Shown: positions 1 through 64,000 of the stretch, one piece after another | Layout: the number at the start of each line of letters is the position of its first letter | Numbering within the stretch: position 1 is the stretch's first letter | Source of the DNA: Naegleria gruberi | Lineage: Eukaryota | Length of the DNA: 64,000 nt | Strand: one strand, 5' to 3' | Assembly (NCBI GenBank): GCA_000004985.1 | Contig: GG738851.1 | Notes under the pieces: model-generated | Databases searched by the model: none | Seen by the model: only the letters and a program-made list of their open reading frames with translations | Told to the model about the DNA's origin: nothing | Made by a program: the position numbers and the translations under genes

Positions 1-776
1 AAAACAGCAGCATTGGTATAATAGAGCGAGGAAGATACATCATGATGATGGTGATCATGATCAGCATCCATTTCAAAGCTCTTCTCCGTATTAAGCGACC
101 TTGGCTTGCAACAACTGAATGCAGCTGCAACTACCAGCAGAAGAACAATTCCAATCACAACCATTAATAGCAAGGAGAGGAAGGATATGGCTCCTCCTGT
201 GAGTGAATATTCGGAAATTAGAATCCTCAATGAAACTTTCAAATCTCTTGTTTCCATCAGCATTGTTGCATTGGAGTGAGGAATGGCCAAGATGTAAATA
301 TTAGAAATTTCCTGTGAAGACAAAGCTGAGGGGGATGTTATTCTCGTAGAAGTGTGCTTTTCCAAGAGTGAGTGCTTGTATTTCCCTTTCACTGATGATA
401 TATCTTCATTGTTCACATCAATATAGAGTGAAAATCCCGAAGATTTGAGCAATACATCAATAGAGTATTTGAATGAAGAAGTACTCGAATTAAGCTCAAT
501 GCAGAACAAGAAGGTTTCATTGAGCATGATGGTGTGGGTATATAAATTTTCGTGATTCAGAGCCAAATCATATCCCTTAATATGCATTTGATGATGCAGG
601 TGATGATGATGAGTAGTTTCGTTGTTACTTGTTTCCATCTGCACAATATCCTCGGCATTGTTATTCTTCATTATGAAACTCTCCCTTCCGACCACACAAT
701 AGGATAACAAACAAATCGTCATCATCATCAATACTATACTACACAACACACTTTCACTCCTCAGATTCTTCATCAT
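1..776 (-). CDS. Hypothetical type I membrane protein, 3' end outside window. It has an N-terminal signal-like hydrophobic segment, His-rich stretches and a TM segment near the C-terminal end.
   Basis: An open minus-strand frame runs from ATG at 776..774 to the window edge with no stop. The N-terminus reads MMKNLRSESVLCSIVLMMMTICLL, which is signal-peptide like, and there is a late hydrophobic helix. It is absent from the ORF track because it has no in-window stop. Confidence 0.4.
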   Translation of the reverse strand, partial: MMKNLRSESVLCSIVLMMMTICLLSYCVVGRESFIMKNNNAEDIVQMETSNNETTHHHHLHHQMHIKGYDLALNHENLYTHTIMLNETFLFCIELNSSTSSFKYSIDVLLKSSGFSLYIDVNNEDISSVKGKYKHSLLEKHTSTRITSPSALSSQEISNIYILAIPHSNATMLMETRDLKVSLRILISEYSLTGGAISFLSLLLMVVIGIVLLLVVAAAFSCCKPRSLNTEKSFEMDADHDHHHHDVSSSLYYTNAAV

Positions 777-916
777 TTAAGAGAGCAACTAATAAGACTA
801 TTTTAAGGTACAAGAGCAAATGAGCCCAATTTTTTCAAACAAATTGCATCTGTACTGCCCCAACAACAATGGTGCGTCCATTTTACTGTTTACAGTACTT
901 CCAGAACGGGATTTGA

Positions 917-1699
917 ATGAGATTGTTGTGGTTGACTGCAATGAGAAAAAAAATGGCAACACAACAACTAGAGTACACTTTTTTTATCGATCCAGCAGTC
1001 ATTCGTTCATTTCTGTTGCCGTTTCTAAATTTTAATGATTTTAGGAATTTAATGCAAGTGTCGAAGGAGTTTGCTCAGATTTTAACAAATCACGATGATC
1101 AAGAGCTTTGCTTTTCATGGAATGTAAATGTTGGAGATTTTGCAGTAATTGAAATACTGAGAAGGTATTCGGAGGATCTTGATGCAAATACAATTACTGG
1201 ATCGATGATTGGTGGAGCGAGAGGAGTTAACATTTCTTCCTTTTGGTCAATCTGCCCACAGTCACTCAGTTTCTTTTCAAACAATTGTAAAATTATTGGA
1301 ACATTCTTGCAGAGAATTGGAAAAGGAAAGGCAACTTTCTTGGAACTTCCTCCAGAATTTGATATTCAAAAATTGGTATTGATAACCAATTGGTGTGAAT
1401 GCCCAATTCAACGCCTGACAATTACTCACTCTGTAGTGGATTCGGTTTTTGATTTTAAAGGTCAGACACCCATGACCCAATATGTAATCCACAAGTCTGG
1501 ATGTAAAGAGCTGGTCATTAAATTGTCAGAAATAACTCAAGCATCTACCACTTTTTATTTGAAATGTGGAGAATCATGTGAAAAAATCAGTATGAAGAAG
1601 ATTAACCGTGAGAAACATGTAGAGCAATTTCATGAATATTCAAAAACAAAGGATGGTCTTTGGACGAGCAACACAGTCGATACTCCACCTTTTAAATAA
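917..1699 (+). CDS. Hypothetical protein with an F-box-like N-terminal region
   Basis: A 260-aa ORF. The N-terminal segment FLLPFLNFNDFRNLMQVSKEF resembles an F-box. The ATG at 941 is an alternative start. There is no other recognisable domain. Confidence 0.4.
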   Translation: MRLLWLTAMRKKMATQQLEYTFFIDPAVIRSFLLPFLNFNDFRNLMQVSKEFAQILTNHDDQELCFSWNVNVGDFAVIEILRRYSEDLDANTITGSMIGGARGVNISSFWSICPQSLSFFSNNCKIIGTFLQRIGKGKATFLELPPEFDIQKLVLITNWCECPIQRLTITHSVVDSVFDFKGQTPMTQYVIHKSGCKELVIKLSEITQASTTFYLKCGESCEKISMKKINREKHVEQFHEYSKTKDGLWTSNTVDTPPFK

Positions 1700-1905
1700 T
1701 TGAGCTTGCTTGAAATGTGTTAGAATAATAGAACCGATACGAAGCTACCACTTTATTTGTTACATTATTCGAAAGTACAACAGAAACAGATGAAGGAATT
1801 GATGATCAACCTGTTTCACATATTCCAATTGTAATCATTGAAAAACAAGGGAGAAATTTAATTAGCCAATTTGAATAAACAATTTCTTTAATAAAATTTA
1901 AAAAA

Positions 1906-2778
1906 ATGGCTAAAAGCAAATCAACAACACCACAAAAATCCGGTGGCAACAAGAAGTCGACACCATCATCAAAAAAGACATCATCCTCTCCGGTACCACC
2001 ACAACCAGAATTTAACTGGAAACGATTTTTAATTTTATTCGCAATTTTTCTATTAATTTTAGGCTTGATGAAAACAATCGAGTTTTTCAGTCCAGCCTTG
2101 GAGAAGACCGAAGGAACACTTGATATGAGATCACAGGGTTACTTTAGTGAGCCTCCAGAAATTGAAGTTTTTGAATTGTTGGAAAAGTTGGGATCGGATG
2201 GAAGATTTTCTCACTTGATTATTCAATTTATTGATGCTTTTATGTTTGTTCCTATTTATTGTATGGTCTATTCATATTTGTGGCTGTTGCTTGGTGAAGG
2301 AAGTTGGAAACCATTGATGATTATTCTTGTTGGTTTGAATGCTTTGGTGGACACTGCTGAAAATTTGAGTGTCATTACCTTGTTGTTGTGTTATCCATTC
2401 TTTAGTGGTGTGATGAATGTCAAGACACTTGCAGAGTCAACTGAACCAATTATGAGTTTATTGAGTAAGAAAATTAGTAGTGGAGATTGGCAAAGCATTG
2501 GACAAGTTATTGTGAAAGGTTTGGCCAGAAGTTTACATTCATTGACACCAACCAAGTTTATGCTTGTTGGCTTATTCTTTACAGTCTTGATGGTAATGAC
2601 AATTTTATCACATTTAACTCATCAAGCAAAGGAGGAAGAAGAAGAGGAGGCAAAACAAGCCAAGGAAGAGGCTGAAGCAGCCAATAAGGAACTTCCTCCT
2701 ATTAAAATTAGGTTGGCAAAGGGAAGTACAAGATTCGAGGAAGTCATAGATGAGGATAGCTCTAAAAAGAATGATTAG
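1906..2778 (+). CDS. Hypothetical membrane protein with a Lys/Ser-rich N-terminus, several TM helices and a Glu-rich C-terminal tail
   Basis: A 290-aa ORF. Hydrophobic helices are visible, for example ILFAIFLLILGLM and LMVGLFFTVLMVMTIL, and there is a poly-E tail. Confidence 0.5.
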   Translation: MAKSKSTTPQKSGGNKKSTPSSKKTSSSPVPPQPEFNWKRFLILFAIFLLILGLMKTIEFFSPALEKTEGTLDMRSQGYFSEPPEIEVFELLEKLGSDGRFSHLIIQFIDAFMFVPIYCMVYSYLWLLLGEGSWKPLMIILVGLNALVDTAENLSVITLLLCYPFFSGVMNVKTLAESTEPIMSLLSKKISSGDWQSIGQVIVKGLARSLHSLTPTKFMLVGLFFTVLMVMTILSHLTHQAKEEEEEEAKQAKEEAEAANKELPPIKIRLAKGSTRFEEVIDEDSSKKND

Positions 2779-3187
2779 AAATTGATGTTGTTGTTGGAGA
2801 AGTACTACCCAAAGAGGAGGATGATTGATCTAGCTCTGAATTATTATTCATAATGAAGCTCAATGACATTGGATAAACTTTGTCAAATATTGGTAAATGC
2901 CTAATTTCAAAAAAGTATTGTGGCCATTTGACTAGACCAAATTCGTCTTTCAATTCATAGAATCGTCTCTTGAGAGTGGATAGACTACAATTGAGTGCTT
3001 TACAGGCCTGTTGTTGAGATAAATGCAATACTTGGAGCATTTGCTTTTCAGATATTGTCTTTCTAAAGACAAATTCCTTCTCACCCGAAGTTGTTGGCAA
3101 TGGTTTACAATATTCTCCCTTCCATATCATAGTGACATACTTATTACTCTTCTTGGTTCTTCTATCTACACCTTGAGATTCTCTCAT
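2762..3187 (-). CDS. RWP-RK domain protein (NIN-like putative transcription factor)
   Basis: The motif ISEKQMLQVLHLSQQQACKALNCSLSTLKRRFYELKDEFGLVKWP matches the RWP-RK consensus. It has the HL...A.K.L..S.TTLKR.CR..G..RWP pattern in the relaxed form LVKWP. The 3' end overlaps the convergent neighbour by 17 nt. Confidence 0.55.
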   Translation of the reverse strand: MRESQGVDRRTKKSNKYVTMIWKGEYCKPLPTTSGEKEFVFRKTISEKQMLQVLHLSQQQACKALNCSLSTLKRRFYELKDEFGLVKWPQYFFEIRHLPIFDKVYPMSLSFIMNNNSELDQSSSSLGSTSPTTTSISNHSF

Positions 3188-3753
3188 TATTAGTTTGAAA
3201 TGGTTTTTTTGTATTATTTTATATCAAAATACATCCAGAAATTTGGCAGATTTTAAACAAAGTTTGAGATTGTCACAATGTTTAAAATCGAATATTTCTA
3301 GAATTACTTTCTTAAAATGTTCATAGTAATGCCTTAATCGGTGCGTATCTAGCAATGCTCGATTTCGATTATCTCCTTGACATACTTTTGTTTTCAACGC
3401 GTGTAAATGGAATAGAAAAAGAGATAGAGAACTTTCTGGGCATGATGTGTTTCATTACAAATTAATCTAAGGAGATTGATATTTAAAGGAATGATGTCAC
3501 ATCATGTCCCATTCGAATACATTTAGACAAACTTATGTACATTTTTGGTTTCGTATTGAGATTTGAATGAGGTTCGAAACACGAATTCAGACCCAACCTA
3601 ATTTGTCCATCGTTTCACGATATTTATCAACAACTTTCCAATACTTAATCTCAACTGCCTTATTTCTTAATTTTCAATAATTGCAATCGATAATAATTCT
3701 ATTTTTAAACCAATTATTCCATTTCAATACAAGACAAATCAATCTTAAAAAAA

Positions 3754-5496
3754 ATGGGAAAAAACTTTCGTAACAAAACATTGCCATCGGCCAATACCAG
3801 TCATTCGATGGCCTCGCCATTGCAAATCCCCTTTTCAGCTCGTACTTCAAATCAAAAGTCGCCAAAACATTATCTCCTTCCTAAACATTATCAAGAGATT
3901 GTCAAGTATTTTGTATCGAAGGAGAATACAAGTGATTTGGCTTTGATCTTGTTGAAAAGGTTATTCTCTCCTTCCGATTGGAAAATGTATTATTTTGATT
4001 ATAAAGAGTGGAATGAAAATGTTACAGAGTGTAGGAAAGATCTGAGAAAGATGATTCAAATGGGAACATTGCAATCACTCTTGAGAGGAAAGTATTTTGT
4101 GGAGGATTTGACTATAGTTCCTGTTGAACAGGTTGAGGAGGAGACACAAATTCCTATTCATGAGAGAGTGTTCGTGAGAAAGCCATACGTTCCGAGGAAG
4201 AAGGAAGAAGAAATAGTTGAGGAGGAACCAGAAACTAAAAAGAAAAAGAAGAGGAAGAATAAGAAGGTTGATCCAGAGGCTGAATTTGAATTGACTGCTG
4301 AGGAATTGGCGCATGATGGAACATTTGAAGGATTTGAAATTATGGGAGAGGAAGACAGACCACCTTTGGATGAAATTATCATGTTGAACGAAAGAAATTT
4401 GAAAAAGGATCCTAAAAAGGATAAAAAGGATAAAAAGAAGGTCACCAAACCAACATCTAAAAAACCTGAGGAAGAGGAGGAAGAAGTTTTCTTCTTTGAT
4501 GATGGAATTCCAGAAAAAGAAATTCCAGTCACTACAATTCATTTGGATTTTAATGCCATCAAGAAGATTTCAAGCTCTACCGAGCTCATTGATTGTGCAG
4601 AATTGGAATCTGTTGTACAAATATCTAAAAAGATGAATACAAAGGAAAATCAAACAACCAAAACAATATTCCAAGTAGTTGAAGGAGATATTTTGGAAGC
4701 AGCATTGGCCTTGAAGAAAAACTCAAAGGTCAATCCACTCGTGCTTGTCAGTGCAAGCCAAAATATCCCAGGTGGTTTATATGATAAGGGAGGAAATACA
4801 CAGGAAGAGGATATGTGCCGAAGAACTTCTCTAGCACTTTGCTCTGCTGATCCATATAGAATATCAGGTCGTACGTGGTTTTATCCATTGCCAGAGTTTG
4901 GAGGAATCTATGTAAACAATTGTCTCGTGATTAGAAAATCAAAATATGAAGGATATGCATTCTTGGAAAAGCCTACCAACATGTCAATGTTCTTATTGAG
5001 TCCTATAATTAATCCTCCAACAGAGAAGAAGAAATTAGTGGCAACAGAAAATTCTGGAGATGCAACTTCTGAGCCAGAATATGAATATTTCCTTCCTGCT
5101 AAACTCACAACCACAATGAAAAAGAAGATTGCCTCCTATTTGGAAGTTGCACTCAGTAAGGGACATGATGCTTTGGTACTGTCTGATTTTGGTTGTGTGA
5201 ATTCACATTCTAATCCTTCCTATCACATTGCCTCACTCTTTAAGGAAGTTCTAATGAGCGACTTGTTTAGAGACAAATTCAAGCATGTCTTATTTGCCAT
5301 TACTCTAGACACTGAACCAGACAGCAGATTGACCAGTATTATTGAAGATGTCGATGAAAGCTCAACAGTCGTCAGACAGGAAAGTTATGAAATTCAAAAG
5401 AAGAACAATCTCACCATCTTTTCTAAAATATTCAACAATAGTGAATCTGCACCAACTGTAGATGAACATTTCAAAAAGATCAAAGAATCATTGTAA
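3754..5496 (+). CDS. Macrodomain-fold protein of the bacterial-type PARG / DUF2263 family, with a long Lys/Glu-rich N-terminal extension
   Basis: The C-terminal half contains LVLVSASQNIPGGLYDKGGNTQEEDMCRRTSLALC. This fits the PARG signature GGG-x6-8-QEE as GG-x8-QEE, and the following EE-x-CR-S-L pattern is typical of DUF2263. The N-terminal part is low-complexity K/E-rich. Confidence 0.55.
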   Translation: MGKNFRNKTLPSANTSHSMASPLQIPFSARTSNQKSPKHYLLPKHYQEIVKYFVSKENTSDLALILLKRLFSPSDWKMYYFDYKEWNENVTECRKDLRKMIQMGTLQSLLRGKYFVEDLTIVPVEQVEEETQIPIHERVFVRKPYVPRKKEEEIVEEEPETKKKKKRKNKKVDPEAEFELTAEELAHDGTFEGFEIMGEEDRPPLDEIIMLNERNLKKDPKKDKKDKKKVTKPTSKKPEEEEEEVFFFDDGIPEKEIPVTTIHLDFNAIKKISSSTELIDCAELESVVQISKKMNTKENQTTKTIFQVVEGDILEAALALKKNSKVNPLVLVSASQNIPGGLYDKGGNTQEEDMCRRTSLALCSADPYRISGRTWFYPLPEFGGIYVNNCLVIRKSKYEGYAFLEKPTNMSMFLLSPIINPPTEKKKLVATENSGDATSEPEYEYFLPAKLTTTMKKKIASYLEVALSKGHDALVLSDFGCVNSHSNPSYHIASLFKEVLMSDLFRDKFKHVLFAITLDTEPDSRLTSIIEDVDESSTVVRQESYEIQKKNNLTIFSKIFNNSESAPTVDEHFKKIKESL

Positions 5497-5558
5497 AATA
5501 ATATCATCCATCATAGTAATTGATGACACACATGTAAAGAATCCTCACACATAAAAAA

Positions 5559-7868
5559 ATGTCTCACTATCTCAGGTCAACACCATTATTGTTGCCCTCT
5601 CTCAACAGCAAACCATCAACACTATTAAAACAATTGGTAGCCAAGGAGGATTCTGCAACATTATATCTTCATCCTCCGAATATTATTACCACAACAACAA
5701 CAGAGAGTGATGCATCCGAAACCCTTCTCGATGTTTACAAAATTAAACAAAAATTGGGTGAAGGATCTTTCGGTCAGGTTTATCTTGCAAAGATAAAATC
5801 GACAAAGGAAAGATTAGCACTCAAGAGAATTGTGACGAATTTGAGTGGAGATGAAACTGAGGATGAGACCGAAAAGATTATTTATGAAAATTTGCAGGAG
5901 TATTATACATTGCGTGATTTGAAAGATCATCCAGCCATTGTGAAGGTAAAGGACGTCTTTCTAATGAAGGACAAAGCATCACAACAGATTGGTCATGTGA
6001 GCTATTCTATGAAATTATATGAACATGGAAGTTTATTCGAATGGATTACTAAAAGAAAGGGAAGTAACAAGAAGATGGATTTTAGAATTTTAAAATCAAT
6101 CATGATTCAATTGTGTCTAGTATTGAAATTTATCCATCAAAAGGGTTTACTTCACAGGTGAGTATTAAAATTATAGAAAAATGGATGTTAATTTACTGTG
6201 TACAGAGATATTAAACCAGCCAATATCTTTATTGATTACTTGAAGACGGAAAAGACCTTCCTTCCAGAGGAATATTTCAAAGAGGAAGAATCTTCAATAG
6301 TTGTAATTTTGGGAGATTTTGGAACTGTTAGAAAGTACAATGAAGGATCTATGGTTCAAACTACAGTTGGATCCCAAATGTACATGTCACCTGAGATTTT
6401 ATATGGTGAAAATTATCAAGTGGATGCAGATGTTTGGTCTCTGGGAGCTTCTCTATTTGAACTTGCTACTTACAAGCCAAAACCAATAGCAATGATGCTC
6501 TACAAGAGAGAAGGTCCCACAATTAAAAAGAATTTGGAGGATGCTCTGCTCTTGAATAATGAATATATCAAGACAGAACAAGATTCTAATGATTGTTTGG
6601 AATTTATCAATTTAATAATGGACATGTTCACTCTGGAAGTTTCTAAAAGACCAACCATTGAAACCTTGCTCTCCTCTCCATGTTTAAAACCTCAATTAGA
6701 TAGAGTACTACTAATCACTTCCCAATACACCTCCCAAATGATTCAGGAAGAGAATGAGCTATTAGTGAAATTGGTAGAAGATTTGAAATACAATGTCACA
6801 TCAACTTCCTCTCAAGGATTGAAAACATTTATGAAAAAGAACCTTCTGGCAACCACAAAGGATAATGATGGCAAAAAGAATAATCTCTTACTTGTGGCAA
6901 GTTGGTGGAGTTCTAACTTGAGAATATTCCCGGTAGCTCCACAAAATGAAAATTCGCCTTTGGAAATATCTAATGTTCCCTACATATTGGAATTGAAATC
7001 AGATATAACCTGTGAACAAATGATGCCAGTAAGTGAGAGTGAGGTCATTCTTGGATTGCAATCTGGAGAAATTGTTAAAATTAGAAGAGAGGGCTCTCAT
7101 TCATTCAAGGAAATTTCCAGATTGAATGCACACAAGCATCGATTGAAATGCTTTAGACAACTCAATGATCAATATTTTGCTTCTGGTGCCTATAACAAAT
7201 CGGTAAAAATTTGGGATCTCACAAACTTGGAATGTGTTCAAACATTTAAACACGAAAGTGGACACGTCTTTGCGTTGGCTAGTACTAACTCATCAAGGAG
7301 TATACAAGAAACGTCCTTGTTCAGTGTTGGAGCAGATATGAGTATTTATGAATGGGATTTTGAAAAGTGTTTACAAAAGAGAGAAAAAGCTCACTCTGAT
7401 GAAATTTACTCCTGTCTCTACAATTCAAACAGTTCAATCCTCTTGACAGGATCTTTCAAGGAACTAAAAGGATGGGACAAGAGACAACATCAACCAATTA
7501 TCAACTTTTCACCTCATTCAAACTATATTAACAAAATTGTTGAAATTGAAAAGAGCTATGACGGACAGGAATTTAGAGATGGAAATCATTTCATTACATG
7601 CTCTAATGATGGATTTATCAAATTGTGGGATGTTAGAAAGTTACCAAGCAATAGCTCCACTTCATCTACCGACCAAGAATGCAAGTCGTTCAAAGTCAAC
7701 CTGGATGCTATCAAGACACTCCATGTTTATTCCAATACTATTTTCTATGGAACTAAGAGAGGTAGGATGGGAACACTTGATTTGAAAACTTTCACATCTA
7801 TCAAAACCTACAATGCCATTAAGGGAGTCGTTGGTGTAGTAGATGTTTCATCCATACAAATGTTGTGA
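5559..7868 (+). CDS. Ser/Thr protein kinase with C-terminal WD40 repeats; two exons joined across a 48-nt intron at 6158..6205
   Basis: The Gly loop is LGEGSFGQVY and the beta3 Lys lies in LALKRI. The catalytic loop LLHR|DIKPANIF is rebuilt only after removing the GTGAGT...TACAG intron, which is phase 2. DFG (ILGDFG), SPE, and the WD motifs SVKIWDL and GFIKLWDV are present. Confidence 0.8.
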
Positions 7869-7869
7869 A

Positions 7870-8877
7870 TTAACCACCAAAAGTCACAGTACTGAGAAGG
7901 AAAACCATCACTACAACTGAAATGGCAACGTAGAGGAGATTTCTTTTCATTATTCTAACAAAATCATGGTAATCCTTTGACATTTCAACAGGTTTTTTGA
8001 AAATCTTGAAAATTCTCAAATAATATATACACATCAATACATAGGGAACATCAGAAAATACCAATGCAACATCACGCAGAAATAACAAACGACCTAAATG
8101 ATCCAAACCTTGATCATGAATAACTTGCACAATATGAGTCAAACTAAAACTCAAAACAATCCAAAGCAAGTAATTCATTGCCTTAACCTTGCACTGCATT
8201 AAGGATCCATCCTGTTGAACAATCTCTGAAATGCTATTATTGAAAACTGATCGATTCCACTGTTTATCCAACAACATGCATGTAGTGAACAACATGACAC
8301 ATTCAGAAATGGTGAAATAGAACTGGTGCCAACTCAAACTATGAAAATCGTCATTGAAATAATTAAAGTGAGCTCCATATCCATAATAGACTCCAAACCA
8401 TCCGAGAATATAAATTGGAATGAGGGAGTAATTACAATTTCCACTCCAAATTAATTGAATTAAATTATTCAAACTCTGGTAAAATGAAATGACCATAAGA
8501 ATCGACACAAATACCAACCAAAGAGTCGTTCCTTCCACTTGATAATAGATATATTTGAAATTTCCTCTTGGATAAGGACCCTTAGCTCTTCCATCCCAAC
8601 AGTTACAAGAACATGTATTTCGCCATGTTGGATCATAGAAATCACTCTCCGATTCCAAAAGAGCATCATTGCATGCTGTACATGAGCCACCCTTAGTAAA
8701 TGGCTTAAACCACCCAAGACAATAGGGAACAATAAAATAAATAACATAAATACAGAGCATAATGATGCTAATTACTAGTAAGGTTCTCATCATGGCTATT
8801 AAGGAGGATTTTAAATTACTTGGCTGCTTATCGTGATGATGAGCAATTATCTCGTGTGAAGAATTTTCTGCTAGCAT
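7870..8877 (-). CDS. Hypothetical multi-pass membrane protein with a Cys-rich extracellular loop
   Basis: A 335-aa ORF with at least 5 hydrophobic helices and a cysteine cluster (CTACND...CSCNCWDG). Confidence 0.45.
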   Translation of the reverse strand: MLAENSSHEIIAHHHDKQPSNLKSSLIAMMRTLLVISIIMLCIYVIYFIVPYCLGWFKPFTKGGSCTACNDALLESESDFYDPTWRNTCSCNCWDGRAKGPYPRGNFKYIYYQVEGTTLWLVFVSILMVISFYQSLNNLIQLIWSGNCNYSLIPIYILGWFGVYYGYGAHFNYFNDDFHSLSWHQFYFTISECVMLFTTCMLLDKQWNRSVFNNSISEIVQQDGSLMQCKVKAMNYLLWIVLSFSLTHIVQVIHDQGLDHLGRLLFLRDVALVFSDVPYVLMCIYYLRIFKIFKKPVEMSKDYHDFVRIMKRNLLYVAISVVVMVFLLSTVTFGG

Positions 8878-8930
8878 TTGGAGGTAATTTTTTTATAGGT
8901 CATTATGCAATAATCAAGAACCAAGTTTAT

Positions 8931-10304
8931 TTAAAAGTTAATAGAGGCAGAACATCCCTTAGTAAGTAAGACAATGATTGGATAAACTGGCAATTGGAGT
9001 CCTTGTAAGGAAAATCTTTGTTGTGCTCCTTGCCTTATGGTGAGGGTTTTTGTGTTGCAATCAACTTCACAAAATATTTCATTAGAGTCAACAAAGTCCA
9101 ATCCTCGCAGAGTATTATTGAGAGTCTTGTCAGAACAAGAAAAGACATATCTATTACTTGTGAGAACGTCATAGTTGTGGTTGTTGAATGGAGATTTAAA
9201 ACATGTAAAATCCTTATTATCAAATACAGACTTTTGACAAACACCAATACCAATCCATTTACAAATATTTTTCAAGTCAACTCTCCACTCTACAACTCCT
9301 TCACTAATCTTCATTGAACTAATTACTACAGAATGTCCAGAATATGAGGTTTTGGTAAATAAATTTGCTTCTTTTGTAACATTATCTCTGTCATAGTAAA
9401 ATTCATCAGGAATAATATCTTGGATTGGATCTAAATGGCGATTGAGAAGGTAAGTAGTTGATGGAATATTAGCATTCACTCTTCCCAAATTTTCAATTGA
9501 ATCCAAAATTACTTTAAGCTTGTGTTTGTCACTTTCCAAACAAAAGTTGTTCAATTGTTCTGCACTACTAAATCTCAAATTGTTTTCCATCTTGTCATAG
9601 GTGCTATAAATTTTCTTTTGTAACAATATCTTGTTTCTAATCAGATCAATCTTTGACATTTCTTCAATTTTATCAATATTAATAAGAGCTTCCTTTTCAA
9701 TTACTTGCTTCATTTCTAAAATCTCTGTAATCAAGTTAATTCTTTCCACGGCCATGTCATTTAATGACTTTTTCAAGTATTCTCTTCTACTATTGGTCTT
9801 GTTAATTACTTCATCGAAGAGTTCATCAATTAAATCCATCTCAGCAATTTTTCGAATTTCAATTTGATGTAGTGTTTCATCCAATTTTGCACTCCCACCA
9901 ATCAAGTTATCAAATTGCAAAACTCTCTTTTGCAAGGTTTCCAAATCGACTCGGAATTTAATTTTCTCTTCATTGTAAATTTGATCAATCAAGAAACAAT
10001 CATGCAATTTATGCATCTCCAAACCACAAGCAGAACAAATAACTTGTTGACAATTTTTACAATAAGTATTGATCGGACAAGCATGAACATGACAAATTTC
10101 ATGATGATTCAAAATTAAATTATTAATTGGTAATGATGATGAATTATTATGCATCAATTCTTCCACAACGTGATCGGGATGTTTCTTTGCATGTCTCTTT
10201 CCATCACCAGAACAATAAAACAATCCACAATCATTGCAACGATATTTAGCCTCCACATGTTCACTCAAATCATCCAAACAAACCGAACAACTTTCTACTC
10301 GCAT
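8931..10304 (-). CDS. Zinc-finger (B-box-like) coiled-coil protein, TRIM-like without a RING domain
   Basis: The N-terminal C/H-rich modules are CSVCLDD...CNDCGLFYC...H..H and CHVHACPINTYCKNCQQVICSACGLEMH. A long heptad-rich coiled coil follows, then a beta-rich C-terminal domain. Confidence 0.5.
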   Translation of the reverse strand: MRVESCSVCLDDLSEHVEAKYRCNDCGLFYCSGDGKRHAKKHPDHVVEELMHNNSSSLPINNLILNHHEICHVHACPINTYCKNCQQVICSACGLEMHKLHDCFLIDQIYNEEKIKFRVDLETLQKRVLQFDNLIGGSAKLDETLHQIEIRKIAEMDLIDELFDEVINKTNSRREYLKKSLNDMAVERINLITEILEMKQVIEKEALINIDKIEEMSKIDLIRNKILLQKKIYSTYDKMENNLRFSSAEQLNNFCLESDKHKLKVILDSIENLGRVNANIPSTTYLLNRHLDPIQDIIPDEFYYDRDNVTKEANLFTKTSYSGHSVVISSMKISEGVVEWRVDLKNICKWIGIGVCQKSVFDNKDFTCFKSPFNNHNYDVLTSNRYVFSCSDKTLNNTLRGLDFVDSNEIFCEVDCNTKTLTIRQGAQQRFSLQGLQLPVYPIIVLLTKGCSASINF

Positions 10305-10509
10305 TTTTTACTATTAGAAACGTTCTAACTTCTTCTTGCGCTTTCATCTTTACACCAAGTTCTTCTTAATCTTCTTTTTCAAATTGCAAGTTTCATTTAA
10401 AAGCCTTAAATCATCTGTTGCACATGTTGAATTTATTTTTTTTTGAAAATCGTAAATAACAAAATGGCGGGAAGTTGCAACGTCAAGTTCATCTCAAAGA
10501 TTAAAAAAA

Positions 10510-12219
10510 ATGTTTGACAAGCCAAGTAATCTCTGCTCTCAGTCTTTTGATATTGAAAAACAAGTTTGCTTTTCCAACTCCTCTGATACTGATGTGGTCG
10601 ATTTGTTTTGGATTGATTATTCGGGTGCTGAGGTTTTTATTAGTACCATTGCTCCAAAGCAACAAGTTGGACAGAAAACCTTTGCTACTCATCCCTTCCT
10701 GATGAGAAGTTTATTGAGCAGAAAGATTGTGGGCTTGTTTGTGATTGATGAGCAATTGCCCGATCGATCAACATTGAAATATGGTGAAAATAATTATAAT
10801 ACAAGTGGCAACAGTAAAAGTAGTGGTGGAATGATTCCTACACCTGGTGATGCTCCACCTCGTTTGTTTGAAAAGATTACTTATAGAAATAGTATTGTAG
10901 GAAGTCAAGATCAATATTATGGTTTGAAATCAGCAACTGGAACTTGGCCTGCAGAGCTACATGTAAAGAATAGAACTGGACATAATTTGGAGTCTTATTG
11001 GATTGATTTTGAAGGTAATTTGAGAAGTTATGGAATTTTGGATTCTGGAAAGAATTTTGATAGTATGAGTGGACATGGTCATATCTTTCTTTTCAAAACT
11101 CCTGATGGTTCCTATCAGAAGATAATTACTGCCTCATCTGAAAAACCTTCTCAATTCCTCGATCCTGATGAAATTGAAATTACTGCCTCAGTGATAGATT
11201 CACCTTCAGAAACTAGTTGTCACTCTATTCTTGAGAAGCATATTCAAGGAAGGTGTGGACGTGCACTCAAGTTTTTCACTGAACCTCACATTGATCGGAT
11301 CATTTCAGAAATTGAAACCAAACTCAAACAAGAAGGAAAACGATTCATTGATGAAGACTTTTTCCCAGGAGATAATTGGAAGAGAGCTAGTGATTATTTC
11401 AAAAATCAAGCCAGTATTTTCAAAGGTGATATTTCTCCAAAAGCACCAATACAAGGAGGAGCAGGTGATTGTTGGTTAATCCAATCAATGAGTGGAGCAG
11501 CCACCTTACCAGACAAGATTAAGGAAGTATTTTGCAAGTGTGAACATATTGATCCATCATTGGGATTGTTTGTCTTGTCTTTCCATTCAACAGATGGTTC
11601 AAAAATATTCATTCTCTTGGATGATTACTTTCAATTTACATCAACCAATTTTAAATGTTCAAGGAGTAGTACAGTTGGAGAATTGTGGGTTCCGTTAATT
11701 GAGAAGGCATTTGCAAAACTGTGTGGAAGCTTTGAATCCCTTCATCCAGTTGTTGGAAATCATGGTATTAATCCTGCTGAAGTGTTGTTGTACTTATTAA
11801 GCGGCAAAAATGGTAAAAACATTCAATGGTACTCTGCTGAGGGGAAAACTATAATCTCTCAGGGAAAATTCTATCCACTCGTGGAGAGTTTATTGGACAG
11901 TAAAAAGAGCGTACCAGTCTGTACCAGTAATGCTAATACCAAGGAGGGCTATGTTGATGAGTATGGAATTGTTCACTATCATGGATATTCCATGTTGGGT
12001 TATAGAAAATATCCTCAACACGGCATCAATCTTCTCCACATAAGAAATACATGGTCCAAACAGGAATGGAATGGTTTGTGGTCTGATAATTGTGTACAAT
12101 GGGCCAAATATCCTGATATTGCCAGTGAACTGAGAAGTGTTTCAGAAGATGGATGCTTTTGGATATCATATGATGATTTTGTAAATCACTTTTGTGTACT
12201 TTGGTGGAATGAATTTTAA
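10510..12219 (+). CDS. Calpain-like cysteine protease with two N-terminal VHL beta-domain-like repeats
   Basis: The catalytic Cys motif is QGGAGDCWLIQSMSGAA, the His lies in VHYHGYSMLGY and the Asn in IRNTWS. Upstream are two repeats, SNSSDTDVVDLFWIDYSGAEV...THPFLMRS and KNRTGHNLESYWIDFEGNL...GHGHIFLFKT. Both fit the VHL beta pattern N.S...V.L.W.DF.G....Y......H.WLFR. Confidence 0.75.
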   Translation: MFDKPSNLCSQSFDIEKQVCFSNSSDTDVVDLFWIDYSGAEVFISTIAPKQQVGQKTFATHPFLMRSLLSRKIVGLFVIDEQLPDRSTLKYGENNYNTSGNSKSSGGMIPTPGDAPPRLFEKITYRNSIVGSQDQYYGLKSATGTWPAELHVKNRTGHNLESYWIDFEGNLRSYGILDSGKNFDSMSGHGHIFLFKTPDGSYQKIITASSEKPSQFLDPDEIEITASVIDSPSETSCHSILEKHIQGRCGRALKFFTEPHIDRIISEIETKLKQEGKRFIDEDFFPGDNWKRASDYFKNQASIFKGDISPKAPIQGGAGDCWLIQSMSGAATLPDKIKEVFCKCEHIDPSLGLFVLSFHSTDGSKIFILLDDYFQFTSTNFKCSRSSTVGELWVPLIEKAFAKLCGSFESLHPVVGNHGINPAEVLLYLLSGKNGKNIQWYSAEGKTIISQGKFYPLVESLLDSKKSVPVCTSNANTKEGYVDEYGIVHYHGYSMLGYRKYPQHGINLLHIRNTWSKQEWNGLWSDNCVQWAKYPDIASELRSVSEDGCFWISYDDFVNHFCVLWWNEF

Positions 12220-12704
12220 ATGGATTGTTATGGTGTAACCGTACCAATCACAAGCCTGTCTCCAACCTTTGAAATGCTATCATTGAAACTCAGATCGCGA
12301 TCCAACAAAATTATCAATGAGTTGTATACAATGACTATAATTGACATAATTGCACTCTCCTTCTGGAGAAACTCTCTCTTGTCTTATTATCAGCAAAGAC
12401 TCCTCTACTTTAATCTCCACCACTCAATTATAGGATAGAATTTGATGGTCAACCCATAATGGAATTCTGAATCCAAATCCATTGTTAAATCATCAAACTT
12501 TTGAAGAATATTTTGCAAAGTTTAACAACAGTTTACATTTTAGAAAAGAGAAGTGTACCTCCAAATATTTGGCGTAGTGAAGATTTCCAAAAGAACAACA
12601 CTCAAACGCTGAACCGAAACTTATTGTTGGTTGTAGACCTCGTCTCTCAGGTCTTTACGATACAAGAGACGTTAATAAATATTACAATTTATATGTTAAA
12701 CTAG

Positions 12705-14534
12705 TTAAATGGATTGTTGATCCCATCCTTGCCCCTCTACATCATCCCAATCTTGTCCCATATATGCAGCAACTTTGTTATGATCATCCATCACTTTATC
12801 GTATTTTTCTTCAAACTCTTTTCCAAATAATTCCTTAATAACTGTTTTATGCGTTTCCGGTAAATATGAAAAGGAAGTCAGACTATCAACATTGAAAGAA
12901 TCCAATATTTCTTGCTTTCCAAATAATTCAATTAATAATTGATACCATTTTCTTGAATCAAAACTCTCTCTATAAACTCCACCACCTTAGAGAACAAATT
13001 TGTTTGTTCGCTAATCAAAATATTTTAAATACTTACCTTCCATTATTTCAGTGCCAATATTGGTTTCATAGCCATTAAGCTTAAAATCAATTGTCAGATA
13101 TAGGGTTCGAAGAAAATTAATGATTGTATCTGATGGTTCATCAATGCATATAACGCAATACATAAGAAACGAGTTGTGCATACTAATTGCTTCTCTGATT
13201 CGTTCCATCGCCACAGGAGTGAGATATCGTTCTAAAAGTTCATTACTTTCCAATTTCACAATATAATGATAAATAGATGTATCAGAGAAAATACATTTGA
13301 GTGTTGTGAAATACTCTTCGTGTAACTTCATGCAACGATCTAGAATTGCAACAACCCTTTCAAATTTTTCTTCTCCTATTACATCCTCTCTTCTGGGGAT
13401 GCAATATTGGCGATATTTTACGCATTGACTCAATGTGATTATAATACTGTCAATTAAATTAATGTTGGCTTTCGGCTCACCACGAATAGCTTTCTTCTTG
13501 TACATGAACAAGTTCTTTTCTTGGTATTCTTTGAAAATCTTACTCCCTAATCTTGGTATAATTTCTAATATTTTCTCGATAATGTCTAATAAATCATCAA
13601 TAGGTATATTTGATCCCTTTCCATAAATTCTCTCTGGTGCTTTGAGAATTAATAATCGGGATCCTAGCTTATCTCTATAAAATTTCAATTCGTCCAACAA
13701 AAATTCACGATATTGGTATTTCCATAGTATTTTCCATTGAACATTATTTCTTTCTTTGAGTTTCTTCTCCCGTATTTCAATAGATTTCTCCCTTCTGTCC
13801 AAATCCCAAATCTTTGGTTTGTTTGGTTTTCTATTCAATAAATAAAAATTTTCCTTGATAATTTCACTAATTACTTGTCCATTTGAAAGCTTATCGATAT
13901 GAGTACATGCCTTGATAGATTTCTTCAATGCCCCATCAATTTCAATCTTAAATTCCTCATATAAGTGTGGAAAATAGTTTAAACTAAACTCTATCAATCG
14001 TTTCAGTTTCTTTCTGAGCTTGGCCATTGACTGTCCACACGGTTCTGCATTCACTCTCGAATAAGAATGTACCTTTCTTGGACCGGTTTCCATGTCCATA
14101 TCTGTAGCCGTAGGATATGCATACGCAGTACCATTATTATTATTGCCCTTTCTACTATACAATTCGTAATCATGATTATTCCTCGCTTCATCAAAATCAC
14201 CCACCGAATACATAAAGAATCGTCTTGCCATTATTCTCTCGATTGTCTTTCCAATAAATTCCCTCGCCAAACATTGACACAGAATTTTGTAGAATAAACC
14301 TCCTGTTCCATCCCCATCATATTTGTTCGTTCTATGATTATGATTATTGTCGTGTTGTAGAATTTGGTGATCAGCAAATTCTTCATCGACTACAAAGTCG
14401 TGATGATCAAGAAAATAACGAAGGAAAGGCTTGGAGAGGAGAAAAAGTTGTGAATTTACCAAATCATCAATTGGAATAAATGATGAAATTTCAAACCAAA
14501 TTTCGGTAGGAAGTTGCATCAATTGGTGGACCAT
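12705..14534 (-). CDS. Hypothetical F-box-like protein; two exons, complement 13037..14534 and 12705..12985, with a 51-nt intron at 12986..13036
   Basis: The 507-aa minus ORF ends with ...TEIMEG and then a GTAAGT donor. Removing the GT...CTCTAAG intron joins it in frame to the downstream 66-aa ORF, which continues ...GGVYRESFDSRKWYQLLIELFGKQEILDSFNVD. The N-terminus, EIWFEISSFIPIDDLVNSQLFLLSKPFLRYF, is F-box-like. Confidence 0.55.
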
Positions 14535-14625
14535 TTTTTTTTTACAAAATATTTAAATATTTAATATTAATTTAATAGTAAGAAACCTAACATAATCACT
14601 TTTTTTGATTTAATTGAATTAATTT

Positions 14626-15519
14626 TTATTGTACATTGTTGGAGGTGTAGTATTTTGAATCGTATTCTGCAAAATATTTCGGAAGAGGCTTCTTACTTGT
14701 TGGAATATTCAGAAAGTTACTGTATGCCTTTAACAAAGGGTCTTTGTTCTTAACTGCTGCTGATTCACGTCTACTTTGGAAGTATTTGTTATATATGACT
14801 AATTGATCAATAATTGATGTTTTGAATTCTGGTTTTCGTATCTCACTATTAGAATTGATATTCATCTTTAGTAATTCAAAAAATACAAATGCAAATACTT
14901 GTCCAGAATCTTTCTGACCAAGTTTTTCCCTTTGTTGAGGAGTTAAGGTAAATGTTTTACCATTTAATTCAATGGAAAAGCTTTCTTCATTGTTGAGTGC
15001 TTTTGAATGAAATTCTTCTGGAATGCGATCATTTCCAACCAATTGACAAGTTTCCATAATAGCATATTCTGGTTTTACATATTTGGAGGAGTGGGAAACA
15101 ATATCGTTAAATATTTGACTGAGATATTTGGACTTTTGATTTGATTCTACAGTTTTAAAGTCAAGTTTCATTTTCAAGTCTTCTATTTCCTTGCTTTTCT
15201 TGGCTGATTCGGAAGCAAAATAGTTTTGCATACGATTGGATTCTGCTAATTTCTGCTGGAGTTCTGCAATTTCTTTCTTCAAAAGATCAACATTCTCTTT
15301 AGATGATGTTGAATAATTGTCATCAATAGGAGAAATTTCGGAATCATGGATTTGTCTTTTTCTTTTGTTATTGGTATGAGTGGTTGAAGTAGAATCAGGC
15401 ATTTGAAAGGTTGGTGATTGGTTCCCATTACTTACAAATTTTAAACCAGAAATCCTTTCAAAATCTGTTGCAAATTTTGCAAAAGCGTGTTTGACCATTT
15501 TTTTGGTTTGGAAAATCAA
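14626..15519 (-). CDS. Hypothetical coiled-coil protein
   Basis: A 297-aa ORF. The central heptad region is KENVDLLKKEIAELQQKLAESNRMQNY, with a basic patch. No confident domain is recognisable. Confidence 0.45.
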   Translation of the reverse strand: MIFQTKKMVKHAFAKFATDFERISGLKFVSNGNQSPTFQMPDSTSTTHTNNKRKRQIHDSEISPIDDNYSTSSKENVDLLKKEIAELQQKLAESNRMQNYFASESAKKSKEIEDLKMKLDFKTVESNQKSKYLSQIFNDIVSHSSKYVKPEYAIMETCQLVGNDRIPEEFHSKALNNEESFSIELNGKTFTLTPQQREKLGQKDSGQVFAFVFFELLKMNINSNSEIRKPEFKTSIIDQLVIYNKYFQSRRESAAVKNKDPLLKAYSNFLNIPTSKKPLPKYFAEYDSKYYTSNNVQ

Positions 15520-15685
15520 ATGTTTTACAACAATCTATAAAAAGATCATATGTGTTTTAAATAAATTGAACAACAATTTTCTATTTTTCAACATGGAAAA
15601 TAGCAATGTAACTTGAATCAAAGTCAAGCAACAGTTCTTCTGAAGAAGAAAGATAAGCATGATAGTTAAGAATTTGTAAAAAAAA

Positions 15686-16063
15686 ATGGCAACAATAGAA
15701 GCTTCATCATCTTCAACATCCGAACAACAACAAAAATTTGATCTCCAATCAGATATAATTCTCTTCGATTGCATGTCCTCAGTCGTTCCAATCTCCCACT
15801 ACAAAGCCTTCTCCATGTTGAATATGCATGTCGTTTTGAAACAAGAGGCTAATGTTACTCTTCCAATTGATGATATCGAAAGACGTGTTGGTACATTCTA
15901 TGATTTGAAGGTTTTGGGAGAGGCTAAGGATGTTCCTCCCATCATACAAAGTAGAAAGATTGAATACTTTAAATTACCAGCAGATATTATTGGACAGTTT
16001 GAAGCAAAGGAGGAAGGAACAAGTGGAAAGGCTGAAAAACAAAAGAAGAAGAAGAAAAAGTAG
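15686..16063 (+). CDS. Hypothetical small protein with a C-terminal Lys tail
   Basis: A 125-aa ORF with no overlapping alternative frame. The function is not recognisable. Confidence 0.4.
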   Translation: MATIEASSSSTSEQQQKFDLQSDIILFDCMSSVVPISHYKAFSMLNMHVVLKQEANVTLPIDDIERRVGTFYDLKVLGEAKDVPPIIQSRKIEYFKLPADIIGQFEAKEEGTSGKAEKQKKKKKK

Positions 16064-16376
16064 AATTTCTTCTTGAAGAATTATTTGGTGATGGTTTTTA
16101 GGCTTTGATGATGAGCAAAATTTAATATTTAATTAATTTGATCATGATGGTGATTATATTGTAATAGTATTAATATTAATATATGATGGAGGAGAAAATT
16201 TTGATATTTTGGTGCTAGGAATAATATTTAGTTTTTATTTACATATCCATAGGATAGAATGTAAATAAATTATCATGATATTTACCGAATTGATGATGAA
16301 AATTGTTTTCGATTTATTTGGCCCGAAAACTTAAGCGCGGATGACTGTGGAAACAATAATTGGATGAGTGGAATCA

Positions 16377-16856
16377 TTAATCTTCATCTCTTTCAAATCT
16401 TCTGGATAATCCAACAATATATCTATATACTCTGGAATTCTTCTTCAACCAAAAATAGAGCACTAGGTGATTAATTGGAATTAGTAAAAAGACAAGACTA
16501 ATAACTCCAAATTGTGTATAAGTAAAAGGTAATACTGAATCAAAAGCGGTGAGACCATTGGTAAGCATGCCCTTAATGCATTCATTTGACAATTCGGAAG
16601 AAAGTACTAGTGTGAACGAAAGTGAAATTATTCCAGAAACTATTCTACACAAGGTCAAGCCACTAGAAATGATAAATAACAAATAGTAATCCTCTTCCAA
16701 TCTGGTCCACAAAGATCTTTCCTTGATTTTGTAATTTGAAGTTGGTAGTTGTCGTTGGTGAAGAGACATTTTTTGAAGATTGTTATTAGAATGTATTAGA
16801 TTCGATTTCTTTGATATGCAAATAGTGCATTTGTGTTGATGTTTCGGTATGTACAA
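16377..16856 (-). CDS. Hypothetical small membrane protein, probably starting at an internal Met
   Basis: Two or three hydrophobic helices are visible, YYLLFIISSGLTLCRIVSGIISLSF and FGVISLVFLLIPI. The 5' part of the listed ORF is probably UTR read-through. Confidence 0.35.
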   Translation of the reverse strand: MYIPKHQHKCTICISKKSNLIHSNNNLQKMSLHQRQLPTSNYKIKERSLWTRLEEDYYLLFIISSGLTLCRIVSGIISLSFTLVLSSELSNECIKGMLTNGLTAFDSVLPFTYTQFGVISLVFLLIPINHLVLYFWLKKNSRVYRYIVGLSRRFERDED

Positions 16857-17049
16857 ATTGTTTAATTATTACTTTCAAAAGTACTTTGTAGGTTGGTGTG
16901 AGTTCCAGAATTCACTAGAAAACAAATGTTTCTGTTCTGCCTATTCTAACAAGTGCGCTAGTTTTGTTTGCAAGCTTTTTTCAGCAACAAAAAAAACGCG
17001 ATAGAACACTTCCAGTTAACAAGAACAAGAACAACATAACCCTAACGTA

Positions 17050-17514
17050 ATGCCACCATCATCAAAACAATCATCATCATCGCCATCAGTAGGAAAGAAA
17101 ATCAAGTATTTTCCTCGTGTTGAAAAGGCAGAGCAATTAATCACCAAAGGACATATGGCCCAATTCGGTGCCCTCGTTGGAATGAAAATGAGAGAAGAAT
17201 TAAGAGAACAAATCCGTGAGTACGAATTCGATGTAATTCGAAGACTAATGAAAAAGTCCATTTTGCTGGTAGCCGTAGATGAGGTTGGAAAATCAACAAC
17301 TTCTAATGGCATTTGGAACGTCGATGGCAATACTATGAGAATGTCATTTAGATCAGAATTGTCATACAAGTTGATGGGTGTGTCAAGTAATGACCAAGAG
17401 GATGAAGATTATCACGATGAAGAGGAAGAAGAATCTGAAGTAATAATAGTGAGTGATGATGAAGATTTTGAAAATTATGTTGATGAAGAAGAAATTGAAG
17501 AGGAGGATGAATAA
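17050..17514 (+). CDS. Hypothetical acidic protein with an Asp/Glu-rich C-terminal tail
   Basis: A 154-aa ORF. The acidic tail reads DDEDFENYVDEEEIEEEDE. Confidence 0.45.
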   Translation: MPPSSKQSSSSPSVGKKIKYFPRVEKAEQLITKGHMAQFGALVGMKMREELREQIREYEFDVIRRLMKKSILLVAVDEVGKSTTSNGIWNVDGNTMRMSFRSELSYKLMGVSSNDQEDEDYHDEEEEESEVIIVSDDEDFENYVDEEEIEEEDE

Positions 17515-17862
17515 TTTTCTTCTTCTTATCAACATTTTAATCTTAATACTCTTGTAAATATTAATAAATTTATTGTATTATATATATTAAATATGGTAAT
17601 TTGCCTACAATATCAAGTTGACTATTCGCTTACAAAATATGGCTATTGAACACCTTTTTTATGCTAACAGCCAGCTTCACTGTGTTGTTTCATGTTCATC
17701 CGTTGATGAACTTACGTTAAAAAAGTTTCCCGCCAACAAACTACAAGTTCTAAAAACAACAAACTTTAAAAAAACAAACACAACCCTTACCGTAGTTGTT
17801 TTTTCTTTTGAAACATTTTCAGCCGTTTAAATTGAATATTTATTTATACAAATAGTATCATC

Positions 17863-18323
17863 ATGAGATCTGCCGGAGTTGTATGTACTGTTTAATTAGT
17901 TGTAATTCCGTTATTAATTATCATCATCCTTAATATTTTCATCATTGTGGTCATGATACAATTATACAATGAATTTTATCATAAAAAAACCATATCAACA
18001 ACCAATAGGCCTATCTTTTATGGTTATTATGCTGTGTTGGCTTTTGTGGTATTCATAGATTTTATCTGGATTCACTCATTCTCGGAATTGTTAGTTTCTT
18101 AACGTGTGGTATCTTTGGTATTTTGCAGCTAATTGATTTGATTTTGATTCCTGGCATGGTTGATGTATGCAATGCCAAATTTATGCAAAAGACAACAACT
18201 GTTGTTGTTCAACCAGTGCAAACACAAGCAGGTGTAGTTGTTGTACAAAATGCTCAACAACAACAATTCCATTCATCTACTCAACAAGTTGTTACAACAA
18301 CCACAACCACTACCACCAACTAA
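17863..18323 (+). CDS. TM2-domain-like small membrane protein; exon 1 at 17863..17880 (MRSAGV), a 128-nt intron at 17881..18008, and exon 2 at 18009..18323
   Basis: Exon 2 opens immediately after an AATAG acceptor. It encodes AYLLWLLCVGFCGIHRFYLDSLILGIVSFLTCGIFGILQLIDLILIPG, which matches the TM2 core GxHRFYLG...G..QL.T.G..GIW.LID.I. The upstream ATG is followed by a GTATGT donor in phase 0. The ORF track shows only the non-ATG tail starting at 18123. Confidence 0.45.
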
Positions 18324-18560
18324 TTTTTGTACAAATCAAGATTCCAATCCAAAATAAAAAAGAATTATTTCAGAAATTGGACATTTTAGATTTCCCATTA
18401 AAGAGATTCTACATTTTAAGGATTTGAGTCAGACCAATTTAAACGAATCAAAGTGAAACTATACCGAATCAAAAACAATCAAAAACAAATTGATATCATT
18501 CAATCAGCTACCTTTCCAATCAAACTAACCAACTAACTGTCAAATAACCTGTTCGAAACC

Positions 18561-18911
18561 ATGAAAAAGATACTCTTCATTGTTCTGGTTTGCATTCTGG
18601 CTGCCCTATTCTTCAATGCTGATAAAGCTGATGGACAATTAGTGTACAGCTACCGTTATGCATATAGTTACCCTTACTCCTATGGTTACTCGTATCCATA
18701 CTCATATGGCTATTCCTACCCATATAGTTACGGATACTCATATCCATACAGCTATGGTTACTCATATCCATATAGCTATGCTTATTCCTATAGTTATCCT
18801 TACTCATACGGTGGTTATGGTTATCCTTACTCATATGGTGGTTATGGCTACCCTTACTCCTATGGTTACAGTTATCCTTATTCTTATGCTTATTCATACC
18901 GTTATTGGTAA
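18561..18911 (+). CDS. Secreted Tyr/Ser/Pro-rich repeat protein made of YSYPYSYG octapeptide repeats
   Basis: The signal peptide MKKILFIVLVCILAALFFNA is followed by about 12 tandem YSYPYSYG/YSYPYSYA units. Antisense ORFs over the repeat are artefacts. Confidence 0.6.
   Translation: MKKILFIVLVCILAALFFNADKADGQLVYSYRYAYSYPYSYGYSYPYSYGYSYPYSYGYSYPYSYGYSYPYSYAYSYSYPYSYGGYGYPYSYGGYGYPYSYGYSYPYSYAYSYRYW
18643..18900 (+). repeat. Coding tandem repeat with a roughly 24-nt unit, TAYCCWTACTCNTATGGNTACTCN, encoding YSYPYSYG
   Basis: Direct tandem periodicity is visible in both the DNA and the protein. The boundaries are approximate. Confidence 0.7.
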
Positions 18912-19540
18912 AGAAACCAATCAATGTAATTTTTTCGAAACTCTTAGTGAGACCTTGTGAGACCATCATATACCAATAAAAAAAATTAATTTGTGTGAAA
19001 CAACAATCGCTTCATTTTCAATTATTGGACTAAACATGGACCGTCCAATATGAAGTCGACATTCTGTCAAAATTATGCAAAGATAAAAGTGGACCAAATT
19101 GTGATATCAAGGCATTTTCCATATATCAATCGAAACCGATCATTTTCTATTCTGTTACGTTGTGATTACAGTAAAATGCAAAGCTCTATTTTAGATAGGA
19201 TAAACCTTTCAAATTTCCTATGGTGGTCTTGTCTTTCTTGTGAATGGAACAACAAAATTCATCGTTGCATTCAGGGGTTTATTCACAACAACGTTGAACA
19301 CTAGTTTTGGCAAAATGAAAATTTGTGGATTAGGAAGGAAATATTTCCAACTTTTGAATTGGAAAAGATAACCAACTAGATTGAGAATTTTGTAAAGATA
19401 ACACTTCCAATTCAATAACTCCCTTCATGGAAAATGAATTCAATAATTCAATTCCCCAACCTGATCATTTTCCATTTTTAGAAAATATTCAAATAGATTT
19501 TTCCAAAAACGAAACTTAACATTATTCGAAAAAAAATCAA

Positions 19541-20692
19541 ATGAAACAAAAACTACCTTCCAACATTAAAGTACTCATACTTTCTCTCCTTCTGGTCCTA
19601 CTACTCTACTGTAATCTTTCACATTCGGCCAGTTTACGTGGAGAATCTAGTACGAATCCAACCGATTCAAATCCGAAATCACCATTAGCTCCAGTTCAAG
19701 GTGGCGCCTACATTATCAGTAGCCAACAACCATCCACAGCCACACAGCAACAACCTACTCAAGGATCTGTCACTCAACAAACTCAAATCGATCCAAATTC
19801 TCAAAACCAAGTCGTGTCCACAACCTCGTATCCAGCATCTGCAAATCCAACTTCGATTACGGTTATTTATCCGAGTGGAGCTACTCCTAGTAGTCAAAAT
19901 CCAGTAATTCCTAGTCAACCTACTCAGACACAACCTACACAACCTACTCAGACGCAACCAACACAACCAAGTCAACCATTGCCACAGCCACAGCCACAAC
20001 CAATTCCAAATCAAAATCAACAACAATCATATCCACAATATTCACAACAAAGTACCTATAGTCAATATACAACTGGTCAACCACAACAACAGCAACAACA
20101 ACCTTATTATGGAAATAATCAACAACAACAACCTGTCTATTCACAACAACCAGTTTATAGTCAACCACAACAACAACAACAACCTTATTATGGAAATACT
20201 CAATATGCTCCACAACAATCTTATCCTCAAAATCAATATGTCCAACAGCAACCAGTGTATAGCCAACCAGTCCAACAACAACAACAACCTTATTATACTT
20301 CATCACCTCAATATGCTCCTGTCCAGAGTGGTCAACCAGCTTATTATCCACAAACACAACAGCCATACTATGGAAACACTCAATATGTCCAACAACAGCC
20401 TCAATATGTTCCACAAACTCAATATGTCCAACAACCTTACAATGGTGGTGCTCAATATTATTATCCACAACAATCTTATCCTCAAACTCAATATGTCCAA
20501 CAACCATACTATGGAACAACTGGTTATGCTGCACAACCATATGTATCGGGTGGATATCCTGCAACCACAGCTGTTGCGCCTGGCTATGGCTATGCTGCTC
20601 CTGCTGCAACTGCTGGATATGGTTATGCAGCTCCTGCAGTTGCCTATCAACCACAAGCTGTTTATTCTTCCTATCCTGCTTATTACTATTAG
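19541..20692 (+). CDS. Secreted Gln/Pro/Tyr-rich low-complexity protein, possibly extracellular matrix or wall protein
   Basis: The signal peptide is MKQKLPSNIKVLILSLLLVLLLYCNLSHSAS. PTQTQ repeats follow, then repeated QQQPYYGN(T)QY / QQPVYSQ units, and a Gly/Ala/Tyr-rich tail. It lies next to the YSY-repeat gene. Confidence 0.6.
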   Translation: MKQKLPSNIKVLILSLLLVLLLYCNLSHSASLRGESSTNPTDSNPKSPLAPVQGGAYIISSQQPSTATQQQPTQGSVTQQTQIDPNSQNQVVSTTSYPASANPTSITVIYPSGATPSSQNPVIPSQPTQTQPTQPTQTQPTQPSQPLPQPQPQPIPNQNQQQSYPQYSQQSTYSQYTTGQPQQQQQQPYYGNNQQQQPVYSQQPVYSQPQQQQQPYYGNTQYAPQQSYPQNQYVQQQPVYSQPVQQQQQPYYTSSPQYAPVQSGQPAYYPQTQQPYYGNTQYVQQQPQYVPQTQYVQQPYNGGAQYYYPQQSYPQTQYVQQPYYGTTGYAAQPYVSGGYPATTAVAPGYGYAAPAATAGYGYAAPAVAYQPQAVYSSYPAYYY

Positions 20693-20795
20693 ACAATGAT
20701 TTGAAAAAATGTAAATTAGATTTGAAATTGTAAAATTGTACAGAGAGAAGTGAAATTCAATGGATTTTGTGTGAGAAATAAAAAGAGTTTGTTTT

Positions 20796-22712
20796 TTATT
20801 CCTTCAATTCAATTTCATTCCTATGTTCCTCTTCAAGGATTGGTGTTTCATTGTGATGAATGGTTGTTGGTTCGGCTGCTGCATCAAAGTGAAGTTCATG
20901 AGCTGGTTCAATTTGATCATGAATTGGAACTGGTTGACCATTTCCTGTATCCTGAGCACGAGACAATCTAACACAGAAAATCATGAATGAAGATAGTACT
21001 TGGAGTGATGCACCAAGAGCGTACAATAACAGGTAGCCCATTCCAACAACATCTGGTGCAATAGCATCACCAATTAAAATGATCAATCCTCCCAAAGGTA
21101 CACCCAATAATTCAGGAACTGTACCAGAAATATTCCACAAGGCCAAATCCTTTCCAGAATCATCTTTGGTAATCAGAACTGAATTTACAAGTGACAAGTC
21201 CACACTAATAAATGATCCAATACCCAAACCATAGAGAATGGAGCAACACAGAATCATTACACTGTAAGATCTGAAAATGATTAAAATAATACTGGCAATA
21301 CCACAGCCCAAGGCACCAGCACTGTACACATATCTTCTTCCAATAAGCCCGGCTATTTTTTGTGCAAATAATGCACTAACAAATGTAAAAGCGAAAACAA
21401 TTCCAAGGAATAAACTCAAAGCTTCCTCATTATTGGTTGGGAATTTGTTGGTCAAGATGAAATTATATGGAGTCAAAACTTCTTGAATAAAATAGAAAAA
21501 GTAATTTCTGGCAGCAGCATTTGTCAATTGAATAGTGAAACGAGTAATAAAAACCCAAGTAAAATTCCTATTCTTGAATGGAACCAAAAATGCAAGAGCA
21601 TAATTGAGGGCTCTCTTGTAGAATCGTGGTTTTGGTGCTTCTTGTGCAGGTTCTGTAGTGAGTGGAACGTCTTCAAATTCTCCTGGTTTCTTGGCAGCTT
21701 CCTTTTCAATTTGTTTGACCTTTGTCTTTCTAAGCTCTCTATGGAAGAGCATGAGAGGTACACAAACAATTGAACACAGAGCTGCATATCCCAAACATAC
21801 CCAAATCAAATCAACATGACCAATTATCACACCTCCCAAAACAACTCCCAACATGACTCCAATCAAAGTAAAAACACCAACAAGTGCTGAAACCAAATTG
21901 ATTTGTTCTTGTGGGAACAAATCTGTTACCATTGCAGTCACAATAGCTTGTGAAGTGACATATCCACATTTTCCGATACACAGCACAGCTCCATACATGA
22001 CAAATATGAAAACATAATACTGTGGAAACTGTGTATGCATCATTGAACAAATAGATTGCAGAATAATCATCAATGCCCACACCAGAGTAGTAACCACAAC
22101 AATTGGAATACGTGATTTCCTACCAATCCTATCAGAAATATTACCAACTATGGGACTAACAATCACTCCGATAACTGTTGCAATAGAAACAACAATACTC
22201 AAGTAGAGTTCCTTATTTTCTGATCCCAACATTTGAACGACAAGTTTTGGCAATAACAATCCAAGTACAAACGAACTTGTTGAACCACTTCCTATATAAT
22301 ATATAGAATATCCAATTGTTTTGTAGAGTGGTTGTCTTTGTAATCCATCATGATGAAGATTTTGTGGAACTTTCTCATGATGTTGACTATCAATTGTGTT
22401 GTTATCATCATTGTGAGGAGTTGATGGTGTATCTAATCTTGCCAATTCCTCTCCCATTACATCTAACATGGGTTTTGCAATGGTTCTCTCTGGATGTTTA
22501 ATGTCTATTGGTTCCAAGTGAAACGAGGAGGTCATTGGATTGTATTCGGTCAGAATGCCAATGCCTTCATTAGAATGATGGCTATGAGAAGAAACGTGGG
22601 AGGAGAAGGAAGCAGTATGGGCTGATGTAGGTGTTTTCTGTTGTTGTTGTTGTTGTATTGGATGAGAGGCGATATCTTCATTGTGAGGATTCCCTGATGA
22701 TGATAGATTCAT
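20796..22712 (-). CDS. Major facilitator superfamily (MFS) transporter
   Basis: About 12 predicted TM helices. The MFS signature GNISDRIGRK lies in the TM2-TM3 loop, and the protein has hydrophilic termini. Confidence 0.7.
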   Translation of the reverse strand: MNLSSSGNPHNEDIASHPIQQQQQQKTPTSAHTASFSSHVSSHSHHSNEGIGILTEYNPMTSSFHLEPIDIKHPERTIAKPMLDVMGEELARLDTPSTPHNDDNNTIDSQHHEKVPQNLHHDGLQRQPLYKTIGYSIYYIGSGSTSSFVLGLLLPKLVVQMLGSENKELYLSIVVSIATVIGVIVSPIVGNISDRIGRKSRIPIVVVTTLVWALMIILQSICSMMHTQFPQYYVFIFVMYGAVLCIGKCGYVTSQAIVTAMVTDLFPQEQINLVSALVGVFTLIGVMLGVVLGGVIIGHVDLIWVCLGYAALCSIVCVPLMLFHRELRKTKVKQIEKEAAKKPGEFEDVPLTTEPAQEAPKPRFYKRALNYALAFLVPFKNRNFTWVFITRFTIQLTNAAARNYFFYFIQEVLTPYNFILTNKFPTNNEEALSLFLGIVFAFTFVSALFAQKIAGLIGRRYVYSAGALGCGIASIILIIFRSYSVMILCCSILYGLGIGSFISVDLSLVNSVLITKDDSGKDLALWNISGTVPELLGVPLGGLIILIGDAIAPDVVGMGYLLLYALGASLQVLSSFMIFCVRLSRAQDTGNGQPVPIHDQIEPAHELHFDAAAEPTTIHHNETPILEEEHRNEIELKE

Positions 22713-23499
22713 TGTATTTGTATTTGTATTATATATAATAGATGATGAAACTTTTTGTATTTACACTGAGAAAATAATTTGAAATTCAATTATCCAATAT
22801 ATAAATCGGTACTATCAGTACTAGTAGTAGTTAAATAAAATCGCAATATAGTCTAATTCTTATTAAATATATAATAATTATATATAATTAATTGTTCTAG
22901 ATGAAAAGATGGTCGGGATCAATGATGATGGTTCCTCCTTTTTTTAAAGCTTTGTCTAGAGAATTAATTCTTCCGTGATGAACCAACAAAATAATGAACA
23001 GCAAGGATCTTGTTGACTTCCAACTGTTATTCAATATTGAATCTTTTTGCTAATTCTTTCGAGAAGATGATTTGAACTCAATATTCTCTCCAACAAGAAT
23101 CCAATTCGATAATTTCTTTTTTACCTCAAAAAATGAAGGAATTAATATCCGCTATGAATCCGCTTTGAACCTCGAAGTGCAAAGTAAGCCTTGGATGAAA
23201 GAGTTTGATGAAGAAGAATAAAATCCAAGCTGCTCAAGGTTGTGTTTTGGTTGGTGTCGCTTCCTCGTAGTGAGCAAAGATCAGAGAGGTGTTATTACTT
23301 ATGTTTGGAGGAAGGAGTAATAGAGAGGGTTACACTGTGATGGTTTGTAACGGAATTTGGAAAGATGTTGGAAGATGAATCAAGACCAAATGAACGAATA
23401 GTTTAATGTCAATCATGTGTAAATGAATATTGTAAAATTTAGTTAAAGATCATCTAATTTAATTAAGGCAGAATTATTCAGATTTTTAATTATTATTAT

Positions 23500-25536
23500 T
23501 TACATTGTCTTTTTGAAGAGAACTTCCGAAACATCAATTCCTAACTGTTGTTTACAATTATCGTAGAGTGTTCTCATGGTTTGATTTTTAGAGAGTGGAG
23601 GCATCTGATAGTCAGTCAATTCAGCCCTTTTCAGTGCTGCTAATAATCCATTATGATTGAGGACGGCCAACTTTTTACAAGCTACATTCCATACTAATTG
23701 AGTATTCAGAATTCCAACCATATTTAACATTTTCAGTTCAATGTATCTCGTCCTGTTATTGTCCAACTTTTGAAGGAAACGAGAACCAACGAGAGGAACA
23801 CGAACTCTTTCTCTTTCTGCTAAGTCACCTGCCAAAACATTATCACATGATTTCATTAGACACATACAGTCCATCATTTCTCCACCCACGAATGAGGCTT
23901 GACTGGAGAGAACCATTTCGAGAGCTCTCTTTGGCATGAATGAAGTTGGTTCAAAATCTGATGACATATTTGCAAGGGCATATTTGGATTTTGAACTGGA
24001 CGTGTCAATCTTTCCATATTCATGATAAACGATATTCTTCAAGATGAATTGCAAGTGGTCATCATAGTGAAGCGCATTCACACTATTCTCCAAAGATATT
24101 TCAATTTTACCAATCATTTTCATTGTCTTGGCTCCCAACTTGTCCACAGAGAAATCAGATTTGGTGCACCACTGAATGAGCTCACCACTTTGCTTTTTGT
24201 ATGTCAAGTACCAATCTGGCATGAATTCTTTGGTTAAAAAGTTGACAAATTTCCAATCTCTATCAATAACATATTTCAATGCCAAATCTTCTGATGAAAG
24301 TTTCAATTCCTTTTCAGCTTGTCTGAATAATTCTCTCTTTTTCAGAATGATATCAATGGCCATTTTTGGAATCTTACTGGAAGAACTGTCAACGGATTGA
24401 GCCAACCACTTTTCAACAAACTTGTGAGAATGATCCTGGAAGAGAAGGAACCAATCTTCCAATTCATACAAGAACATTTGTGAAATAACTTGCAATTCGT
24501 CAATAATTCCCATTCCCAAACTCTTATTTTCCAAATCAGTGAACAAGTGAGGTGTTAAATTCTTTTCAATATTTTCATGTTGTCTTGTGAGAAATTGTCC
24601 CAACCTCTCATGAACAAAGAGTTTCTTCAAAGTACTCTTCTTTTCATTACTGACCTGGATGTGTTTCACAATCTTGACAAGGAATGGAACACTGTCCAAT
24701 CCATTTTTCTGTAAAGTGCTAATACTCAATTCTGCAGATTGTTTCTTTGTATCAGTTAAATCACATTCAATTGCCAAATCATGACAAAACTCTTCAATGA
24801 CTCTATTAATCAATTCTTGATGTCTTTCAAAGGCAGATTTCACTTTCATTGTTGAAGGATTCAAAAACTTTCCCAAAAACATTATTTTCACTCTCATTTC
24901 ATGACTTGTGGCAGAATCTTGGTGTTTCTCCAAATAAGCCAAAAATCTTTCTCTCAATTCGTCTAAGAGAGGCGAATTTGAATTTCTCAACTTTCCCAAA
25001 TTGATTGCCATTTGTTGCTGTTGCTGATATGCTTGTAATGTAGATTCAGATAGAGAATTAGTGGAAGAACTGCCACTGCTATAGTTGGAACTGCTAGTGA
25101 GAGCATCATCTTCATCGTCTTCTATTTCGTTTCCATTATTTGTGGAGCCATCGTCTTCTTGAAGTTGTGGTTTGTCAAGGGAAACTTTATCAAGAGGTTT
25201 TGGAGAGGACATATTCGAAAGTGAGTTACTAGAGGAAGATGAAGAAAGATTTGATTTGCTTGGTGAAAGTGGATATGGTACAGGAGATGATGACATTGGA
25301 GAGCTTGGTGAAGTGATGCTCACCTTTCGAATAAGTGCTGGAGAGGAAGGAGAAAGTGGGTTAGTGCTAATTGAAGAAGAAACTGAATGAGCAAAGCTTG
25401 CCATTATATTCCTGCTCGTTGGAATCTCAACTGCAAGAATAGCCACCGGCAGAATAGTGTGTTTAGACATGATTCGAATATAAATACAAGTAGTGGTGTT
25501 GAAAGAATGTTTTTTTTCTAATGATTCTCCAACCAA
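23500..25536 (-). CDS. Hypothetical large protein with a Ser-rich N-terminal region, possibly a GEF-like regulator
   Basis: A 678-aa ORF. The N-terminal third is poly-Ser/Pro and the C-terminal two thirds are helical. No confident catalytic motif is present. Confidence 0.45.
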   Translation of the reverse strand: MVGESLEKKHSFNTTTCIYIRIMSKHTILPVAILAVEIPTSRNIMASFAHSVSSSISTNPLSPSSPALIRKVSITSPSSPMSSSPVPYPLSPSKSNLSSSSSSNSLSNMSSPKPLDKVSLDKPQLQEDDGSTNNGNEIEDDEDDALTSSSNYSSGSSSTNSLSESTLQAYQQQQQMAINLGKLRNSNSPLLDELRERFLAYLEKHQDSATSHEMRVKIMFLGKFLNPSTMKVKSAFERHQELINRVIEEFCHDLAIECDLTDTKKQSAELSISTLQKNGLDSVPFLVKIVKHIQVSNEKKSTLKKLFVHERLGQFLTRQHENIEKNLTPHLFTDLENKSLGMGIIDELQVISQMFLYELEDWFLLFQDHSHKFVEKWLAQSVDSSSSKIPKMAIDIILKKRELFRQAEKELKLSSEDLALKYVIDRDWKFVNFLTKEFMPDWYLTYKKQSGELIQWCTKSDFSVDKLGAKTMKMIGKIEISLENSVNALHYDDHLQFILKNIVYHEYGKIDTSSSKSKYALANMSSDFEPTSFMPKRALEMVLSSQASFVGGEMMDCMCLMKSCDNVLAGDLAERERVRVPLVGSRFLQKLDNNRTRYIELKMLNMVGILNTQLVWNVACKKLAVLNHNGLLAALKRAELTDYQMPPLSKNQTMRTLYDNCKQQLGIDVSEVLFKKTM

Positions 25537-26410
25537 TACAAGTGTGGTTTTACGAAGAGTGATGACTTCTCAATAATTTTTCATTTTCATGCAACCTGAT
25601 TTTGTGAGCACTTTCCTACCATGTCAATGCTAGCCAAAATAGTTTTGCTTTTTCCATTGATGCATGATAGTTGACGGATTTTTTTTTGTTAAATTTCATT
25701 CTCGGCAAGTGTAACACCAGCATAGTTTGAGCGATACAGTGAAGAGTTCTGAAATTGTTGTCGATTGCCGAGTGTGAAGATTTAGAGTTCATGAAATTTT
25801 CACAAAATTTCTCTTTAAATTGTGTAAAATGACAAGAATGAGAATTGTTATCTTGGTTGTGAATGGATTTTTGGTGTAATGAAGAGGAAGATGAAATGGT
25901 TTTGAAAAGTTGATGTTCTGGTTCACCAAGTGGGAAGAAAAATACGCCACTTTTCAAGAGATGTCATGTTGATGAGAATCTTTTTGAATTTGGAAAGAGA
26001 ATACGTTATGTATTAAGGTTTAATAACCACGTGGAATCTGAATAAAGATTCGTTTAAAGTGTTCGACATTCACATTTAGGGTTTTTGAGTACAGATTTGA
26101 ACGATTGTAAACATCTACGGATGGAAATAGATTATCCCAAACTTCAATTTTAAGGCTCTTTCCCAGTCGAAACGAAACTTCACATTTTGAATTGATTGCT
26201 GTTCGTTTGACATTTTGGAAAATACAACACCATTAAGTAGTCTTTCTTCTACCCTTTTAATTCTGCTAAAACTTCACAACTTTTATTTTACAGCAGTTTT
26301 GATTTGAACTTAATCAAATCAATATTTACTGCATTTTCGTATATTGATGAGGAGTGTTTTCTCTTCTTCCTTTCTAATATTTTCATTGTTTTCTTCACAT
26401 TGGTAAAATC

Positions 26411-27061
26411 TCAATTAATACTGTTGCTGCTGCTCATGCTTAGAAAATCATCAAACGAATGATCATATTCCTTGCAATGTCTCTTTTTGATATTTGAGAT
26501 TAGTTTAGTTTTCTTTTCCTTGGAAGGAAATTTAAACTGGTCGAGCTGAAATTTCAGAATTTGAGTTTTCAATTCATCTTCAACCTCTTTCAATCCCAAA
26601 GAAGCATTCTCACTTTCTGGTTTTGGATTTCTGGCATGGATTCTAGTTTTCTGCTCAATTGGCTTTTTTGGAATTGATTTTTTCTTTTTTGGAAATTCGT
26701 ATCTGGTGGAAAGATAATACTGAGCCACACATTGTTTCCATTGTTGATCTTCTACAGATGATACTTGAGAAATGGGTATTGGGTTCATTGGAATGGCTGG
26801 TTTTTGGTTTCGTCTTGGAATGACTTTTAATTGATCATGCAAATCGAATAGAACTGTATTTTGAGTTGGTTTCTGGTCATTTCTACTTTCGATTTGAATT
26901 GAATCGATGGTGAAATCATTGAAGTAGCGTTTCGTCTTGGTTGGTTGCTTATTTCCCATTGTTGTGTTTTTTTCGACTTGTTTCGAATAGCCAATCGATT
27001 TACAGTTTGGTGCTTTGTTGTCATCGGTCAGTGATGTGTTCGTTGAGTATGTATTATGCAT
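26411..27061 (-). CDS. Hypothetical basic protein
   Basis: A 216-aa ORF that is lysine-rich. There is no recognisable domain. Confidence 0.3.
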   Translation of the reverse strand: MHNTYSTNTSLTDDNKAPNCKSIGYSKQVEKNTTMGNKQPTKTKRYFNDFTIDSIQIESRNDQKPTQNTVLFDLHDQLKVIPRRNQKPAIPMNPIPISQVSSVEDQQWKQCVAQYYLSTRYEFPKKKKSIPKKPIEQKTRIHARNPKPESENASLGLKEVEDELKTQILKFQLDQFKFPSKEKKTKLISNIKKRHCKEYDHSFDDFLSMSSSNSIN

Positions 27062-27382
27062 ATGAAGATGGAGCTATTGATTTTGGAGTAAACCATTACT
27101 TGGATATCTCTTACCAATGTTTATCAAGTCCATTTTAGGAAGTTTGAGGCTGAGTTTGGAATTTTTTATGATAGTCATGCACATTTGTATGGTCAACTCA
27201 CGAATAAGAGAAAAAATTAAGTAGTGGTTTGTATTGTAAAACACACATGTCACTTGTAGTGTTAATCTTATTTCCTTCAGTGTTGACAATTCTCATTTCA
27301 TCATCCTCACAGATTTGTCAATTTTAAAGCAATGTAATCCTTTTTAAATTGTTTTCTGATTATGCAACTTCATCAAGCAAAA

Positions 27383-28006
27383 TCATTTAAGTTTCTTCCA
27401 GTAAAGAATATTTGAATTAAGCAAATAGTTTCCATAAATTTCCTCTTCTTTCAATGATTTCTTCATTTCAAAATCGATAAAAATTGAAGAACAGTGTGGA
27501 CATTTGAATGGATTAAAGAATGAGAAATCTTCCCAACCAGTGGCTCTAAGCTTTTCATCAATTTCCTCAGGTGTTTTCCCCAATTTTCCATGAGAAGCAA
27601 CCAAAGTTCTATTTCCACTTGCATAAAAGTAATCAATGTGTGGTTGTGAGCTATTGAAATGTTTCAATGTAAAGCTCTTTCTACATTGATCACAGGAACA
27701 AATACTATTAATATTGGTTGGAGTTGGAAAACCCTTCGAATAAATTCCTCTCTTAATTAATCCCTTTCCGATAAATTCCAAATTCCTTGCATTCTGTCCT
27801 GGCAAGAAGAAGGGTTGAAATTTCAATCCTTGACATTGAGAGTCTTGATATGGTTTTCCGTGATGAGTTTCAGAATCAGACAATATACCCTCCATCAATA
27901 CCAATTCATTAGGAAGAGTCTTGACAGTCAAGTGTAAATATTTTGGTGTGGAAGAAATTCCTTGATGAAACTCTACATCATGTTCAATATTAAAAGTTCG
28001 GAGCAA
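27383..28006 (-). CDS. Hypothetical protein with C2H2-like Cys/His pairs
   Basis: The pairs are CSCDQCRKSF...H and FKCPHCSSIF. The start site is uncertain. Confidence 0.35.
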   Translation of the reverse strand: MLRTFNIEHDVEFHQGISSTPKYLHLTVKTLPNELVLMEGILSDSETHHGKPYQDSQCQGLKFQPFFLPGQNARNLEFIGKGLIKRGIYSKGFPTPTNINSICSCDQCRKSFTLKHFNSSQPHIDYFYASGNRTLVASHGKLGKTPEEIDEKLRATGWEDFSFFNPFKCPHCSSIFIDFEMKKSLKEEEIYGNYLLNSNILYWKKLK

Positions 28007-28329
28007 TTGATCATTTTCATAAACAGAAAATGTAGATTCCCCAAGATTATTTAATGGTAAAATTATGTCCTTTTCTATTGTTGTTGTATTATTGATGATG
28101 TTAGAATCGGAATGATTTTCAATTCTTATTAAATTATTATTTTCAAAATTAATATTAAACTAGATTAGTATGAATGGGATTGGATATATAATGATTGTGT
28201 CATACCTTTGCATGGTGATAACATCGGTGATGATAAAGTGTTTGGAAAGATTTGAAAGGTTTTGAGTTGAGTTTTTGCATTTTTTATTTTTATTTTTAAA
28301 TACAGTGGAAAATCCGATGTTAAGAGAAG

Positions 28330-28374
28330 GTCATTTATTTTTAATGGGGACGTCATTTTTAATGTGAACAAGAA
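28330..28374 (+). promoter_or_regulatory. Conserved 5' flank of the tRNA-Lys gene, also present at 37760..37805. It may be an upstream Pol III element or part of a duplicated unit.
   Basis: The block ATTTATTTTTAATGGGGACGTCATTTTTAATGTGAACAAGAA matches the sequence upstream of the second tRNA-Lys copy at about 40 of 45 positions. It contains the palindrome GACGTC. Confidence 0.45.
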
Positions 28375-28447
28375 GCCCGTCTAGCTCAGTCGGTAGAGCG
28401 CAAGGCTCTTAACCTTGTGGTCGTGGGTTCGACCCCCACGGTGGGCG
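28375..28447 (+). tRNA. tRNA-Lys (anticodon CTT)
   Basis: The sequence is GCCCGTCTAGCTCAGTCGGTAGAGCGCAAGGCTCTTAACCTTGTGGTCGTGGGTTCGACCCCCACGGTGGGCG. It folds as a cloverleaf with a 7-bp acceptor and the anticodon loop CTCTTAA. No CCA is encoded. Confidence 0.9.
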
Positions 28448-28788
28448 ATTCAATTTTATTTTTCAACTTATCATTCATAAGGCAATTATTATATCTTGAT
28501 CCTATTGTGGATGTGAAACGTCTATTGGTTTAGTGGTGGGATCAATTAGCAACCATGTAAAAGGTTTGTTTACAATTAAACCACAAAACATCCATGAACT
28601 TGCATGAACCAACAATTTCCGCGCCAAAACCCTAATCTACAACAAACAAACATAAAAAAATAGGTAAAGAATCCCTTCCTTATTATTATATTGGTTGCTA
28701 GATTCAAGTTTTTTGTATTTACGCGCAGAATTTGAGAATATTAAGCCTTCGCTGTCATCACAAGATATAATTATTAAGAAATCTAACA

Positions 28789-31700
28789 ATGACCACCAAG
28801 GTACAATTAGTAAGGGATGCTTCTCTGGCTTTTCAACAAAAAAAGTACGATGAATGTTTGAAAATAATTTCGCACGATGAACATCATGAATCATCATTGC
28901 CTTGCTCGGAAGAGTTGGGGATGGACATCAAGTTAGGAACCATTGTGGGAATGTGTCATTATAACAATGCTGTTATTCAAAAAGAAATGGCAAAGGAATT
29001 GTTTGATAAGGCTTTGATTCAATTTGATAAGGTCATTTCTCAATATAGGGAATATGAAAATACTGTACATCAAGATCAAGGAAATGTCAAATCAATTGTT
29101 GAAAATAACATTGGATTGGAGGTTTTTATATCTACAACAAAGGTTAATTATTTGGCAGGTCTTTGTCATTTATATAGTAACAGGTACAAGGATGCTATAC
29201 CTTATTTTAGTAGTGCTGCTCTTATGGCCTCAACCTTACAGAGTAATATTGGATATGTGGCCAATAAGGATCATGCCAAATCTTTCCTTAAAGAGTCACC
29301 AAAGTACTATTTAAATCGAGGAATCTGCTACAATGAGTGTAAAAATAATGAGTTGGCAGAGAGGGATCTTGTCAAATATGTGGCACTAATTGAAACATCT
29401 GATTTGAGTCCAGACACTCAAGCACCTCTCTTATTTGTTGCGTTTACTAGTTTAGCAAGCACAAAATTAAACAAGAATCAACAAGAGGATGCAATCAAGT
29501 ATTTCAATAAGGCCATCGATTCTTTCAACGTAATGGAACCGGATGCCCAACAGGTACATTTTGAAAACTGTGTTAAGGCTAAACTCAAAAGAGCCACAAC
29601 ACTTCAAAAGTATATTAGTTACCATGTGTATAACTGTAAGGAAGATGCAAACCTTATGAAAGTAATTGAAAGTTATAGAAAAATGGCCTCTGATGATTTG
29701 GAAACCGCAAGAAAATACAAGAGACTCGAGTTTTATTACTTGTACCAATATGTAAAAATGATAGTGATGTTCTGCAAACATGTGGAAGGACTCATTGAAA
29801 AAGATGAATTGGTACCTCTCTATCAAGATGCTGCAGACAAGTTGCAAGAATGCATTTCAATTCAACCAAAGAATGCAAAATTGTACGGGGACTTGGCATT
29901 GTGTAAGAGCAAGATTGGGAAAGAAAAATTGGAAGAAATTTTAGATTTGTACAATAAGAGTTTTGAATTAACCAATGGGGAACCTACGGATAAGGTATCT
30001 AAGCAAAAGTTGGCCAGGATTTATTTCGAAAGATCTGTCATTTATTTCAAATTATCCAATACTGATAAGGCCAAACAAGATTTGGATAGAGCTATTCGTT
30101 TGAATCCATACTTTTCAGATGCTTACTACAATAGAGGTTTTTTATTGAAGGATTCCGAAGATGATATTGAACAAACTTTGGACGATTTGGGAGCAACCTG
30201 TGAAATGAACCTTGAGGACACTGAGTGTGCATTTCTTACGTAAGTTGATTGGTATTGTTCAGTTTGATTGTAATTATATATAGTGCCATTATTTTAGCAA
30301 AACAAGAAAACAAGGAAGGTAGTCGTTCCATTGTCGAAGAATTCATCAAGTTTAACCCTAATGATTCCAATTTGAAAGATCTTTTATTAGCTCTTAATAA
30401 CGAGGGCAGTTTGGATGCATTTGAATCCTTACCTAAATTCAGAGAATCCCACAAGAAGAACAAACTCTGGACACCTAATAGAAAAACAAAACCAAGTCTA
30501 GACAGAGCATCAATTAGAAATAGAGTTACAAGTGCCAAACTCGACGAACAAGACACTGATGATGGCTATTATTGTGATCCAACCTTCCCAGCAGTGTCAA
30601 AATCAATCTACGGAACAGAGGATAGTGATTTACCATCTGAATTGACTTGGTACAGAACTTGGGACTTGTGTTTCCTCAGAGAAGAGTCCCAACTTTTTGT
30701 TGATGGTACAAGCAATACTGATATCATGCAAGGTGGTATAGGTGATTGTTGGTTACTTTCTGCATTTTCAATTGTTGCTGACTATCCAGATATCATGAGT
30801 AAGATTATATTGGAGTCAAAATCAGATCCAGATAACGGAAAGTATGTCTTTTCCATTTTCGGAAAAGAAGGCCCCACAGAAGTAGTTATTGACAATAGAT
30901 TGCCATGTTTTTCTGATTCGGGAAGTCTTGCATTCTCCAGGAGTGGAACCTCAAACGAAATGTGGATTTCCTTATTAGAGAAGGCATATGCTGCGTATTA
31001 TGGAAGCTACCAAGCACTTCAAAGTGGTTACATGAGGGATGCCCTTGTTAGTTTAACAGGTGGAGTTCCTTTCACTCTTGATATCAGTGTAGAAAACAAG
31101 GAGGAGGTATGGGAAATCTTAAAGACTATTAAAAAGAAGAGCACTGATCCCTCATCATACTGCTTAATGGGATGTAGATCTGACAAGGCACCAGCCAGAA
31201 CTGGTATTCAAACTCACCATGCCTATGCAATTCTGGATTGTTTCGACTGTCCTCTTGAAATGACCAATGGAAAGAGAACTCGTCTTGTCAAACTTAAGAA
31301 TCCATGGGGTTATGGTGGTGAATTAGAATCTGGAGATTACTCTGATGATAGTAAGTGGTGGACTAAGGAGCTCAGGAAATATGTTGGACATGAATCAAAA
31401 ATTGATGGCATTTTCTTCTTGACTTTGGGGGCACTTGTTAAATATTATACGCAAATTCAAGGAGTAAGGATTTTTGATGAGGAGCATTGGAGTATAGCAC
31501 GTTTTGTGGATGAATTCAAGCAAAAACCTGGACATGACTTGGATGACTGGGGCCTAGATATTTGTTCTTTCTCGTCTCATTATGTTATTCACAACACCCA
31601 CGAAGACAACAAGCTAGTAATTGAACTTTCTCAAAAAGACACCAGATTTACAAGAGATCAAAAAGAAGAGTTCAAATGTGTTGCCATTTATGTATTTAAA

Positions 31701-31946
31701 TATCCTGAAAGTCAATTCAATGGCGAAGAAAGCACCAGGTTAGCAACAATTGGTGAAGAGAATGAAACTGTCGTTCAGGGTATCTACGACGGTTGTTACA
31801 GTGAAACAAGCATTGAGACAACACTACCTGTTGGCCATTATGTTGCAATTCCAGCTGAGCTTTACTCTAAGACACCAACAGAGAAACTTTCACTCAAAAT
31901 TATTTCAAGAAAACCTGTCACTATTGTTAGATTGCCTGTTCAATAA
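28789..31946 (+). CDS. TPR-repeat / calpain fusion protein; exons at 28789..30239 and 30284..31946, with a 44-nt intron at 30240..30283
   Basis: The 484-aa TPR-like ORF ends in a stop created by the GTAAGT donor. Splicing to the TATATAG acceptor joins it in frame (...ECAFL-T-AIILAKQENKEG...) to the calpain ORF. The catalytic triad motifs are QGGIGDCWLLSAFSIVA, HHAYAILDC and KNPWG. Confidence 0.7.
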
Positions 31947-31979
31947 ATATTGTCTACATCATTGATGTATAAATGAATT

Positions 31980-32800
31980 AAAATCCATTACTGGTTGTCA
32001 ATTTCAAAAGACCCATATCACCAACATATTTCGCTCCTTCATTACCAATATTGTTGGTCCGAATATTGAGGAATAATAACTGTTTAGTTCACTAATGTAT
32101 TTTGCACCTTTAGAACTATCATTGTATTATTGATTAAGATTAGTTAATTACTTTTTTTCACAGATAAGTTCCTTCGTCACCAATCCTATTTGAACAAATA
32201 TTAAGCTCAGTTACTTGTTTCAATATACTAATATATTTAGCTCCTTACTTGCAAAGATTATTAAAACTAATATTAAGGTTAGTTAATTGCTTCATTTCAG
32301 TGAGATAGTTAGCTCTGTCTTTATTAATATGATTTCAGCTAATATCGAGATTAATCAATTGTTTCAGGTTAGTAAGAAGCTCAACTCCGTCATCAATACT
32401 ATATCCACAAATAAAAAGTTCAGTCAATTGATTCATGCTGCTGATAGATTTAGCTCCTATACAACCATCAGGATTACAAGCAATATATTAAGACGCGGTA
32501 AAGATTTCATTTCGCTGCTGAAATATTAAAGTCCTTCAGCACCTATATAGTTATTATCAAGTATAGTTAAACGGATCAATTTGCTTATAAATTGAGCTCC
32601 TTCATTAACGATATCATTGAATCCAATATCAAGACTAATCTATTTATCCATTTTGATTACCAATTTAGCTCCTTTTGCTCCAATCGTATTTCCAATAGAA
32701 AGTTGCATATTTGTGAAATGAAACATCGTAAAGAAACTAATGCACAATCCATTATCAATAAATTTAACATTATCCTAATGAAAAATTAAAATTTCATAAA
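31980..32800 (-). pseudogene. Degenerate F-box-like/LRR gene remnant, inverted relative to the intact family member at 32948
   Basis: Minus-strand translation gives repeated LRR units of the same family (IG.EGAKYISEL / N.LT.LNIS) every 72 nt. These are interrupted by many stops and frameshifts. The N-terminal-like remnant lies nearest 32800. Confidence 0.5.
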
Positions 32801-32947
32801 GGATATCATCGGGTAGGAAATTGTTAAATTCTGAAATGCAAGTTGAAAAATTATTTGATGATTTTTCAAGGGTTTCGTCCAGTGATTTTTACAAGAGTTT
32901 TGGTCAACCGAGTTTGTTCAGCAATACGAAAATAATAATTAAAAAAA

Positions 32948-34504
32948 ATGGTAAATTCTGCAAGGGAGCATCAAGAAGGTTTATTTTCCAACGACGTTTG
33001 TTTTGAAATATTGTCATTTCTTGATGGTTGGACTATTATTCGAAACTGCGCTTTAATTTCTAAACAGTGGTTTGAAATTATTAGAAATTATTCGAAACTT
33101 GATCTTGAGGTAATGAGTAAACTTTCCACGGAAAGAATCACCATGTTATCCGAAAGTCAATTCTTGAATAGAATTATTGGCTTCAAAGTTGGAAAGTATG
33201 CAGCTTCCGAATTTGTATTATTCGAAAGCTCAAACCTTGAACAATTATGGGAAACTATTGGTTCAATGTCTCAATTGACTAAACTTGATGTTGGCAAGAC
33301 TGGATTACATACTTTTCCCATTTCAATTTTACCTAATTTGGAAAATTTAACAGAATTAAACTTGACATTTTTGGAAATATTTGACCAAGGAGCAAAAATA
33401 ATAAGTCAACGATTGAAATTCATAACCAAACTCAGCGTCGATTATTGTGGAATTGGAATTGAAGGAGTACAAGCAATTGGAAATATGAAACAATTGACTT
33501 TTTTGAATATTAGTGAAAATGAAATGAGAAATGAAGAGATTGAATTGATTGGAACACTTGATCAACTCAAATATTTGAGTATTCGAAATATTACACGTGA
33601 GAATAACAGTGTTGATGATTATCTAGATTTTAATTCTCTGAAAAATCTGAAATTGTTGACCTACCTCAATATTGGTGAAAATAGAATTTCAGATGAGATT
33701 GGTTTACAATTTTTGAGAGAAATGAAACAATTGACTCATCTCAATGTTGCAAACATGGAAATTGGAAGTATTGGGGCTAAAATAATCAGTGAAATGACAC
33801 ATTTAGTTAAACTAAATATTGGACGAAATGATATTGGAAGAACTGGAATTGATTATATAGGTGAAATGAAACAATTGACCTCATTGAATGTTCAAAACTG
33901 CAATTTAATGGAATGTAAATTTTTATGTGGAATGAAACAATTACAATATTTGAATATTAGCGAAAATACAATTAGAAATGAAGGAGTGGATTTAATTTGT
34001 AAAGAACTATCTCAATTGAAATTTCTGAACATTTCTGAAATATTGTCAAGACCCTATCAATTTAGAAATGTACTCCCCATAAAATTGGAGAATTTACCTC
34101 GCCTTAATCAATTAACTGAGCTCGATCTTAGTAGTGATCGAGTGAATGAAGAAAGTTTGATTTTTCTTCTTGAATTGAAATGTTTAACCTCACTGAATGT
34201 CAGAAGAAATAGCATTACTTGTAATTGTGCTAAAATCATTAGTGGAATGAGCCAATTAACCAAACTGAATATCAGTGAGACACAAGTTGATGAATTGGTG
34301 ATGGAATATATTTGTGGAATGAAAGAGTTGCGAGTGTTGTATATGCAAAAGAATTATTTAGAAAATGATTCAGAGGTTGTTGACTTGATTGAGAAAATGG
34401 AAAGTTTGACTGAACTTGATATTAGTGATTGTTATATCAGTATTGAAAATGAAACCAAATTAAGAGAAATTAAGAAATTAAGGAAGCTTGTATTATTTGC
34501 TTAA
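32948..34504 (+). CDS. F-box-like / leucine-rich repeat protein (RNI-like LRR family)
   Basis: The N-terminus FSNDVCFEILSFLDGWTIIRNCALISKQWFEII is F-box-like. It is followed by about 15 LRRs of the L..LN(I/V)..N.IG.EG type. Confidence 0.75.
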   Translation: MVNSAREHQEGLFSNDVCFEILSFLDGWTIIRNCALISKQWFEIIRNYSKLDLEVMSKLSTERITMLSESQFLNRIIGFKVGKYAASEFVLFESSNLEQLWETIGSMSQLTKLDVGKTGLHTFPISILPNLENLTELNLTFLEIFDQGAKIISQRLKFITKLSVDYCGIGIEGVQAIGNMKQLTFLNISENEMRNEEIELIGTLDQLKYLSIRNITRENNSVDDYLDFNSLKNLKLLTYLNIGENRISDEIGLQFLREMKQLTHLNVANMEIGSIGAKIISEMTHLVKLNIGRNDIGRTGIDYIGEMKQLTSLNVQNCNLMECKFLCGMKQLQYLNISENTIRNEGVDLICKELSQLKFLNISEILSRPYQFRNVLPIKLENLPRLNQLTELDLSSDRVNEESLIFLLELKCLTSLNVRRNSITCNCAKIISGMSQLTKLNISETQVDELVMEYICGMKELRVLYMQKNYLENDSEVVDLIEKMESLTELDISDCYISIENETKLREIKKLRKLVLFA

Positions 34505-34606
34505 CATGAAATAACACTCAATTTCAAAATATTTCTCAACAGCTTAGATTATTAAACTATCTGGATTAGATTTATAATCTTATTCTAAACAACACAAACA
34601 ACACAA

Positions 34607-34677
34607 GGGGCGGTGGTGTAATGGTAACATCGCAGCCTCCAAAGCTGTGGCCGGGGGTTCGATTCCCCCTCGCCCCC
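34607..34677 (+). tRNA. tRNA-Trp (anticodon CCA)
   Basis: The sequence is GGGGCGGTGGTGTAATGGTAACATCGCAGCCTCCAAAGCTGTGGCCGGGGGTTCGATTCCCCCTCGCCCCC. The anticodon stem is GCAGC/GCTGT and the loop is CTCCAAA. The variable loop is 4 nt and the T-arm is GGGGG/CCCCC. Confidence 0.8.
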
Positions 34678-34924
34678 TGTCATTTTATTTTCCCAAATTA
34701 AGTAAACAAGATTTGATAATACAGGTTAAAGAGTAAAAAATTGGATGCTGTCAATGCGTAACAAGATCTTATTTAAGAAATTTTTAATTACAAGCCAGCT
34801 CGTTGTAAACATTTATTTGACTATTCAAAATTTGCCAAATTAGTATGTATGACATTTTTAAATCAGGTTGACTTTATTGGAAAAATGCTAATGCCTCTAA
34901 TACTGAAAGGTTTGTTAAACAAAA

Positions 34925-36403
34925 ATGCAGAATGACACATCCTCATCTATTCCATCAGTACTTACCAATGTTTTTCGGATTGACCCTCTCATTGTTTCAT
35001 ACATTGAAATTTCTTTGGCAATCGCTGCACTTTTCCTCTCGTTGTCACTTGTCGTGTATATCATCTACTTTTATCTCAAAAAACATCACACAATCACAAA
35101 GAACCACAAGAGAATGATTATTGGAGTGCTCATCATGTGTATTATGGAGTGTTTCGTCTTGATTTTCAGAATTATTTACGATAGTTTGAGTATTTCCTTT
35201 GGATTGAGATTTCAGAAATATGCTTCCACACTTGCATTGAAAAATTCCACAACTCTGGAGGGATTTGATACCTTCTTGTGGTATAACAATACTCTGGGAA
35301 TTACTCCATATGATGTGGGAATAAGTATGGAAGAAATTGTTATTTTCATAATTTCTGTAGCAGCCGAATTATTCATTGTTCTTATGGATATTCAAGTGAT
35401 GGTCATTATTGTTTGGTTTGTTACACTGGTCTTTGTGGAAACGTTTAGATTGTCGAGTGGATTGTTAAATTCAAGAAAAGTGCACTATTTTGTAAATATT
35501 GTCACAATTTTCACAATTATCAACTCGATTGGATTGTTGGTCATTAATTTAGTGACGACAATTCTGACCATTGTACAGAGATTGGGATATATCAGTGCCG
35601 AATCCATTACATATGTCTATGGATTGTGTCTATTACTGTTCCTAATTGAAATTCTCTCCCAAATAACCTTATTAATTGTAAGTAATTCAACAATATGACC
35701 TAGTTCAATATTGTGTTAAATCCGAATCAACAATTCCAATATTGTATTAAATCCGAATCAGATTGCTGCAACAATTGTTCTCCAAACAATTTCCAAAATC
35801 TCCATAGAAAATCAAAACAAGAGAAGAACCATCATTAAAATTCTCATATTACAAAGTGGATTATTTGGTTGTTTCCTATTCGAAGCTTTTGCAGCAGCCT
35901 CTGGAGTACTCGCCCAAGGAGTTGAAGCACATTTTGCTTTAGGCTACTCAACTGGTAATTCTCTTGGAATCTTGATATTTGCCTGCACTGCTCTGACTTT
36001 GTATACTCCTTTCCGAGCCCTGAATACAAAGGCCAATAGTGAAGATCATCAAGTGAATGATTCACTTCATAGTAGGTTAAAGTCATCATCATCAAATAAT
36101 AATTCCATGATGATGATGGAAAAGAAACAATATAGTTCGCTGAGTAATGGAACAACAACTACAACACCTACATCTTTAGTGAGAGTAGGAGAAATACCTC
36201 CTCGTTTGATGATGATAGAATTGGAGGAGGCTGGTATGAGCAATGATTGTTGTATTCAAAGCAGCTCCGGAAATGATGAAAACATGTTGATGGAAAAGGT
36301 TATTGTTGTTGATGAAAAGACAAAACAACAACAACTACCACAATCAACATTAGTAATTACTACCATTCCATGCAACGAACTAGAGAGCATGATCTTGAAA
36401 TAA
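34925..36403 (+). CDS. Seven-transmembrane receptor-like protein with a Ser-rich cytoplasmic tail; exons at 34925..35677 and 35762..36403
   Basis: Exon 1 encodes 6-7 TM helices and ends at a GTAAGT donor in phase 0. An 84-nt intron at 35678..35761 contains a 25-nt internal duplication. The AATCAG acceptor continues in frame (IAATIVLQ...GILIFACTALTLY) into the 143-aa ORF listed at 35972. Confidence 0.5.
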
Positions 36404-36732
36404 TGTAATAATCTTTTTGTATCTCCATTTTGGGAGCATCCGAGAGAACAAATAGAAAAGAAATTACATTTACTCCCAGTTTGCTTTATTTTTTTAATTT
36501 TTTTTTGTTTTTTAAAAAAATTGTAAAAATTATCTTTTCTAATTTCAAATATTTTTATCGGTATTTCGGATTGAACAGTTTCAGATTCGTTCTGAAGAAT
36601 TTATGTGTTAATCTTTTGCTTGCTTCAATTGCAACGGGTATTGTAAGATTAGATCATCACCCAAACATCATGTGGGTGATGTGATGAAATATCATCTTTC
36701 GAATAAAAATTATCGTTCGAAATTAAAAAAAA

Positions 36733-37608
36733 ATGCAAATCCAACAACGACACATTGTTGCTGCTGCAGTTACCATCTTTCTCTTGGTGATTGTCTTTTC
36801 TCTAATGCCAAAAGCCACCGATGACAACTCCAAATACAACAATCATCATCAACAACAACCACAAATCTTGAATGCCAAACAATGTCCTCCATGTCCAACA
36901 ACAGCTGTTCAACAACAACAACAACAGACTTTCAAATCAGGTTCTTGTCCACCTGTTCAAGAATGTAAATGTTACTCTCTGACAGATGCCCCACCAACAG
37001 AACATGGTGATGGACAAGTTACAATGGCCACAACATTTGGTAAAGCACTTAACAAACTTGCTAAACAAGATGATGTGAATACAGTATTGGAAATTGGTAC
37101 TTGGTTTGGTGGTGGTTCTACTCAATGTATTGCCAAGGGATTGAAGGAATCAGGCTCTCATAAAAGATTATACACATTGGAATTATACGAACCTGCTTGG
37201 CAATATGCTAGAAAGACCTATTCACACATGCCAATTTACTTTATTTTGGGAGGAACAGTGCCAACTGATAAATATTTGGCACCAGATGAAATTCCACACA
37301 AGGACGATCACTTTAAATTATATTATCAGAGAGATATTGAATTATCAAAGAAGAATATTCCATGGTTGATGCCATTGTGTTTAGCAACTAGATTTGATGC
37401 TGTTTTGATTGATGGTAATGAATATACTGGTTGGGCTGAATATGAAATTGTTAATGATCATTGTAAACCAAAATATTTAATGTTGCATGATGTTGGTACT
37501 TTAAAGACAAATAAGATTGAAAAGGTTATTAAACAAGGTGGAACTGTTTGGGAATTGATAGATGAAGGTCAAGATGCTGCCAGATGGCAAATTTATAAGA
37601 GAAAATAA
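36733..37608 (+). CDS. Class I SAM-dependent O-methyltransferase-like protein (family 3 / Methyltransf_24-like) with an N-terminal signal anchor
   Basis: Motif I is VLEIGTWFGGGSTQCIAKGL, post-motif II is FDAVLIDGNEY, and motif III is LMLHDVG. The N-terminal hydrophobic anchor is VAAAVTIFLLVIVFSLM. A Q-rich linker is also present. Confidence 0.5.
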   Translation: MQIQQRHIVAAAVTIFLLVIVFSLMPKATDDNSKYNNHHQQQPQILNAKQCPPCPTTAVQQQQQQTFKSGSCPPVQECKCYSLTDAPPTEHGDGQVTMATTFGKALNKLAKQDDVNTVLEIGTWFGGGSTQCIAKGLKESGSHKRLYTLELYEPAWQYARKTYSHMPIYFILGGTVPTDKYLAPDEIPHKDDHFKLYYQRDIELSKKNIPWLMPLCLATRFDAVLIDGNEYTGWAEYEIVNDHCKPKYLMLHDVGTLKTNKIEKVIKQGGTVWELIDEGQDAARWQIYKRK

Positions 37609-37805
37609 TTGATAAAATTATTATGAAATAAATCCAAGAATAATATTAATTATTGACAATGTCTTCTATTAACAATTTTAGGTAATTTTAATTGTGATGT
37701 AGCTGCTTGGATTTCATGGCTAAAATCTGTGAAATAGAAATGTTTCCTTTGTTTAGAGGCAGTTATTTATTTTTTATAGGGACGTCATTTTCAATATGAA
37801 CAAGA

Positions 37806-37878
37806 AGCCCGTCTAGCTCAGTCGGTAGAGCGCAAGGCTCTTAACCTTGTGGTCGTGGGTTCGACCCCCACGGTGGGC
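37806..37878 (+). tRNA. tRNA-Lys (anticodon CTT), second identical copy
   Basis: The 73-nt sequence is identical to 28375..28447 and the roughly 45-nt 5' flank at 37760..37805 is shared. The 3' flank differs. Confidence 0.9.
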
Positions 37879-37977
37879 GTTTCCTTTTGGTTTAATTTTT
37901 TTTTGCTCTATTTTGCAGAGTGATTTTGAATTAATTGAGACAAGGTCCTCAAATCCTGAAAATAAGGTATCTACATA

Positions 37978-38600
37978 GCTAGAAAAAGCAAGGCTTCTGC
38001 TCCGAATACATCAACAAGCTTTTTTCCACTTTAAATGCAACACTCCAAAACGATACAAGTGATGAAGCCCTTGGTCTTCGTACACAACATGATCCAGAAG
38101 CTAGTACATCATTAACACCAGAAGAAGATGAGGATGAACTTGAGGGGGATGAGGAAAACTCTCCAATATCACAACCAACACCTTGGACAAGACCTAGGCA
38201 TCCAAACTATGGAATGAAAACAGTTTCATCTAATAATCCAAATGAAAAACGAAAAAGAAAGCAAAGGTGGCTTCAAGAAATTCGAAAATATCAAAAATCA
38301 ACTTGGAATCTCATTAATCTAACAAGTTACTGCTGAATTATCTGAGAAAGTTCCATACATTAGACAGCATGTTGGTGAAGGTGCAATTCGATGGAGAAAG
38401 GATGCTCTTGCTGCTCTCCAGCAGCAGAAGATTATTTACATGAAGTTTTATCACTCGTGTTGGTTGTTCTTCTTTATTGACCACCCGAGTATCTTGTTCA
38501 TTAATAATTTCAATAACTTCTTGTGGGTGAACATTTGGAGAAGTGTTTTCTCTATTGTTGGATGGGGTATTTCTAAGACAAGTAGTTTCGTCTAGATCCA
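37978..38600 (+). pseudogene. Histone H3-like (possibly CenH3-like) remnant or frameshifted gene
   Basis: Frame A reads ...KRKRKQRWLQEIRKYQKSTWNLINLTSY and then a stop. Canonical H3 has [25 protein letters not shown] at this position. A +1 frame continues with AELSEKVPYIRQHVGEGAIRWRKDALAALQQ, which is H3 alphaN/alpha1-like, and then degenerates. There is no in-frame ATG upstream, and the region lies immediately downstream of tRNA-Lys copy 2. Confidence 0.35.
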
Positions 38601-38979
38601 ATAACTCCATTTCGTATCCTCGGCCTGACTGCAATATTTTCTTGGTTAATAGTAGATCTATTTGTAGGTTGTTCAAGATTTTCATTTCTTCTATTCTCAG
38701 TGCTAATTTTGTTCAAGATTCCCATTTACAACATTATAATTCCATACAATCGGATTTGGAATCTTTAATAACCAGTTGACCTCATTAAACAATATCCAAT
38801 ATATGATTCCAATCAATTCAATTGCACTTCTTTTAAAATAAAACATGTATTATTATTTTAGAACATGACGGAACTTCAATTATTGTACAACATGTTTAAT
38901 GTAAAGTGGCATGGTATTGTTGCTTGTGATATTAATCAGAAAAAACTGCCAATATTTCAGCTATCATCAATTATCATCA

Positions 38980-40326
38980 TTATGATGGAGGTAAAACAAG
39001 AAGGTTGGTATTTTCGAATCGATATTTTCAAAATAATAATAATAATTAATGAATTGAATTGTTAATTAATAGAGAAGGTTATATTTTCGGATGATGTTTG
39101 TTTTGAAATTATTTCCATGATTGATGATTCGTGGTTTATTTTGAATAATTGTTCTTTAATTTCAAAACAATGGTTTAATGTGATCAAGGAACGTTCAAAA
39201 CTTGTTATTCAATTTAAAAAACAATTAACAGAAAAAAGAATTGAATTGTTAATGAAAAGTCAATTCATGAATAGTATTGTAAATGTTAAGTTTTATTATG
39301 GGTTGCTTAACTCTTCAGATAAACTTAAATTCATAAGTGGAATGAAATCATTAACATCACTTAATATTGGTCATAATGAAATTGGTGTAGAAGGAGCCAA
39401 ATTCATAAGTGAAATGAAACATGTAACATCACTTTATATACATTACAATGAAATTGGTGTAGAAGGATCCAAATTTATAAGTGAAATGAAACAATTAACA
39501 TCACTTAATATTGCTGACAATGAAATTGGCGTAGAAGGATCCAAATTCATAAGTGAAATGAAACAATTAACATCACTTAATATTGATTACAATGAAATTG
39601 GTGTAGAAGGAGCCAAATTCATAAGTGAAATGAAACAATTAACATCACTTAATATTGCTCGACAATGAAATTGGCGTAGAAGGATCCAAATTCATAAGTG
39701 AAATGAAACAATTAACATCACTTAATATTGGTGGCAATGAAATTGGTGTAGAAGGAGCCAAATACATGAGTGAAATGAAACATTTAACATCACTTGATAT
39801 ACATCGCAATGAAATTGGTGTAGAAGGATCCAAATTCATAAGTGAAATGAAACATTTAACATCACTTAATATATATTACAATGAAATTGGTGTAGAAGGA
39901 TCCAAATACATAAGTGAAATGAAACATTTAACATCACTTAATATTGGTGATAATGAAATTGGTGTAGAAGGATCCAAATACATAAGTGAAATGAAACAAT
40001 TAACATCACTTAATATTGCTGACAATGAAATTGGCGTAGAAGGATCCAAATTCATAAGTGAAATGAAACATTTAACATCACTTTATATATATTACAATGA
40101 AATTGGTGTAGAAGGAGCCAAATTCATAAGTGAAATGAAACATTTAACATCACTTAATATTTCTGGCAATCAAATTGGTGATGAGGGATCCAAATTCATA
40201 AGTGAAATGAAATCATTAACATCACTTAATATTGGTGATAATGAAATTGGTGTAGAAGGAGCCAAATTCATAAGTGGAATGAAACAATTAACATCACTTA
40301 ATATTGATGACAATGAATTGGTGTAG
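38980..40326 (+). CDS. F-box-like / LRR protein built from near-identical 24-aa repeats. It has a probable 5' micro-exon and an internal +1 frameshift near 39659, so it may be a pseudogene or contain a sequence error.
   Basis: Candidate exon 1 is ATGATGGAG (38980..38988) with a GTAAAA donor. Candidate exon 2 starts after AATAGAG, about 39070, and encodes KVIFSDDVCFEIISMIDDSWFILNNCSLISKQWF, matching the N-termini of the 32948 and 40532 genes. About 14 repeats of NIGDNEIGVEGSKFISEMKQLTSL follow. An extra C in GCTCGACAATGAA shifts the frame, where the other units read GCTGACAATGAA. This is why the ORF track splits the gene into 39117..39668 and 39655..40326. Confidence 0.55.
39340..40320 (+). 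repeat. Tandem array of about 14 near-identical 72-bp coding repeats, the LRR units of the gene above
   Basis: The unit GGAATGAAA(C/T)ATTTAACATCACTTAATATTGGTGATAATGAAATTGGTGTAGAAGGA(G/T)CCAAATTCATAAGT repeats head to tail with only a few substitutions per copy. Confidence 0.85.
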
Positions 40327-40397
40327 AATAAAACGTGAAACTTTATTAATGTCTCTTATATCAATAACAGCCTTGATGACATTTGGTAGGTCTCATA

Positions 40398-40431
40398 TCT
40401 TAAGGTCGTGAGTTCGACCCCCATGGTGGGC
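40398..40431 (+). pseudogene. tRNA-Lys(CTT) 3'-half fragment running from the anticodon loop to the acceptor 3' strand
   Basis: The sequence CTTAAGGTCGTGAGTTCGACCCCCATGGTGGGCG, followed by the flank ATTCAATTTT, matches the 3' half and 3' flank of the tRNA-Lys copy at 28375. About 6 nt are deleted and there are 2 substitutions. No 5' half is present. Confidence 0.55.
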
Positions 40432-40531
40432 GATTCAATTTTTGTTGATCACAATTATCGTAGTGGTTGCTGATGATGAACTTTGTCCTATTATTAGGTT
40501 CACTAAGTCTTTCTAATTATTTAAAAAAAAA

Positions 40532-41884
40532 ATGATGATCAATTACGAATCAGTCTCCAATTCCATCAATTCCTCCCATTCCACAATATTCTCTGATGAT
40601 ATTTGTTATGAAATTCTATCCTATTTCCATGAGGAAAATGATGGAAAATTTATTCTACTAAATTGTTCGTTAATTTCCAAACAGTGGATGATGAATGTGA
40701 AGAAATTCGGAAAGATTTCAATTAATATTCGAAATAGAGTTTCGGATTCATTGATAGAACCAATCAAGAGAAATCAATTTTTGGAATGTTTTGTGAAATT
40801 TGGAATTTATTCGCAAGATTTCAAGTTTCATGAAATAATTAAAATGATGAAGAATTTAAAAAGTCTTTCTATTGGAAATTGTTCTATTGGAGAGGAGGAT
40901 TTGAAATTTATCGGAGAAATGAATCATTTAACTGAACTTGAATTGTGTGAATGTTTGACTGGAGATAAAGATATTAGACCAATTAGTAGAATGTCTCAAT
41001 TGACTAAATTAAATATTAGTAAGAATGCAAAATACCATTTAAGCGATATCTTTGACATGAAGCAATTAAAAATACTAGAAATTGGAGAAAATTTCATAGG
41101 AGATGAACAAGCTGAACTGCTTTCCAATCATTTGAAACAATTGACCATTTTACGAATTAATAACAACTTAATTCATTCTCAAGGTGTTAAACATTTGAGT
41201 AAATTGGATCAATTGACTGAATTAGATTTAAGTGGAAATGCTTTTAATGATACAATTGGCTCTGAAATTGCAAAAATGGAACAATTGAAAACTCTTCACG
41301 TTAACAAACTTGCAAGACATCGAATGGGATCACGGTTGGGTTCACAATTTGGAAACTTATTTCAATTGACCAGTCTTAGTATAAGTAATAATTATATTGG
41401 AGATGAAGGAGCCAACGAAATTAGTAATTTAACACAATTGACTGAATTATATGTACATGGAGCTGAAATTGGATATAGAGGAGCCAGATCATTAAGTGTT
41501 TTACACCAGTTGACCAAACTAGATATCAGTACAAATCATATTGGAGATGAGGGAGTTAGATTATTCAAACAATTATCAAAATTAACAGAACTTGTTGTGT
41601 TTAATAATAGAATTGGAGATGTTGGAGCACAACTTATTAGTGAAATTCCTCAATTGACCTCTCTTGTTGTTAGTAGCAATCAAATTGGAAACGAAGGGGC
41701 AAAATCAATTAGTCAAATGTCAAAATTGAAATATCTTTCGATTAATGGAAATCAAATTGGTGATCAAGGAGCTAAATTATTAAGTGAAATGAATCAATTA
41801 AGAAGAATTGAAGTTTATGGAAATAATATTAGTAATGAGATATTTCAATTATTTGGAATTAAAATTCAAAATAAATTGAAATAA
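40532..41884 (+). CDS. F-box-like / leucine-rich repeat protein (RNI-like LRR family)
   Basis: The N-terminus IFSDDICYEILSYFHEENDGKFILLNCSLISKQWMM is F-box-like. About 14 LRRs follow, for example LTELDLSGNAFNDTIGSEIA and LTSLVVSSNQIGNEGAKSISQ. Confidence 0.75.
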   Translation: MMINYESVSNSINSSHSTIFSDDICYEILSYFHEENDGKFILLNCSLISKQWMMNVKKFGKISINIRNRVSDSLIEPIKRNQFLECFVKFGIYSQDFKFHEIIKMMKNLKSLSIGNCSIGEEDLKFIGEMNHLTELELCECLTGDKDIRPISRMSQLTKLNISKNAKYHLSDIFDMKQLKILEIGENFIGDEQAELLSNHLKQLTILRINNNLIHSQGVKHLSKLDQLTELDLSGNAFNDTIGSEIAKMEQLKTLHVNKLARHRMGSRLGSQFGNLFQLTSLSISNNYIGDEGANEISNLTQLTELYVHGAEIGYRGARSLSVLHQLTKLDISTNHIGDEGVRLFKQLSKLTELVVFNNRIGDVGAQLISEIPQLTSLVVSSNQIGNEGAKSISQMSKLKYLSINGNQIGDQGAKLLSEMNQLRRIEVYGNNISNEIFQLFGIKIQNKLK

Positions 41885-41954
41885 AGGAAGTGATTACAAT
41901 AAACAAAAGTGGAATATTATATCCAAATGATTAAGGATGTTAAGGTAAAATGAA

Positions 41955-42027
41955 GCTGGCGTAGCTCAGTCGGTAGAGCGTTGGTCTAATAAGCCATTGG
42001 TCGCCGGTTCGATCCCGTCCGTCAGCA
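41955..42027 (+). tRNA. tRNA-Ile (anticodon AAT)
   Basis: The sequence is GCTGGCGTAGCTCAGTCGGTAGAGCGTTGGTCTAATAAGCCATTGGTCGCCGGTTCGATCCCGTCCGTCAGCA. The anticodon loop is CTAATAA. There is one mismatch in each of the anticodon stem (27-43) and the T stem (50-64). Confidence 0.7.
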
Positions 42028-42135
42028 GCTGTTTTATTGCCATGTTTTGGAGAGTGTAATTTGATCATTCACAGAAATCCGCATCAGAAAGCAAACCATG
42101 AGAGATTCACTCATCGATAAAACAAGATCCAAATT

Positions 42136-43544
42136 TTGCAACCACCCTTCATATGTGATGCTGATCATTTCGACCTTTTAACATATTCTCTCGATGTAAC
42201 ATTTACCAATTATCCAACCATTACGAAAACAATTTCAACCATTCGAAAATTATTATTAAACGAGACGAATAGGGAAATAATGATTCGAGTTGGTATTCCA
42301 GAAAAATTAATGCAACTATTGGATCAGGCATGTGTTTCTAAAAGTTACAAAAATTCACATGGATGTGAAATTTCCAGTGAGAAATTGAATTTACTTTGCA
42401 TACAGTCAATTAGAACACTAAGTTCCATAGCATCTAGGCCTAATCAATCAGAATATTTAGTTTCATTAGGCTGCATTCCAATGATCAATTCTCTATTGAA
42501 AAATTCTTTATTGAATTCAGTTATAATATATGAATGTTCTAAATTATTGTCTATTCTCATTTCTGATTCATTTTCAGTGAGATTGCAAATTTTGGAGGAA
42601 GTTTTACCAACATTATTGAACCATTTGAATAATTGCGAGAGAATTCCAATGGAAATTGTAAAATGGGGTAAGTTTATTGTCAGTTTGAATTGAATTTTCA
42701 ATATTTGAGAAGAAACAGAGTTATTGGCTGGTTTTATGAGAAAGAAGGAAAAACTTCCTGTTGAATATTTGAAAATAATGTTGCCTACTGTTGGCAAATT
42801 ATTGTTGGCACTTGACACTTCTGATGTTGGTTTTTTAACACAGATTATGTTTTGTCTGAGTGCTATTACGAGTGAAGCTGAACTAGTTCCAATATTTATG
42901 GAAATGAATTTAACGAATCGAATTATATCTTTATGTCGTAACCAGGATTATTTGAATCTCTTAATAGTGTAAGTAATCATCTGATTTGGAAATTTGAAAG
43001 ATATTGGAATAGAGTTTCGTATAAGACCATTAAGAATGTCATCATGACAGAAAAAAGGAATTATATCAAAATAATCCTTAATCAAGAATTTTTTTCAATA
43101 TTGAAACAATTACACTTTCCAACAAGAATTCAATTTCATGTCAAGGAAGTTTGTTGGTATATTTCCTTTTTTATTTCCAAGAATTTCATCAAAGAGTTGA
43201 AAGAATCCGAGTTGGTTCCATGGCTATTTGATTCCATTCTCAAAAAAGTGGAAAATCTTCCAGCAAAATCAGAAATGATTACCAGCATTATAGATTGGTG
43301 CAAGGATGTCACAAATGTGGAGATAATGAACTATTTATTGGAAATGAATATTGTCCAAGTGATAGGTGAAGAAATTAGAGAAAATTATGTATTGAGAGGA
43401 ATGTGTGGAAAAGTTTTATTGCAATTCCTGAAATTCAACAAGGAAAAAGTATCACTCTTAATGAATAATTTTGAAATAATTGAATTGGAAGATTTACATT
43501 ATCAACGTGAAAGATATGATAATAGAAAGAGAGTGGAATACTAG
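42136..43544 (+). CDS. Armadillo/HEAT-repeat-like protein; three exons at 42136..42667, 42719..42968 and 43013..43544. The 5' end is unresolved because the first codon is not ATG.
   Basis: The donor at 42668 is GTAAGT in phase 1 and the acceptor AAACAG ends at 42718. The donor at 42969 is GTAAGT in phase 2 and the acceptor GGAATAG ends at 43012. Both splices fuse the three listed ORFs in frame (...VKWG-E-LLAGFMRKKE... and ...NLLI-V-VSYKTIKNVIMTEKRNYI...). The helical repeat composition resembles ARM repeats. Confidence 0.5.
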
Positions 43545-43853
43545 AATCATGGTTTCCTTTCTGAAAATATAACCAAAATTCCAGTACATATTCAGGAGCT
43601 CTTTTCTGAAACCATCTTCCATCAATATCATTTTAATCAAGTAGTAACTTGAAACTGCAGACTCATTGGCAGAGATGAACATTCTATCGGTCATGTAGCC
43701 CATCATTGGAGAAATTAACTTTTTCCACCACAAATTCTTGGAATATTTTGCAAAATCATATCTCATATCAGTAGTGGAACACAACATCCATGGAACGCGA
43801 TTGGAATTCCTGACAGAATGACGATCTAAATACTTGTTGAGGAGTTGCAACAT
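43494..43853 (-). other. Out-of-frame ORF immediately 3' of the monooxygenase gene, possibly its true C-terminal extension after a 1-nt frameshift
   Basis: A 119-aa hydrophobic ORF lies in the +1 frame relative to monooxygenase exon 3. No GT-AG intron connects the frames. Related monooxygenases usually carry 100-150 residues after the GD motif, whereas the spliced model has only about 58. Confidence 0.25.
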
Positions 43854-45313
43854 TCTTTTTCAATTCATCCTTAATCATTTCATCATGAAGGAGTACTGAA
43901 TCAACAGCCATGGTAACACCCTGTCCATAAATAGGATTAAGACTTCCTATTTTGTTTGTTAATTAATCAATTATCACATTCGAAATATTAATCCAACAGT
44001 GAAATACTTTAAATACAACTTACCAACGACATCTCCAACAGCAATGAAATCTCTCACTCCCTTCAATTTCTCAAAGTGAACATATTCACTGCCACTCTTC
44101 TCAAAGAATGGAATAATTTTCTTTGGAGTATCTTTGAACTTTTCAAGAACAACCTTAACTTGTCTCTCCATTCTTGGATTATACTTTACAAAATCCATGA
44201 TTTGTTCCTTAGCAGTTTCGTATTGAACTGGGTCAATTTTTTCATTGTAGGTTGTCAATAAGAAAAGGAAGGTATTACCACTGTATGGCATGGCAAGGAA
44301 ACCTCTTCTATGTGGATAGGATAACAAATAATAGAGGAGATAGTAAGGATCATTGAGTTTTCTATTTTCTTGCTCAGTTTCGGATAAATCTTCTCTGTAA
44401 ATGGCAACTTTACCTTCACTATCATAGGAAGAATCTTTTGGTTCCAATAGAATGGTTTGGTAACCAATCTTACAGTCAATTGAAGATTTTGTGAGGAGTT
44501 TCTTGTTTGGTGAAATTTCATTTTCCAAATTTTTCATCAAATTACTTGAGCCAAGTCCTGCACAATTGACCAACAAATTACATTCGATTGTCTTGCTGGA
44601 ATTATCAGAAACATTGGAGATTGTAACGGATTTAACACGAGTAACCTGTTGTCCATTCTCTGAAATACTTTCAACCTTAATTCCACTCGATGACACCTGA
44701 TAGCCATCAAGGAATTCAATAGACTTGGACAACTCTTTCTCAATCTTATCTCTCAAAACAGTTTCAACCTGTGCTCTCGATGCCATAATATTCGGAGTCT
44801 TTCTATATTCCAAATGATTAGAAACTCCATACCTCTCCTTATAGTAATATTTCACTTGAGAGGCAGGAAGAACCATTTGATTGAGTTTGCTTGTTTTCAA
44901 ATGCTCTTTCAATTCATTCAAGAATCCTGGAAGTAATCTATCCCACACCAACATTGAACGATAGGAAATGAGGTGAGCTTGTTCTCCCTGTCTGCTCTTC
45001 ACAATGGATTCATCTCGAATGAATTTGGAACGTTCCACAATGATTACTCTTTTATAATACTTGCTGAGGATGATGGCAGAGGTGAGACCTGCAAATGAAC
45101 CACCAATGACAATAGCTGTTTCACCGAGTGATGCTTTCCTATTTTCCTCCTTAAGGACGCTATCAATCCTCCTATGTTTGTATGCAATCTAGAATTAGAT
45201 TTACAGTAATTTCACAATTATTTAATCCCGAGGGAGGAAGAAATTTTAATGCTGATAATTACCTCAATAAAAATCGATTCTTTTTTATTGAGTGTGGACC
45301 ACACTTGTAACAT
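43768..45313 (-). CDS. FAD-dependent monooxygenase (PHBH-fold flavoprotein); exons at complement 45263..45313, 44024..45188 and 43768..43946
   Basis: Exon 1 is MLQVWSTLNKKESIFIE, followed by a GTAATT donor and a 74-nt intron. Exon 2 begins after a TTCTAG acceptor and carries the Rossmann motif IVIGGSFAGLTSAIILS. It ends ...FIAVGDVVG before a GTAAGT donor. A 77-nt intron follows. Exon 3 encodes GSLNPIYGQGVTMAVDSVLL. This restores the flavin-monooxygenase GD-x5-NP-x2-GQG motif, which is split in the unspliced ORF. Confidence 0.6.
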
Positions 45314-45355
45314 TCCAAAATGAGGCAATTTCTAAAATTGCCAAGAAATAGAAAA

Positions 45356-47683
45356 TTAAACTTCAATTGCATTTTTCTGTTGCACTCTGAAAGTTTCCTC
45401 CCAAACGGTGTACTCGTTGGTCAACACTAATCTGCTGAATGTGTCCATAATGTTCATTAAGAGTGGGGAAAGGAGAATATCATTCAAATTTCTTAAAGTG
45501 ATGGTTTCGTCTCGCTTCTCTAACTTTTCATAAAGAATATTGAATTGCTTTCTCACATCGGATGGAATGTTGAGCTCGTGAATGGATCCAATCTTGATAA
45601 AATCACTTTCCAATTCACTCAATAATTCGCTATTCAATTTTCCTTCACTTCCTCCAACTTGATTTGTAATTTTCATTATCAATTTGTAAGCATTGATATT
45701 TTCCAAAGACATTTCCTTTTCTGAATAATCTTCAAAGAGTTGCATAAAGTCATTGTTACTCAAATATTTTGTAATTTCCACATCTTCATCCTCTTGTCTG
45801 ACGATATTATCCTTCGATTTCCTTCTAAATCTAATCTTGTTAATCAGCTCTATAATCATTGCAGAACCTCCACAAATCATGATAAAGAAACAATTAATTA
45901 AGAATCTTGGAATTGGTTCAGCAGCCCTTCCTGGATTGTTTTCGCTAGTGGTGGATACAACGATTATATTAATAATAACCAGAATGAGAATGGCCACCAA
46001 TTGAATTAAATCAATTCTGATATGGAATGGATCGTCGAAAAACATAAACTTTCCAAGACCATTCTTTTGAATATTCTTATAATTCATAACAGAATCAAAG
46101 ATGATGCACAAGACACCCACCAAAGTTCCAAATAAAAGGTAGGCAGCAATGGATTCATTGTGAAGAAAAACACCATTCGAAGTAACCATCGCCACACCAT
46201 GAATGGACAGGAATATGGACAAGACAATCGAAAAGAGGCCTGTAAATAGGAATCCAAACCTTACAGAGGCCAGCATTTTGAAAATCTTGAAATGTTTCTT
46301 ATACTTTCTAATTAAGGAATACAAATTCTTCAAATAGTAAAATCTAATAATAGTAAATGAATAAATACACACACATGTGCATATTAAAAACATCTCAACC
46401 CACACAAAAGCACTACTACAAACATTCTTCCACACATTCAAATGGAAGAATTCATACCAAATAATTAAAACTGGAAGATAGGCCATCAATAATCTTCTTA
46501 CAATAAATGGTTTTAAAAATGATTTTGAAATGAATAAACAGCCAAAGTAAATGACCACAATTAAAATATTGGGAATGTACCAATAGTCACCATCCTTGAA
46601 ATTCATTTCAGTGCAAGTGCTTGATAGACACCAATGGCAAGAGGAAGGAAGAAGTAAATTACCAATTTGATCGTATGATCTTGGTTGATTGAATGTGAAA
46701 TTATGAAATTCTTTCCAGAGAGATTCCAAATTTTCTCTAAGAGAATCATTGAAAGATGCTTTAACTCCATACAAATCGAATACATATTCCATAAATTGTC
46801 TTTCAATCTTGCTAATCTTTCCAAAAGAAGAATACAAATTAAATGTTACCATATCTGAAGTGAATCCTTTGAATTCTGTATCAGTAATATAACATTCACC
46901 TGGTTTAGCATAACTTGTCGTAGCATTATTAATTTTGGTATAGTCCATCAATACTACATCACTTGGAAAAAGTGGAACAAAGAAGAAATCACTCGTGTTG
47001 ATGAATTGTCCACTCAATTTCCTTCCTCCACTAGTTTGAGCATCTCTATAATATCTCACATTATAACTGAGAAAATAACCTGTTGTGATGATAATGTCAA
47101 ATTCCTCAAAAACGTTCATAGGTCTACATTGTTCGTAATAGAAGCGAATTGGTGAAAGTTTCTGGTTGACTGCACTTGTTAAATTATAAAAATTGGTGAT
47201 GAAGGCGAATGTTGTTGATTCAATGGCAGTATCAATGGCAATCTTTAGATTCGAATACTTGTTAGTGTAGAACAACAAGTCCACTGCCAATTTTCTCATA
47301 CTGTCAATGGCATCTTCATCGAGAATGGAACTACTATTAGGTAAGAGTTGATTCCTCAGAGCATCCAGAGATTCTTTCACCTCTGACATGTTTCGTCCAA
47401 AATTATTGAAGGCCAATCCCTCTTGCGAAAGAGTCATATTCTTCCACATGAAGAGAAATACTCTATCTCTAGTCATGGCCACTTGATTATTACTACCAGT
47501 AAAGATGCTCTTATCGAAATTATTGAAAACAGTCTTGTAGAGTACAATTTGGCCATCATCAGAAGTTTGGCCATTGACTAGCAGCTGCAAGGAAACATGC
47601 AAGGATATGAGAACAATAATGAAGGTTACCAACCAATTGTTGCTGTTGTGGTGGTGGAAGAATCTCATTCCAATTATTCTCAT
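45356..47683 (-). CDS. Seven-transmembrane protein with a large N-terminal ectodomain and a C-terminal RGS-like domain (7TM-RGS architecture)
   Basis: The signal-like N-terminus is followed by about 250 aa of hydrophilic sequence and then about 7 hydrophobic helices (YWYIPNILIVVIYFGCLFI ... FLINCFFIMICGGSAMIIELI). The C-terminal region FMQLFEDYSEKEMSLENINAYKLIMKI...KQFNILYEKL fits the RGS fold pattern F..F...EFSEENL.F......yK. Confidence 0.55.
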   Translation of the reverse strand: MRIIGMRFFHHHNSNNWLVTFIIVLISLHVSLQLLVNGQTSDDGQIVLYKTVFNNFDKSIFTGSNNQVAMTRDRVFLFMWKNMTLSQEGLAFNNFGRNMSEVKESLDALRNQLLPNSSSILDEDAIDSMRKLAVDLLFYTNKYSNLKIAIDTAIESTTFAFITNFYNLTSAVNQKLSPIRFYYEQCRPMNVFEEFDIIITTGYFLSYNVRYYRDAQTSGGRKLSGQFINTSDFFFVPLFPSDVVLMDYTKINNATTSYAKPGECYITDTEFKGFTSDMVTFNLYSSFGKISKIERQFMEYVFDLYGVKASFNDSLRENLESLWKEFHNFTFNQPRSYDQIGNLLLPSSCHWCLSSTCTEMNFKDGDYWYIPNILIVVIYFGCLFISKSFLKPFIVRRLLMAYLPVLIIWYEFFHLNVWKNVCSSAFVWVEMFLICTCVCIYSFTIIRFYYLKNLYSLIRKYKKHFKIFKMLASVRFGFLFTGLFSIVLSIFLSIHGVAMVTSNGVFLHNESIAAYLLFGTLVGVLCIIFDSVMNYKNIQKNGLGKFMFFDDPFHIRIDLIQLVAILILVIINIIVVSTTSENNPGRAAEPIPRFLINCFFIMICGGSAMIIELINKIRFRRKSKDNIVRQEDEDVEITKYLSNNDFMQLFEDYSEKEMSLENINAYKLIMKITNQVGGSEGKLNSELLSELESDFIKIGSIHELNIPSDVRKQFNILYEKLEKRDETITLRNLNDILLSPLLMNIMDTFSRLVLTNEYTVWEETFRVQQKNAIEV

Positions 47684-49806
47684 AAGTTGTTTGTTGTTGT
47701 TTTTTGTTGTGAATTATGTGAAAGTCCAAATGGTGTTCTACAAGTCAATCAGAATGTTGGCATCACGAGCTGGAACCTAAAACTCTCAAAAGGGATATTG
47801 GACCAATTAGCTTGGTTGTAAGATATTCCGCTGTGGAAAAGAGATCACGCTCAAGTAAATCAGGATTTTCAATCAACTCCGAAGTTGCCATATTATTGAC
47901 TGTCAAAAGAATCTGCTTGTTCAAGTTGAATAATCCACGTTCCTAATTACAATAGGTCATCAGCTATTAAATTAACCTCCAAGTTATTATTTTGATGATA
48001 TTTATGATGGCACGGAACTGTTGAAAGCAATTATGTTACTATCACTTATCACGATACGGGTAAATGGCCACGTTTGACTTGAAGCTAACAATGTGATAAT
48101 TTATAGTAACTATTATCAATTTGTTGTGGCTGCATTAAAAACGATTAGGTTGCAGATTTTTTTTTAATTTTTTTTGCTTTTTATTTTTGGAGGGAAATGG
48201 TGTTAGATATTAGTTGAAAGTTTATAGGGGTCCATCTTCGATTGAAAACGATACTTTGTTTGTACCTGTTAAAATCAAATCTGATCTGTGATGATTGTCA
48301 ATATCCAACATGTCTCTATACCATCATATGAAAAAGAGAGTATGTGGTGGAAGAGTGATTTGGTACACTTGCTCTTCGATATCGATCTTGTAGAGTTGTT
48401 TTCAACTTTAATACACAAATCATTATCATCTTGATCATAGTAATTGGACTGTACCCATCAAAAGAAGTTAATTGTATGACCCTATAATGCCAATAAAGCG
48501 GATGAGCATTGACAATTATTAATAAATATAATCACTTGTTTTTGTTGATGGAAATTTGATGATGAAATATTTTTAATCACACAAAAATATTTTACTTCAC
48601 ACCAGTTATACATCCAACTAAAGATCTATTTGATCAACAATAAGAATGGCAAATAAAAGATGTTAGAATATATACAATCTTTATTATTCAAATACAAATT
48701 GGTACATCTAGAAAACTATTCAAAGTTAAATAATTGTTTTTCTCCCGAGAAATGAAGAAGGTTCTCCACATATTTGCTGCCTCTTGGGGAGTATAGATAA
48801 CCTGCAACCAATACGTTATCTATAGAGGGGGTGGAAGGAATTTCAATTTGTTCACGGACAGCAAAAAAAGCATTGAATTCTGACATTTTTTAATTAATAA
48901 AAACACAATGGATTTACAACGAAATAAGGCCATTGTTTAGTGATGTATCTATTGGCTTAGGAACTTTGAAAGTTGTAAACTGTTTGAAACGTGAAGTTAA
49001 AATGGACCAAATAGATATGGGTGTTTTATACAACAGGTTTTTAAGGGCAAAATATCTGTTTGGAAATGAAACACTAAACTTGCAAATAAACCTAATTGGT
49101 AAATTGGTGATTTCAATTGGGAGTATGAAAACACGAATAGTAATTTCATGGAGAGTGAACGATCTTCTTTATTGATTTTGTTGATTCACAGACACAGACT
49201 CGAAGAAATTGGTATGTTTCAATATACACTGTTAATATGTACAATTTACAAGAAATCGTCTCTGATATTTAAGAGTAATACATCTATATGAGAACAGAAG
49301 AAAAATATAGTAGTAAATTGGCTGCCAACACACGGTACACACAAATTCATCAAATGATGATCAATAGGTTTTTTATTAAATTATAAATATCAAAAATTGT
49401 TTGAAAGACTTCGTTCTAAGTAGATTCAAGGCGATACTTTATAGGATCTGTTTGAATGGTGTTAGACTGTGTATTTAAACAACATAATAGCTGATAATAT
49501 TGGCTCCGAATTTCTATGGATCATTGGATCATCATGATGAATAAATTTTTGCAATCCACAAAACTTTCTTTTTTATTTCCGATAAATGTTTCTAGTACCG
49601 TAATAACAGCAACGATGACAAAACTTGACAATAATTGATCAAAACTTGATAAATAGGACTGTAATAACAACACGATAGAACAATGGAATAAAACTTTTAA
49701 TTAATATTATTTATACACAATTGTTATTGAGTGTGTACAAATTCGGAAGCAAAAACAGATTAAACAGATTGAATGACAAGAAAGATATGAAACAACGTTA
49801 CTTTTA

Positions 49807-50115
49807 TTAATCTTCTTCATAATTAAAAACCACAGGAAGGATACCAATTTCCTCAAATTGACAGTAGTCAATTTCATTCAGCAAACATTGGTAAAATAAC
49901 CCAACGTTTGCTAATTCCCTATCAATTTTCAAAAAAGTTACAACATGAGCAGCCAATATGTTGTAATATTCAATGATTCTCCTTTCATTTGGTCTTCTTG
50001 CAAGTACCGAGAGATTCTTATCGTGATCAAAAAAAATGTTGTCTTTTGACAACTGGAGAGAATGATCACAAGAGTGACAAAATCCACTGAAGAAGCAGAA
50101 AGGGCAGGGTGTCAT
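49807..50115 (-). CDS. Hypothetical small Cys-rich protein
   Basis: A 102-aa ORF in an otherwise ORF-poor 3-kb region. The N-terminal motif CPFCFFSGFCHSCDH could bind metal. No family is recognised. Confidence 0.3.
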   Translation of the reverse strand: MTPCPFCFFSGFCHSCDHSLQLSKDNIFFDHDKNLSVLARRPNERRIIEYYNILAAHVVTFLKIDRELANVGLFYQCLLNEIDYCQFEEIGILPVVFNYEED

Positions 50116-51060
50116 GTTGTTGAGTATTTTTTGTTGTATGGAATGTTCAGTGTCGCACGTTTGAGCACCGTTTGAATTTACCGAAAACGCTTGTTTGTAA
50201 AAATGAAAATTCGTTTGACGAAGTAATCAGTTAGTGGAAAACTCTCTCGCTGTTTTTGTCTGTTGTCTATCAGATTTTAGTTAATAGTAAATATTGTTTA
50301 TAATAATGATCAAAGAAAGCAAGCAAACTGTAATAAGACAAACATGCAAGCAAGACAACACGTTGTTGCTCGAATTCCTAACCATTCAATAGCAAGGAAG
50401 AAACAAAGCATACCCGTTTTCAAATTGATATTACTTATTTAAACAACAATGATCAAAATTGCTCCTTTTCAACTTATTTCAGTAAGATTTTTTTTTTCTA
50501 GCTTTTTTTCCATAAAAATTTTTTTTTTAACCATTAAGCAAAACTTTTTCCTTATTCCATTGAACACCTTATGGCTTTGGCGGTTATTCGTTAAAAATTG
50601 AAGGAATTAATGTGATGAAGATATAGCTGCTGTTGAATGTATTTTGAATTTCACAGTAGAGAGTGCATTGTAATGATTCATAAAAGAATTGATGATTTCT
50701 ACTCATGCGTTACCCAATAAATTTATTAGGATCAATAAACACCTAAATCAAAGAGGTTTGAGAATTCTGACAAGAGCAGTAACAATCTACTAATCTGAAT
50801 CCATTTCTAATTATTTATTCCAAATAATTTTTTTGATTCCTCCTTCTTGAATTGTACAGTGCGGTCATTTACTATTCATTACCCGTAGTGATAATCAGCA
50901 AACGAAAAAAAACTAAACTTTCCAAATATAATAACAATCGGGATTTTCAATAGAACTCACTCATGGCAAAGAAGTGTCTTTAGGACAATTATTTGGAATA
51001 AACCACTCAGCATTACTCTGTTATGGATTCTTTTCATAATCAAAAAAAACGAAACTCCTC

Positions 51061-52581
51061 ATGAAAGCCACTTCAAGCAGCACTGATTTAGTGATTTCAC
51101 CTTCAACCAATTCAACAAATATTCTGACAACAGTTTCTTCTTCACAAGATGTCGCAACATTCATTGAAATGACACCAACCTCTCCAACCAGTATTGTAAA
51201 ACAAAGCAATTACTCAACTGGAATACAAAAAAGAGATTCTCTTCATAAATCTGTAACTGGAAAGAGTTTACCATCCTCCATGAAAACGCCAATGACCAGT
51301 TCGGTGACTGGTTTTCATTCAAAAACCTTCAAAATTTACACTTGTTGCGGAGTATTGGAATTGAACTGTCTCAAGTTGACCAGTTTTGCTGCACTTGGTA
51401 TTAGTATCTTTGCCTTTCTGTGTCTAATCATTATCATTTCCATTAACTTTTCCATTGTAAACTTGCTTCATACCAAGCTCAATCATTTGGACACTTCAGG
51501 AACCTTTGACAGAGATTTAATGATTTTGGCATGTCGAGTTTCTGTCACTAATCAATATAACAGAAGTCTATCATTGGAATATGCCAAATTATATAGTGAA
51601 TATTCTGATAGATATTACGAATCTTTGAATAATTTGGTTGCGAATGTGCCTCCTGAAATACTTTACTGGAATCAACATGGCATGTCAAGAGAAGATGTCA
51701 AATCAAGAAGAGCTGTCAAACAGGAACTTGCCATGATTGAATTAGTCAAGAGTGGCAATTATTCAAGTGCAATTTCAATTTTAGATTCAAGTCAATATAA
51801 GGAATTACTCACTGGATATCAAGACGAAGTTCAAAGTATTTTTGATTATGTTGAGAGTTTGAAACAAGAAAATTCTGATTTGGATTTGGCAACGACTACC
51901 ACTTCATTGATTATTATTTGTGTTTCACTTGTTGTAGTGATTCCTGTATTGTTGGTATTTGTCATGTTGAGTATTCGAAAGGATAATTCGAAAGAGAAAC
52001 AATTGAGACTTGTTAGAAAGTATATGATTATGGACACTATCAATGATGTGAAATTATCCGAACAATTCAAAGAGTTTTGTAAACAAGAGAGAAGTGAAGA
52101 TAACTTTGTGCTATTGGAAAAAATCAACGAATATAAGAAACTGTGCGAAAGAAGTTATGATATTCAGGTGTTTTTATACGATACAGACATTTTGAGTAGC
52201 TCAGCTTCCTCATCTACCTCAAGTACAGACGATTCTTCCAAAAAGAAGAATAAGAAAGGTTTCTCTGAAAAGGATGTAGTAGAAATTGAAAAGAAAAAGT
52301 TTGAAATTGCATTCGAAATCTTTACCGATTTTCTCGATGTTACTGGTGATAGATCAGTGAACATTAGCAAGCACTTGGCAGATTTTGTCAAACAACACTT
52401 GGATTTCTTTGCTAAAGGAGAGAATGAGTCCATGCCAGAGAATTTATTCGAAACAATTGAATGTGAAATGTGTGTCTTGATGATGGACACGCATCATAGA
52501 TTCAAGCAGTTCATTGAAACTCAATTAAGAGAAAAGAAGATGAAAATTCGTTCCGTTCACATTGTTTCAATAAAGAAGTAA
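51061..52581 (+). CDS. Membrane-anchored RGS-like domain protein with two TM helices and a Ser/Thr-rich N-terminus
   Basis: The TM segments are FAALGISIFAFLCLIIIISINF and LIIICVSLVVVIPVLLVFVML. The C-terminal region LSEQFKEFCKQERSEDNFVLLEKINEYKKL...FVKQHLDFF...FETIECEMCVLMMDTHHRFKQF is RGS-like. Confidence 0.5.
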   Translation: MKATSSSTDLVISPSTNSTNILTTVSSSQDVATFIEMTPTSPTSIVKQSNYSTGIQKRDSLHKSVTGKSLPSSMKTPMTSSVTGFHSKTFKIYTCCGVLELNCLKLTSFAALGISIFAFLCLIIIISINFSIVNLLHTKLNHLDTSGTFDRDLMILACRVSVTNQYNRSLSLEYAKLYSEYSDRYYESLNNLVANVPPEILYWNQHGMSREDVKSRRAVKQELAMIELVKSGNYSSAISILDSSQYKELLTGYQDEVQSIFDYVESLKQENSDLDLATTTTSLIIICVSLVVVIPVLLVFVMLSIRKDNSKEKQLRLVRKYMIMDTINDVKLSEQFKEFCKQERSEDNFVLLEKINEYKKLCERSYDIQVFLYDTDILSSSASSSTSSTDDSSKKKNKKGFSEKDVVEIEKKKFEIAFEIFTDFLDVTGDRSVNISKHLADFVKQHLDFFAKGENESMPENLFETIECEMCVLMMDTHHRFKQFIETQLREKKMKIRSVHIVSIKK

Positions 52582-52683
52582 TGCTATGTAAATTTTGTAC
52601 TGTTGTTGGACAAGTGAAAGCTCTGATGGAAACCTGTTAAATCTGAATTTAATATTTCTAGTCTTAAAAAAGTTACGCCGTAA

Positions 52684-52757
52684 GGGAGTCGAACCCTTGA
52701 CCTTCAGCGTGTAAAGCTGACGATCTAACCAACTGATCTAACGGCGCTTGATGAAGC
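52684..52757 (-). tRNA. tRNA-Val (anticodon TAC)
   Basis: The minus-strand sequence is GCGCCGTTAGATCAGTTGGTTAGATCGTCAGCTTTACACGCTGAAGGTCAAGGGTTCGACTCCCTTACGGCGTA. The anticodon loop is TTTACAC. There is a G1-U72 wobble. Confidence 0.85.
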
Positions 52758-52955
52758 AAAAGAAAGAATTAAGGAGCAGTGTTGATAATTACCAGTTTAC
52801 ATGTTGGCCAACTCTGATTTTTAACAATTCAATGCATACCATACTGTACTTTGAGTTTATTGAGAATCCCTTTTAACAAACAAAAATGGAAACAGATTAC
52901 AGTCATTACAACGTTTCCAGGCATCAATTTTGAAAATAATTGATTTTCGATGAAA

Positions 52956-53027
52956 GGGACCATGGTCTAGTGGTATGATTCTCGCTTTGGGTGCGAGAGG
53001 CCGTGGGTTCGATTCCCACTGGTCCCC
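52956..53027 (+). tRNA. tRNA-Pro (anticodon TGG)
   Basis: The sequence is GGGACCATGGTCTAGTGGTATGATTCTCGCTTTGGGTGCGAGAGGCCGTGGGTTCGATTCCCACTGGTCCCC. The anticodon loop is TTTGGGT, and the core is almost identical to metazoan tRNA-Pro-TGG. Confidence 0.85.
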
Positions 53028-53095
53028 ATTTCCTTTTTAAATTGCAATTGTAATTTCCTTTCTTTGGAATTGAAACAGTTTGAATGCAAAATCTT

Positions 53096-53118
53096 GGTGC
53101 GATTCCCACTGGTCCCCA
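53096..53118 (+). pseudogene. Partial duplicate of the tRNA-Pro 3' end (T-arm half plus acceptor 3' strand)
   Basis: GGTGCGATTCCCACTGGTCCCCA lies about 70 nt downstream of the intact gene and matches its last 18 nt exactly. Confidence 0.45.
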
Positions 53119-53590
53119 ATCCATTTTATTTTGTTCTACATTATCTATTTATCAAAATTGGTATGAGTATACCACTCACCAAATGATTAGAATTAAAAGG
53201 AAAACTACCAATAGAGAATCGAATTAGTGGGAATGATTCATACATATTCACCCTTTTCGAGCTTCCTTTTCACACTCAAATTCAAATTATCAACAAATGT
53301 CAAAAGGTGAAATACATTTCTTGAATTTCAGCTCCTTCACTCATCAGCGACAACACTTTCCAATTCGACTTCTCATAAACGACATTCCTTGTATCTAAAA
53401 GCGCGCAACGAAACTAACACTCAAAACAAAGTACATGCGCTCATTCCTTCTTCTTACCATTTAAATTGCATCACCATTTCGCTCAACATTTTGAAAAAAA
53501 CAAGACAACAATATCACTGAGACAAATCTCAATAACAACAACAACAATACTAGTTTTACATCTAGTTTTTGAAAAAAGAACAGAAACAAT

Positions 53591-54238
53591 ATGGCTATTA
53601 GCACAAATTTAAAGAATCTCGTTCAAAAGTTGCCACTGGTTGGTCAACATGCTCAACATGCATTGGATGATCTTGGTATTGGTGGTGGAAATCATCAAGA
53701 AAAGAGAAAGTCACAAGCCAAAATTGTCATTATTGGTTTGGAAAATTCAGGAAAATCAAGTATTCTCTCCAAACTTAGAAAGATGAAGAAACAATTGTGG
53801 AACAAGTTGAAGAAACAAAAGAATGAATTGCCAGAAACTAATCCAACTCTTGGTTTCAATGTTGATATGTTCAAGTATCATGACACTTCATTTACTTGCT
53901 TTGAAATTGGTGGAAAGTTCTTGAAAACTAAACAATTGGCAAAACATTACTTTGAAAATAATCATGCAGTGATTTTTGTGATTGATTCAACTGACAGAAA
54001 TAAGATTCAAGAAGCTAGAGATACTATTCATTCAGTAATGCAAGATCCACTCCTTTCTGGTTGTAAATTATTAGTCTTGGCTAATAAGCAAGATTTATCC
54101 GAATCTATGGAAATGGACGAAATGGTCAAACAATTGAAATTGAACGATATCAAACAAAAATGGAATATTTATGCAACAAGTGCCAAGAATGGAATGGGAT
54201 TATTTGCAAGCTTTGATTGGATTTCTTTGGCCGATTAA
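53591..54238 (+). CDS. ARF/ARL-family small GTPase with the catalytic Gln replaced by Lys and no N-terminal Gly2
   Basis: G1 is VIIGLENSGKSSIL and G2 is TLGFNV. G3 reads EIGGKF where ARFs have DVGGQ. G4 is LANKQDL and G5 is TSAK. There is an N-terminal extension and a basic insert. Confidence 0.8.
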   Translation: MAISTNLKNLVQKLPLVGQHAQHALDDLGIGGGNHQEKRKSQAKIVIIGLENSGKSSILSKLRKMKKQLWNKLKKQKNELPETNPTLGFNVDMFKYHDTSFTCFEIGGKFLKTKQLAKHYFENNHAVIFVIDSTDRNKIQEARDTIHSVMQDPLLSGCKLLVLANKQDLSESMEMDEMVKQLKLNDIKQKWNIYATSAKNGMGLFASFDWISLAD

Positions 54239-54803
54239 GAATTTCACAAATTTCCACAAACAAATCCTTCGATTATGGAATTGTAATTTGGCCTTAAACT
54301 CTGCAAATCAAGAAAACTCGAAATTATTCAGGAAATTATCAAAACAACAACTTGATACCAAAAATTGATATGCAAATCAATTCATCAATCATTTCAATTA
54401 CCTTAAAAACGAATAAATCATGAAATTGTAACAATTCTCAAAATGTTTAGTTCTTTGTTTGAAAAGGAGTTCAAAAACTTCCTTATCTATTTCCTATCGA
54501 TCAATTTCCATTCTTAATATTCCTTCCTTCCATTCAATATTCCAAAATATTAAATAATCTTTAAAAATATTTAAAAATTTTGTAAGAAAAAATAGCTCGT
54601 CATCAACATCACCCGACTTTTATGGAAACTCTGCAAAATAATCAATCATCAGAGTTGGGATAAAGTTCTGGAATGGACCATTCCCCATAGATATTGTGTT
54701 CAACATTTCCCTCTCTCGTTCAAATTCCTTTTATTATTTTGATGATGATGAATTTTAATATTACACTAATTGAAAAAGAAGGAGAACACAGGTCGGATCA
54801 TAG

Positions 54804-56942
54804 ATGAAGAATCAATCAGGACCAGTAGCTACCATAGTAGGGCTGATACTACTTTCAACCTCCTCCTCTCCGAGTCATAATTACAAATCTATTAATTATT
54901 ATTATAAGAGTTTGATAATTTATTTAATATTTACGATTTTTCAAAGTTTAATAACAGTACATGCCCAACAAACATTTCCACCAACGTTAAATTATCAAGG
55001 CTATCAACTACTCCTTTCCAAGAATCAACTCCTCATCAGAGCAACTACCTCCACTCTACTCACTTCCAATAATTTGGGAGCAAGTCTTTCATCACCATCC
55101 GAAATTCAAGGTGGTTTTGTCATTCAGAATACTGTGTTTTATGTACAGAATGTTATTGGAGGAAGTTTTGAATTGGTAACTACCACTACTAGTGGTACAA
55201 ATAGTTCGAGTGTTGTTACATCCTTTTCTTCAGAGGCTATTCAACAGGGAAGAGTTTACTTTGTGCCAAATGTTGGATTGGATATTAATTTGAAACCTTC
55301 GTATAGTGTTTGGGCTCAAGGCTTGTTGGTCAATTCATCTACCTTACTTAGTGTTGCATTGTTAAATAGTACAACAATTTCGAGTGCTCAAGTGACCTTT
55401 ACGAGATGGAATACAGGATTGATTGGAGCTCCAAAACCAGTTGTGTTCAATAGGTCAAATTCAACTCACGTCATTATTGAAGTGAACATGTTCAAGAGAA
55501 ATATCGATGGACCTCCAGCTTCTTCCTTTATGGTTGGTCTAGCCAACAGTGCTACTTGTACCAGTGATTATAATACTGTATTGAACTCTCTGTCTGATGG
55601 TTTTGTAAAAAGTGCAGAGACTGAAACGTATCAGACCTTTGTCCTCATTCAGACAATTGCTGCTCACTTGGCCAATCCAAATGTTGTCAAGATTTCTAAG
55701 GGAATTTACATTGATGTTAGGGTTTCTGTATTTATGACTTATATGATTACAAATCCAGGCAGTTCATGTCAGAGAATTCAATATACGGAAGATTTAATTA
55801 CTCAAGCCAATTTGATAGCTCAACAGAATGGTAATTCTAATACTCCTCAAATGAGTCTCACTCCAACACGATTGATAGTTTCAGATTCGAGTCAGTTGCT
55901 ACTTTCACTTCTTCTCACTGTTACTGGTTTGAATACTGCAAATTTATTCAATTGGCAACTCACTGGTCCTAAAGCATTCACTCTCAATTATCCAATTTTG
56001 GCTGATGTCCAAGGAGATACCAAATATTGGCAATTTTCATTCGCATCCAACTCTGTATCAGATGGTGAGGATTTTAGTGGAACGTATACATTTAAATTCG
56101 AGGCACAAGTGAGTGGTGAAGCTACATCAAAATTTTACCAGCTCTCAATTACTCTGCAATATTCTATACCAGATGGTGAAGGTGTTTCAGGAGGAGGTGG
56201 ATTACCATTCGACACTGAAATTAACACTTATTATGATAATAATTTTGGTACAAATCAACCCCAGACTCAGATCAAGAAGACACAGCAAGCATTTATCAAA
56301 GTTTCCACAGTGCTCATTTCAACATCGTTGGGTACTGTCTCACCAATTCCAAGTTCAAAACAAATTGCGCCATACAACATATTTATTTGTTGCACCAAGA
56401 ATTTCCAGGCAATGCCATCCAATCAATGTAGACAATACGATGCAACCGTCATGACCTACCAGAAACAGCTGATGATCAATGGAACGATAAGTTCAGACTC
56501 TGATGTTGTTTCTAAATTCAAACTGAAATCTCCAGAGACTATTAAAGGAATCACAGATTGGGGTACTCTCAGACACATTTATGCATTCAGTATGTATATG
56601 ACTGCTCTTGTAACAGGAGTGGATAAGAGATGCTATCTTGCCATAGATACCTATTTGGTGAATGCTGACCTACCAGTTCTTAGAGGTTTGCAAGCTAACA
56701 CTCTCTCTGCAGCCTCTAACATTTCTACCTCAACCAGAGCTTTTGATTTGATTGAAGTGATTGCTGCAACTTCATCCTCCAAGAAACCACAAAAGAGTGT
56801 GCATGCATCTGCATCGAAAAAGAACGGATTTGGCTCTGTGGACTACATTTGTGATAGCAGTGCTCCATCTACCATGAGGTATAATTACCACATTGTAGTT
56901 GTGATAATCTTTACTTTGATATTGGTAAACGTTATCACTTAA
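54804..56942 (+). CDS. Hypothetical Ser/Thr-rich surface glycoprotein with a signal peptide and a C-terminal hydrophobic anchor
   Basis: A 712-aa ORF. The N-terminal signal contains VATIVGLILLSTSSS, there are many N-x-S/T sites, and the terminal helix is HIVVVIIFTLILVNVIT. Confidence 0.5.
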   Translation: MKNQSGPVATIVGLILLSTSSSPSHNYKSINYYYKSLIIYLIFTIFQSLITVHAQQTFPPTLNYQGYQLLLSKNQLLIRATTSTLLTSNNLGASLSSPSEIQGGFVIQNTVFYVQNVIGGSFELVTTTTSGTNSSSVVTSFSSEAIQQGRVYFVPNVGLDINLKPSYSVWAQGLLVNSSTLLSVALLNSTTISSAQVTFTRWNTGLIGAPKPVVFNRSNSTHVIIEVNMFKRNIDGPPASSFMVGLANSATCTSDYNTVLNSLSDGFVKSAETETYQTFVLIQTIAAHLANPNVVKISKGIYIDVRVSVFMTYMITNPGSSCQRIQYTEDLITQANLIAQQNGNSNTPQMSLTPTRLIVSDSSQLLLSLLLTVTGLNTANLFNWQLTGPKAFTLNYPILADVQGDTKYWQFSFASNSVSDGEDFSGTYTFKFEAQVSGEATSKFYQLSITLQYSIPDGEGVSGGGGLPFDTEINTYYDNNFGTNQPQTQIKKTQQAFIKVSTVLISTSLGTVSPIPSSKQIAPYNIFICCTKNFQAMPSNQCRQYDATVMTYQKQLMINGTISSDSDVVSKFKLKSPETIKGITDWGTLRHIYAFSMYMTALVTGVDKRCYLAIDTYLVNADLPVLRGLQANTLSAASNISTSTRAFDLIEVIAATSSSKKPQKSVHASASKKNGFGSVDYICDSSAPSTMRYNYHIVVVIIFTLILVNVIT

Positions 56943-56946
56943 TAAA

Positions 56947-58767
56947 TTAGTCAGTTACTACTTTATTCCTTTGGTTAAGCAATGCTATGCAACAGCGGTA
57001 AAGCAAAGCCAATCGTTCCTCAGAATCAAGAGCACAATTTTGAAAATCCAAACAATCAGGATATTTCTCGTAGAACGTTTTGCAATGTTCTTCAAATGGC
57101 ACACCATTGATTTGGATGCATTTGATAGCAAATTCAAATGCATCCCATTTTTCTTTAGTGATTCTGTTTGAATCAGTAATTATATCTGTGCATAAATCCT
57201 CTATTGTTGAAGCTCCCAAAATTGAAGGTTTGAAACATTTGACAGCAGTTTCTAGGATTCTTTCAAATTCCGAACTATTAGCATACCAATAAATAAATAA
57301 TGTTCTAATAGTCGACCTAACATGCTCTGCATAATAACTTATATCTCTATTTTTCTCATTCAATTTTTCCATCAACTTTTCCAAATCAAATGGCCCATAT
57401 TCCTCATAGAAATCCTTAAAATAATACATAATATTGCAATTGTAGGTTTTAAAAAACGATTCCACAAAATGTGAAGGTCCTACAAGTCCTTCAAAATATT
57501 CTAGCTCGTAAGGATCAAAATCGTTCACCAATTTGATTAATTTCATTGGATTTGCCTGTCTAAAAGTATAAGTATGCAAAATTCTCTTAATATCTGTCAT
57601 ATTTATCAATCCATGTTTGTATAACTCTTCTATTAACTCATAATCATTGACATTTCTGCATATTAAAAAAAGAATATTCTCTGAGAATAGTTCCATCTTG
57701 TCCACTTTCACAATCTCACAATATTTTCTTACAAATTCAAAGTTAAGATATGATGATGATTCACTTAAGTGGACAAGTCTGTTATTATGTCTATAACCAA
57801 AATTCTTCGTGCAACTGTCAAATATTTTGACGGACAAACCAGGATAAATAATTTCCATACAATTAAACCAACATTCCAATCCCAGCAGAGAACTTGCAAT
57901 ATGATGGAGAGGTATTTGAAGTTTGGATATGTCATTTGATTTTTCTACATTTCCATCAATGGAAATATATTCTTGGATGAATTTCAATAATTTTTCTTCG
58001 TCTTTGTGAATGACAATGTAATTAGCCAGCGAGTAATCATCCATTATCGGTTTGAATTTGTTGATAAATTCGATCGAATCATCGTATGTGAGTTCAGAAA
58101 TAGCAACATTGAATATGGATTTTGAGAAACGTTTCCAATAGTCTTGAGCTCTCAATCCTTCCATCACTCTGCCATCTTTTGTGAATTTCTTGGCATGCGA
58201 CAAGAAATATTGGGCTATAACTCCCGTGTGTATATATTCTACAACACTGGGTTGAAAATCTTTTGAGATTTCTTCTAATCCTTTGCTCATCATTAATGAA
58301 AAATTAGCATTCAAAGCAGACGGAATCAATTTCTTAAATCTCGTTCCAAAAACTGTTGATCTTTCCATTTCATCCTCGTCTCTATCCATAAACTCCATAA
58401 ACGAATGCTTGTTCACCTTCTTTTCATTCAAAATCTGAGTAGTGTGAAACTTTCTCGTCACATCCGCAAGATTCCTATAAATTTTGTATTGTGTAGAGTT
58501 TTTAGCACAAGATTCCATCATCTTTTCATAATAATCAATTTTTAATAGCAACCAATTGGATAGCAGTGTTTTCCAGACCATTTCAAACCGATCCAATTGA
58601 TACCAATTTTTACAAGTCAACACACAGGATAGACCGTCCTTCAAACCAATATATTCCATCACGTGAAAGAGAGTGTCCGGGTGAAGTTCATGTTGTGGCA
58701 TTTTTTTTTTCTGTTGTAAATGATTTCTTCCACTGGTCAACCCAAAACCAATGCAAATTGTCTGCAT
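56947..58767 (-). CDS. Hypothetical F-box-like domain protein
   Basis: The N-terminus PDTLFHVMEYIGLKDGLSCVLTCKNWYQL fits the F-box pattern. The remainder is helical and unassigned. Confidence 0.5.
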   Translation of the reverse strand: MQTICIGFGLTSGRNHLQQKKKMPQHELHPDTLFHVMEYIGLKDGLSCVLTCKNWYQLDRFEMVWKTLLSNWLLLKIDYYEKMMESCAKNSTQYKIYRNLADVTRKFHTTQILNEKKVNKHSFMEFMDRDEDEMERSTVFGTRFKKLIPSALNANFSLMMSKGLEEISKDFQPSVVEYIHTGVIAQYFLSHAKKFTKDGRVMEGLRAQDYWKRFSKSIFNVAISELTYDDSIEFINKFKPIMDDYSLANYIVIHKDEEKLLKFIQEYISIDGNVEKSNDISKLQIPLHHIASSLLGLECWFNCMEIIYPGLSVKIFDSCTKNFGYRHNNRLVHLSESSSYLNFEFVRKYCEIVKVDKMELFSENILFLICRNVNDYELIEELYKHGLINMTDIKRILHTYTFRQANPMKLIKLVNDFDPYELEYFEGLVGPSHFVESFFKTYNCNIMYYFKDFYEEYGPFDLEKLMEKLNEKNRDISYYAEHVRSTIRTLFIYWYANSSEFERILETAVKCFKPSILGASTIEDLCTDIITDSNRITKEKWDAFEFAIKCIQINGVPFEEHCKTFYEKYPDCLDFQNCALDSEERLALLYRCCIALLNQRNKVVTD

Positions 58768-58777
58768 CTAAAATTGC

Positions 58778-60121
58778 TTATAATTGAGTTGGTGGCGAGG
58801 AGGTCTCTGGAGTGAAGAGAGTATTTATAAAGTTATTCCTATTACTGGGAAGAGAATTTGAAAGCAGTTCTTCATTGCTGATGATTGAAGAGGGCGAGTT
58901 GAGTGTTGAAAGATAATAGGGCGATATTGGTGTTGTTGATTGCTTTGATTGATTTGCCAGTTTGAGGACACCACTATTGGTAGAAGATTTTGGTTCCTTG
59001 TAGGTTGAAACTGTGGTTATAGTATCAGTTTCTTGTTGTTTCTTTTTCATTTCGAATGAAATATTGTCAAGTGGTCCAAATGCAAACGTTACCAGAAGGC
59101 ACAATATTCCAATAGATACTTTGTGGATAATAGAGGAAGCAAGAAGGATTTTGGCTGGAGAGAATATAATTTTCAACATTAGTATTATATTTGAAATAAT
59201 ATTCAAGAGTGAAGTTAATAATTGTCCTATTGAAAGTGCAATCAATTTACGACAAGCTGTTTTTCTCTCCTTAGAGATGGGTCTATTTTCTGGCAAGAGT
59301 TTCCTTACCAGAGCCCCTACGCTTACTACATTCAAAATTGTGAAATATAACATTCCTAATGAAACAAATAATCCTAATGTAGAACTGACAGTCTCGGCCT
59401 GTTCACTTATCAAGATGGTCATTGCTGTTTCTGCATATCTTAGCATGAATAGTGTGCATACAGTTACAATAAAGAGCAGCAGTAAAATGTTTAGAATAAT
59501 CACAAGAGAAATACTCGAAATTTTGACAAACTTTCCCCAAGTTTGATTCATTCGATTTTTCCTCATCCAAGATTGTGTCTTATTGAAATAAATATTGTAA
59601 ATTATCTTTGCTATGGTAGCCTGACTGTTCATACACAGAGTTACAGAAATCATCATGCCAGACGTTTCAAAGGCATGAAAAAATGTCCAAAACCAACCCT
59701 GCATTGCAGTGATTAATCCAACCGTGTATGTTATTCCAAAACATTGAAAAACTATTTGATTAAGACAAATAAGTATCAATAGAATGTACAACAATCTCTT
59801 ATTAAATACCATATGCTTCCACTTTGATACAAGTAGAAATCCCATCGGCAATAGAAGAACCATAAAGAAGAGAAGACCTGTAATATGCACTCCGAGAATT
59901 CCATAAATACAATCGTCGATTGATGATGGTTGTATCATTACGGAGCTATTGAATCCATATTGTGATGAATTAAAGAATGAAGAAGATAATGATGATGATG
60001 GCGGTTGTGGCAAATTGATAGAAATCAACATTAAATTTCTTTTTAAAATTCTTTTTAATTTGATTTGTACTAATATTGACAAAAAACTTACAGAGATATT
60101 GACTGGTAGTGAAGACCTCAA
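58778..60121 (-). CDS. Seven-transmembrane receptor-like protein with a Ser/Thr-rich C-terminal tail
   Basis: Seven hydrophobic helices lie between residues about 70 and 350, followed by a long S/T/P-rich tail. The true start may be the internal Met of MIQPSSIDD. Confidence 0.5.
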   Translation of the reverse strand: MRSSLPVNISVSFLSILVQIKLKRILKRNLMLISINLPQPPSSSLSSSFFNSSQYGFNSSVMIQPSSIDDCIYGILGVHITGLLFFMVLLLPMGFLLVSKWKHMVFNKRLLYILLILICLNQIVFQCFGITYTVGLITAMQGWFWTFFHAFETSGMMISVTLCMNSQATIAKIIYNIYFNKTQSWMRKNRMNQTWGKFVKISSISLVIILNILLLLFIVTVCTLFMLRYAETAMTILISEQAETVSSTLGLFVSLGMLYFTILNVVSVGALVRKLLPENRPISKERKTACRKLIALSIGQLLTSLLNIISNIILMLKIIFSPAKILLASSIIHKVSIGILCLLVTFAFGPLDNISFEMKKKQQETDTITTVSTYKEPKSSTNSGVLKLANQSKQSTTPISPYYLSTLNSPSSIISNEELLSNSLPSNRNNFINTLFTPETSSPPTQL

Positions 60122-60151
60122 ATTATAAGAAAAATAATATCAAAAAGCACA

Positions 60152-60226
60152 TGCTACCCGCGCGGATCGAACGCACATCTTCTTACTCCCGATAAGCAAG
60201 ACGCCCTACCATTAGACCAGAGCAGC
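60152..60226 (-). tRNA. Atypical tRNA-like gene with an 11-nt region between the anticodon-stem halves. The anticodon is ambiguous; TAT (Ile) with a 4-nt insertion is one reading, and a 6-bp stem with a 9-nt loop is another.
   Basis: The minus-strand sequence is GCTGCTCTGGTCTAATGGTAGGGCGTCTTGCTTATCGGGAGTAAGAAGATGTGCGTTCGATCCGCGCGGGTAGCA. The acceptor, D arm and T arm (GTGCG-TTCGATC-CGCGC) are canonical. The anticodon stem is TCTTG/TAAGA and encloses CTTATCGGGAG. Confidence 0.5.
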
Positions 60227-60262
60227 TAACGAATAATTTCTAAAAATAGGTGGATACTTCAT

Positions 60263-61615
60263 TCAAGCATTAAGATACTCCATCAAAAAGAAAAACCACA
60301 GTGGAACTGTGTTGTGCTCCAATAATTTGGAGCTAATCTCAATATAGGGAACTGTGTGTGTAGCCAATCGATTGTAGAGTCTTTGATTTGTAATCTTGTA
60401 TTCTGAACTGTGATCTGACTGCATACCAACAATGGCCATGATACATGAGGGGACTAACTTTCTAACCTGCTCTATAAAGAAACGAATATTTAGTAAGGTG
60501 GCTTTGCTTGTCAAGTCAAAAGCAATGATGCAATATTTGGAATCATTCAAAAAAGAATTTCTTGGTACGTATATTTGTTCTCCTCCTGCCCAGTCCCATA
60601 ATGCAATGTTCAAGCTTTCAGTCTGATTCAATTGTGTTGACAAATTGAAAACTGAGACAGTACAACCAATGGTTGGTAAATACTTTTGGTGTGGTTTGAA
60701 TTTTGAAACATCTAAGGATTTACAAAATGTTGTCTTGCCAACTGCACCACAGCCCAAAACACAACACTTTGCCAACTTGATATCCTTCCACTTGGAAAAG
60801 GTTTCATCGGTGAGTGAAAATTTTCTAACTCTAAGGAGAGCTGCTTCCTCTTCCACAATCTTCTTACCACTATTCTTCAGGAAGGATTTGTAAACTTGAA
60901 ATTGTTTCATCAAACTCTCGAATAATAATAAATCATCGGGTTGATGAGTCTTATCTGCCACTGTGGATGATGATGAAGAATTATCATCCTCTTTCAAATT
61001 CAAGACAATGTGTTGCCATAGACCCTTTTCACTCCACTCCTTCTCACACTCCTTCAACATGTTCATAACATATTGTTGAAAGCAAAATTCGTAGAATCCA
61101 ACTTTTTCTGCAGCCAAGTCTAGGAAGGATTCTGAAGTTGGTGGCTTATTCTCTTCAAAATCATCATCACCATCCTCTTGATATTTCATCAATGCTAGCC
61201 AATATAAATCACTCTCTGTATAATTAATACTAATATTCAATGATGTCTTATGGTTCTGCAACTTGATGATTTTCCTTTGGATATACTCTTCGACAAGTCT
61301 TCGGGAAAGCTTACAACACTTGGAGATGCCAAAAAACAAATCCAAAGGATTGAGAAACTCCAATATTGAAAACAACCATACATCATTATTAATTCCCATC
61401 AATTCGTGTTGTTCATCCTTTTCCTCGTTGTCGGCTTTTATTCTTAAGCTTGATTCTGTATTGTTCTTGTTATTCATCCTCCTATTTTTTAATGCAAGCT
61501 TGAAGGTTGTGGATTTTAAGAGGAGGTGTGAGATTGCCAAGTTGTTGTTGGTGTTACATGGAGTGTTGATGAAGAATTCTTTTTTGTTGAATTGTTTCTT
61601 CTTTTTCACCGCCAA
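60263..61615 (-). CDS. Protein with an F-box-like N-terminal region and a C-terminal Ras-superfamily GTPase domain with a degenerate G4 motif
   Basis: The N-terminal region is DVWLFSILEFLNPLDLFFGISKCCKLSRRL. The GTPase G1 is CVLGCGAVGKTTF, G3 is WDWAGGEQ, and the G4 position reads VGMQSD instead of NKxD. Confidence 0.55.
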   Translation of the reverse strand: MAVKKKKQFNKKEFFINTPCNTNNNLAISHLLLKSTTFKLALKNRRMNNKNNTESSLRIKADNEEKDEQHELMGINNDVWLFSILEFLNPLDLFFGISKCCKLSRRLVEEYIQRKIIKLQNHKTSLNISINYTESDLYWLALMKYQEDGDDDFEENKPPTSESFLDLAAEKVGFYEFCFQQYVMNMLKECEKEWSEKGLWQHIVLNLKEDDNSSSSSTVADKTHQPDDLLLFESLMKQFQVYKSFLKNSGKKIVEEEAALLRVRKFSLTDETFSKWKDIKLAKCCVLGCGAVGKTTFCKSLDVSKFKPHQKYLPTIGCTVSVFNLSTQLNQTESLNIALWDWAGGEQIYVPRNSFLNDSKYCIIAFDLTSKATLLNIRFFIEQVRKLVPSCIMAIVGMQSDHSSEYKITNQRLYNRLATHTVPYIEISSKLLEHNTVPLWFFFLMEYLNA

Positions 61616-61768
61616 ACTAACCGTTAGACCGGTTATTAAATATTTTAATTTTTAAAATAAAAAAAATGTAAATGTATCATCACTTCCTAATGGAAGTAAT
61701 ACTTCAATTGTCATTGAGCGGATAGTTTGCTCATACCGCACGACAATGCAAATAACAAAGAAGAAAAA

Positions 61769-63586
61769 ATGTTGATGATCCTATTGGTGGCCTTGATGGT
61801 CATTGTTATTTCTCTGATGATCAACATTGCCTTCAAACTTTATAATAATTATAAGAAGGGTATGTTGTTTTTTCTTTTCAAAATTTAATGATGATTAATT
61901 TTACCAAAATCGATTGGTTACCACAGTTGCTCATATTCCTGGTACTTTTCAATTGACATTTACTCCGTGGAGAATTCCTTTAATTTCACCTGTTTGGTAT
62001 TTGGGAAATGTTGGTACAATTGTTGATGATGTTAGAAAGTATGGTGATGCTGAGAATAAAATCATGAGAATTACTTATCCTGATGCTAATATGGTGCTAG
62101 TTTCTGATCCAGACATGTTGAAAGAGTTCTACCTGACCAAGGGAAATACATTTGACAAGTCGAGTTATGTCTATGACATGTTCAATGTTTATGGAGAGAG
62201 TATCTTGTCAGCTAAAGATACCGAAACATGGAGAAAGCATTTCAAGTAAGTTTTACAATTTTTTACAACAATTTGTGTAATTAACTGATTATAGAGTTGT
62301 TTCACCTGCATTCTCTCCAAAGAATTTGCAATACATGTGTAAGGTTTGCATTGACAGTTCAAAATTATTATTCAACAGATGGGAATCAAAATTGAAAGGA
62401 AAGGAATATTTCATATTGGATTTAGGTGATTTCCCAGATGTTACATTGGATGTTCTTGGAACTAGTGCTTTTGGTATTGATTTTGGCACTTTTTCAGGTG
62501 AACACAACACATCAGAATCAAAATTCAGAAGAGCAATGGAAAAGGTAATTTCACATCAATTCCTAATTAGAAGATTCTTTTTAGAGGTTCCATGGCTTTG
62601 CAAGTTTTTGGAGAGTGTTACTGGAGCAGGAGAAGCAACCAAGTTTTGTGGAGATTATTTGGATAAGGTCATTAAGGATAGAACAAAATTGGTAGAGAGC
62701 TATACTTCATCAACAACTGACGATGAGAAAAAGCATGATGTGTTTACATTGTTAGTGGAGGCTAACATTCTTGACAAGCAATTGACAGATGGAGAATTGA
62801 AGAGTAATGCCTTGATTTTCTCGTAAGTATTATTAATATTTGTATATTTATCAAATACGTATAGAGCTGCTGGACATGAAGTAAGTATCAATTAGATTTC
62901 ACATTCTCATTTTAAATACCATAATAATAGACAACTGCAACCTTACTAAAGTGGACCTTTTATGAAATCTCTAAAAGACCTGAAGTTCAAAACAAAATGT
63001 ATCAAGAAATTGTGGAAAAAATTGGTGATCGTCCAATAGAATACGAAGATTTTGGTAAGATGGACTATGTTTACTCTACCATTCTAGAGGTGTTGAGATT
63101 TAACCCTCCTGTCGTTTGGGTCTCTCGAGAATGTAACAAGAGCACAACTATTGGAAAGTATCACATTCCAAAAGGAACCAGAGTAAATGCTCTCATCAAA
63201 CAAGCTCACAGTAATGAAAAGAATTGGACCAGGCCAGAAGAATTCAATCCAGAACGTCTCTTCAACAATCCAGAGCTCAGAGACAAGGTTCAACAGGATA
63301 TGTCATTCATTGGATTTTCTATGGGAAATCGTAAATGTAAGTGTTTAGATTATCATATTTTTTTACTAATTTAAACAATCCAAACAAATGGACAAATACC
63401 ACATCTCTAGGTATTGGATATAAATTTGCTTTATTAGAAGCAATGATGCTTATTTGCACATTCTTAAAGAGCTATGAATTTAAATTGGAAAATGATGAAA
63501 CTATTGATCCAGTCCTACCAAAGAAAGGTATCGTAAATGTTCCAGGTGATAACATGAGAATCAGAGTCTTCCACAGAACCAAATAA
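61769..63586 (+). CDS. Cytochrome P450 monooxygenase with six exons, at 61769..61859, 61927..62245, 62295..62822, 62865..62880, 62931..63336 and 63411..63586
   Basis: All five introns have GTAAGT or GTATGT donors and YAG acceptors, and each restores the frame. The lengths are 67, 49, 42, 50 and 74 nt. The I-helix motif AAGHETT is assembled from exon 4 (16 nt) plus exon 5. The K-helix reads EVLRFNPP. The heme-binding motif FSMGNRKC|IGYKFALLE spans intron 5. The N-terminal membrane anchor is MLMILLVALMVIVISLMI. Confidence 0.8.
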
Positions 63587-63739
63587 ACCAAATTTAAATT
63601 TCAACAACTATTACAATAATTGTACTCTAAATCCAATCACCAGCCACAATCCACGTAAAACACGTGTTCTTCCATTGTTATTCCAAATTAAAAGCAACCA
63701 TTGTTAACCATTTCTTAATTATTCCAAATATCAAAAAAA

Positions 63740-64000
63740 ATGAAACCCAACTTGTTTCTTCTGGCAATCTACCTGTGTGGTGTCTTGCTATTCGTATCAT
63801 CCATTGATCCGAGTGAAGAAAAGCCAACCATGATCCTATTCCACACTGATCTCAATTCATCCGATTCAAGATTGGTGTTACATGCCAATGGATCAGCCAC
63901 TGTTGAGAGAATATTTTCCATTAACGACATGGAAATGATTAAAGCCTTTGTTGATCAAGATAGGATGCAAATTAGATTGGATGGATTATCATCATGGATT
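63740..64000 (+). CDS. Hypothetical secreted protein, 3' end outside window
   Basis: The ATG at 63740 is followed by the signal-like MKPNLFLLAIYLCGVLLFVSS. The frame is open to the window end. Confidence 0.35.
   Translation, partial: MKPNLFLLAIYLCGVLLFVSSIDPSEEKPTMILFHTDLNSSDSRLVLHANGSATVERIFSINDMEMIKAFVDQDRMQIRLDGLSSWI

Follow-up and report, generated by a model that had tools for sequence, protein, structure and literature searches.

We report a gene of Naegleria gruberi whose product carries, as judged from sequence and predicted structure, two tandem domains homologous to the von Hippel-Lindau (VHL) beta domain ahead of a calpain protease core. VHL is known almost wholly for two roles: in animals it reads hydroxyproline in HIF-based oxygen sensing, and PROTAC drugs use it as their workhorse E3 receptor. 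The reading that we moderately favor is that of a non-classical calpain targeted by its VHL modules. This architecture is apparently undescribed in the literature searched, in which we found no published description of a VHL-calpain, including under the locus tags FDP41_010723 and C9374_010385. Public databases already assign both Pfam domains (VHL and Peptidase_C2) to the N. gruberi protein, so the architecture is computationally visible.

Gene and domain architecture

The gene lies in a 64,000-nt window of N. gruberi contig GG738851.1. The open reading frame (ORF) runs from 10510 to 12219 on the plus strand, as an earlier note on this DNA had placed it, and both peptide strings quoted there are found in its translation. 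The 569-aa product matches an N. gruberi ‘predicted protein’ (P0001) with 100% identity and coverage. The frame is unbroken, with no stop separating the VHL part from the calpain part, and a Pfam scan of the whole protein returned Peptidase_C2 and VHL only. The features are as follows.

10510..12219, plus strand: whole gene, in a single exon, for the VHLx2-calpain of 569 aa (ORF list; ATG start, stop codon included)
10522..10779, plus strand: VHL beta-domain-like copy 1, residues 5-90 (Pfam VHL scanned alone, our own single-domain HMM with envelope 4-89, AlphaFold2, residue map, codon check)
10798..10905, plus strand: low-complexity, proline-containing linker, residues 97-132 (pLDDT below 50, predicted disordered)
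10912..11163, plus strand: VHL beta-domain-like copy 2, residues 135-218 (Pfam VHL scanned alone, HMM envelope 135-218, AlphaFold2, phmmer, residue map)
11209..11223, plus strand: ‘ETSCH’ motif, residues 234-238, opening the helix predicted in the stretch that joins VHL copy 2 to the calpain core (alignments)
11338..12216, plus strand: calpain (C2) protease core, residues 277-569 (Pfam Peptidase_C2 at 289-562; PDB calpain cores)
11470..11472, plus strand: catalytic Cys321 in GDCW (aligned to C115 of the rat calpain-1 core 1tl9_A; codon check)
11980..11982, plus strand: catalytic His491 in YHGYS (aligned to His272 of calpain-1; codon check)
12046..12048, plus strand: catalytic Asn513 in IRNTW (aligned to Asn296 of calpain-1; codon check)

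Because inspection of the sequence revealed no N-terminal hydrophobic signal, the protein is predicted to be intracellular and is probably cytosolic.

Two VHL-like beta domains at the N-terminus

Pfam VHL (PF01847) matches two stretches of the protein (E 2.4e-9; 37.5 bits, with the cutoff at 21). Scanned alone, either copy also passes that cutoff, with 23.4 bits for copy 1 and 21.1 bits for copy 2. VHL is the best Pfam match for all six copies from three Naegleria species, those of N. lovaniensis scoring slightly under the cutoff (19.1 and 18.9 bits). A profile seeded with the N-terminus (55 rows) returned from the PDB sequence set only pVHL chains, comprising 24 distinct sequences (E 5e-13), and phmmer aligned residues 139-212 of copy 2 to pVHL chains in the PDB. 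When the family was compared with human VHL, hhalign gave a probability of 95.8% (E 6.8e-9).

The AlphaFold2 model of residues 1-238, built from the 55-row alignment, contains two seven-strand beta domains and has 129 residues with pLDDT of at least 90. The strands of copy 1 span residues 16-90 with pLDDT of about 90 or more, and those of copy 2 span residues 147-217 with pLDDT of 89-96. In a Foldseek search with this model, all 50 of the PDB matches listed were pVHL (E 1.7e-7 to 4e-6, probability 1.00), with about 90 aligned columns and an rmsd of 2.6-4.2 Å. The pTM of the N-terminal model is 0.47, and a full-length model from three sequences reached a pLDDT of 38 and is unusable for domain packing.

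These results, well beyond what chance would give, bear out the earlier proposal of two VHL beta-domain-like repeats: both are significant against PF01847, the profile, hhalign and Foldseek searches all lead to VHL, and the predicted N-terminal structure has two VHL-like beta-sandwiches preceding the calpain core. On this combination of alignment and modelling, we regard the N-terminus as a pair of genuine VHL beta-domain homologues. Copies 1 and 2 are old; compared directly by BLASTP, they have only the WIDxxG core in common (E 0.034). Within the linker that separates them, P110, P117, F120, K122 and Y125 are invariant across the three Naegleria species, and a similar P...P-x-[LF]-x-[KE]-[IV] pattern is seen in two homologues from uncultured eukaryotes (P0050 and P0051).

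The calpain protease core

Pfam Peptidase_C2 (PF00648, MEROPS C2) matches residues 289-562 with an E-value of 9.4e-42 and 143.5 bits (cutoff 23.8), and the best solved relatives of this region are the protease cores of calpain-9, -3, -1 and -2 (PDB, E ~1e-23). The complete core described at the outset from its GDCW Cys, His and Asn motifs is thereby substantiated: the triad C321/H491/N513 is intact and is kept in orthologues, Cys321 being invariant in the family. Neither a C2-like domain III nor a penta-EF-hand domain IV was found by the Pfam scan of the protein, and the polypeptide terminates where the core ends, at ‘WWNEF’. From its sequence, the enzyme is classed as a non-classical calpain, a protease core with no C2-like or EF-hand domain.

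In the calpain-2 core, Ca2+ sites 1 and 2 involve I89, G91, D96 and E175, and E292, D299, Q319 and E323 (PMC4631099). Alignment of the N. gruberi core to 1tl9_A, read against this calpain-2 list (PMC4631099), places A312 at D96 and C549 at E323, so that both ligands are lost. In the same alignment to 1tl9_A, E175, E292 and D299 are kept as E391, E519 and D526. We take Asp331 to be the sixth side-chain Ca2+ ligand of the calpain core. Classical sites 1 and 2 are incomplete in N. gruberi and, because two of the six side-chain ligands of the core are replaced, we infer an enzyme without classical Ca2+ regulation. The Asp equivalent to D96 is retained in the homologues P0050, P0051 and P0071.

Conservation and distribution of the fusion

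An orthologue search found the fusion kept in N. fowleri (47% identity) and N. lovaniensis (46%), in both cases full-length and with the same architecture, as well as in more distant environmental homologues (31-38% identity). The two-copy arrangement also occurs in P0071, P0050 and P0051, all from uncultured eukaryotes, the latter two having higher VHL scores (62-68 bits). Copy number varies, with a single VHL domain in P0030 and three in P0042, where the repeats are inserted within the N-terminal calpain segment. The P0071 contig carries eukaryotic genes, among them an enolase closest to those of Acrasis, Percolomonas, Naegleria and Willaertia, and by this enolase its source is placed as heterolobosean.

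An exhaustive profile search with the N-terminal alignment gave 753 matches. Peptidase_C2 is the commonest partner domain among the VHL-like proteins surveyed (5 of 128), and the VHL-calpain pairing is non-random. Calpain-coupled VHL repeats were found here only in a small family from Naegleria and uncultured eukaryotes. The architecture had been called unusual in the earlier note. That description suits the calpain partner, which is distinctive, but not the tandem arrangement, since outside animals VHL-like domains are often found in tandem.

Equivalents of the pVHL hydroxyproline pocket

We take the hydroxyproline pocket of pVHL to be formed by W88, Y98, S111, H115 and W117, as in the pVHL-HIF-1alpha structures 1LM8 and 1LQB. 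Mapped to human VHL, the equivalent residues are W34, I44 (for Y98), T57, H61 and F63 in copy 1, and W164, Y174, S187, H191 and F193 in copy 2. Four positions are thus retained in both copies, namely W88, S111 (as Ser or Thr), H115 and W117 (as Phe), and Y98 is retained in copy 2 only, its position in copy 1 being I or V across Naegleria. Across the 18 domains of 9 VHL-calpain proteins, no variation was seen at W88, H115 or N78; position S111 holds only S or T, and W117 only F or W.

Of 353 VHL-like domains in bacteria and other eukaryotes, about 90-98% keep the same pocket, and many of the domains sit in secreted or surface contexts (Por_Secre_tail, RicinB, MACPF, CAP, Big_1). The pocket therefore marks the domain family, not a proven hydroxyproline reader; being so widespread in bacteria and protists, it implies that the ligand need not be hydroxyproline, and conservation that is equally strong in hundreds of other domains does not single that ligand out. 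The suggestion that these modules might recognize hydroxyproline, as VHL does, fits the residues of both copies, but the pocket is family-wide and the binding a putative one. A 4-hydroxyprolyl peptide is, on the residues present, a possible ligand of the VHL modules, and we hold this assignment tentatively.

Proposed function and alternative explanations

According to the targeting model, the two beta-sandwiches would serve to target the enzyme, with a pVHL-type pocket on each of them (Trp, Ser or Thr, His and an aromatic side chain). They would capture a substrate or partner through a short peptide or ligand that it carries, and bring it to the calpain active site some 100-300 residues downstream. 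If the VHL modules deliver substrate to the calpain in this way, recognition would be coupled directly to limited proteolysis and not to ubiquitination as in animals. On balance, we lean toward a role in selecting substrates as opposed to one in regulation or localisation. Conservation of the fusion in related amoebae suggests, without proving it, a protease reading the same mark as animal oxygen sensing. The fully specified version, in which heterolobosean VHL-like domains read prolyl 4-hydroxylation and hand the marked protein to the attached calpain, we consider unlikely. The literature searched contained nothing relevant on a Naegleria prolyl 4-hydroxylase.

The alternative that survives best is that the VHL-like domains are generic beta-sandwiches that bind a ligand other than hydroxyproline (for example a glycan, another small polar group or a peptide motif that bears no modification) and that mainly localise or scaffold the calpain, no oxygen-dependent mark being read. 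To both parts of this explanation we assign a real but fairly low probability. The same pocket is found in VHL-like domains of giant repeat proteins from Rhodobacteraceae, Bacteroidia and Planctomycetes, of T9SS-secreted proteins, and beside lectin, MACPF and CAP domains, settings in which hydroxyproline is not an obvious ligand. Pockets composed of Trp, Tyr, His and Ser are also typical of sugar-binding sites. Moreover, the retron type X paper (PMC7736814) states that what VHL beta domains do in prokaryotes is unknown. However, pVHL, the sole family member with a known ligand, holds hydroxyproline by exactly these conserved residues, and a glycan is a less obvious ligand for a calpain that is predicted to be intracellular.

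It is rather improbable, in our judgment, that the VHL modules are autoregulatory, docking on the proline-containing linker or on the protease core so that activity is blocked until a ligand or modification releases the enzyme, in place of the Ca2+ switch of classical calpains. Since the equivalents of D96 and E323 are lost (A312 and C549) and the EF-hand domain is absent, some other control would be needed; in the disordered linker the prolines P110 and P117 are invariant, with a P-x-[LF]-x-[KE]-[IV] pattern that extends to distant members, and the VHL repeats of P0042 are inserted near the active-site helix. Yet the linker motif could be merely a strand of the second domain, the versions with one or three VHL domains have no comparable geometry, and no confident inter-domain contacts are predicted (pTM 0.47 for the N-terminal model, pLDDT 38 for the full-length one). 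That the architecture is an artefact, whether of two neighboring genes fused in the gene model or of Pfam matching a beta-rich region of low complexity by chance, might be suspected from single-copy scores close to the cutoff of 21 in N. gruberi (23.4 and 21.1) and below it in N. lovaniensis (19.1 and 18.9), but we reject this as exceedingly improbable given the single uninterrupted ORF, the recurrence of this architecture in three species and among independent contigs from metagenomes (VHL at 62-68 bits in P0050 and P0051), and profile, hhalign and structural searches that return VHL alone (50 matches listed for Foldseek).

Significance

This conserved natural fusion, in which a protease carries two VHL-like domains, comes from a lineage distant from animals. 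It offers a directly testable system for the ligand of the non-metazoan VHL fold, and could be used to ask whether hydroxyproline-dependent protein destruction exists without ubiquitin. The VHL domain is also a candidate calpain targeting module that is missing from published architecture surveys (PMC4631099, PMC3563603), and it belongs to a neglected family in which hundreds of VHL-like repeats from bacteria and protists, as yet uncharacterised, keep the pocket residues. As the brain-eating amoeba N. fowleri has an orthologue, the VHL-calpain may be of practical interest. Should the domains indeed read prolyl 4-hydroxylation, proteolysis by this enzyme would be switched by oxygen and 2-oxoglutarate with no need for ubiquitin. 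Recognition of a hydroxyproline degron by the VHL fold would then be older than animals and would derive from a widespread microbial module. Animals would have linked it to a cullin ligase and Heterolobosea, independently, to a calpain, two different machineries of protein destruction.

Comparison with known systems

The N-terminal modules share with pVHL a homologous beta domain (PF01847), a predicted seven-strand beta-sandwich, the W88/S111/H115/W117 positions, Y98 in copy 2, and the signature LxS...FxN...W(I/L)(D/N)(F/Y)xG...Y..LxPG...(S/T)(Y/F)xxHx(W/F)xF(K/R). Unlike pVHL, the VHL-calpain has two tandem beta domains instead of one, substitutes Thr for S111 and Ile for Y98 in copy 1 and Phe for W117 in both copies, and comes from a non-metazoan host. 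Its effector is a covalently joined cysteine protease, whereas pVHL works with a ubiquitin ligase.

We considered whether the helix that begins with ‘ETSCH’, in which S236 and C237 are invariant in 7 family members, could be a degenerate BC-box or VHL alpha domain. The BC-box consensus for Elongin C binding is [STP]LxxxCxxx[AILV]; here the Cys is present, and Ser, Thr or Asp stands at the essential Leu. VHL_C and SOCS_box gave no match at E up to 10 in the 80 aa after copy 2 of four family members, nor in the whole protein, and hhalign to human VHL 58-213 covers 64 beta-domain columns only, stopping before the ‘ETSCH’ region. This identification was accordingly rejected. With neither an alpha domain nor a BC-box detected in these searches, recruitment of Elongin C/Cul2 is not predicted, and by sequence the VHL-calpain is not an E3 adaptor of the CRL2-VHL type.

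Among calpains, MIT-calpain-7/PalB and the N. gruberi TPR-calpain D2V3V2 resemble the VHL-calpain in having a C2 core with an intact Cys/His/Asn triad, an N-terminal protein-binding module and no penta-EF-hand domain. The TPR-calpain is catalogued in calpain surveys (PMC4631099, PMC3563603), among whose architectures a VHL-like targeting module is absent. It is located in the same window (28789-31946), and the possibility that the VHL-calpain is its recent duplicate was rejected, the two sharing about 30% identity over 135 residues. The VHL-calpain differs from these enzymes in its VHL-like targeting module and in wholly lacking the C2-like (calpain III) domain.

The tandem VHL-beta-repeat proteins of bacteria and protists have the same domain family and the same pocket, usually in at least two tandem copies. 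They include proteins of 1,700-2,000 aa with 8-12 VHL-like repeats in Rhodobacteraceae and Bacteroidia, and from Stratiformator a ‘VHL beta domain-containing protein’. In a chytrid there is a protein with five Pfam VHL stretches (seven domains by our own single-domain HMM), Paulinella has a SAM-TIR-VHLx3 protein, and retron type X has an IHF-VHL protein. Where the VHL-calpain joins its repeats to a protease, these bacterial and protist repeat proteins pair theirs with beta/gamma-crystallin, TIR, lectins, secretion tails or nothing.

Two VHL-like domains ahead of a calpain core

Both peptide strings quoted in the earlier note are found in the translation of the open reading frame that we call the VHL-calpain:

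10510..12219 (+): VHL-calpain ORF, 569 aa

The ORF is identical over its full length (100%) to P0001, the database entry "predicted protein [Naegleria gruberi]", which identifies the window as N. gruberi nuclear DNA and the gene model as this one exon. Pfam VHL (PF01847) matches the protein twice (E 2.4e-9; 37.5 bits versus a gathering cutoff of 21), and the two tandem repeats proposed in the earlier note are borne out by each copy alone, at 23.4 bits for copy 1 and 21.1 bits for copy 2. VHL was the top Pfam match for 6/6 copies from three Naegleria species. The two copies are ancient, their BLASTP similarity to each other being confined to the WIDxxG core.

Used as a profile on the full set of PDB sequences, A4, a 55-row alignment seeded on residues 1-238, recovered pVHL only (24 distinct sequences, E 5e-13), with the aligned pattern LRS...FxN...WLNFDG...Y..LPPG...SYxGHxWLFRD. 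Comparison of a seven-member family alignment with human VHL in hhalign gave a probability of 95.8% (E 6.8e-9). The AlphaFold2 model built on A4 (mean pLDDT 78; 129 residues at >=90) has two seven-strand beta domains, with strands at 16-90 and 147-217, and pVHL chains made up 50/50 of the matches listed by Foldseek against the PDB (E 1.7e-7 to 4e-6, probability 1.00; 87-93 columns, rmsd 2.6-4.2 A). These models point to a VHL-like beta-sandwich fold for the N-terminal region. With Pfam, the profile search and hhalign on one side and AlphaFold2 and Foldseek on the other, the proposal came through on both points on which it had staked itself, a VHL match and the corresponding fold.

The hydroxyproline pocket and the wider VHL-like family

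When pVHL binds HIF-1alpha (1LM8, 1LQB), S111 and H115 hydrogen-bond the hydroxyproline hydroxyl, and W88, Y98 and W117 pack on the ring. We mapped this pocket by aligning human VHL and 13 domain copies from the family with hmmalign.

Table. Pocket residues of human VHL and their VHL-calpain equivalents (human VHL; copy 1; copy 2)
W88; W34; W164
Y98; I44; Y174
S111; T57; S187
H115; H61; H191
W117; F63; F193

Across 18 domains from 9 VHL-calpains, W88, H115 and N78 are invariant (18/18), position 111 is always S/T, 117 is always F/W, and Tyr occupies 98 in 11/18. The pocket is equally kept in 353 other VHL-like domains from 144 proteins (W88 in 96%, H115 in 90%, Y98 in 63%, S/T at 111 in 98%, W/F at 117 in 97%), and is therefore a hallmark of the whole domain family and no speciality of VHL-calpains.

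Its residues are kept as well in giant bacterial VHL-repeat proteins (P0012-P0016, P0018; 1,700-2,000 aa), which combine 8-10 Pfam VHL stretches with beta/gamma-crystallin-like regions; P0012 has 12 VHL domains by a single-domain HMM that we built. Their sources, both MAGs and genomes, include Rhodobacteraceae/Paracoccaceae (the WP_111431135.1 cluster) and Bacteroidia, and their function is undescribed. Retron type X systems carry a VHL beta domain whose prokaryotic function is stated as unknown (PMC7736814). Among the strongest other matches were a "VHL beta domain-containing protein" of Stratiformator (Planctomycetes), a Paulinella SAM-TIR-VHLx3 protein, an annelid protein and T9SS-secreted proteins; a chytrid protein has five Pfam VHL stretches, or seven domains by our single-domain HMM. 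Of 128 VHL-like proteins surveyed with Pfam, 5 had Peptidase_C2 as a partner, more than any other domain; CAP, RicinB lectin, MACPF, Laminin_G_3, DUF5050 and Por_Secre_tail came next (2 each).

Absence of an E3-recruiting part

In four family members, no VHL_C or SOCS-box match was found after copy 2 at E up to 10; the hhalign alignment to human VHL ends after 64 beta-domain columns, and nothing downstream of copy 2 resembles a VHL alpha domain. The VHL-calpain is a VHL beta-domain homologue outside the CRL2-VHL receptor family. Between copy 2 and the calpain core, at the start of a predicted helix, lies a short motif:

11209-11223 (+): "ETSCH" motif, residues 234-238

Seven family members, with overall identity down to ~31%, all keep S236 and C237, and the motif matches no known domain. 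Its Cys is superficially like that of a BC-box, an identification we rejected: the position four residues upstream, where a BC-box has its essential Leu, holds Ser, Thr or Asp.

The calpain core and its Ca2+ sites

Peptidase_C2 spans residues 289-562 (E 9.4e-42), and the solved structures closest to it are calpain protease cores (calpain-9, -3, -1, -2 and -8; E ~1e-23). C321, H491 and N513 align with C115/H272/N296 of the rat calpain-1 core (1tl9_A) and are kept in orthologues (codons checked), which upholds the catalytic core claimed in the earlier note. The C-terminus, "...VLWWNEF*", comes directly after the core, and a Pfam scan of the protein found no C2-like or penta-EF-hand domain; the enzyme is therefore non-classical and core-only. 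In the calpain-2 core, the Ca2+ ligands are I89, G91, D96 and E175 (site 1) and E292, D299, Q319 and E323 (site 2) (PMC4631099).

Table. Calpain-2 Ca2+ ligands and their VHL-calpain equivalents
D96; A312; lost (S or A in the other two Naegleria; Asp in the metagenomic homologues P0050, P0051 and P0071)
E175; E391; kept
E292; E519; kept
D299; D526; kept
E323; C549; lost (Ile in P0050 and P0071)

With A312 and C549 at the D96 and E323 positions, both sites are incomplete, which makes classical Ca2+ switching doubtful; Ca2+ control would be weakened. D547 aligns with Asp331 (mu-calpain numbering; Asp321 in calpain-2), which we take to be an additional site-2 ligand absent from the published list.

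Conservation of the fusion

N. fowleri and N. lovaniensis each have an orthologue (P0002 at 47% identity, P0003 at 46%) that repeats this architecture over its whole length. With the N-terminal profile, an exhaustive HMM search covering 1.84 billion representative proteins returned 753 at E <=1e-3, and calpain-core partners were looked for in the best 150. Among these best 150 of 753, P0071 (551 aa), P0050 (549 aa) and the truncated P0051/P0161 (369 aa) are VHLx2-calpains with 31-33% identity to the query; P0030, a 260-aa fragment, is a VHLx1-calpain (38%), and P0042 (533 aa, truncated) a VHLx3-calpain. The fusion is thus conserved in orthologues, a point the earlier note had left to be checked, and is retained with one to three VHL copies. 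The metagenomic VHL-calpains have in common the ETSCH motif, a KRFIDEDF core entry and a C-terminal WWNE, sequence marks that are consistent with a single origin.

P0071 is encoded on a metagenome contig of 47 kb that also carries genes for Ras, Arf, Med26, guanylate cyclase and enolase. Among named organisms, those with the closest enolases are Acrasis kona (72%), Percolomonas (68%), N. fowleri (67%) and Willaertia magna (66%), so the contig comes from a heterolobosean that is uncultured. VHL-calpains form a small family and are no one-off, heterolobosean where their source can be placed (Naegleria, the P0071 contig).

In P0042 (metagenome contig L002), three VHL repeats interrupt the N-terminal region of the calpain, between its "FIDPFF...W.LVR" segment and the active-site helix with QGxxGNCW. 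Its N-terminus, MGQENSK, is a possible N-myristoylation signal, and since its contig has a G+C content of 28%, the organism differs from Naegleria.

Genomic surroundings

The window has a G+C content of 33-34%, long ORFs tightly packed with short spacers between them, and seven tRNA genes.

3754-5496 (+): 580-aa ORF, microbial-type poly(ADP-ribose) glycohydrolase catalytic domain (PF10021, E 4.7e-16)
5559-7868 (+): protein kinase domain over two ORFs, 5559-6161 and 6198-7868
8931-10304 (-): Cys/His-rich 457-aa protein, divergently transcribed, 205 bp upstream of the VHL-calpain
28375-60226: tRNA genes Lys-CTT x2, Trp, Ile-AAT, Val-TAC, Pro-TGG and Pro-GGG, dispersed among protein genes
32948-34504 and 40532-41884: two LRR-repeat genes

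The split in the kinase ORF is presumably a short intron, and a WD40 beta-propeller follows the kinase domain. The Cys/His-rich protein has a B-box zinc-finger match below threshold (19.7 bits versus a cutoff of 24.1) and a centre that looks coiled-coil by eye, which would make it TRIM-like.

Discussion

In the best-supported reading, the tandem VHL modules would serve a core-only calpain as its recognition end: they would use the conserved pocket to bind a peptide or ligand and hand the bound protein over to the protease, so that recognition would lead to limited proteolysis in place of ubiquitination. We think it probable that the modules select substrates. Pocket conservation argues for a conserved binding mode and does not give the identity of the ligand; hydroxyproline, which the earlier note carried over from VHL, is a tentative candidate, and a different ligand, with a role in localisation, is a possibility toward which we do not lean.

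The two modules are joined by a linker:

10798-10905 (+): inter-VHL linker, residues 97-132, disordered in the AlphaFold2 model (pLDDT <50)

P110 and P117 are invariant, and a P-x-[LF]-x-[KE]-[IV] pattern is kept across distant homologues. The linker may act as a short linear motif, possibly one bound by a VHL pocket of its own polypeptide, or may be just an edge strand. It seems quite improbable that the modules are autoinhibitory, acting via this conserved proline-containing linker or the core. Artefact as the source of the architecture is excluded.

Public databases already assign both Pfam domains to P0001. Two surveys dedicated to calpain architecture give N. gruberi TPR and plain-core calpains only and nowhere mention VHL (PMC3563603, PMC4631099), and full-text literature searches for the VHL-calpain, its orthologue locus tags and Naegleria with VHL returned nothing. 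Seen as a calpain, the protein has a putative targeting module that had not been described before; it is equally a VHL-like reader coupled to a protease in place of a ligase.

The window has another calpain gene, 17 kb further downstream:

28789-31946 (+): second calpain gene
28789-30243: its TPR-repeat ORF
30249-31946: its Peptidase_C2 ORF (E 8.7e-66)
30241-30298: 58-nt GT...AG intron joining the two ORFs

By domain order and summed length (~1,049 vs 1,037 aa), it looks like the known N. gruberi TPR-CysPc-C2L calpain D2V3V2. This TPR calpain has only ~30% identity to the VHL-calpain core, and the two genes therefore place different protein-binding modules before different Naegleria calpains.

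Follow-up and report, generated by a model that had tools for sequence, protein, structure and literature searches.

What do two neighboring, highly repetitive open reading frames of Naegleria gruberi encode, and could their products belong to the cyst, the stage in which Naegleria species, among them the pathogen N. fowleri, withstand drying and disinfection? The pair lies in a 64-kb stretch of DNA (the window) derived from N. gruberi NEG-M, and both flanking proteins are NEG-M entries in a collection of 15 billion proteins. The original prediction described the two frames as genes for secreted tyrosine-rich repeat proteins, candidates for dityrosine-crosslinked extracellular material, and took their adjacency to suggest coregulation. 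Here, we report the coding status, anatomy, and distribution of both frames and weigh the roles that their products may have.

Both frames are located on the plus strand, as do all features of the pair given below, and their ends coincide exactly with those predicted. ORF1 (18561 to 18911; stop codon TAA at 18909 to 18911) is intronless and specifies 116 amino acids made up of Tyr/Ser/Gly/Pro repeats. ORF2 (19541 to 20692; stop codon TAG at 20690 to 20692) is likewise intronless and specifies 383 amino acids rich in Gln, Pro, Tyr, Ser, and Thr. AATAAA hexamers that may act as polyadenylation signals were found 64 nt past the ORF1 stop (18975 to 18980) and 85 nt past the ORF2 stop (20777 to 20782), where the chance of at least one such hexamer per 100 nt is about 0.09. 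The extreme composition that had been claimed was borne out, as ORF1 (37% Tyr) and ORF2 (12.8% Tyr) are the two most tyrosine-rich of the 51 window ORFs of at least 100 amino acids (median, 3.9%). Among window ORFs, only these two exceed 9 Tyr in a 60-residue stretch (30 in ORF1 and 15 in ORF2).

ORF1 and ORF2 are two separate, genuine protein-coding genes, because the divergence among ORF1 repeat units is all synonymous and ORF2 carries in-frame indels together with a synonymous excess. Four ORF1 units of identical amino acid sequence (YSYPYSYG) differ on average at 7.8 of their 24 nt (67% nucleotide identity) with every difference silent, a scrambling of repeat codons in which Ser is encoded by all six of its codons and TAT and TAC stand at 25:18. 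ORF2 is open as a 385-amino-acid frame in an environmental strain (L001) that is 98.2% identical. All four indels separating the two strains within ORF2 are multiples of three (6, 6, 3, and 9 nt), the 9-nt one being an in-frame deletion in L001 within the Ala/Gly/Tyr/Pro tail, as against intergenic indels of 5, 3, 1, and 4 nt. Substitutions in the mature part of ORF2 number 7 synonymous and 2 nonsynonymous (binomial P = 7e-4), and overall pN/pS is approximately 0.25. The L001 signal peptide carries four substitutions (Q3R, P6S, N8S, and I13V), with the basic n-region and hydrophobic core kept.

The opposite reading, in which neither frame is a gene and both are chance stop-free stretches of simple-sequence DNA, is strongly disfavored. 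It would accommodate the several frames that the repeats keep open and the absence of both products from the annotated proteome, but it runs against the purely synonymous divergence from unit to unit in ORF1, the between-strain pattern of silent changes and in-frame indels in ORF2, and the ATG start followed by a signal-peptide-like segment in each frame. Long frames in other registers over the pair (18613 to 18969, minus strand; 19944 to 20696, minus strand, 250 amino acids; 20109 to 20699, plus strand) were rejected as genes, as they lack coding signatures and are by-products of the stop-poor repeats.

The exact products of both genes were absent from the same 15-billion-protein collection that holds the flanking N. 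gruberi proteins, and the two genes are apparently missing from the N. gruberi reference annotation. A collection of gene positions also contained no exact match to either; this absence is uninformative on annotation, since the MFS gene of N. gruberi is missing there too. The neighbors of the pair are an MFS transporter gene and a gene with a TM2 domain; neither wall-synthesis genes nor genes for crosslinking enzymes (peroxidase, laccase, tyrosinase) were seen nearby. GC and GC3 of ORF1 and ORF2 are similar to those of the neighboring genes and so point to a native origin; recent horizontal transfer is unsupported by base composition. Coregulation, which had been read from the adjacency of the genes, found no support either: k-mers shared by the two upstream regions occurred at chance level, and no common promoter motif emerged.

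ORF1 begins with MKKILFIVLVCILAALFFNADKADG, within which residues 1 to 25 (18561 to 18635) form a predicted signal peptide, in which MKK is the n-region, ILFIVLVCILAALFF the hydrophobic core of 15 residues, and NADKADG the c-region. By the -3/-1 rule, cleavage likely follows Ala-Asp-Gly and would leave an N-terminal Gln; the predicted mature chain starts QLVYSYR, and this N-terminal peptide is unique. Residues 29 to 116 (18645 to 18908) constitute an alternating Tyr-x array that opens with YSYRYA, continues with nine YSYPYSYG-type units of 8 to 10 residues, and ends in YSYRYW. Four units are perfect and five are variants (YSYPYSYAYS, YSYPYSYGG, YGYPYSYGG, YGYPYSYG, and the terminal YSYPYSYAYSYRYW), so the earlier description of a nearly perfect array was fair. 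Tyr makes up 43 of the 91 residues of the predicted mature protein (47%) in strict Tyr-x alternation, with 40 Tyr-x-Tyr triplets and no Tyr-Tyr pair. One charged residue and no Cys occur past residue 35, and the predicted mature chain has two Arg, near its ends, and no Lys. AlphaFold returned a confident helix for residues 2 to 33 and pLDDT below 50 over residues 36 to 116. Tandem Repeats Finder reported arrays with 24/27-nt units in ORF1 and one with a 24-nt unit in ORF2.

ORF2 likewise starts with a predicted signal peptide (residues 1 to 29; 19541 to 19627) that was called from sequence, hydropathy, and a crude signal-peptide test; its basic n-region (MKQKLPSNIK) and core (VLILSLLLVLLLY) precede a CNLSHS c-region. 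The cut likely falls after Ser-His-Ser, giving a mature chain of approximately 354 amino acids whose predicted N-terminal peptide, GESSTNPTDSNPK, is unique. A mucin-like region follows (residues 30 to 134; 19628 to 19942), with 17% Ser, 16% Gln, 14% Thr, and 14% Pro, a composition that makes it a candidate, probably O-glycosylated stalk. Next come PTQ(TQ) and PQ repeats (residues ~125 to 162; 19913 to 20026; Tandem Repeats Finder and sequence), a Gln/Tyr/Pro-rich repeat domain (residues 163 to 345; 20027 to 20575; 19% Tyr and 33% Gln) with the motifs QQPYYG (four copies), TQYVQQ, QPVYSQ, and QSYPQ (three copies each), and an Ala/Gly/Tyr/Pro tail (residues 346 to 383; 20576 to 20689; 26% Tyr and 32% Ala) that carries GYGYAAPA twice and ends in PAYYY. 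The repeat classes and tail previously described for this protein are thus all present. Past residue 35 there are three charged residues and no Cys, and the predicted mature chain has one Arg and one Lys, near its ends.

Both proteins are predicted to be secreted through a cleavable N-terminal signal peptide, in line with the original prediction. The call draws on N-terminal anatomy (a basic n-region, a hydrophobic core of 13 to 15 residues, and small residues at -3/-1), on a crude home-made signal-peptide test that both proteins pass, and, for ORF1, on the AlphaFold helix; hydropathy revealed no second hydrophobic segment and no hydrophobic C terminus in either protein. Cleaved signal peptides typically have a polar c-region with small residues at -3/-1, and a core of 13 to 15 residues is short for a membrane span. 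The N termini might instead be uncleaved signal anchors, making type II membrane proteins with Tyr-rich ectodomains that form a glycocalyx. A single N-terminal hydrophobic segment behind basic residues in each protein, and the reach of the ORF1 helix to residue 33, would suit such anchors, but the shortness of the cores and the polar c-region with small -3/-1 residues that follows them speak for cleavage, and we regard anchoring as quite unlikely.

An exhaustive phmmer search of 1.84 billion representatives gave no match to ORF2, and a word-indexed search was also empty. In a control, the 385-amino-acid L001 variant, which is not in the collection, would score 711 bits, so the ORF2 negative is real for the content of a library that is itself incomplete. 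No Naegleria protein was recovered among annotated proteins in the homology searches with either query, and no orthologue was found among annotated proteins of N. fowleri, N. lovaniensis, or Willaertia. The original prediction had also proposed paralogue arrays elsewhere in the genome as a check; no annotated paralogues of either gene were found. Pfam-A gave no match at E < 0.1, PDB matches were at chance level, and a JGI metagenome scan with ORF2 returned nothing. Around the MFS gene, no Tyr-rich ORF was found within 22 kb of the two N. lovaniensis copies (L002), and none was found beside the Willaertia orthologue (L009); a Logan contig (L003) stops just past the MFS gene. Fast-evolving low-complexity genes may evade detection or sit elsewhere in genomes. 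The two are best explained as independent, lineage-restricted genes of N. gruberi.

ORF1 resembles a set of rare, small, secreted bacterial proteins, to which homology cannot be shown. Its 22 weak phmmer matches (P0004 to P0025) owe their E values (2e-7 to 7e-3) solely to the repeats; nearly all are 80 to 180 amino acids long, and those inspected mostly have a bacterial-type signal peptide and a YSYPYSYG-type repeat. A JGI metagenome scan with ORF1 yielded one bacterial soil contig (tblastn, 68% identity over 68 residues). Further proteins of this type are encoded at positions 20 to 337 and 422 to 781 of L004, 5226 to 5597 of L005, and 5001 to 5327 of L007; L004 contains the exact 9-mer unit YSYPYSYGG, and a neighboring protein there ends in YRRW (YRYW in ORF1). 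A scan of a bacterial genome collection with ORF1 gave no confirmed match, and a degenerate DNA pattern for YPYSYGYSYPYSY matched once in that collection. Like ORF1, the bacterial proteins (~95 to 125 amino acids) combine an N-terminal signal peptide with a Tyr-Ser-Tyr-Pro-Tyr-Ser-Tyr-Gly(Gly) unit, and their genes are also found as adjacent pairs, often with a second Tyr-rich secreted gene adjoining. Unlike ORF1, they occur in high-GC or unrelated gene contexts, and many bear C-terminal extensions that are charged (His/Arg/Glu rich) or contain Cys. The L005 pair adjoins a processive GT2 polysaccharide synthase; this link was seen once and not in L006, L007, or L008, and was rejected as a general pattern.

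ORF1 might therefore be viewed as a true homologue of these proteins, acquired horizontally from prey bacteria and sharing their function, a reading to which the similar sizes, repeats, and (mostly) signal peptides of the 22 matches, the soil contig, the L004 9-mer and YRRW end, the paired genes, and the lack of an ORF1-like protein among annotated Naegleria proteins would all lend themselves. It is nevertheless highly unlikely. Composition-adjusted BLASTP detected no similarity outside the repeats (no alignment to L004 422 to 778, and only a 23-residue match, E = 0.055, to L005), the base composition of ORF1 at all positions and at third positions is native, the bacterial contexts are heterogeneous, and short Tyr/Gly/Ser/Pro repeats are easily convergent.

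What, then, might the products do? We tentatively propose, at somewhat below even confidence, that ORF1 and ORF2 are orphan secreted Tyr-rich genes whose products act outside the cell as structural material or cement, most likely in the cyst wall or the plugs of its pores; a matrix role, tyrosine chemistry, and the cyst stage are each plausible on composition and analogy. After cleavage of the signal peptide, ORF1 (~91 amino acids) and ORF2 (~354 amino acids) would be released outside the cell as nearly uncharged, Cys-free, intrinsically disordered, Tyr-rich low-complexity chains. Chains that lack Cys and carry hardly any charge would have to cohere by way of their tyrosines, through oxidative Tyr-Tyr crosslinks, aromatic and hydrogen-bond self-association, and/or stacking on wall polysaccharide. 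A bolder version, which we consider unlikely, is that the pair provides the first known structural proteins for the cyst wall or pore plug of Naegleria, that the ORF1 array is a cement, a "tyrosine zipper" devoid of Cys and charge that is crosslinked or stacked on wall polysaccharide, and that the paired design evolved independently in soil bacteria.

Two other fates for the products have to be set against the cyst-wall proposal. They may be secreted for a different purpose, as a surface coat of trophozoites or flagellates, an adhesive or trail on the substrate, or a glue for capturing prey. The anatomy fits such uses equally well, and the mucin-like Ser/Thr/Pro-rich stalk of ORF2 together with sticky Tyr-rich repeats would be suitable. 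To our knowledge every Naegleria species encysts, and the failure to detect orthologues in other Naegleria and in Willaertia is unexpected for a core constituent of the cyst wall and fits a species-specific ecological trait better. Neither protein, however, has a membrane anchor or a GPI-type C terminus that would keep it on the surface, and we give a coat or adhesive a minor, if appreciable, chance. Retention in the endoplasmic reticulum as condensates or protein bodies, a prolamin-like store of Tyr and Gln (nitrogen and aromatics) for encystment or starvation, is very improbable: the Gln/Pro/Tyr repeats of ORF2 behind a signal peptide are compositionally like those of cereal prolamins and high-molecular-weight (HMW) glutenins, but the C termini (PAYYY and YRYW) carry no retention motif, the Cys that stabilizes prolamin bodies is lacking, and we know of no such system in amoebae.

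Under the cyst-wall proposal, ORF1 and ORF2 are concrete, testable candidates in a genus for which our literature searches found no described cyst-wall protein and no paper on dityrosine or autofluorescence of the cyst wall. They also show how such proteins stay invisible and, if the proposal is true, why these were overlooked so far: they are absent from gene models, have no homologues, and offer almost no trypsin sites and thus essentially no tryptic peptides. As a species-specific glue or coat, they would instead exemplify rapidly evolving orphan low-complexity genes and a striking convergence with the rare bacterial YSYPYSYG-type proteins. Under either reading, the practical gain is modest at present.

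Known Tyr-rich systems frame the cyst-wall proposal. Coccidian oocyst and sporocyst walls are built from cross-linked tyrosine-rich proteins (PMC4776368). These secreted proteins of a protist resting-stage wall are the closest functional analogy to the role proposed for ORF1 and ORF2. The two proteins share with them a signal-peptide-like N terminus and Tyr-rich regions (37% in ORF1; 12.8% in ORF2, reaching 26% within its segments). They differ in the far higher and strictly periodic Tyr of ORF1, and Naegleria (Discoba) and coccidia (Alveolata) belong to different supergroups. No homology to the coccidian proteins was seen, with zero phmmer matches to ORF2, no apicomplexan among the ORF1 matches, and no Pfam match. 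Coccidian examples include Eimeria GAM56/GAM82, EtSWP1, and the Tyr-rich wall proteins of Toxoplasma, in which Tyr is oxidatively crosslinked to dityrosine and the wall is thereby hardened.

Other Tyr-crosslinked matrices are insect chorion, schistosome eggshell, and plant extensin (isodityrosine in Tyr-x-Tyr); Tyr-x-Tyr is the classic crosslinking spacing, and Gly/Tyr-rich repeats are crosslinked by peroxidases. ORF1 is extensin-like in having, behind a predicted signal peptide, 40 Tyr-x-Tyr triplets that may be crosslinked, and both proteins resemble extensins, glycine-rich proteins, and animal matrix proteins in that low-complexity repeats come after the signal peptide. The Ser-Pro(3-5) blocks or SPPP(P) motif of extensins occur in neither sequence. 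Unlike extensins and the Tyr-crosslinked matrices, to which they show no homology, ORF1 and ORF2 have no Lys or His (signal peptides and the one Lys near an end of mature ORF2 aside), and they contain far less Gly than glycine-rich wall proteins. HMW glutenins, with their Gln/Pro/Tyr repeats, have Cys-bearing end domains, whereas ORF1 and ORF2 have no Cys in their mature chains; terminal domains of the prolamin/HMW-glutenin type are absent, ORF2 having neither Cys past residue 35 nor nonrepetitive ends. FUS-type [G/S]Y[G/S] and Gln/Tyr-rich prion-like domains are cytosolic or nuclear and sit within larger folded proteins, whereas the repeats of ORF1 and ORF2 stand on their own behind secretion signals. 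All these domains, glutenin repeats included, agree with ORF1 and ORF2 in composition and predicted disorder, and Tyr-mediated self-association is the physical behavior expected of such low-complexity domains.

As originally predicted, two tyrosine-rich repeat ORFs lie side by side on the plus strand, ORF1 at 18561-18911 (116 aa) and ORF2 at 19541-20692 (383 aa). ORF1 opens with MKKILFIVLVCILAALFFNADKADG, then QLVYSYRYA, and continues as an array of four perfect YSYPYSYG units and five near variants (8 to 10 residues) to the C-terminus YSYRYW. ORF2 comprises a signal-peptide-like N-terminus (MKQKLPSNIKVLILSLLLVLLLYCNLSHS), ~105 S/T/P/Q-rich residues, PTQ(TQ)/PQ repeats, a Q/Y/P-rich segment of 183 residues with recurring QQPYYG, TQYVQQ, QPVYSQ, and QSYPQ motifs, and, as its fifth segment, a 38-residue A/G/Y/P tail (GYGYAAPA twice; C-terminus PAYYY). 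Their tyrosine contents (37% and 12.8%) are the two highest in the window (median of its long ORFs, 3.9%), with up to 30 and 15 Tyr per 60 residues, respectively, against 9 or fewer in every other ORF of the window. Tyr makes up 47% of the predicted mature ORF1 protein, which has 40 Y-x-Y triplets and lacks YY altogether. Past residue 35, charged residues number one (ORF1) and three (ORF2), and Cys is absent from both. ORF1's extreme, strictly alternating Tyr array is unusual, as are the total lack of Cys and near-zero charge of both proteins.

Because simple repeats leave several frames open, ORF length alone does not prove a gene; other frames over the same DNA also hold ORFs of 100 to 250 aa. 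A spurious origin is nonetheless at odds with the coding signatures of both ORFs, and we give it next to no credence. The four ORF1 units that are identical in amino acids differ at 5 to 10 of 24 nt (mean identity, 67%), all differences being synonymous; all six Ser codons are used, AGY/TCN switches included, and Tyr is encoded by TAT and TAC at 25:18. The repeat is conserved as protein, not as DNA. For ORF2, an environmental metagenome contig (ENA ERZ929261; 98.2% identity to 19258-22844) carries an intact 385-aa version. The four indels within ORF2 all preserve the frame (6, 6, 3, and 9 nt; intergenic indels, 5, 3, 1, and 4 nt), a weak coding argument by itself because three of them sit in CAA runs. 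Within the mature protein, seven of nine substitutions are synonymous (expected, 23%; binomial P = 7e-4), and overall pN/pS is ~0.25; the signal peptide holds four of the six nonsynonymous changes and keeps its basic head and hydrophobic core. Judged by sequence, these two independent signatures mark genes. AATAAA follows the stop codons by 64 nt (ORF1) and 85 nt (ORF2), weak support since each has a chance of ~0.09, and GC and GC3 resemble those of neighboring genes. We therefore regard both ORFs as very probably real genes.

Both flanking ORFs exactly match N. gruberi NEG-M proteins, upstream at 17050-17514 (XP_002681000/D2V3U6) and downstream at 20796-22712 (MFS transporter; XP_002681162/D2V3U8). 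The exact ORF1 and ORF2 products have no entry in a collection of 15 billion proteins that contains both flanking proteins, and homology searches of protein collections returned no Naegleria protein. Directly upstream of ORF1 is a two-exon gene (17864-18323, plus strand): exon 1 (17864-17881, MRSAGV), a 127-nt GTATGT…AG intron (17882-18008), and exon 2 (18009-18323). Its spliced 110-aa product contains GIHRFYL and a TM2 domain (PF05154; E = 4e-13); the Q/V/T-rich C-terminal tail includes a T8 run. D2V3U7, the sole accession between D2V3U6 and D2V3U8, is probably this gene. Given that and their absence from the collection, both Tyr-rich genes seem to have been left out of the reference gene models, another unusual trait. 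ORF2 converges on the MFS gene; the stop codons are only 103 nt apart (20693-20795), so the 3′ UTRs of the two must meet or overlap. Elsewhere in the window, the plus-strand ORF at 10510-12219 matches two domains that are unusual partners: a VHL beta domain at the N-terminus (PF01847; E = 2e-9) and a cysteine protease domain of calpain type (PF00648; E = 9e-42).

Exhaustive phmmer of 1.84 billion representatives gave no ORF2 match (in the positive control, a true relative would score 711 bits), and a scan of JGI metagenomes found no relatives. Orthologues of the MFS neighbor are present in N. lovaniensis, N. fowleri, and Willaertia, with no Tyr-rich ORF within ~10 kb in N. lovaniensis or Willaertia, so the pair would be N. 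gruberi-lineage specific, relocated, or diverged beyond recognition. Besides its annotated MFS gene, N. lovaniensis contig PYSW02000020.1 has a second copy 4 kb upstream (4033-5891, plus strand) that resembles the N. gruberi gene more closely (69.5% versus 62.7%); all genes called over this copy are on the opposite strand and lack Pfam domains, which suggests misannotation. In Logan contig SRR15442445, from another Naegleria-like organism, the MFS orthologue (3826-5915; 65% identity) is split into two ORFs, one ending at 5544 and the next beginning at 5610, pointing to a short intron or a frameshift that N. gruberi lacks. This contig is uninformative on synteny because it ends ~150 nt past the gene.

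Each protein has a single hydrophobic segment, N-terminal with a core of 13 to 15 residues, preceded by basic residues and followed by a polar stretch with small −3/−1 residues; the C-termini are not hydrophobic. By the −3/−1 rule, cleavage is likely at G25|Q26 (ORF1) and S29|A30 (ORF2). Of the window's 51 long ORFs, 5 got through a crude home-made signal-peptide filter, both of these among them. AlphaFold2 models ORF1 residues 2 to 33 as a confident helix, with pLDDT <50 over residues 36 to 116, which predicts disorder for the repeat. Both proteins probably enter the secretory pathway. An N-terminal segment left uncleaved would make both proteins signal-anchored ectodomains, which we find improbable, and retention in the ER as a prolamin-like store seems remote. 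Trypsin is predicted to cut only near the chain ends, leaving fragments of 82 (ORF1) and 337 (ORF2) residues besides very small terminal peptides; with sites so scarce, standard proteomics would miss both proteins, even if present in the search database.

Both genes encode a secretion-type N-terminus and, after it, disordered Tyr-rich repeats that lack Cys and charge. We infer that both products are exported and that their tyrosines bind them into a cohesive material outside the cell. As neither disulfides nor salt bridges are possible, three modes of cohesion would be left: oxidative Tyr-Tyr coupling (Y-x-Y is the isodityrosine spacing of extensins), aromatic and hydrogen-bonded self-association like that of FUS-type [S/G]Y[S/G] sequences, or Tyr rings stacked against wall polysaccharide. 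The S/T/P/Q stalk of ORF2 could plausibly be an O-glycosylated spacer. An extracellular matrix or cement is, on balance, the reading we favor. Its most natural site would be the resting cyst wall or plugs of cyst pores, by analogy with coccidian oocyst walls, which contain cross-linked Tyr-rich proteins (PMC4776368). Placement in the cyst wall specifically is tentative, with caution advised because the pair is not conserved in other encysting relatives; that the proteins instead form a coat or adhesive of the trophozoite or flagellate is rather unlikely. The original prediction that adjacency suggests co-regulation found no backing in a shared upstream motif.

Among 5.8 billion clusters, ORF1 had only 22 weak matches, almost all of 80 to 180 aa; those inspected mostly combine a bacterial-type signal peptide with a similar repeat (e.g., …YSYPYSYGYSAPYSYGYSYPY…). 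YSYPYSYG(G) arrays occur in contig L004, from soil, and in L005, from an uncultured bacterium (bin-2248). A second Tyr-rich secreted gene adjoins in three of five bacterial contexts examined (L004, L005, and L007), and the existence of such look-alike pairs is a further unusual feature of the Naegleria genes. The plus-strand pair of bin-2248 mirrors that of Naegleria and encodes two signal-peptide proteins, one of 123 aa bearing YSYPYSYG repeats (5226-5597) and one of 264 aa in which a Tyr/Gly/Ser patch accompanies long (PVVNPVVA)n repeats (5734-6528). To one side lies a minus-strand gene for a membrane GT2 glycosyltransferase of processive type (3399-4754), and to the other an ECF sigma factor gene (6982-7485). 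The other two pairs (L004, 20-337 and 422-781; L007, 5001-5327 and 5541-5879; all plus strand) are small Tyr-rich secreted proteins. A 119-aa L004 protein has FRFRRFDRDD repeats, then a GYPYSY array, and ends in YRRW (compare YRYW in ORF1). Composition-adjusted BLASTP found no similarity to ORF1 beyond the repeats, the gene contexts are heterogeneous, and ORF1's base composition gives no hint of horizontal transfer. We treat the likeness as probable convergence, since neither homology nor transfer can be shown; a bacterial origin, which would be compatible with the other readings, is very improbable.

Secreted Tyr-rich low-complexity structural proteins are known in coccidia, plants, insects, and flatworms, and by kind ORF1 and ORF2 would belong with these as sequence orphans. 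They fall outside the known families: they have no Pfam, PDB, or homology match and have neither the SPPPP blocks of plant extensins nor the Cys-bearing end domains of prolamins. Both are concrete, if putative, candidate components of an uncharacterized wall.

Follow-up and report, generated by a model that had tools for sequence, protein, structure and literature searches.

Why should two transfer RNA genes that lie 9.4 kb apart have in common not only their mature sequence but also some 60 bases of the DNA in front of it? The question is raised by a pair of tRNA-Lys(CTT) genes in Naegleria gruberi, located in a 64-kb stretch of genomic DNA that was analysed as a whole and is referred to here as the window. 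A sequence-only reading of this stretch had offered two explanations side by side, namely a gene-specific upstream control element for RNA polymerase III (Pol III) and the footprint of a small duplicated unit. On balance, we consider it probable that a small dispersed duplication of the complete tRNA-Lys(CTT) transcription unit took place, the 5' flanks resembling each other by descent together with a mild, generic promoter constraint.

The window has a G+C content of about 34%, is gene-dense and carries long uninterrupted ORFs, whose products include calpains, a kinase-WD40 protein and F-box/LRR proteins with 24-residue repeats. One of the ORFs, 36733-37608, matches an N. gruberi protein at 100% along its entire length, which identifies the window as nuclear DNA of that species. 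Seven tRNA or tRNA-like genes were predicted across it by ARAGORN, six of which are backed by Rfam and two of which are tRNA-Lys(CTT). The latter, copy 1 (28375-28447, plus strand) and copy 2 (37807-37879, plus strand), are in the same orientation, are identical at 73 of 73 positions and each score 66.4 bits with Rfam model RF00005, the gathering score of which is 29. Their identity had been recognised from the letters alone and holds in full, with the start of the second gene shifted by one base, from 37806 to 37807. Both copies contain an internal A box (TAGCTCAGTCGG) and B box (GGTTCGACCCC) and, as read in the sequence, no encoded CCA. A T-run follows the 3' end of every tRNA in the window. 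The trailer of copy 1 (28448-28463, plus strand) consists of ATTCAA followed by TTTT (28454-28457) and TTTTT (28459-28463), a presumed Pol III terminator, while that of copy 2 (37880-37904, plus strand) comprises TTTCC, TTTT (37885-37888) and a long T-run (37896-37904); directly 3' of the tRNA, the sequence reads ATTCAATTTT in copy 1 and TTTCCTTTT in copy 2. Since A and B boxes, the lack of an encoded CCA and T-runs are marks of eukaryotic nuclear tRNA genes transcribed by Pol III, the two copies are predicted, by cloverleaf, boxes and terminator, to be nuclear genes with a type 2 Pol III promoter.

Other predictions in the window merit a brief description. On the minus strand at 60152-60226, ARAGORN reports a "tRNA-Pro(ggg)" whose anticodon falls on position 37; the Rfam tRNA model does not match it at E<=1. 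In its cloverleaf, the acceptor and T arms are well formed, but the anticodon stem measures 8 bp and the loop 5 nt. A T-run lies 3' of it, and the locus may be either a pseudogene or an unusual tRNA-like gene for Pol III. At 52674-53027, tRNA-Val(TAC) on the minus strand is separated by 208 nt from tRNA-Pro(TGG) on the plus strand, the two genes being arranged divergently.

Upstream of the two Lys genes, 40 of the 45 positions from -45 to -1 match (89%), the mismatches falling at -43, -32, -29, -15 and -11, and a weaker similarity extends to about -62, which places the shared flank (-62 to -1) at 28313-28374 for copy 1 and at 37745-37806 for copy 2, both on the plus strand. The earlier count of about 40 in 45 is thus reproduced, and it lies far outside the background: 20,000 random pairs of 45-mers drawn from the window as a control matched at 12.4 positions on average (sd 3.1) and at 25 at most, and the other 20 pairings of upstream flanks in the window (all but Lys1/Lys2) at 10-18 of 45. 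In copy 1, the flank comprises a T/A-rich segment (28332-28346, -43 to -29), the sequence GGGACGTCA (28347-28355, -28 to -20) and a CAA (28369-28371, -6 to -4); in copy 2, GGGACGTCA lies at 37779-37787 and CAA at 37801-37803 (-6 to -4). Within the 64 kb, GGGACGTCA occurs at the two Lys loci only, as does a 26-nt core, ATNGGGACGTCATTTTNAATNTGAAC, when up to three mismatches are tolerated (<=3), with no occurrence in 100 shuffles. Neither the block nor GGGACGTCA is present upstream of the other five tRNA or tRNA-like genes of the window (Trp, Ile, Val, Pro and the odd one described above). No snoRNA or other RNA family was matched in the block by Rfam, even at E<=1.

A direct repeat can also be read inside the block (28337-28369, plus strand, and 37769-37801). 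Its units (ATTTTTAATGGGGAC / ATTTTTAATGTGAAC), 18 nt apart, flank the GTC of GACGTC and agree at 13 of 15 positions in copy 1 and at 11 of 15 in copy 2. As a signal, this 18-nt-spaced repeat was rejected, being no more than chance would produce in 500 nt of A+T-rich sequence.

A block that stands at exactly the same distance from the tRNA in both intact copies, and is missing from the other tRNA families of the window, is what would be expected of a Lys(CTT)-specific upstream Pol III control element, kept by selection after an old duplication while the neutral flanks were randomised. In such an element, the palindromic GACGTC, situated 3' of the T/A-rich stretch and 5' of the start site, would serve as a binding site for a factor specific to these genes or adjust where TFIIIB is placed. 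We regard this explanation as unlikely, and the distribution of the matches bears on it in both directions. Identity is 10/10 from -10 to -1, 16/18 from -28 to -11, 14/17 from -45 to -29 and 8/12 from -57 to -46, beyond which it sinks into noise. Mismatches are fewer in the 45 positions from -45 to -1 (5/45) than in the outer shared parts (9/26), a difference that could reflect constraint, at a Fisher p of 0.03 for boundaries chosen post hoc. However, identity drops as a gradient and not in the manner of a footprint, and 89% over 45 consecutive positions far exceeds the need of a factor site; the smooth decay suggests erosion of a duplicated flank or conversion tracts, unlike a discrete 8-12-nt binding site. 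RNA structure in the Lys 5' leader gave no signal (z about 0).

On the 3' side, the resemblance is short. From +1 to +14 the two copies match at 9 of 14 positions, mostly in T-runs, and beyond +14 no significant similarity was found between them, in agreement with the downstream divergence claimed at the outset. With its 5' limit near -62 and its 3' limit at the first T-run beyond the tRNA, the shared unit can therefore be delimited as 28313-28461 against 37745-37893, or approximately 134-150 nt. When the region 26.0-32.9 kb was compared with the whole window by sensitive blastn, the unit was recovered as a single match of 134 nt and 92.5% identity (28318-28451 against 37750-37883), all other matches being LRR repeats unrelated to the tRNAs. 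A tblastn search with all flanking ORFs of at least 40 aa returned no match outside the tRNA unit, and local alignments of the farther flanks did not rise above shuffled controls. Likewise, the genes adjoining copy 1, a 207-aa ORF on one side and a TPR protein followed by a calpain on the other, are unrelated to those adjoining copy 2, a methyltransferase-like protein on one side and, on the other, a 115-aa ORF with an F-box/LRR gene beyond it. Since all three comparisons were empty beyond the unit, a larger recent segmental duplication, the circumstance named earlier as one that would argue against a regulatory role, was rejected: nothing similar exists beyond about -62 and +14. The alternative proposed from the sequence, the footprint of a small duplicated unit, is favoured by this sharply bounded similarity amid dissimilar flanking DNA and ORFs.

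The ends of the unit fall on functional landmarks, approximately the upstream limit expected for TFIIIB on one side and the terminator on the other. This coincidence can be counted in favour of a control element, as similarity ends where the functional unit does, and an old duplication with selective retention of the promoter would give such ends too. No junction signatures, whether target-site duplications or microhomology, were found at the unit ends.

In the small dispersed duplication that we favour, the copied unit would extend from the roughly 60-nt promoter-proximal flank through tRNA-Lys(CTT), including both internal boxes, to a short trailer with the T-run terminator. Duplication of some 135-150 bp at the DNA level would have placed the second copy 9.4 kb away, candidate modes being short-patch or templated copying, or a local duplication with ends close to the gene. 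Purifying selection would then have kept the tRNA body identical, and the 89% identity of the 5' flank over -45 to -1 would stem mainly from the copies being fairly young. The two Lys genes would have about 60 upstream bases in common because one short unit was copied, and the GGGACGTCA core would most simply be a passenger of the duplicated flank, with no dedicated control function. With just two intact copies, descent and selection are inseparable.

Part of the flank may be related to known features of tRNA promoters. In plants and Saccharomyces cerevisiae, tRNA genes carry a TATA-like element near -35 and a CAA at -7 to -3 (Zhang et al., 2011; PMC3082873). In both Lys copies, the T/A-rich segment at -43 to -29 and the CAA at -6 to -4 may correspond to this arrangement, but there is no canonical TATAAA, and the signature, being generic, leaves the GGGACGTCA core unaccounted for. 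More precisely, ATTTATTTTT(A/T)AT occupies -42 to -30 in both copies, in a background of 66% A+T. Upstream of the tRNAs at 28375, 34607, 41955, 52747 (minus strand) and 52956, a CAA lies within -8 to -1 of Lys, Trp and Val and not of Ile and Pro, and five of the six gene families in the window have an AA at -2 and -1 (P about 1e-4 given 34% A), the sample being tiny. For these few genes, the pattern hints at a start-site motif of plant or yeast type in Naegleria tRNA genes. Judged by its T/A-rich and CAA parts, the Lys flank probably includes the TFIIIB-binding and start-site region, and constraint on these sites may have slowed the divergence of the flank. A targeted full-text literature search on Pol III promoter architecture in Naegleria or Heterolobosea found nothing.

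Whether the block accompanies tRNA-Lys(CTT) genes elsewhere was addressed in other collections. No exact match to the 73-mer was found in viral, JGI-metagenome or prokaryote-genome collections. A metagenome scan in which position 60 was left free detected 61 loci with 65 tRNA-Lys(CTT) genes from varied eukaryotes, differing from the Naegleria gene by one base. None of these 65 genes has GACGTC within -70 to -1, so the GACGTC block is no deep feature of tRNA-Lys(CTT); the same count, 0/65 among near-identical genes of other eukaryotes, weighs against a control element. When the protein database was searched with all six translated frames of the tRNA, the one-base G60 variant alone was recovered and no Naegleria-type sequence, the named sources of that variant being plants (Cucumis, Panicum) and the remainder metagenome contigs. 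A giant-virus or phage origin was considered and rejected, as viral contigs gave no match and a phage collection gave generic tRNA matches only.

Two groups of metagenomic contigs show how much upstream sequence Lys(CTT) genes of one organism may have in common. At least seven distinct Lys(CTT) loci of one eukaryote from a compost metagenome have just about 5 nt upstream in common (GGAAA), together with the trailer TTCTTTTT, which again argues against a conserved Lys-specific element. On the eukaryotic contigs L030 and L064, adjacent tRNA-Lys(CTT) paralogs have upstream stretches of approximately 20-35 nt in common, which indicates that the sharing of short flanks is commonplace among tRNA paralogs. 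Compost contigs L009, L018, L021, L032, L034 and L063 have a G+C content of 37-39% and carry TTCT(T/C)TTT downstream of Lys(CTT); a divergent pair of tRNA-Lys(CTT) copies, 196 nt apart, was observed on L009 and L056. The idea that this Lys(CTT)-rich compost eukaryote is a relative of Naegleria was dropped, as no protein similarity supports it.

The closest precedent for a control element comes from animals, in which anticodon-dependent upstream motifs of about 10 nt have been reported in many dispersed copies that are argued not to be simple duplicates (PMC3082873). The likeness to the Naegleria block, which is also common to genes with the same anticodon and missing from other tRNA families, lends the element some plausibility. 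In contrast to the animal motifs, the block is 45-60 nt long and exists in just two copies, which fits simple duplication, and the motif has been seen in no second, independent line of descent. We find it doubtful that the 45-nt block, or its palindrome-containing GGGACGTCA core at -28 to -20, is a true tRNA-Lys(CTT)-specific promoter element in Heterolobosea. Were it one, it would be the first anticodon-dependent 5' control motif of Pol III described outside animals, and isoacceptor-specific regulation of the Naegleria tRNA supply would become possible.

The Lys family of the window also includes a partial copy. At 40404-40442 (plus strand), a truncated sequence comprises the T-arm, the 3' acceptor strand and the trailer ATTCAATTTT; its first part (40404-40432) matches positions 45-73 of tRNA-Lys at 27 of 29 sites (93%), and the 10 nt that follow are identical to the trailer of copy 1. 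The two substitutions (G to A and C to T) both disrupt pairing in the T-stem. On its 5' side there is neither a tRNA 5' half nor the upstream block (score 15 against a null of 15.1 +/- 2.3), and beyond its T-run it shows no likeness to the 3' flank of copy 1. By these features, the fragment is a dead, 5'-truncated patch of about 39 nt, and within the duplication favoured here it would be a non-functional patch derived from a copy-1-type gene. A third copy with the trailer of copy 1 had been reported at 40398..40431; the copy and its trailer are real, but its start lies at 40404, and the additional TCTTAA has no statistical support. These six bases could be read as an anticodon loop left after a 6-nt deletion, a reading that the statistics do not support. 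Together with the two intact genes, the truncated copy sustains the view that the family has been copied at least twice.

A second fragment, of tRNA-Pro(TGG), lies at 53096-53127 (plus strand), 68 nt 3' of the intact tRNA-Pro at 52956-53027. It matches tRNA positions 55-72 at 18 of 18 sites and, with trailer and T-run included, at 28 of 32. As the Lys and Pro fragments are independent of each other, partial copying of tRNAs recurs in this region. Both resemble tRNA pseudogene fragments and short templated insertions known elsewhere, being 5'-truncated (39 nt for Lys, 32 nt for Pro) and retaining the trailer and T-run, but differ from them in carrying neither poly(A) nor a target-site duplication nor any element sequence. 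We also considered that copy 2 and the 40404 fragment might be the two parts of a single copy-1-like locus cut by a 2.5-kb insertion. This split-locus model was dropped: the similarity of the fragment to copy 1 ends at the T-run, the trailer of copy 2 is only weakly related, and the DNA between holds merely an ordinary F-box/LRR gene.

The Lys fragment sits between two F-box/LRR genes. Three genes of this kind, at 32948-34504, 39117-40326 and 40532-41884 (all on the plus strand), contain 72-nt (24-aa) repeats, and some 70-105 nt past their stops lie tRNA-Trp (34607), the Lys fragment (40404) and tRNA-Ile (41955), respectively. A fourth LRR-like stretch is located on the minus strand at approximately 32010-32810. 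The middle gene is represented by two overlapping ORFs, 39117-39668 and 39655-40326 (plus strand), in a highly regular 72-nt repeat array (39183-40419) whose units are up to 92% identical; a small intron, a frameshift, a pseudogene or a slip of the assembly across the repeat could each explain the split. Coding low-complexity repeats were likewise observed at 18645-18917 and 19993-20532, one rich in Tyr, Ser, Pro and Gly with units of 12-24 nt, the other rich in Gln, Pro and Tyr (QQQPYYG-like) and contained in ORF 19541-20692.

The partial copy bears on two further explanations. The first is concerted evolution, in which two old copies would have been kept identical by recurrent gene conversion with tracts reaching into the 5' flank, generating the identity gradient with neither a recent duplication nor promoter selection. 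It would account for bodies identical at 73/73 positions from which identity decays away on both sides, it is compatible with copies 9.4 kb apart in the same orientation, and a fragment that is 93% identical in the 3' part with nothing recognisable on its 5' side (40404-40442) accords with it as well. Conversion nevertheless needs flanks that are already homologous, so a duplicated flank would have to come first; the decay differs strongly between the two sides, extending over about 60 nt on the 5' side against approximately 4-14 nt on the 3' side, and no tract is demonstrable from two copies. As the main cause of the resemblance, we hold it to be rather improbable.

The second explanation regards the unit as a mobile or retroposed element, i.e., a tRNA-derived SINE, a MITE or a retrocopy of a Pol III transcript. 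That the unit stops at the Pol III terminator, and that the truncated copy ends at a T-run and is 5'-truncated in the manner of retrocopies, would be consistent with it. In a SINE, the body sits downstream of the tRNA-like head; here the tRNA is intact and canonical, and the additional similarity is found in front of it. A Pol III transcript would start about 5-12 nt upstream of the tRNA, whereas approximately 60 nt are shared upstream of the Lys genes. Moreover, the unit has neither terminal inverted repeats nor target-site duplications, only two to three copies are present in the 64 kb, and neither a reverse transcriptase nor a transposase was detected among 20 Pfam-scanned ORFs covering part of the window. 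A mobile origin is accordingly very hard to sustain, and we give it hardly any credence.

For the age of the duplication, related genomes provide a weak indication. ORF 36733-37608 has its best matches outside N. gruberi in Naegleria lovaniensis (74%) and Willaertia magna (57%). No tRNA lies within 10 kb of the methyltransferase homologs of N. lovaniensis (L002, L003) and W. magna (L066), and none was found near the methyltransferase homolog on a Naegleria-like contig from ENA (L004) over its span of about 0.6 kb. The tRNA-free loci of these relatives, of unproven orthology, hint weakly that copy 2 is a young, lineage-specific copy; the evidence is weak because synteny is poor. In a search with the calpain, an ENA metagenome contig (L001) matched at 99%, its sequence not extending to the tRNA. 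A literature search on the metagenome project PRJEB11402 found nothing.

Compared with paralogous nuclear tRNA duplicates elsewhere, the Naegleria pair is alike in its identical mature tRNA, in a similarity confined to the immediate flanks and in the possession by each copy of its own T-run terminator. It differs in that the copies are 9.4 kb apart, not in tandem and with unrelated genes between them, and in that the N. gruberi Lys flank is comparatively long and well preserved (40/45). The finding is an ordinary feature of a published genome that matters little as it stands, and it illustrates how a tRNA family grows by small duplications and accumulates dead partial copies. If every Lys(CTT) gene of Naegleria proved to carry the block, this would demonstrate isoacceptor-specific upstream control of Pol III in a deep-branching protist and would offer a handle on the Pol III promoter architecture of Heterolobosea.

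Follow-up and report, generated by a model that had tools for sequence, protein, structure and literature searches.

Do two adjacent open reading frames of Naegleria gruberi encode two proteins or one? The first frame opens with an ATG at position 28789, extends through 30243 on the plus strand, and encodes a TPR protein of 484 residues. The second, in a different frame, spans 30249 to 31946 and encodes a calpain. A gap of 5 nt separates the two. Within the window (the 64,000-nucleotide stretch of contig GG738851.1 analyzed here), sequence and comparison with relatives point to a single two-exon gene at 28789..31946, in which removal of one 44-nt intron would yield a TPR-calpain polypeptide. 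The probability of this reading is put at roughly 0.95.

The product of that gene, 1037 residues long, is already on record. It matches XP_002681002.1 residue for residue (also EFC48258.1; UniProt D2V3V2; UniRef100_D2V3V2), which the databases name the N. gruberi "calpain family cysteine protease-containing protein". The gene model read from the nucleotide letters therefore equals the public annotation, and the D2V3V2 record, with its identical 1037 residues and domain layout, describes the same gene. The 484-residue ORF by itself has no entry in the protein collection searched. The domain layout, too, has been published. Rawlings (2015; PMC4631099) reports TPR domains in the calpain homologues of Naegleria, and lists D2V3V2_NAEGR as "TPR 8 ~ TPR 11 ~ pC2" and its paralogue D2VVS6_NAEGR as "TPR 1 ~ TPR 11 ~ pC2 ~ Calpain III". 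Zhao et al. (2012; PMC3563603) name TPR as one of the domains that occur together with CysPc, and count five calpain variants in N. gruberi. An earlier note on this DNA, made from the sequence alone, had called the fusion unconventional: the TPR-calpain layout stands, but it had already been described for D2V3V2 (Rawlings 2015, PMC4631099).

The argument for one gene begins at the junction. The TAA that ends the first ORF (30241-30243) sits within the sequence GTAAGT (30240-30245), just as the earlier note had observed. Excision from this donor through the TATATAG acceptor that ends at 30283 restores the frame: the split codon AC/T specifies Thr; the product reads ...ECAFLT/AIILAKQENKEG; and the spliced coding sequence of 3114 nt runs without interruption through 1037 codons to its stop. 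A putative branch site, TTGAT, lies about 16 nt 5' of the AG, and the intron has 25% GC against 37% in the exons. Translation of the unspliced mRNA would stop at the 30241-30243 TAA. The earlier proposal that this 44-nt splice joins the TPR and calpain ORFs through ...ECAFL-T- is thus borne out, both by the restored frame and by the identity of the product with XP_002681002.1. Its companion claim, that only splicing to TATATAG keeps the frame, is not. A second AG, ending at 30322 (GGTAG), defines an 83-nt intron whose excision preserves the frame as well, with the loss of 13 residues, AIILAKQENKEGS, so 30283 is not the sole frame-keeping acceptor. The sequence TTTTAG (30292..30297) is an out-of-frame acceptor; with its 58-nt intron, translation would soon meet a stop. 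Either of these AGs, ending at 30322 or 30297, could be a candidate minor alternative acceptor. Homology supports 30283 as the favored one, and it is from sequence together with comparison that we infer splicing at 30239/30284. The resulting features are collected in Table 1.

Table 1. Predicted features of the TPR-calpain gene in the window, and tandem ORFs on two contigs from uncultured relatives
Feature	Position	Strand	Content or evidence
Exon 1	28789..30239	+	Codons 1-483 and the first 2 bases of codon 484; most of the TPR superhelix
U2-type spliceosomal intron, phase 2, 44 nt, GT-AG	30240..30283	+	GTAAGT...TATATAG; sequence, and homologous introns in L001 and L002
Exon 2	30284..31946	+	Last base of codon 484 to the TAA stop; end of the TPR superhelix, linker, calpain core, C2-like domain
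Last TPR helices, residues 485-530	30285..30422	+	AlphaFold2 helices; TPR motif conserved in five homologues
Linker, residues 531-579	30423..30569	+	Lys/Ser/Arg-rich, predicted unstructured; AlphaFold2, alignment
Calpain catalytic core (Peptidase_C2 / CysPc), residues 580-876	30570..31460	+	Pfam PF00648, 2.4e-65, 221 bits
Catalytic triad codons	Cys639 30747-30749; His796 31218-31220; Asn823 31299-31301	+	
Divergent C2-like (Calpain_III) beta-sandwich, residues 922-1012	31596..31868	+	Pfam PF01067, AlphaFold2
L001 tandem ORFs	TPR 6001-7749; calpain 7754-9481		
L002 tandem ORFs	TPR 4264-5838; calpain 5880-7568		

What does the intron interrupt? Five Pfam TPR profiles score above their gathering cutoffs in this protein: TPR_2 (51.9 bits; cutoff 27), TPR_1 (48.5; 27.8), TPR_17 (48.1; 24.4), TPR_8 (39.1; 25.7), and TPR_12 (32.6; 30.1). 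Matches are placed at residues 174-245 (TPR_12), 345-377 (TPR_19), and 409-441 (TPR_1/TPR_2). An AlphaFold2 model, built from a three-sequence alignment, is entirely alpha-helical from residue 1 to about 530, with about 25 predicted helices and pLDDT mostly between 70 and 90. Foldseek comparison with the PDB returned TPR superhelices as the top matches, at E values of about 1e-10: SPINDLY, OGT, subunits of the APC/C, and designed CTPRs. Near the junction, helices are predicted at residues 478-490, 494-507, and 512-522 (pLDDT about 81-85), the first of which crosses the exon junction with pLDDT of about 85. Because this helix spans the junction and two more helical hairpins come after it, the intron falls within the TPR domain and not at its edge; the superhelix is predicted to run about 45 residues into exon 2.

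Sequence conservation bears on the same point. Residues beyond the junction form a TPR motif, ...A......E.........(D/N)PN(N/D), conserved in five homologues. The residues that flank the junction are EDTECAFLT/AIILAKQENKEGSRSIVEEFIKFNPND in the window protein and KDTTALIEL/AVLLASNGQVEEGTKRLNQTLECDPNN in the paralogue D2VVS6. Past the TPR region, AlphaFold2 places a short helix at 527-530 and then no secondary structure, with pLDDT below 50 from residue 539; the linker at 531-579 shows little conservation across the five aligned proteins.

Homologues were identified through exhaustive HMMER searching. A first homologue search with the full 1037-residue query returned mainly bacterial TPR proteins and missed even the protein's own cluster; word-index searches, with the calpain half or the five-sequence alignment, found only the self-cluster along with distant animal and fungal calpains, and no orthologue from N. 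fowleri or N. lovaniensis. Among the homologues, the N. gruberi paralogue D2VVS6 (XP_002671835.1; NAEGRDRAFT_52656; 1113 residues) aligns with residues 49-1014 in a single unbroken stretch that crosses the junction. A second TPR-calpain homologue comes from Willaertia magna (KAL9645185.1; 1150 residues). Its gene (L003:3001-6453) is one uninterrupted ORF of 3453 nt, without an intron, that translates exactly to the 1150 residues. This single ORF documents a TPR-calpain polypeptide with no need to assume splicing.

Two further HMMER matches are ORFs that span only the N-terminal half of the protein, and come from metagenomic or SRA assemblies: contigs L001 and L002 (sources Logan SRR29240419 and JGI 3300002220), both uncultured and heterolobosean-like. 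Each contig carries tandem TPR and calpain ORFs (Table 1). In L002 the TPR ORF stops at a TAA inside GTAAGT, as in the window gene, and excision of a 41-nt GT..AG intron (5835-5875) brings the frame back; L001 has a 61-nt intron, GTATGT...AATAG (7689-7749), with the same effect. The spliced products, of 1139 residues (L001) and at least 1088 residues (L002), lack internal stops. Prokaryote-style gene calling has split each of these TPR-calpains into two "proteins" in public collections.

All four relatives (D2VVS6, KAL9645185.1, and the L001 and L002 products) share with the window protein the full-length layout, the catalytic triad, and the TPR motif at the junction. Their identity to the window protein is 31-36% (32-36% for L001 and L002 alone); between D2VVS6 and the L001 and L002 products it rises to 44-50%. 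The L001 and L002 products therefore lie nearer to D2VVS6, and the window gene is the more divergent paralogue. In the five-protein alignment, the introns of the window gene, L001, and L002 fall in the same codon and the same phase (2). Since the position is common to the window gene and to two relatives of the other paralogue, the intron may be old, and would then probably predate the paralogue duplication. The earlier conclusion that the TPR and calpain ORFs form one gene thus draws support from the D2VVS6 alignment, the L001 and L002 introns, and the uninterrupted W. magna ORF.

A much closer sequence, metagenome contig L004 (ENA ERZ929261), is 98% identical to window positions 29778..32460 and represents an N. 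gruberi-like allele or strain. Both splice sites are unchanged. Substitutions are scattered through the gene; the eight within 29778-31946, one of them in the intron, are too few for inference on selection. Indels number just two, of 26 nt and 14 nt, and both fall past the stop codon.

Intron retention is the common mode of alternative splicing outside animals. Could regulated retention, alongside the spliced mRNA, give a free 484-residue TPR protein, possibly one that vies with the full-length protease for partners? The in-frame stop directly after the exon, in both the window gene and L002, would serve such an arrangement. However, a TAA arises automatically in any phase-2 intron that begins GTAAGT, and so is no evidence of design. 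Moreover, L001 has the donor GTATGT, after which the frame stays open as far as a TAG at the acceptor; W. magna has an intronless homologue; and a product cut off inside a TPR helix may be unstable. Regulated retention is quite unlikely on this evidence. A more elaborate scheme, in which the intron is old and its retention yields a free TPR scaffold that would modulate the tethered protease, making TPR-calpains a Heterolobosea-specific calpain subfamily with its own splicing switch, is highly improbable.

If instead the locus held two separate genes, a 484-residue TPR protein would end at the 30241 TAA and an independent calpain would lie downstream. The ORFs are indeed separate when read mechanically, and prokaryote-style callers split such ORFs in metagenomic assemblies (P0122, P0129, P0137). 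The calpain, however, would need a start. In its frame the nearest upstream stop is the TGA at 30246, and the first ATG comes only at 30726, which puts it 147 codons beyond the acceptor and just 7 short of the catalytic Cys; a run of 147 stop-free codons has a chance of about 1e-5 at the base composition of the window. The Peptidase_C2 match starts at residue 580, 52 residues upstream of the Met encoded at 30726. With no earlier ATG, and with the protease domain already under way, an independent calpain gene would have no usable start: initiation at 30726 would cost 52 residues of Peptidase_C2. The earlier note had likewise found no ATG with a plausible N-terminus for the calpain ORF, and the first one indeed lies inside the protease domain. 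Against separate genes there is also the spacing of only 5 nt between the ORFs; the sequence right after the acceptor, which completes the TPR motif conserved in five homologues; the continuous ORF of the W. magna homologue; and the public annotation, which merges both ORFs. Two genes at this locus are hardly credible.

Use of the AG ending at 30322 as the main acceptor, to give a 1024-residue protein without AIILAKQENKEGS, has next to no chance, even though the 83-nt intron keeps the frame: the 13 deleted residues correspond in the alignment to a TPR helix conserved among the four homologues compared, and lie within a confidently predicted helix; the first AG past the putative branch site ends at 30283; GGTAG has no preceding pyrimidine- or AT-rich tract; other candidate introns in the window measure 42-50 nt; and the annotated protein uses 30283.

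The single two-exon gene, spliced at 30283, would encode a cytosolic-looking multidomain protease with its predicted active site intact. The Peptidase_C2 match, at 221 bits against a cutoff of 23.8, covers profile positions 1-294 of 297 and assigns the protein to the calpains (MEROPS family C2). Also present, as the earlier note had reported, are all of the triad motifs: GDCW (Cys639), HHAYAILDC (His796), and KNPWG (Asn823). All motifs and coordinates given in that note proved right. The triad is invariant across alignments of three and of five homologous proteins, and its motifs align with those of calpain-5, calpain-3, and calpain-9. The nearest solved core is that of calpain-5 (6p3q; E = 2e-34); calpain-3, calpain-9, and calpain-1 are also among the nearest.

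Beyond the core, the Calpain_III profile (PF01067) scores 19.2-20.4 bits on the window protein, just below its cutoff of 21. Both Calpain_III and Peptidase_C2 are matched by five of five family members, with a best E value for Calpain_III of 1.1e-7. AlphaFold2 places beta strands at residues 916-1034, at low confidence; its model of the calpain half (pLDDT about 25) was not used, and the low confidence there reflects an alignment of only three sequences. A C2-like domain probably spans about residues 890-1037. No EF-hand family appears among the Pfam matches at E <= 1, and the protein ends after the C2-like domain. The absence of a detected EF-hand domain makes this a non-classical calpain.

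Is the protease controlled by calcium? By motif mapping, most acidic ligand positions would be kept: D630, E709, D838, and D858 correspond to D106, E185, D309, and D331 of the mu-calpain core. The counterpart of mu-calpain E333 would be Ile860, and that of its partner, R104, would be Asn628. Calcium control of this calpain is uncertain.

Known calpains offer several points of comparison. Classical calpains (CAPN1/2-like) have a C-terminal PEF domain, which the window protein lacks. With non-classical animal calpains such as calpain-5 and calpain-7 it shares a CysPc core with the Cys/His/Asn triad, a probable C2-like domain or domains after the core, and the lack of a penta-EF-hand. Calpain-7 (MIT ~ pC2 ~ Calpain III) also carries an N-terminal protein-interaction module; in the window protein this place is taken by a TPR superhelix of about 530 residues, not by MIT domains. 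However, identity of the core to non-classical animal calpains is only about 30-35%. TPR repeats N-terminal to CysPc also occur in the Ectocarpus TPR-C2-TML-CysPc calpain (Zhao et al. 2012, PMC3563603), as in the Naegleria protein. The Ectocarpus protein is membrane-anchored and Dek1-like, with transmembrane segments, whereas the Naegleria protein has no membrane-related Pfam domain.

These features suggest a non-classical calpain that would consist of four parts: a TPR superhelix of about 530 residues; a linker of about 50, predicted to be disordered; a CysPc core with an intact triad; and a divergent C2-like domain. TPR superhelices generally function in protein-protein docking. The superhelix might therefore be a docking platform for partners or substrates of a tethered cytosolic protease, with the flexible linker allowing the protease to reach whatever is docked. 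Alternatively, the TPR scaffold could localize the protease at a particular site, or hold it in check.

How much of this is new? The public annotation already contains the gene model, and the TPR-calpain layout of D2V3V2 has been published. To these the present analysis adds the intron position shared with L001 and L002; the absence of the intron from the W. magna homologue; the predicted extension of the TPR domain across the intron, to about residue 530; and the probable C2-like domain at the C-terminus. That the TPR ~ CysPc ~ C2-like layout is kept in Willaertia and in two uncultured relatives is a small comparative detail on a catalogued architecture. Beyond quality control, namely that a reader of the sequence alone recovered the correct two-exon N. 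gruberi gene model, the importance is small, and the gene-model result makes no open question testable.

The window is AT-rich (34% GC) and gene-dense, with long ORFs under the standard code. Ciliate-type reassignment of stop codons was considered and dropped, since ORFs of 450-775 codons without internal stops occur across the window under the standard table. Intron lengths were compared with those of other candidates within the window: further candidate GT..AG introns, of 42-50 nt, lie at 6158-6205, 62246-62294, 62823-62864, and 62881-62930, with the same donor and YAG acceptors, and the 44-nt length falls in their range. The sequence GTAAGT is under-represented, with 19 copies on both strands of the window where base composition predicts about 45. 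Such scarcity would fit a compact genome in which stray donor sites are selected against.

Other long ORFs in the window also lie close together on one strand, 10-40 nt apart: 60139..56947 (-), 10307..7870 (-), and 3754..7868 (+). This suggests further intron-joined genes. A clear short intron was seen only in the plus-strand pair (6158-6205; GTGAGT...TGTACAG; 48 nt); a scan restricted by donor sequence found no junction in the minus-strand pairs.

Downstream of the TPR-calpain gene, at 32948..34504 (+), lies an ORF for a 518-residue leucine-rich-repeat protein (LRR_8; 4e-23). It has in addition a weak N-terminal F-box-like match (4e-4), under the cutoff for that family.

The earlier note had counted the TPR fusion as the second calpain in the window, and the other one is real. 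It is encoded by the ORF at 10510..12219 (+), 569 residues long, in which Pfam places a VHL beta domain (residues 9-68; 37.5 bits; cutoff 21) before a Peptidase_C2 domain at 289-562 (9.4e-42). This VHL-beta ~ calpain layout is unusual.

Follow-up and report, generated by a model that had tools for sequence, protein, structure and literature searches.

A Birth-and-Death F-box/LRR Gene Family and Its tRNA Neighbours in Naegleria gruberi

Introduction

The stretch of 64,000 nt analysed here (the window) is nuclear DNA of Naegleria gruberi NEG-M, and it encodes proteins that match NEG-M proteins exactly. With a probability of about 0.7, we read it as ordinary N. gruberi DNA carrying a birth-and-death family of F-box/LRR genes, in which one member (g3) had its repeats homogenised and was then disabled, and in which the adjacency of these genes to tRNA genes is a local matter. 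Exactly four copies of the family were found in the 64 kb by tblastn with three ORF products as queries, in the ranges 31984..32834 (minus strand), 32948..34573 (plus strand) and 39078..41881 (plus strand, holding g3 and g2). Two copies are intact (g1 and g2), one is an old pseudogene and one, g3, is recently damaged. All follow the family architecture of an F-box-like N-terminus that leads directly into 24-residue leucine-rich repeats (LRRs) of the GALA type.

Family Copies in the Window

The two genes that the first-pass annotation had taken to be intact are indeed open ORFs. The g1 gene (32948..34504, plus strand) encodes 518 aa and matches exactly an N. gruberi protein annotated as 'predicted protein' (NAEGRDRAFT_46479; EFC48259/XP_002681003), with strong matches to Pfam LRR families. 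The g2 gene (40532..41884, plus strand) encodes 450 aa, matches Pfam LRR_6 at 4.6e-33 and scores 88 bits against a profile of the family's N-terminal domain. The repeat units in g1 and g2 show a mutual identity of 45-49% (0.45-0.49). The N-terminal motif proposed as a shared feature can be read directly in g1 (FSNDVCFEIL), g3 (FSDDVCFEII) and g2 (FSDDICYEIL).

The degenerate inverted copy, initially placed at 31980..32800, extends from 31984 to 32834 on the minus strand and is detected by tblastn against the g3 repeats with E-values down to 1e-30. It lies head-to-head with g1 across a gap of 113 bp and contains about 9-10 decayed LRR units, whose 72-bp periodicity is still detectable, together with what remains of the F-box motif (LPDDILYEILIF, near 32820). 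The frame switches at ~32484, and in-frame stops number at least five in the alignable repeats, with eight more in one garbled unit. This copy is clearly dead.

The four local copies are only 30-45% identical in pairwise comparison, and the closest relative of g3 is P0024, located on another scaffold, with 85% identity in the N-terminal domain. The birth-and-death interpretation given earlier is upheld by these two observations: the local copies are old and mutually divergent, and one of them has decayed head-to-head with g1.

The 72-bp Repeat Array of g3

The LRR region of g3 (39324..40328, plus strand) comprises 14 repeat units, each of 72 bp (24 aa), as resolved in a unit table and identity matrix. 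Tandem Repeats Finder reported the array at 39327..40328 with a period of 72, 13.9 copies, 89% matches and a score of 1550. The unit consensus is SKFISEMKQLTSLNIxxNEIGVEG; the final unit is truncated, and the ORF stops there. The first-pass count of 14 units stands, but its description of them as almost identical is somewhat too strong, since pairwise identity ranges from 75 to 99% with a mean of 88-90% (0.895). Third codon positions are equally similar (0.894). Within a metagenomic paralogue, P0027, the units are 0.78 identical, and between P0027 and g3 the value is 0.82, P0027 being the one paralogue with available DNA for this within- versus between-gene comparison. Because similarity is no lower at synonymous sites than at the others, and because identity within g3 exceeds that to the paralogue, the proposed recent expansion of the array is sustained, as expansion or homogenisation. 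It would have proceeded through unequal crossing-over or gene conversion among the 72-bp units. Synonymous variants shared between units are scattered along the array (GGC in units 3, 5 and 10; ATA in units 2, 7, 8 and 11).

Variation in g3 is concentrated in the adjacent codons 16 and 17 of each unit, where pN is 0.37 versus 0.058 in the remaining codons and pN/pS is 1.5 versus 0.5. Across 37 units of six subfamily members, positions 16 and 17 have entropies of 3.0-3.2 bits, and no other position exceeds 2.1. The two hypervariable residues correspond to x7 and x8 of LxxLxLxxN, which lie just past the beta-strand, at the usual ligand-contact edge.

Lesions and Status of g3

The third family member, noted at 38980..40326, was refined to 38982..40326 on the plus strand, with ORFs at 39117..39668 and 39655..40326. 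As the first-pass annotation had reported, a 1-nt insertion breaks the frame. Direct reading places an extra C at 39660 in unit 5 (GCTCGACAATGAA, GCT-C-GAC), and the distance between successive repeats, 72 everywhere else, is 73 at the unit-5 step. The resulting +1 frameshift leads to a TGA at 39666..39668 and would cut the protein after five repeats. Apart from the extra C, unit 5 shares 97% identity with units 3 and 10, and the frame downstream stays open for all 223 codons, which leaves a very recent frameshift, one present in a single allele, or an error of the consensus.

The frameshift is not the sole lesion, however. At the 5' end, a degenerate upstream copy of the F-box start (copy A, 38996..39073, plus strand) marks a tandem duplication of ~74 bp; none of 2000 shuffles reached its alignment score, either with copy B (39070..39147) or with the start of g1. 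Copy A holds the sole upstream ATG, in a frame differing from that of the F-box copy (three-frame translation), and ends in an in-frame TAA at 39063..39065. The closest paralogues carry an N-terminal extension of 35-50 aa that g3 lacks, homology beginning right after this TAA. The duplication sets an in-frame stop before the F-box, and the ATG could be rescued only through a hypothetical 69-nt GT..AG intron (39004..39072) between a putative exon 1 (38982..39003) and a putative exon 2 starting at 39073, all on the plus strand and proposed from sequence alone. Since the duplication with its stop adds to the frameshift, pseudogenisation does not hang on any single base, and resequencing one base would not alone restore the gene. 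We consider g3 to be probably a recently inactivated gene.

The copy number and the single-base insertion are located in a type of repeat where assemblies err, and two other explanations of g3 have to be weighed against this reading. It is conceivable, though distinctly less probable, that g3 is intact and expressed, the C being an error or confined to one haplotype and the intron being real, perhaps created by the 74-bp duplication. With one base and the putative intron removed, g3 translates into an uninterrupted F-box/LRR protein of 424 aa with its 14 repeats in perfect register; the proposed intron has GT/AG ends and an in-frame exon junction, the codons beyond the frameshift are open in an otherwise well-preserved unit 5, and the pN/pS of 0.5 in the scaffold codons fits constraint until very recently. 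Yet a protein resembling g3 is predicted in none of the sources searched; among 5.8 billion sequences there is no near-identical protein, the best match having 83% identity over 46% of the query. The missing N-terminal extension, the degenerate and out-of-frame state of the ATG-carrying copy, and an array that stops inside a repeat with no C-terminal cap also speak for a disabled gene. That the 14 units and their near-identity result from collapsed or expanded reads of several loci or alleles seems improbable. Several subfamily paralogues on other scaffolds do have very similar units (P0024, P0025, P0026 and P0064, with protein identities to g3 of 66-83%), and many annotated paralogues stop oddly within the repeats, hinting at difficult assembly or annotation. 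The differences among the g3 units, however, affect 1-25% of sites and follow a specific, non-periodic order that provides unique assembly anchors, and the array, at just 1 kb roughly as long as a single Sanger read, lies inside a 693-kb contig with clean joins to the unique N-terminal domain and to a tRNA fragment.

tRNA Genes and the tRNA-Lys Fragment

The three tRNA genes listed for the interval were recovered on the plus strand by both ARAGORN and Rfam (57-66 bits, where the gathering score is 29): tRNA-Trp(CCA) at 34607..34677 (57.5 bits; 102 bp past the g1 stop), tRNA-Lys(CTT) at 37807..37879 (66.4 bits) and tRNA-Ile(AAT) at 41955..42027 (59.9 bits; 70 bp past the g2 stop). Six bona fide tRNA genes lie in the 64 kb, versus about one per 44 kb genome-wide; the N. 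gruberi genome has 924 tDNAs (PMC2888827). Downstream of the tRNA-Pro gene at 52956, its own 3' end recurs as a direct repeat (22/23 nt), which begins 69 nt past the tRNA end.

The tRNA-Lys gene and ~62 nt of conserved upstream flank occupy 37745..37879 on the plus strand. A paralogous tRNA-Lys(CTT) outside the LRR interval (tRNA 28375..28447; 28313..28457 with flank and trailer, plus strand) is 100% identical, and the upstream flanks are homologous (0 of 3000 shuffles). The tRNA-Lys 3' half of the earlier annotation proved to be a fragment of ~34 nt (tRNA positions ~40-73) with a 10-nt trailer, ATTCAATTTT, at 40399..40442 on the plus strand, beginning 72 bp past the g3 stop and ending 89 bp before the g2 ATG. 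By blastn and repeat search it is 91-95% identical to the 3' end of the tRNA-Lys at 28375, trailer included, so that the 28375 copy shares its upstream flank with the 37807 copy and its trailer with the fragment. The Rfam tRNA model gave no match to the fragment even at E<=10, and its upstream 34 nt resemble a tRNA no more closely than they resemble an LRR sequence. Sequences of tRNA-Lys with short flanks occur three times in 12 kb, and small duplications of this kind have happened locally at least three times.

All three plus-strand LRR genes have a tRNA or tRNA fragment on the same strand 44-103 bp downstream. Simulated placement among spacers gave P=4.8e-4 with length-weighted spacers and 6.4e-3 with equal weights for this adjacency, the test being post hoc. 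On eight other contigs, adjacency was found for 1 of 13 family genes, and one of these contigs holds a tandem array of seven family genes with no tRNA within 21.7 kb. The suggested association of the family with tRNA loci is thus borne out inside the window but not on the other contigs, and a role of these loci as breakpoints is not established. The layout is best explained as a local trait, belonging to a compact region that is dense in tRNA genes and prone to rearrangement, and does not appear to be a family-wide rule, although the unusual pattern in the window means that 'local coincidence' may understate a real mechanism.

One such mechanism would make tRNA genes hot spots of rearrangement and gene gain that drive birth and death in the family, by way of stalled replication forks or of recombination among dispersed tDNAs of near-identical sequence, with new or truncated LRR genes landing upstream of tRNAs. 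In yeast, breakpoints and the places where genes are gained show ~3-fold enrichment at tRNA genes, and all five genes of a fast-evolving orphan family adjoin tRNAs (PMC2675101). The clustered tRNA-Lys copies, the abrupt end of the g3 array shortly before a truncated tRNA-Lys, and a tRNA-Ser lying 17 nt past the stop codon of an unrelated metagenomic family member (L005) fit this idea. Against it, the 1 of 13 on other contigs is compatible with a background of ~3-6% of spacers, the three cases in the window are non-independent, the three adjacent tRNAs are of different types with no flanks in common, and the local LRR copies are so old and divergent that no recent duplication can be attributed to a tRNA. 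With the yeast precedent, the breakpoint idea is possible but unproven, and as the driver of the family it is unlikely. Still less probable, and very much so, is that the tRNA-Lys at 37807 and the repeat at 40399 are the footprint of a 2.5-kb insertion that brought g3 into a tRNA-Lys 3' half, resembling the att duplications of integrative elements that target tRNAs, with the 28375 copy as the unfilled site. The geometry would suit such an event: flank, tRNA and trailer are all present at 28375, the trailer is absent at 37807, and an identical trailer follows the 3' 34 nt at 40399, while the tRNA-Pro likewise has its downstream repeat. But the 2.5 kb contain no integrase, recombinase or reverse transcriptase, the ORFs at 37880-38980 have no Pfam match, similarity of the flank to the 'empty site' ends after 10 T-rich bases with no signal past that in shuffles, and the fragment has diverged by 2-4 mismatches. 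Alternatively, the tRNA-Pro repeat may represent an external B-box-like element of the kind found in Dictyostelium (PMC3159450). A local tRNA-LRR adjacency is the reading we retain.

Predicted Function of the Family

The assignment to F-box-like/LRR proteins was borne out by Pfam, PDB-profile and structure-model comparisons. The N-terminal domain is common to 20 aligned members, whose N-terminal segments match Pfam F-box-like in 16 cases and F-box in 13; the isolated domain of g1 reaches 24.4 bits on F-box-like (cut-off 24.3). Six of seven PDB profile matches are F-box motifs, in register. AlphaFold2 models (pLDDT 86.7 for g1 and 90.3) predict an N-terminus of three short helices that leads into an LRR solenoid, and the predicted helices superpose on the Skp1-bound F-boxes of Fbs1 and Fbs2 at 1.0-1.2 A over 34-35 columns, other top matches being TIR1, FBXL17, FBXO42 and SKP2; Foldseek E-values for the 75-residue domain are 0.3-1. 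In the Naegleria family, the Pro of the canonical LP start of the F-box is mostly replaced by Ser. These lines of evidence are consistent with an F-box, each being weak by itself and the Pfam scores borderline.

The LRR body matches ribonuclease inhibitor, the GALA effector RipG4, TIR1-ASK1, D3-ASK1 and FBXL2-SKP1 with E-values of ~1e-14 to 1e-12. The unit sequence N-E-I-G-V-E-G-A agrees with the published 24-residue GALA-LRR signature of Ile5, Gly6, Gly9 and Ala10 (PMC2244805).

The family is Naegleria-centred and lineage-specific, an ordinary fast-evolving one. By analogy with FBXL proteins and the Ralstonia GALA/RipG effectors, its members are most likely substrate receptors of SCF ubiquitin ligases, in which the F-box would bind Skp1, with the choice of target falling to the concave side of the LRR solenoid.

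Gene Copies in the Cluster

The window has 30–37% G+C along its whole length. As it comes from the nucleus of a heterolobosean amoeba that lives freely, interpretations suited to bacterial DNA are inapplicable; scans for bacterial promoters and terminators, irrelevant to a eukaryote, gave no signal above shuffles. All the sequence features recorded in the first-pass annotation were confirmed to be present. When ORF products were used as tblastn queries, four family copies were located in the 64 kb and none further. Two of them are ORFs without interruption, in line with their description as intact genes: g1 (32948..34504, + strand) is a 518-aa ORF that exactly matches EFC48259 (NAEGRDRAFT_46479, "predicted protein") of N. 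gruberi NEG-M, and g2 lies at 40532..41884 (+). A 291-aa ORF at 36733..37608 exactly matches EFC48261 of the same strain, and the two proteins are encoded on one contig of 693,645 bp. The third copy, g3, extends from about 38982 to 40326 (+). The fourth, described earlier as a degenerate inverted copy, is a decayed pseudogene (31984..32834, − strand) placed head-to-head with g1 at a distance of 113 bp. Its frame shifts near 32484, five stops lie within its alignable repeats and a garbled unit holds eight more; the LPDDILYEILIF motif is still recognisable near 32820.

The four local copies share only 30–45% identity, and the closest N-terminal match of g3 (85%) is P0024, an annotated N. gruberi paralogue on a different scaffold; the local cluster thus does not consist of recent tandem copies. 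The inverted pseudogene is 42–50% identical to g3-type repeats vs 29–37% for g1; it is not a recent inverted duplicate of its neighbour. Tandem amplification within the family is seen on the metagenomic contig L008, where seven consecutive genes carry the family N-terminal domain. This contig (1..21692; ENA ERZ12289978, NODE_298) has 42.5% G+C and comes from a different, more G+C-rich organism than the window; its seven same-strand family genes adjoin a reverse-transcriptase (RVT_1) gene, and tRNA is absent. Self-comparison of the window also revealed other internal repeats at 18657..18905 and 20078..20502, whose units measure about 108 and 186 nt and are 69–84% identical, within ORFs unrelated to the F-box/LRR cluster.

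F-Box-Like Domain and GALA-Type Repeats

Both the N-terminal motif common to the members and the IGxEG signature of their repeats agree with the first description. The N-terminal alignment covers 75 residues of 20 members, namely the three from the window together with N. gruberi paralogues and metagenomic relatives. In individual Pfam scans, 16 of the 20 segments matched F-box-like (PF12937, best 2.5e-6) and 13 matched F-box (PF00646, best 5.9e-6). The isolated g1 domain scored 24.4 bits on F-box-like at a cut-off of 24.3, and in the scan of full-length g1 the same match (20.5 bits) was under the cut-off. By Pfam, the family as a whole is recognised as F-box and single members are borderline. 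Against PDB sequences, the N-terminal profile gave seven weak matches (best E 0.034), six of them F-box proteins, with FBXO42, FBXO44, beta-TrCP and Cdc4 aligned on the F-box motifs themselves.

AlphaFold2 modelled g1 with a pLDDT of 86.7 and the isolated N-terminal domain with 90.3. The models contain short helices at 15–23, 27–37 and 39–48, immediately followed by the first LRR strand, and the full g1 model is a curved LRR solenoid in which strands alternate with helices. The top Foldseek matches of the isolated domain include Skp1-bound Fbs2 (1.0 Å, 34 columns, probability 0.93), Fbs1 (1.0–1.2 Å over 34–35 columns for the Fbs1/Fbs2 pair), TIR1, FBXL17, FBXO42 and SKP2, all with non-significant E values (at least 0.3) because the query domain is short. 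The full g1 model matched at E values of 1e-14 to 1e-12 overall, with ribonuclease inhibitor (1.7e-14) and the RipG4 LRR (5.1e-14) alongside TIR1-ASK1, D3-ASK1 and FBXL2-SKP1.

The g3 unit consensus is ...LTSLNIxxN-E-I-G-V-E-G-A/S-KFISEMKQ. In its 13 compared units the N, I and G are invariant (13/13), as is Gly9; at position 10, 12 units have Ala or Ser and unit 1 has Leu. The GALA-type signature is a 24-residue repeat with Asn3, Ile5, Gly6, Gly/Ala9 and Ala10, which Kajava et al. (2008, PMC2244805) assigned to the CC-LRR subfamily and found combined with F-boxes in protists as well as in plants and animals. The repeat N-E-I-G-V-E-G-A conforms to this 24-residue signature (Ile5, Gly6, Gly9, Ala10). 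Pfam, the PDB profile, AlphaFold2, Foldseek and the GALA signature together support the label "F-box-like/LRR" that the first-pass annotation had given. By analogy with what is known of such families, these proteins most likely function as substrate receptors of SCF ubiquitin ligases.

Extent of the Family and Its Likeness to Known Systems

Protein searches found at least 15 annotated N. gruberi members with the N-terminal domain on many scaffolds, the searches made here raise the family in this species to at least 18, and metagenome assemblies from ENA and Logan yielded further relatives. Of 1.84 billion cluster representatives (50% identity), the N-terminal profile matched 152 at E<=1e-3, of which 27 reach E<=1e-10; those looked up came from N. 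gruberi, N. lovaniensis and environmental contigs, and UniProt gives the N. lovaniensis relatives the name "F-box domain-containing protein". So small a number of clusters among 1.84 billion proteins marks a narrow, lineage-specific branch, centred on Naegleria. A word-indexed protein search with the 75-residue alignment gave no match past 1e-6, screening JGI metagenome contigs for the N-terminal motif gave 75 pattern matches of which none was confirmed, and a literature search found no description of the family.

The family can be compared with known systems. As in the FBXL receptors (Skp2, FBXL2, FBXL17, TIR1 and D3), the models predict a three-helix N-terminal F-box with the LRR solenoid directly after it. 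In contrast to these receptors, its repeats are of the 24-residue NxIGxEGA kind and not of the 26-residue cysteine-containing type, its F-box mostly opens with FSDD instead of LPxE, and its Skp1 binding is predicted. The GALA/RipG type III effectors of Ralstonia solanacearum likewise join an F-box to 24-residue LRRs with Ile5-Gly6-x-x-Gly9-Ala10, and the crystal structure of the RipG4 LRR ranks third among the structural matches (TM 0.71 on the target). However, GALA/RipG proteins are secreted bacterial effectors, whereas the Naegleria genes are eukaryotic, chromosomal and amoebal, and the N-terminal domain and linker are confined to Naegleria and relatives. The lineage-specific F-box superfamilies of plants and nematodes evolve fast by birth and death and include many pseudogenes. 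The Naegleria family resembles them in having tandem and dispersed copies, frequent pseudogenes, a conserved F-box and divergent substrate-binding domains, but with at least 18 members in N. gruberi it falls far short of them in size. It is not known to be linked to pathogen recognition or to any substrate. Three bacterial proteins from Legionella pneumophila, Solimicrobium and Burkholderiales MAGs (P0062, P0044 and P0055) are 34–39% identical to the LRR region of g3, and the presence of the 24-residue LRR type in amoeba-associated bacteria prompts one to ask whether amoebae and their intracellular bacteria have exchanged genes.

Homogenisation of the g3 Repeat Array

The LRR array of g3 (+) extends from 39324 to 40328 in the protein register. 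Tandem Repeats Finder placed it at 39327..40328 with a period of 72 bp, 13.9 copies and 89% matches, which bears out the roughly 14 units of 72 bp reported earlier; their description as almost identical is somewhat too strong, pairwise identity being 75–99% with a mean of 0.895 (0.894 at third codon positions). The LRR units of g1 and g2 are 0.45–0.49 identical. Paralogue DNA for comparison within and between genes came from one g3-subfamily member, P0027 (locus L002), whose units are 0.78 identical among themselves and 0.816 identical to those of g3 (0.805 at third codon positions). The g3 units are more alike within the gene than they are to P0027, synonymous sites included, the pattern by which concerted evolution is recognised and which intragenic unequal crossing-over or gene conversion predicts; the recent expansion and homogenisation proposed for the array is upheld in this respect. 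The subfamily as a whole, from its sequence identities, is either young or exchanging sequence. The number of units, 14 in g3 vs 3–7 in annotated and metagenomic paralogues, makes an expansion in g3 plausible. No higher-order period was found, unit shifts of 5, 6, 7 and 9 each giving about 91% identity, and shared synonymous variants are non-periodic (GGC in units 3, 5 and 10; ATA in units 2, 7, 8 and 11), so several events are likelier than one burst. A fifteenth, decayed unit in the 75 nt past the array was considered and found weak, as 9/2000 shuffles and 68/2000 random window segments reach its score.

Variation in the array is concentrated on two residues. Codons 16 and 17 encode six and five amino acids, respectively, among 13 g3 units, with a pN of 0.37 vs 0.058 in the rest of the unit and a pN/pS of 1.5 vs 0.5. 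Across 37 units of six subfamily members, the entropy of positions 16–17 is 3.0–3.2 bits vs at most 2.1 elsewhere. These two codons specify the residues just after the LxxLxL strand, at the edge of the concave face, the usual site of ligand contact in LRR proteins. Their variation fits a binding surface that diversifies while the scaffold beneath it is homogenised, which is not proof of positive selection. Variability in GALA proteins is also focused on putative binding residues (PMC2244805), but the g3 subfamily is internally far more homogeneous. The pairs found at positions 16–17 in g3 (39324..40328) and in P0024, P0025, P0026, P0027 and P0064 include GH, HY, AD, DY, GG, HR, YY, GD and SG, a "repeat-variable di-residue" pattern that formally recalls the TAL-effector repeats. 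More speculatively, the subfamily could be a modular di-residue recognition array of the TAL-effector kind on an LRR scaffold. The annotated N. gruberi paralogues P0024, P0025 and P0026 are short (236–305 aa) and end inside the repeat region in non-LRR tails (...FIGAIREQ, ...IITIVLVMKEPSS and ...IGDNPNW). These odd ends suggest that frameshifts, truncations or gene-model problems are common in such arrays of the assembly.

Coding Status of g3

The extra C at 39660, in unit 5, which had been reported to break the frame, is present in the assembly; it creates the only 73-nt step in the array and leads to a TGA at 39666..39668. The reading frame past the frameshift stays open for 223 codons, and apart from the extra base unit 5 matches units 3 and 10 at 97% identity, so the change is very recent, confined to one allele, or an error. 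The last two of these possibilities belong to a reading in which g3 is an intact gene carrying an assembly or allelic error. Such a reading could draw on a 69-nt GT..AG candidate intron (39004..39072), which could join the sole upstream ATG (38982) to the F-box in frame and so bypass the lesions at the 5' end. That ATG lies, in a different frame, inside a degenerate tandem duplicate (38996..39073) of the ~74 bp with which the F-box region begins; the duplicate's alignment score, against the downstream copy or the start of g1, is reached by 0/2000 shuffles. Homology to the closest paralogues sets in abruptly at 39066–39069, directly past an in-frame TAA, and their N-terminal extension of 35–50 residues has no counterpart upstream of g3. 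The stop before the F-box, the degenerate duplication and the missing extension tell against an intact g3, which we consider unlikely. Recent inactivation of g3 is preferred, with a rough probability of 0.6–0.7. A 1-nt deletion in the last unit was dismissed as a further lesion because the ORF ends two codons later in the alternative frame (GAA TAA). No near-identical protein was found among 5.8 billion sequences, and hence no searched database holds the predicted g3 protein.

tRNA Genes Adjacent to the LRR Genes

The tRNA-Trp (34607..34677, +; 57.5 bits), tRNA-Lys(CTT) (37807..37879, +; 66.4 bits) and tRNA-Ile (41955..42027, +; 59.9 bits) named at first pass all exceed the Rfam RF00005 gathering threshold, which together with a cloverleaf was the criterion used, and ARAGORN agrees. 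The claimed 3' half of a tRNA-Lys was recovered at 40399..40442 (+) as a piece that aligns at 91–95% identity with the 34 nt at the 3' end of tRNA-Lys and a trailer of 10 nt; it did not match the Rfam tRNA model even at E<=10. A full-length decayed tRNA was rejected here, the 34 nt on the 5' side being significant only by global alignment; in local alignment their score is reached by 224/2000 shuffles for tRNA-Lys vs 31/2000 for an LRR unit. From the local alignment and the negative Rfam result, only the 3' 44 nt were kept as tRNA-derived.

Each LRR gene on the + strand is followed by a tRNA or fragment on the same strand: tRNA-Trp lies 102 bp past g1 and tRNA-Ile 70 bp past g2, and g3 is followed by a 44-bp spacer and then the region of the Lys remnant, whose confident fragment starts 72 bp past g3. 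Under random placement of seven tRNA-like elements in the 39 spacers of the window, the probability that all three LRR 3' spacers are filled is 4.8e-4 when spacers are weighted by length and 6.4e-3 when they are weighted equally, in a test that is post hoc and concerns three neighbouring genes. The window is tRNA-rich, with six Rfam-supported tRNAs in 64 kb; the ~41-Mb N. gruberi genome, with its 924 tDNAs, has about one per 44 kb. The tDNA count is that of the published genome (PMC2888827).

The first-pass proposal that tRNA loci could serve as rearrangement breakpoints for the family has local support, the placement in the window being unusual, and a clear precedent in yeast, where breakpoints and gene-gain sites show an enrichment of about 3-fold at tRNA genes and every member of an orphan family that evolves fast adjoins tRNAs (Gordon, Byrne and Wolfe, 2009, PMC2675101). 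The likeness extends to fast-evolving members that adjoin tRNAs and to tRNA duplicates and a truncated tRNA at gene edges. However, the association is genome-wide in yeast and is seen in one window of the Naegleria family, where no retrotransposon accompanies it. Among 13 family genes on eight contigs elsewhere, all from metagenomic relatives, one has an adjacent tRNA (L005, a same-strand tRNA-Ser 17 nt past the stop) and 12, including the seven-gene array of L008, have none, a rate compatible with background; L006, with 78 nt of downstream sequence, is uninformative. A causal role of tRNA genes in the rearrangement of the family is a reasonable hypothesis with purely local support. In a more specific version, a 2.5-kb segment with g3 would have entered a tRNA-Lys gene within its 3' half. 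The intact tRNA-Lys (37807..37879, +) and, 2.5 kb further along the same strand, the direct repeat of its 3' portion (40399..40432) have the expected geometry, as has the trailer ATTCAATTTT, which is common to the fragment and to the identical tRNA-Lys at 28375 and is not found in the 37807 copy. Against this, similarity to the "empty site" stops after 10 T-rich bases and is lacking in the next 100 nt (2348/3000 shuffles reach the score), the interval holds g3 and short ORFs without Pfam match but no integrase, recombinase or reverse transcriptase, and the 34 nt upstream of the fragment can be assigned to neither tRNA nor LRR. A mobile-element gene between tRNA-Lys and g3 was rejected for want of Pfam matches, and extended homology around the tRNA-Lys copies for want of any past 10 nt. 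Such an insertion has a low probability, and it seems quite improbable that tRNA genes are favoured sites at which F-box/LRR members are gained, truncated or moved in Naegleria, with the tRNA-Lys pair as the footprint of a 2.5-kb insertion of g3.

Further features were observed at the tRNA loci. The two tRNA-Lys genes share a well-conserved upstream flank of about 62 nt (28313..28374 and 37745..37806; ...GGGACGTCATTTT(T/C)AAT(G/A)TGAACAAGAA), which may be a Pol III control element or just part of the duplicated unit. The 3' end of tRNA-Pro(TGG) (52956..53027) is directly repeated at 53097..53119 (GGTgCGATTCCCACTGGTCCCCA, 22/23), 69 nt after the end of the tRNA; this repeat has a B-box-like motif and its own T-run and could be an "external B box" or the footprint of a small duplication. 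In Dictyostelium, an external B box occurs ~41 bp downstream of 66% of tRNA genes (PMC3159450). A 75-nt tRNA-Pro(GGG) called by ARAGORN at 60152..60226 (−), with the anticodon at position 37, misses the Rfam gathering score and so is likely to be either spurious or a pseudogene.

Implications

The window is best explained by a lineage-specific F-box/GALA-LRR family evolving by birth and death, one member of which, g3, recently expanded and homogenised its repeat array and was probably just disabled, in a compact and tRNA-dense region. As it stands, the result is mainly at the level of annotation: it adds the g3 gene and a pseudogene, neither matched by proteins of the searched databases, to a little-described family centred on Naegleria and its uncultured relatives. 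The g3 gene is a clean, small case of intragenic repeat homogenisation in which variability is confined to a likely ligand-contact di-residue. If the tRNA link were true genome-wide, it would show that a eukaryote very distant from yeast shares the pattern seen there, in which tRNA genes mark the sites where genes are gained and rearranged. Similar LRRs are present in Legionella and Parachlamydia. If the family members are SCF adaptors with fast-changing specificity, they could, as a conjecture, help a bacterivorous amoeba to handle intracellular bacteria or viruses.
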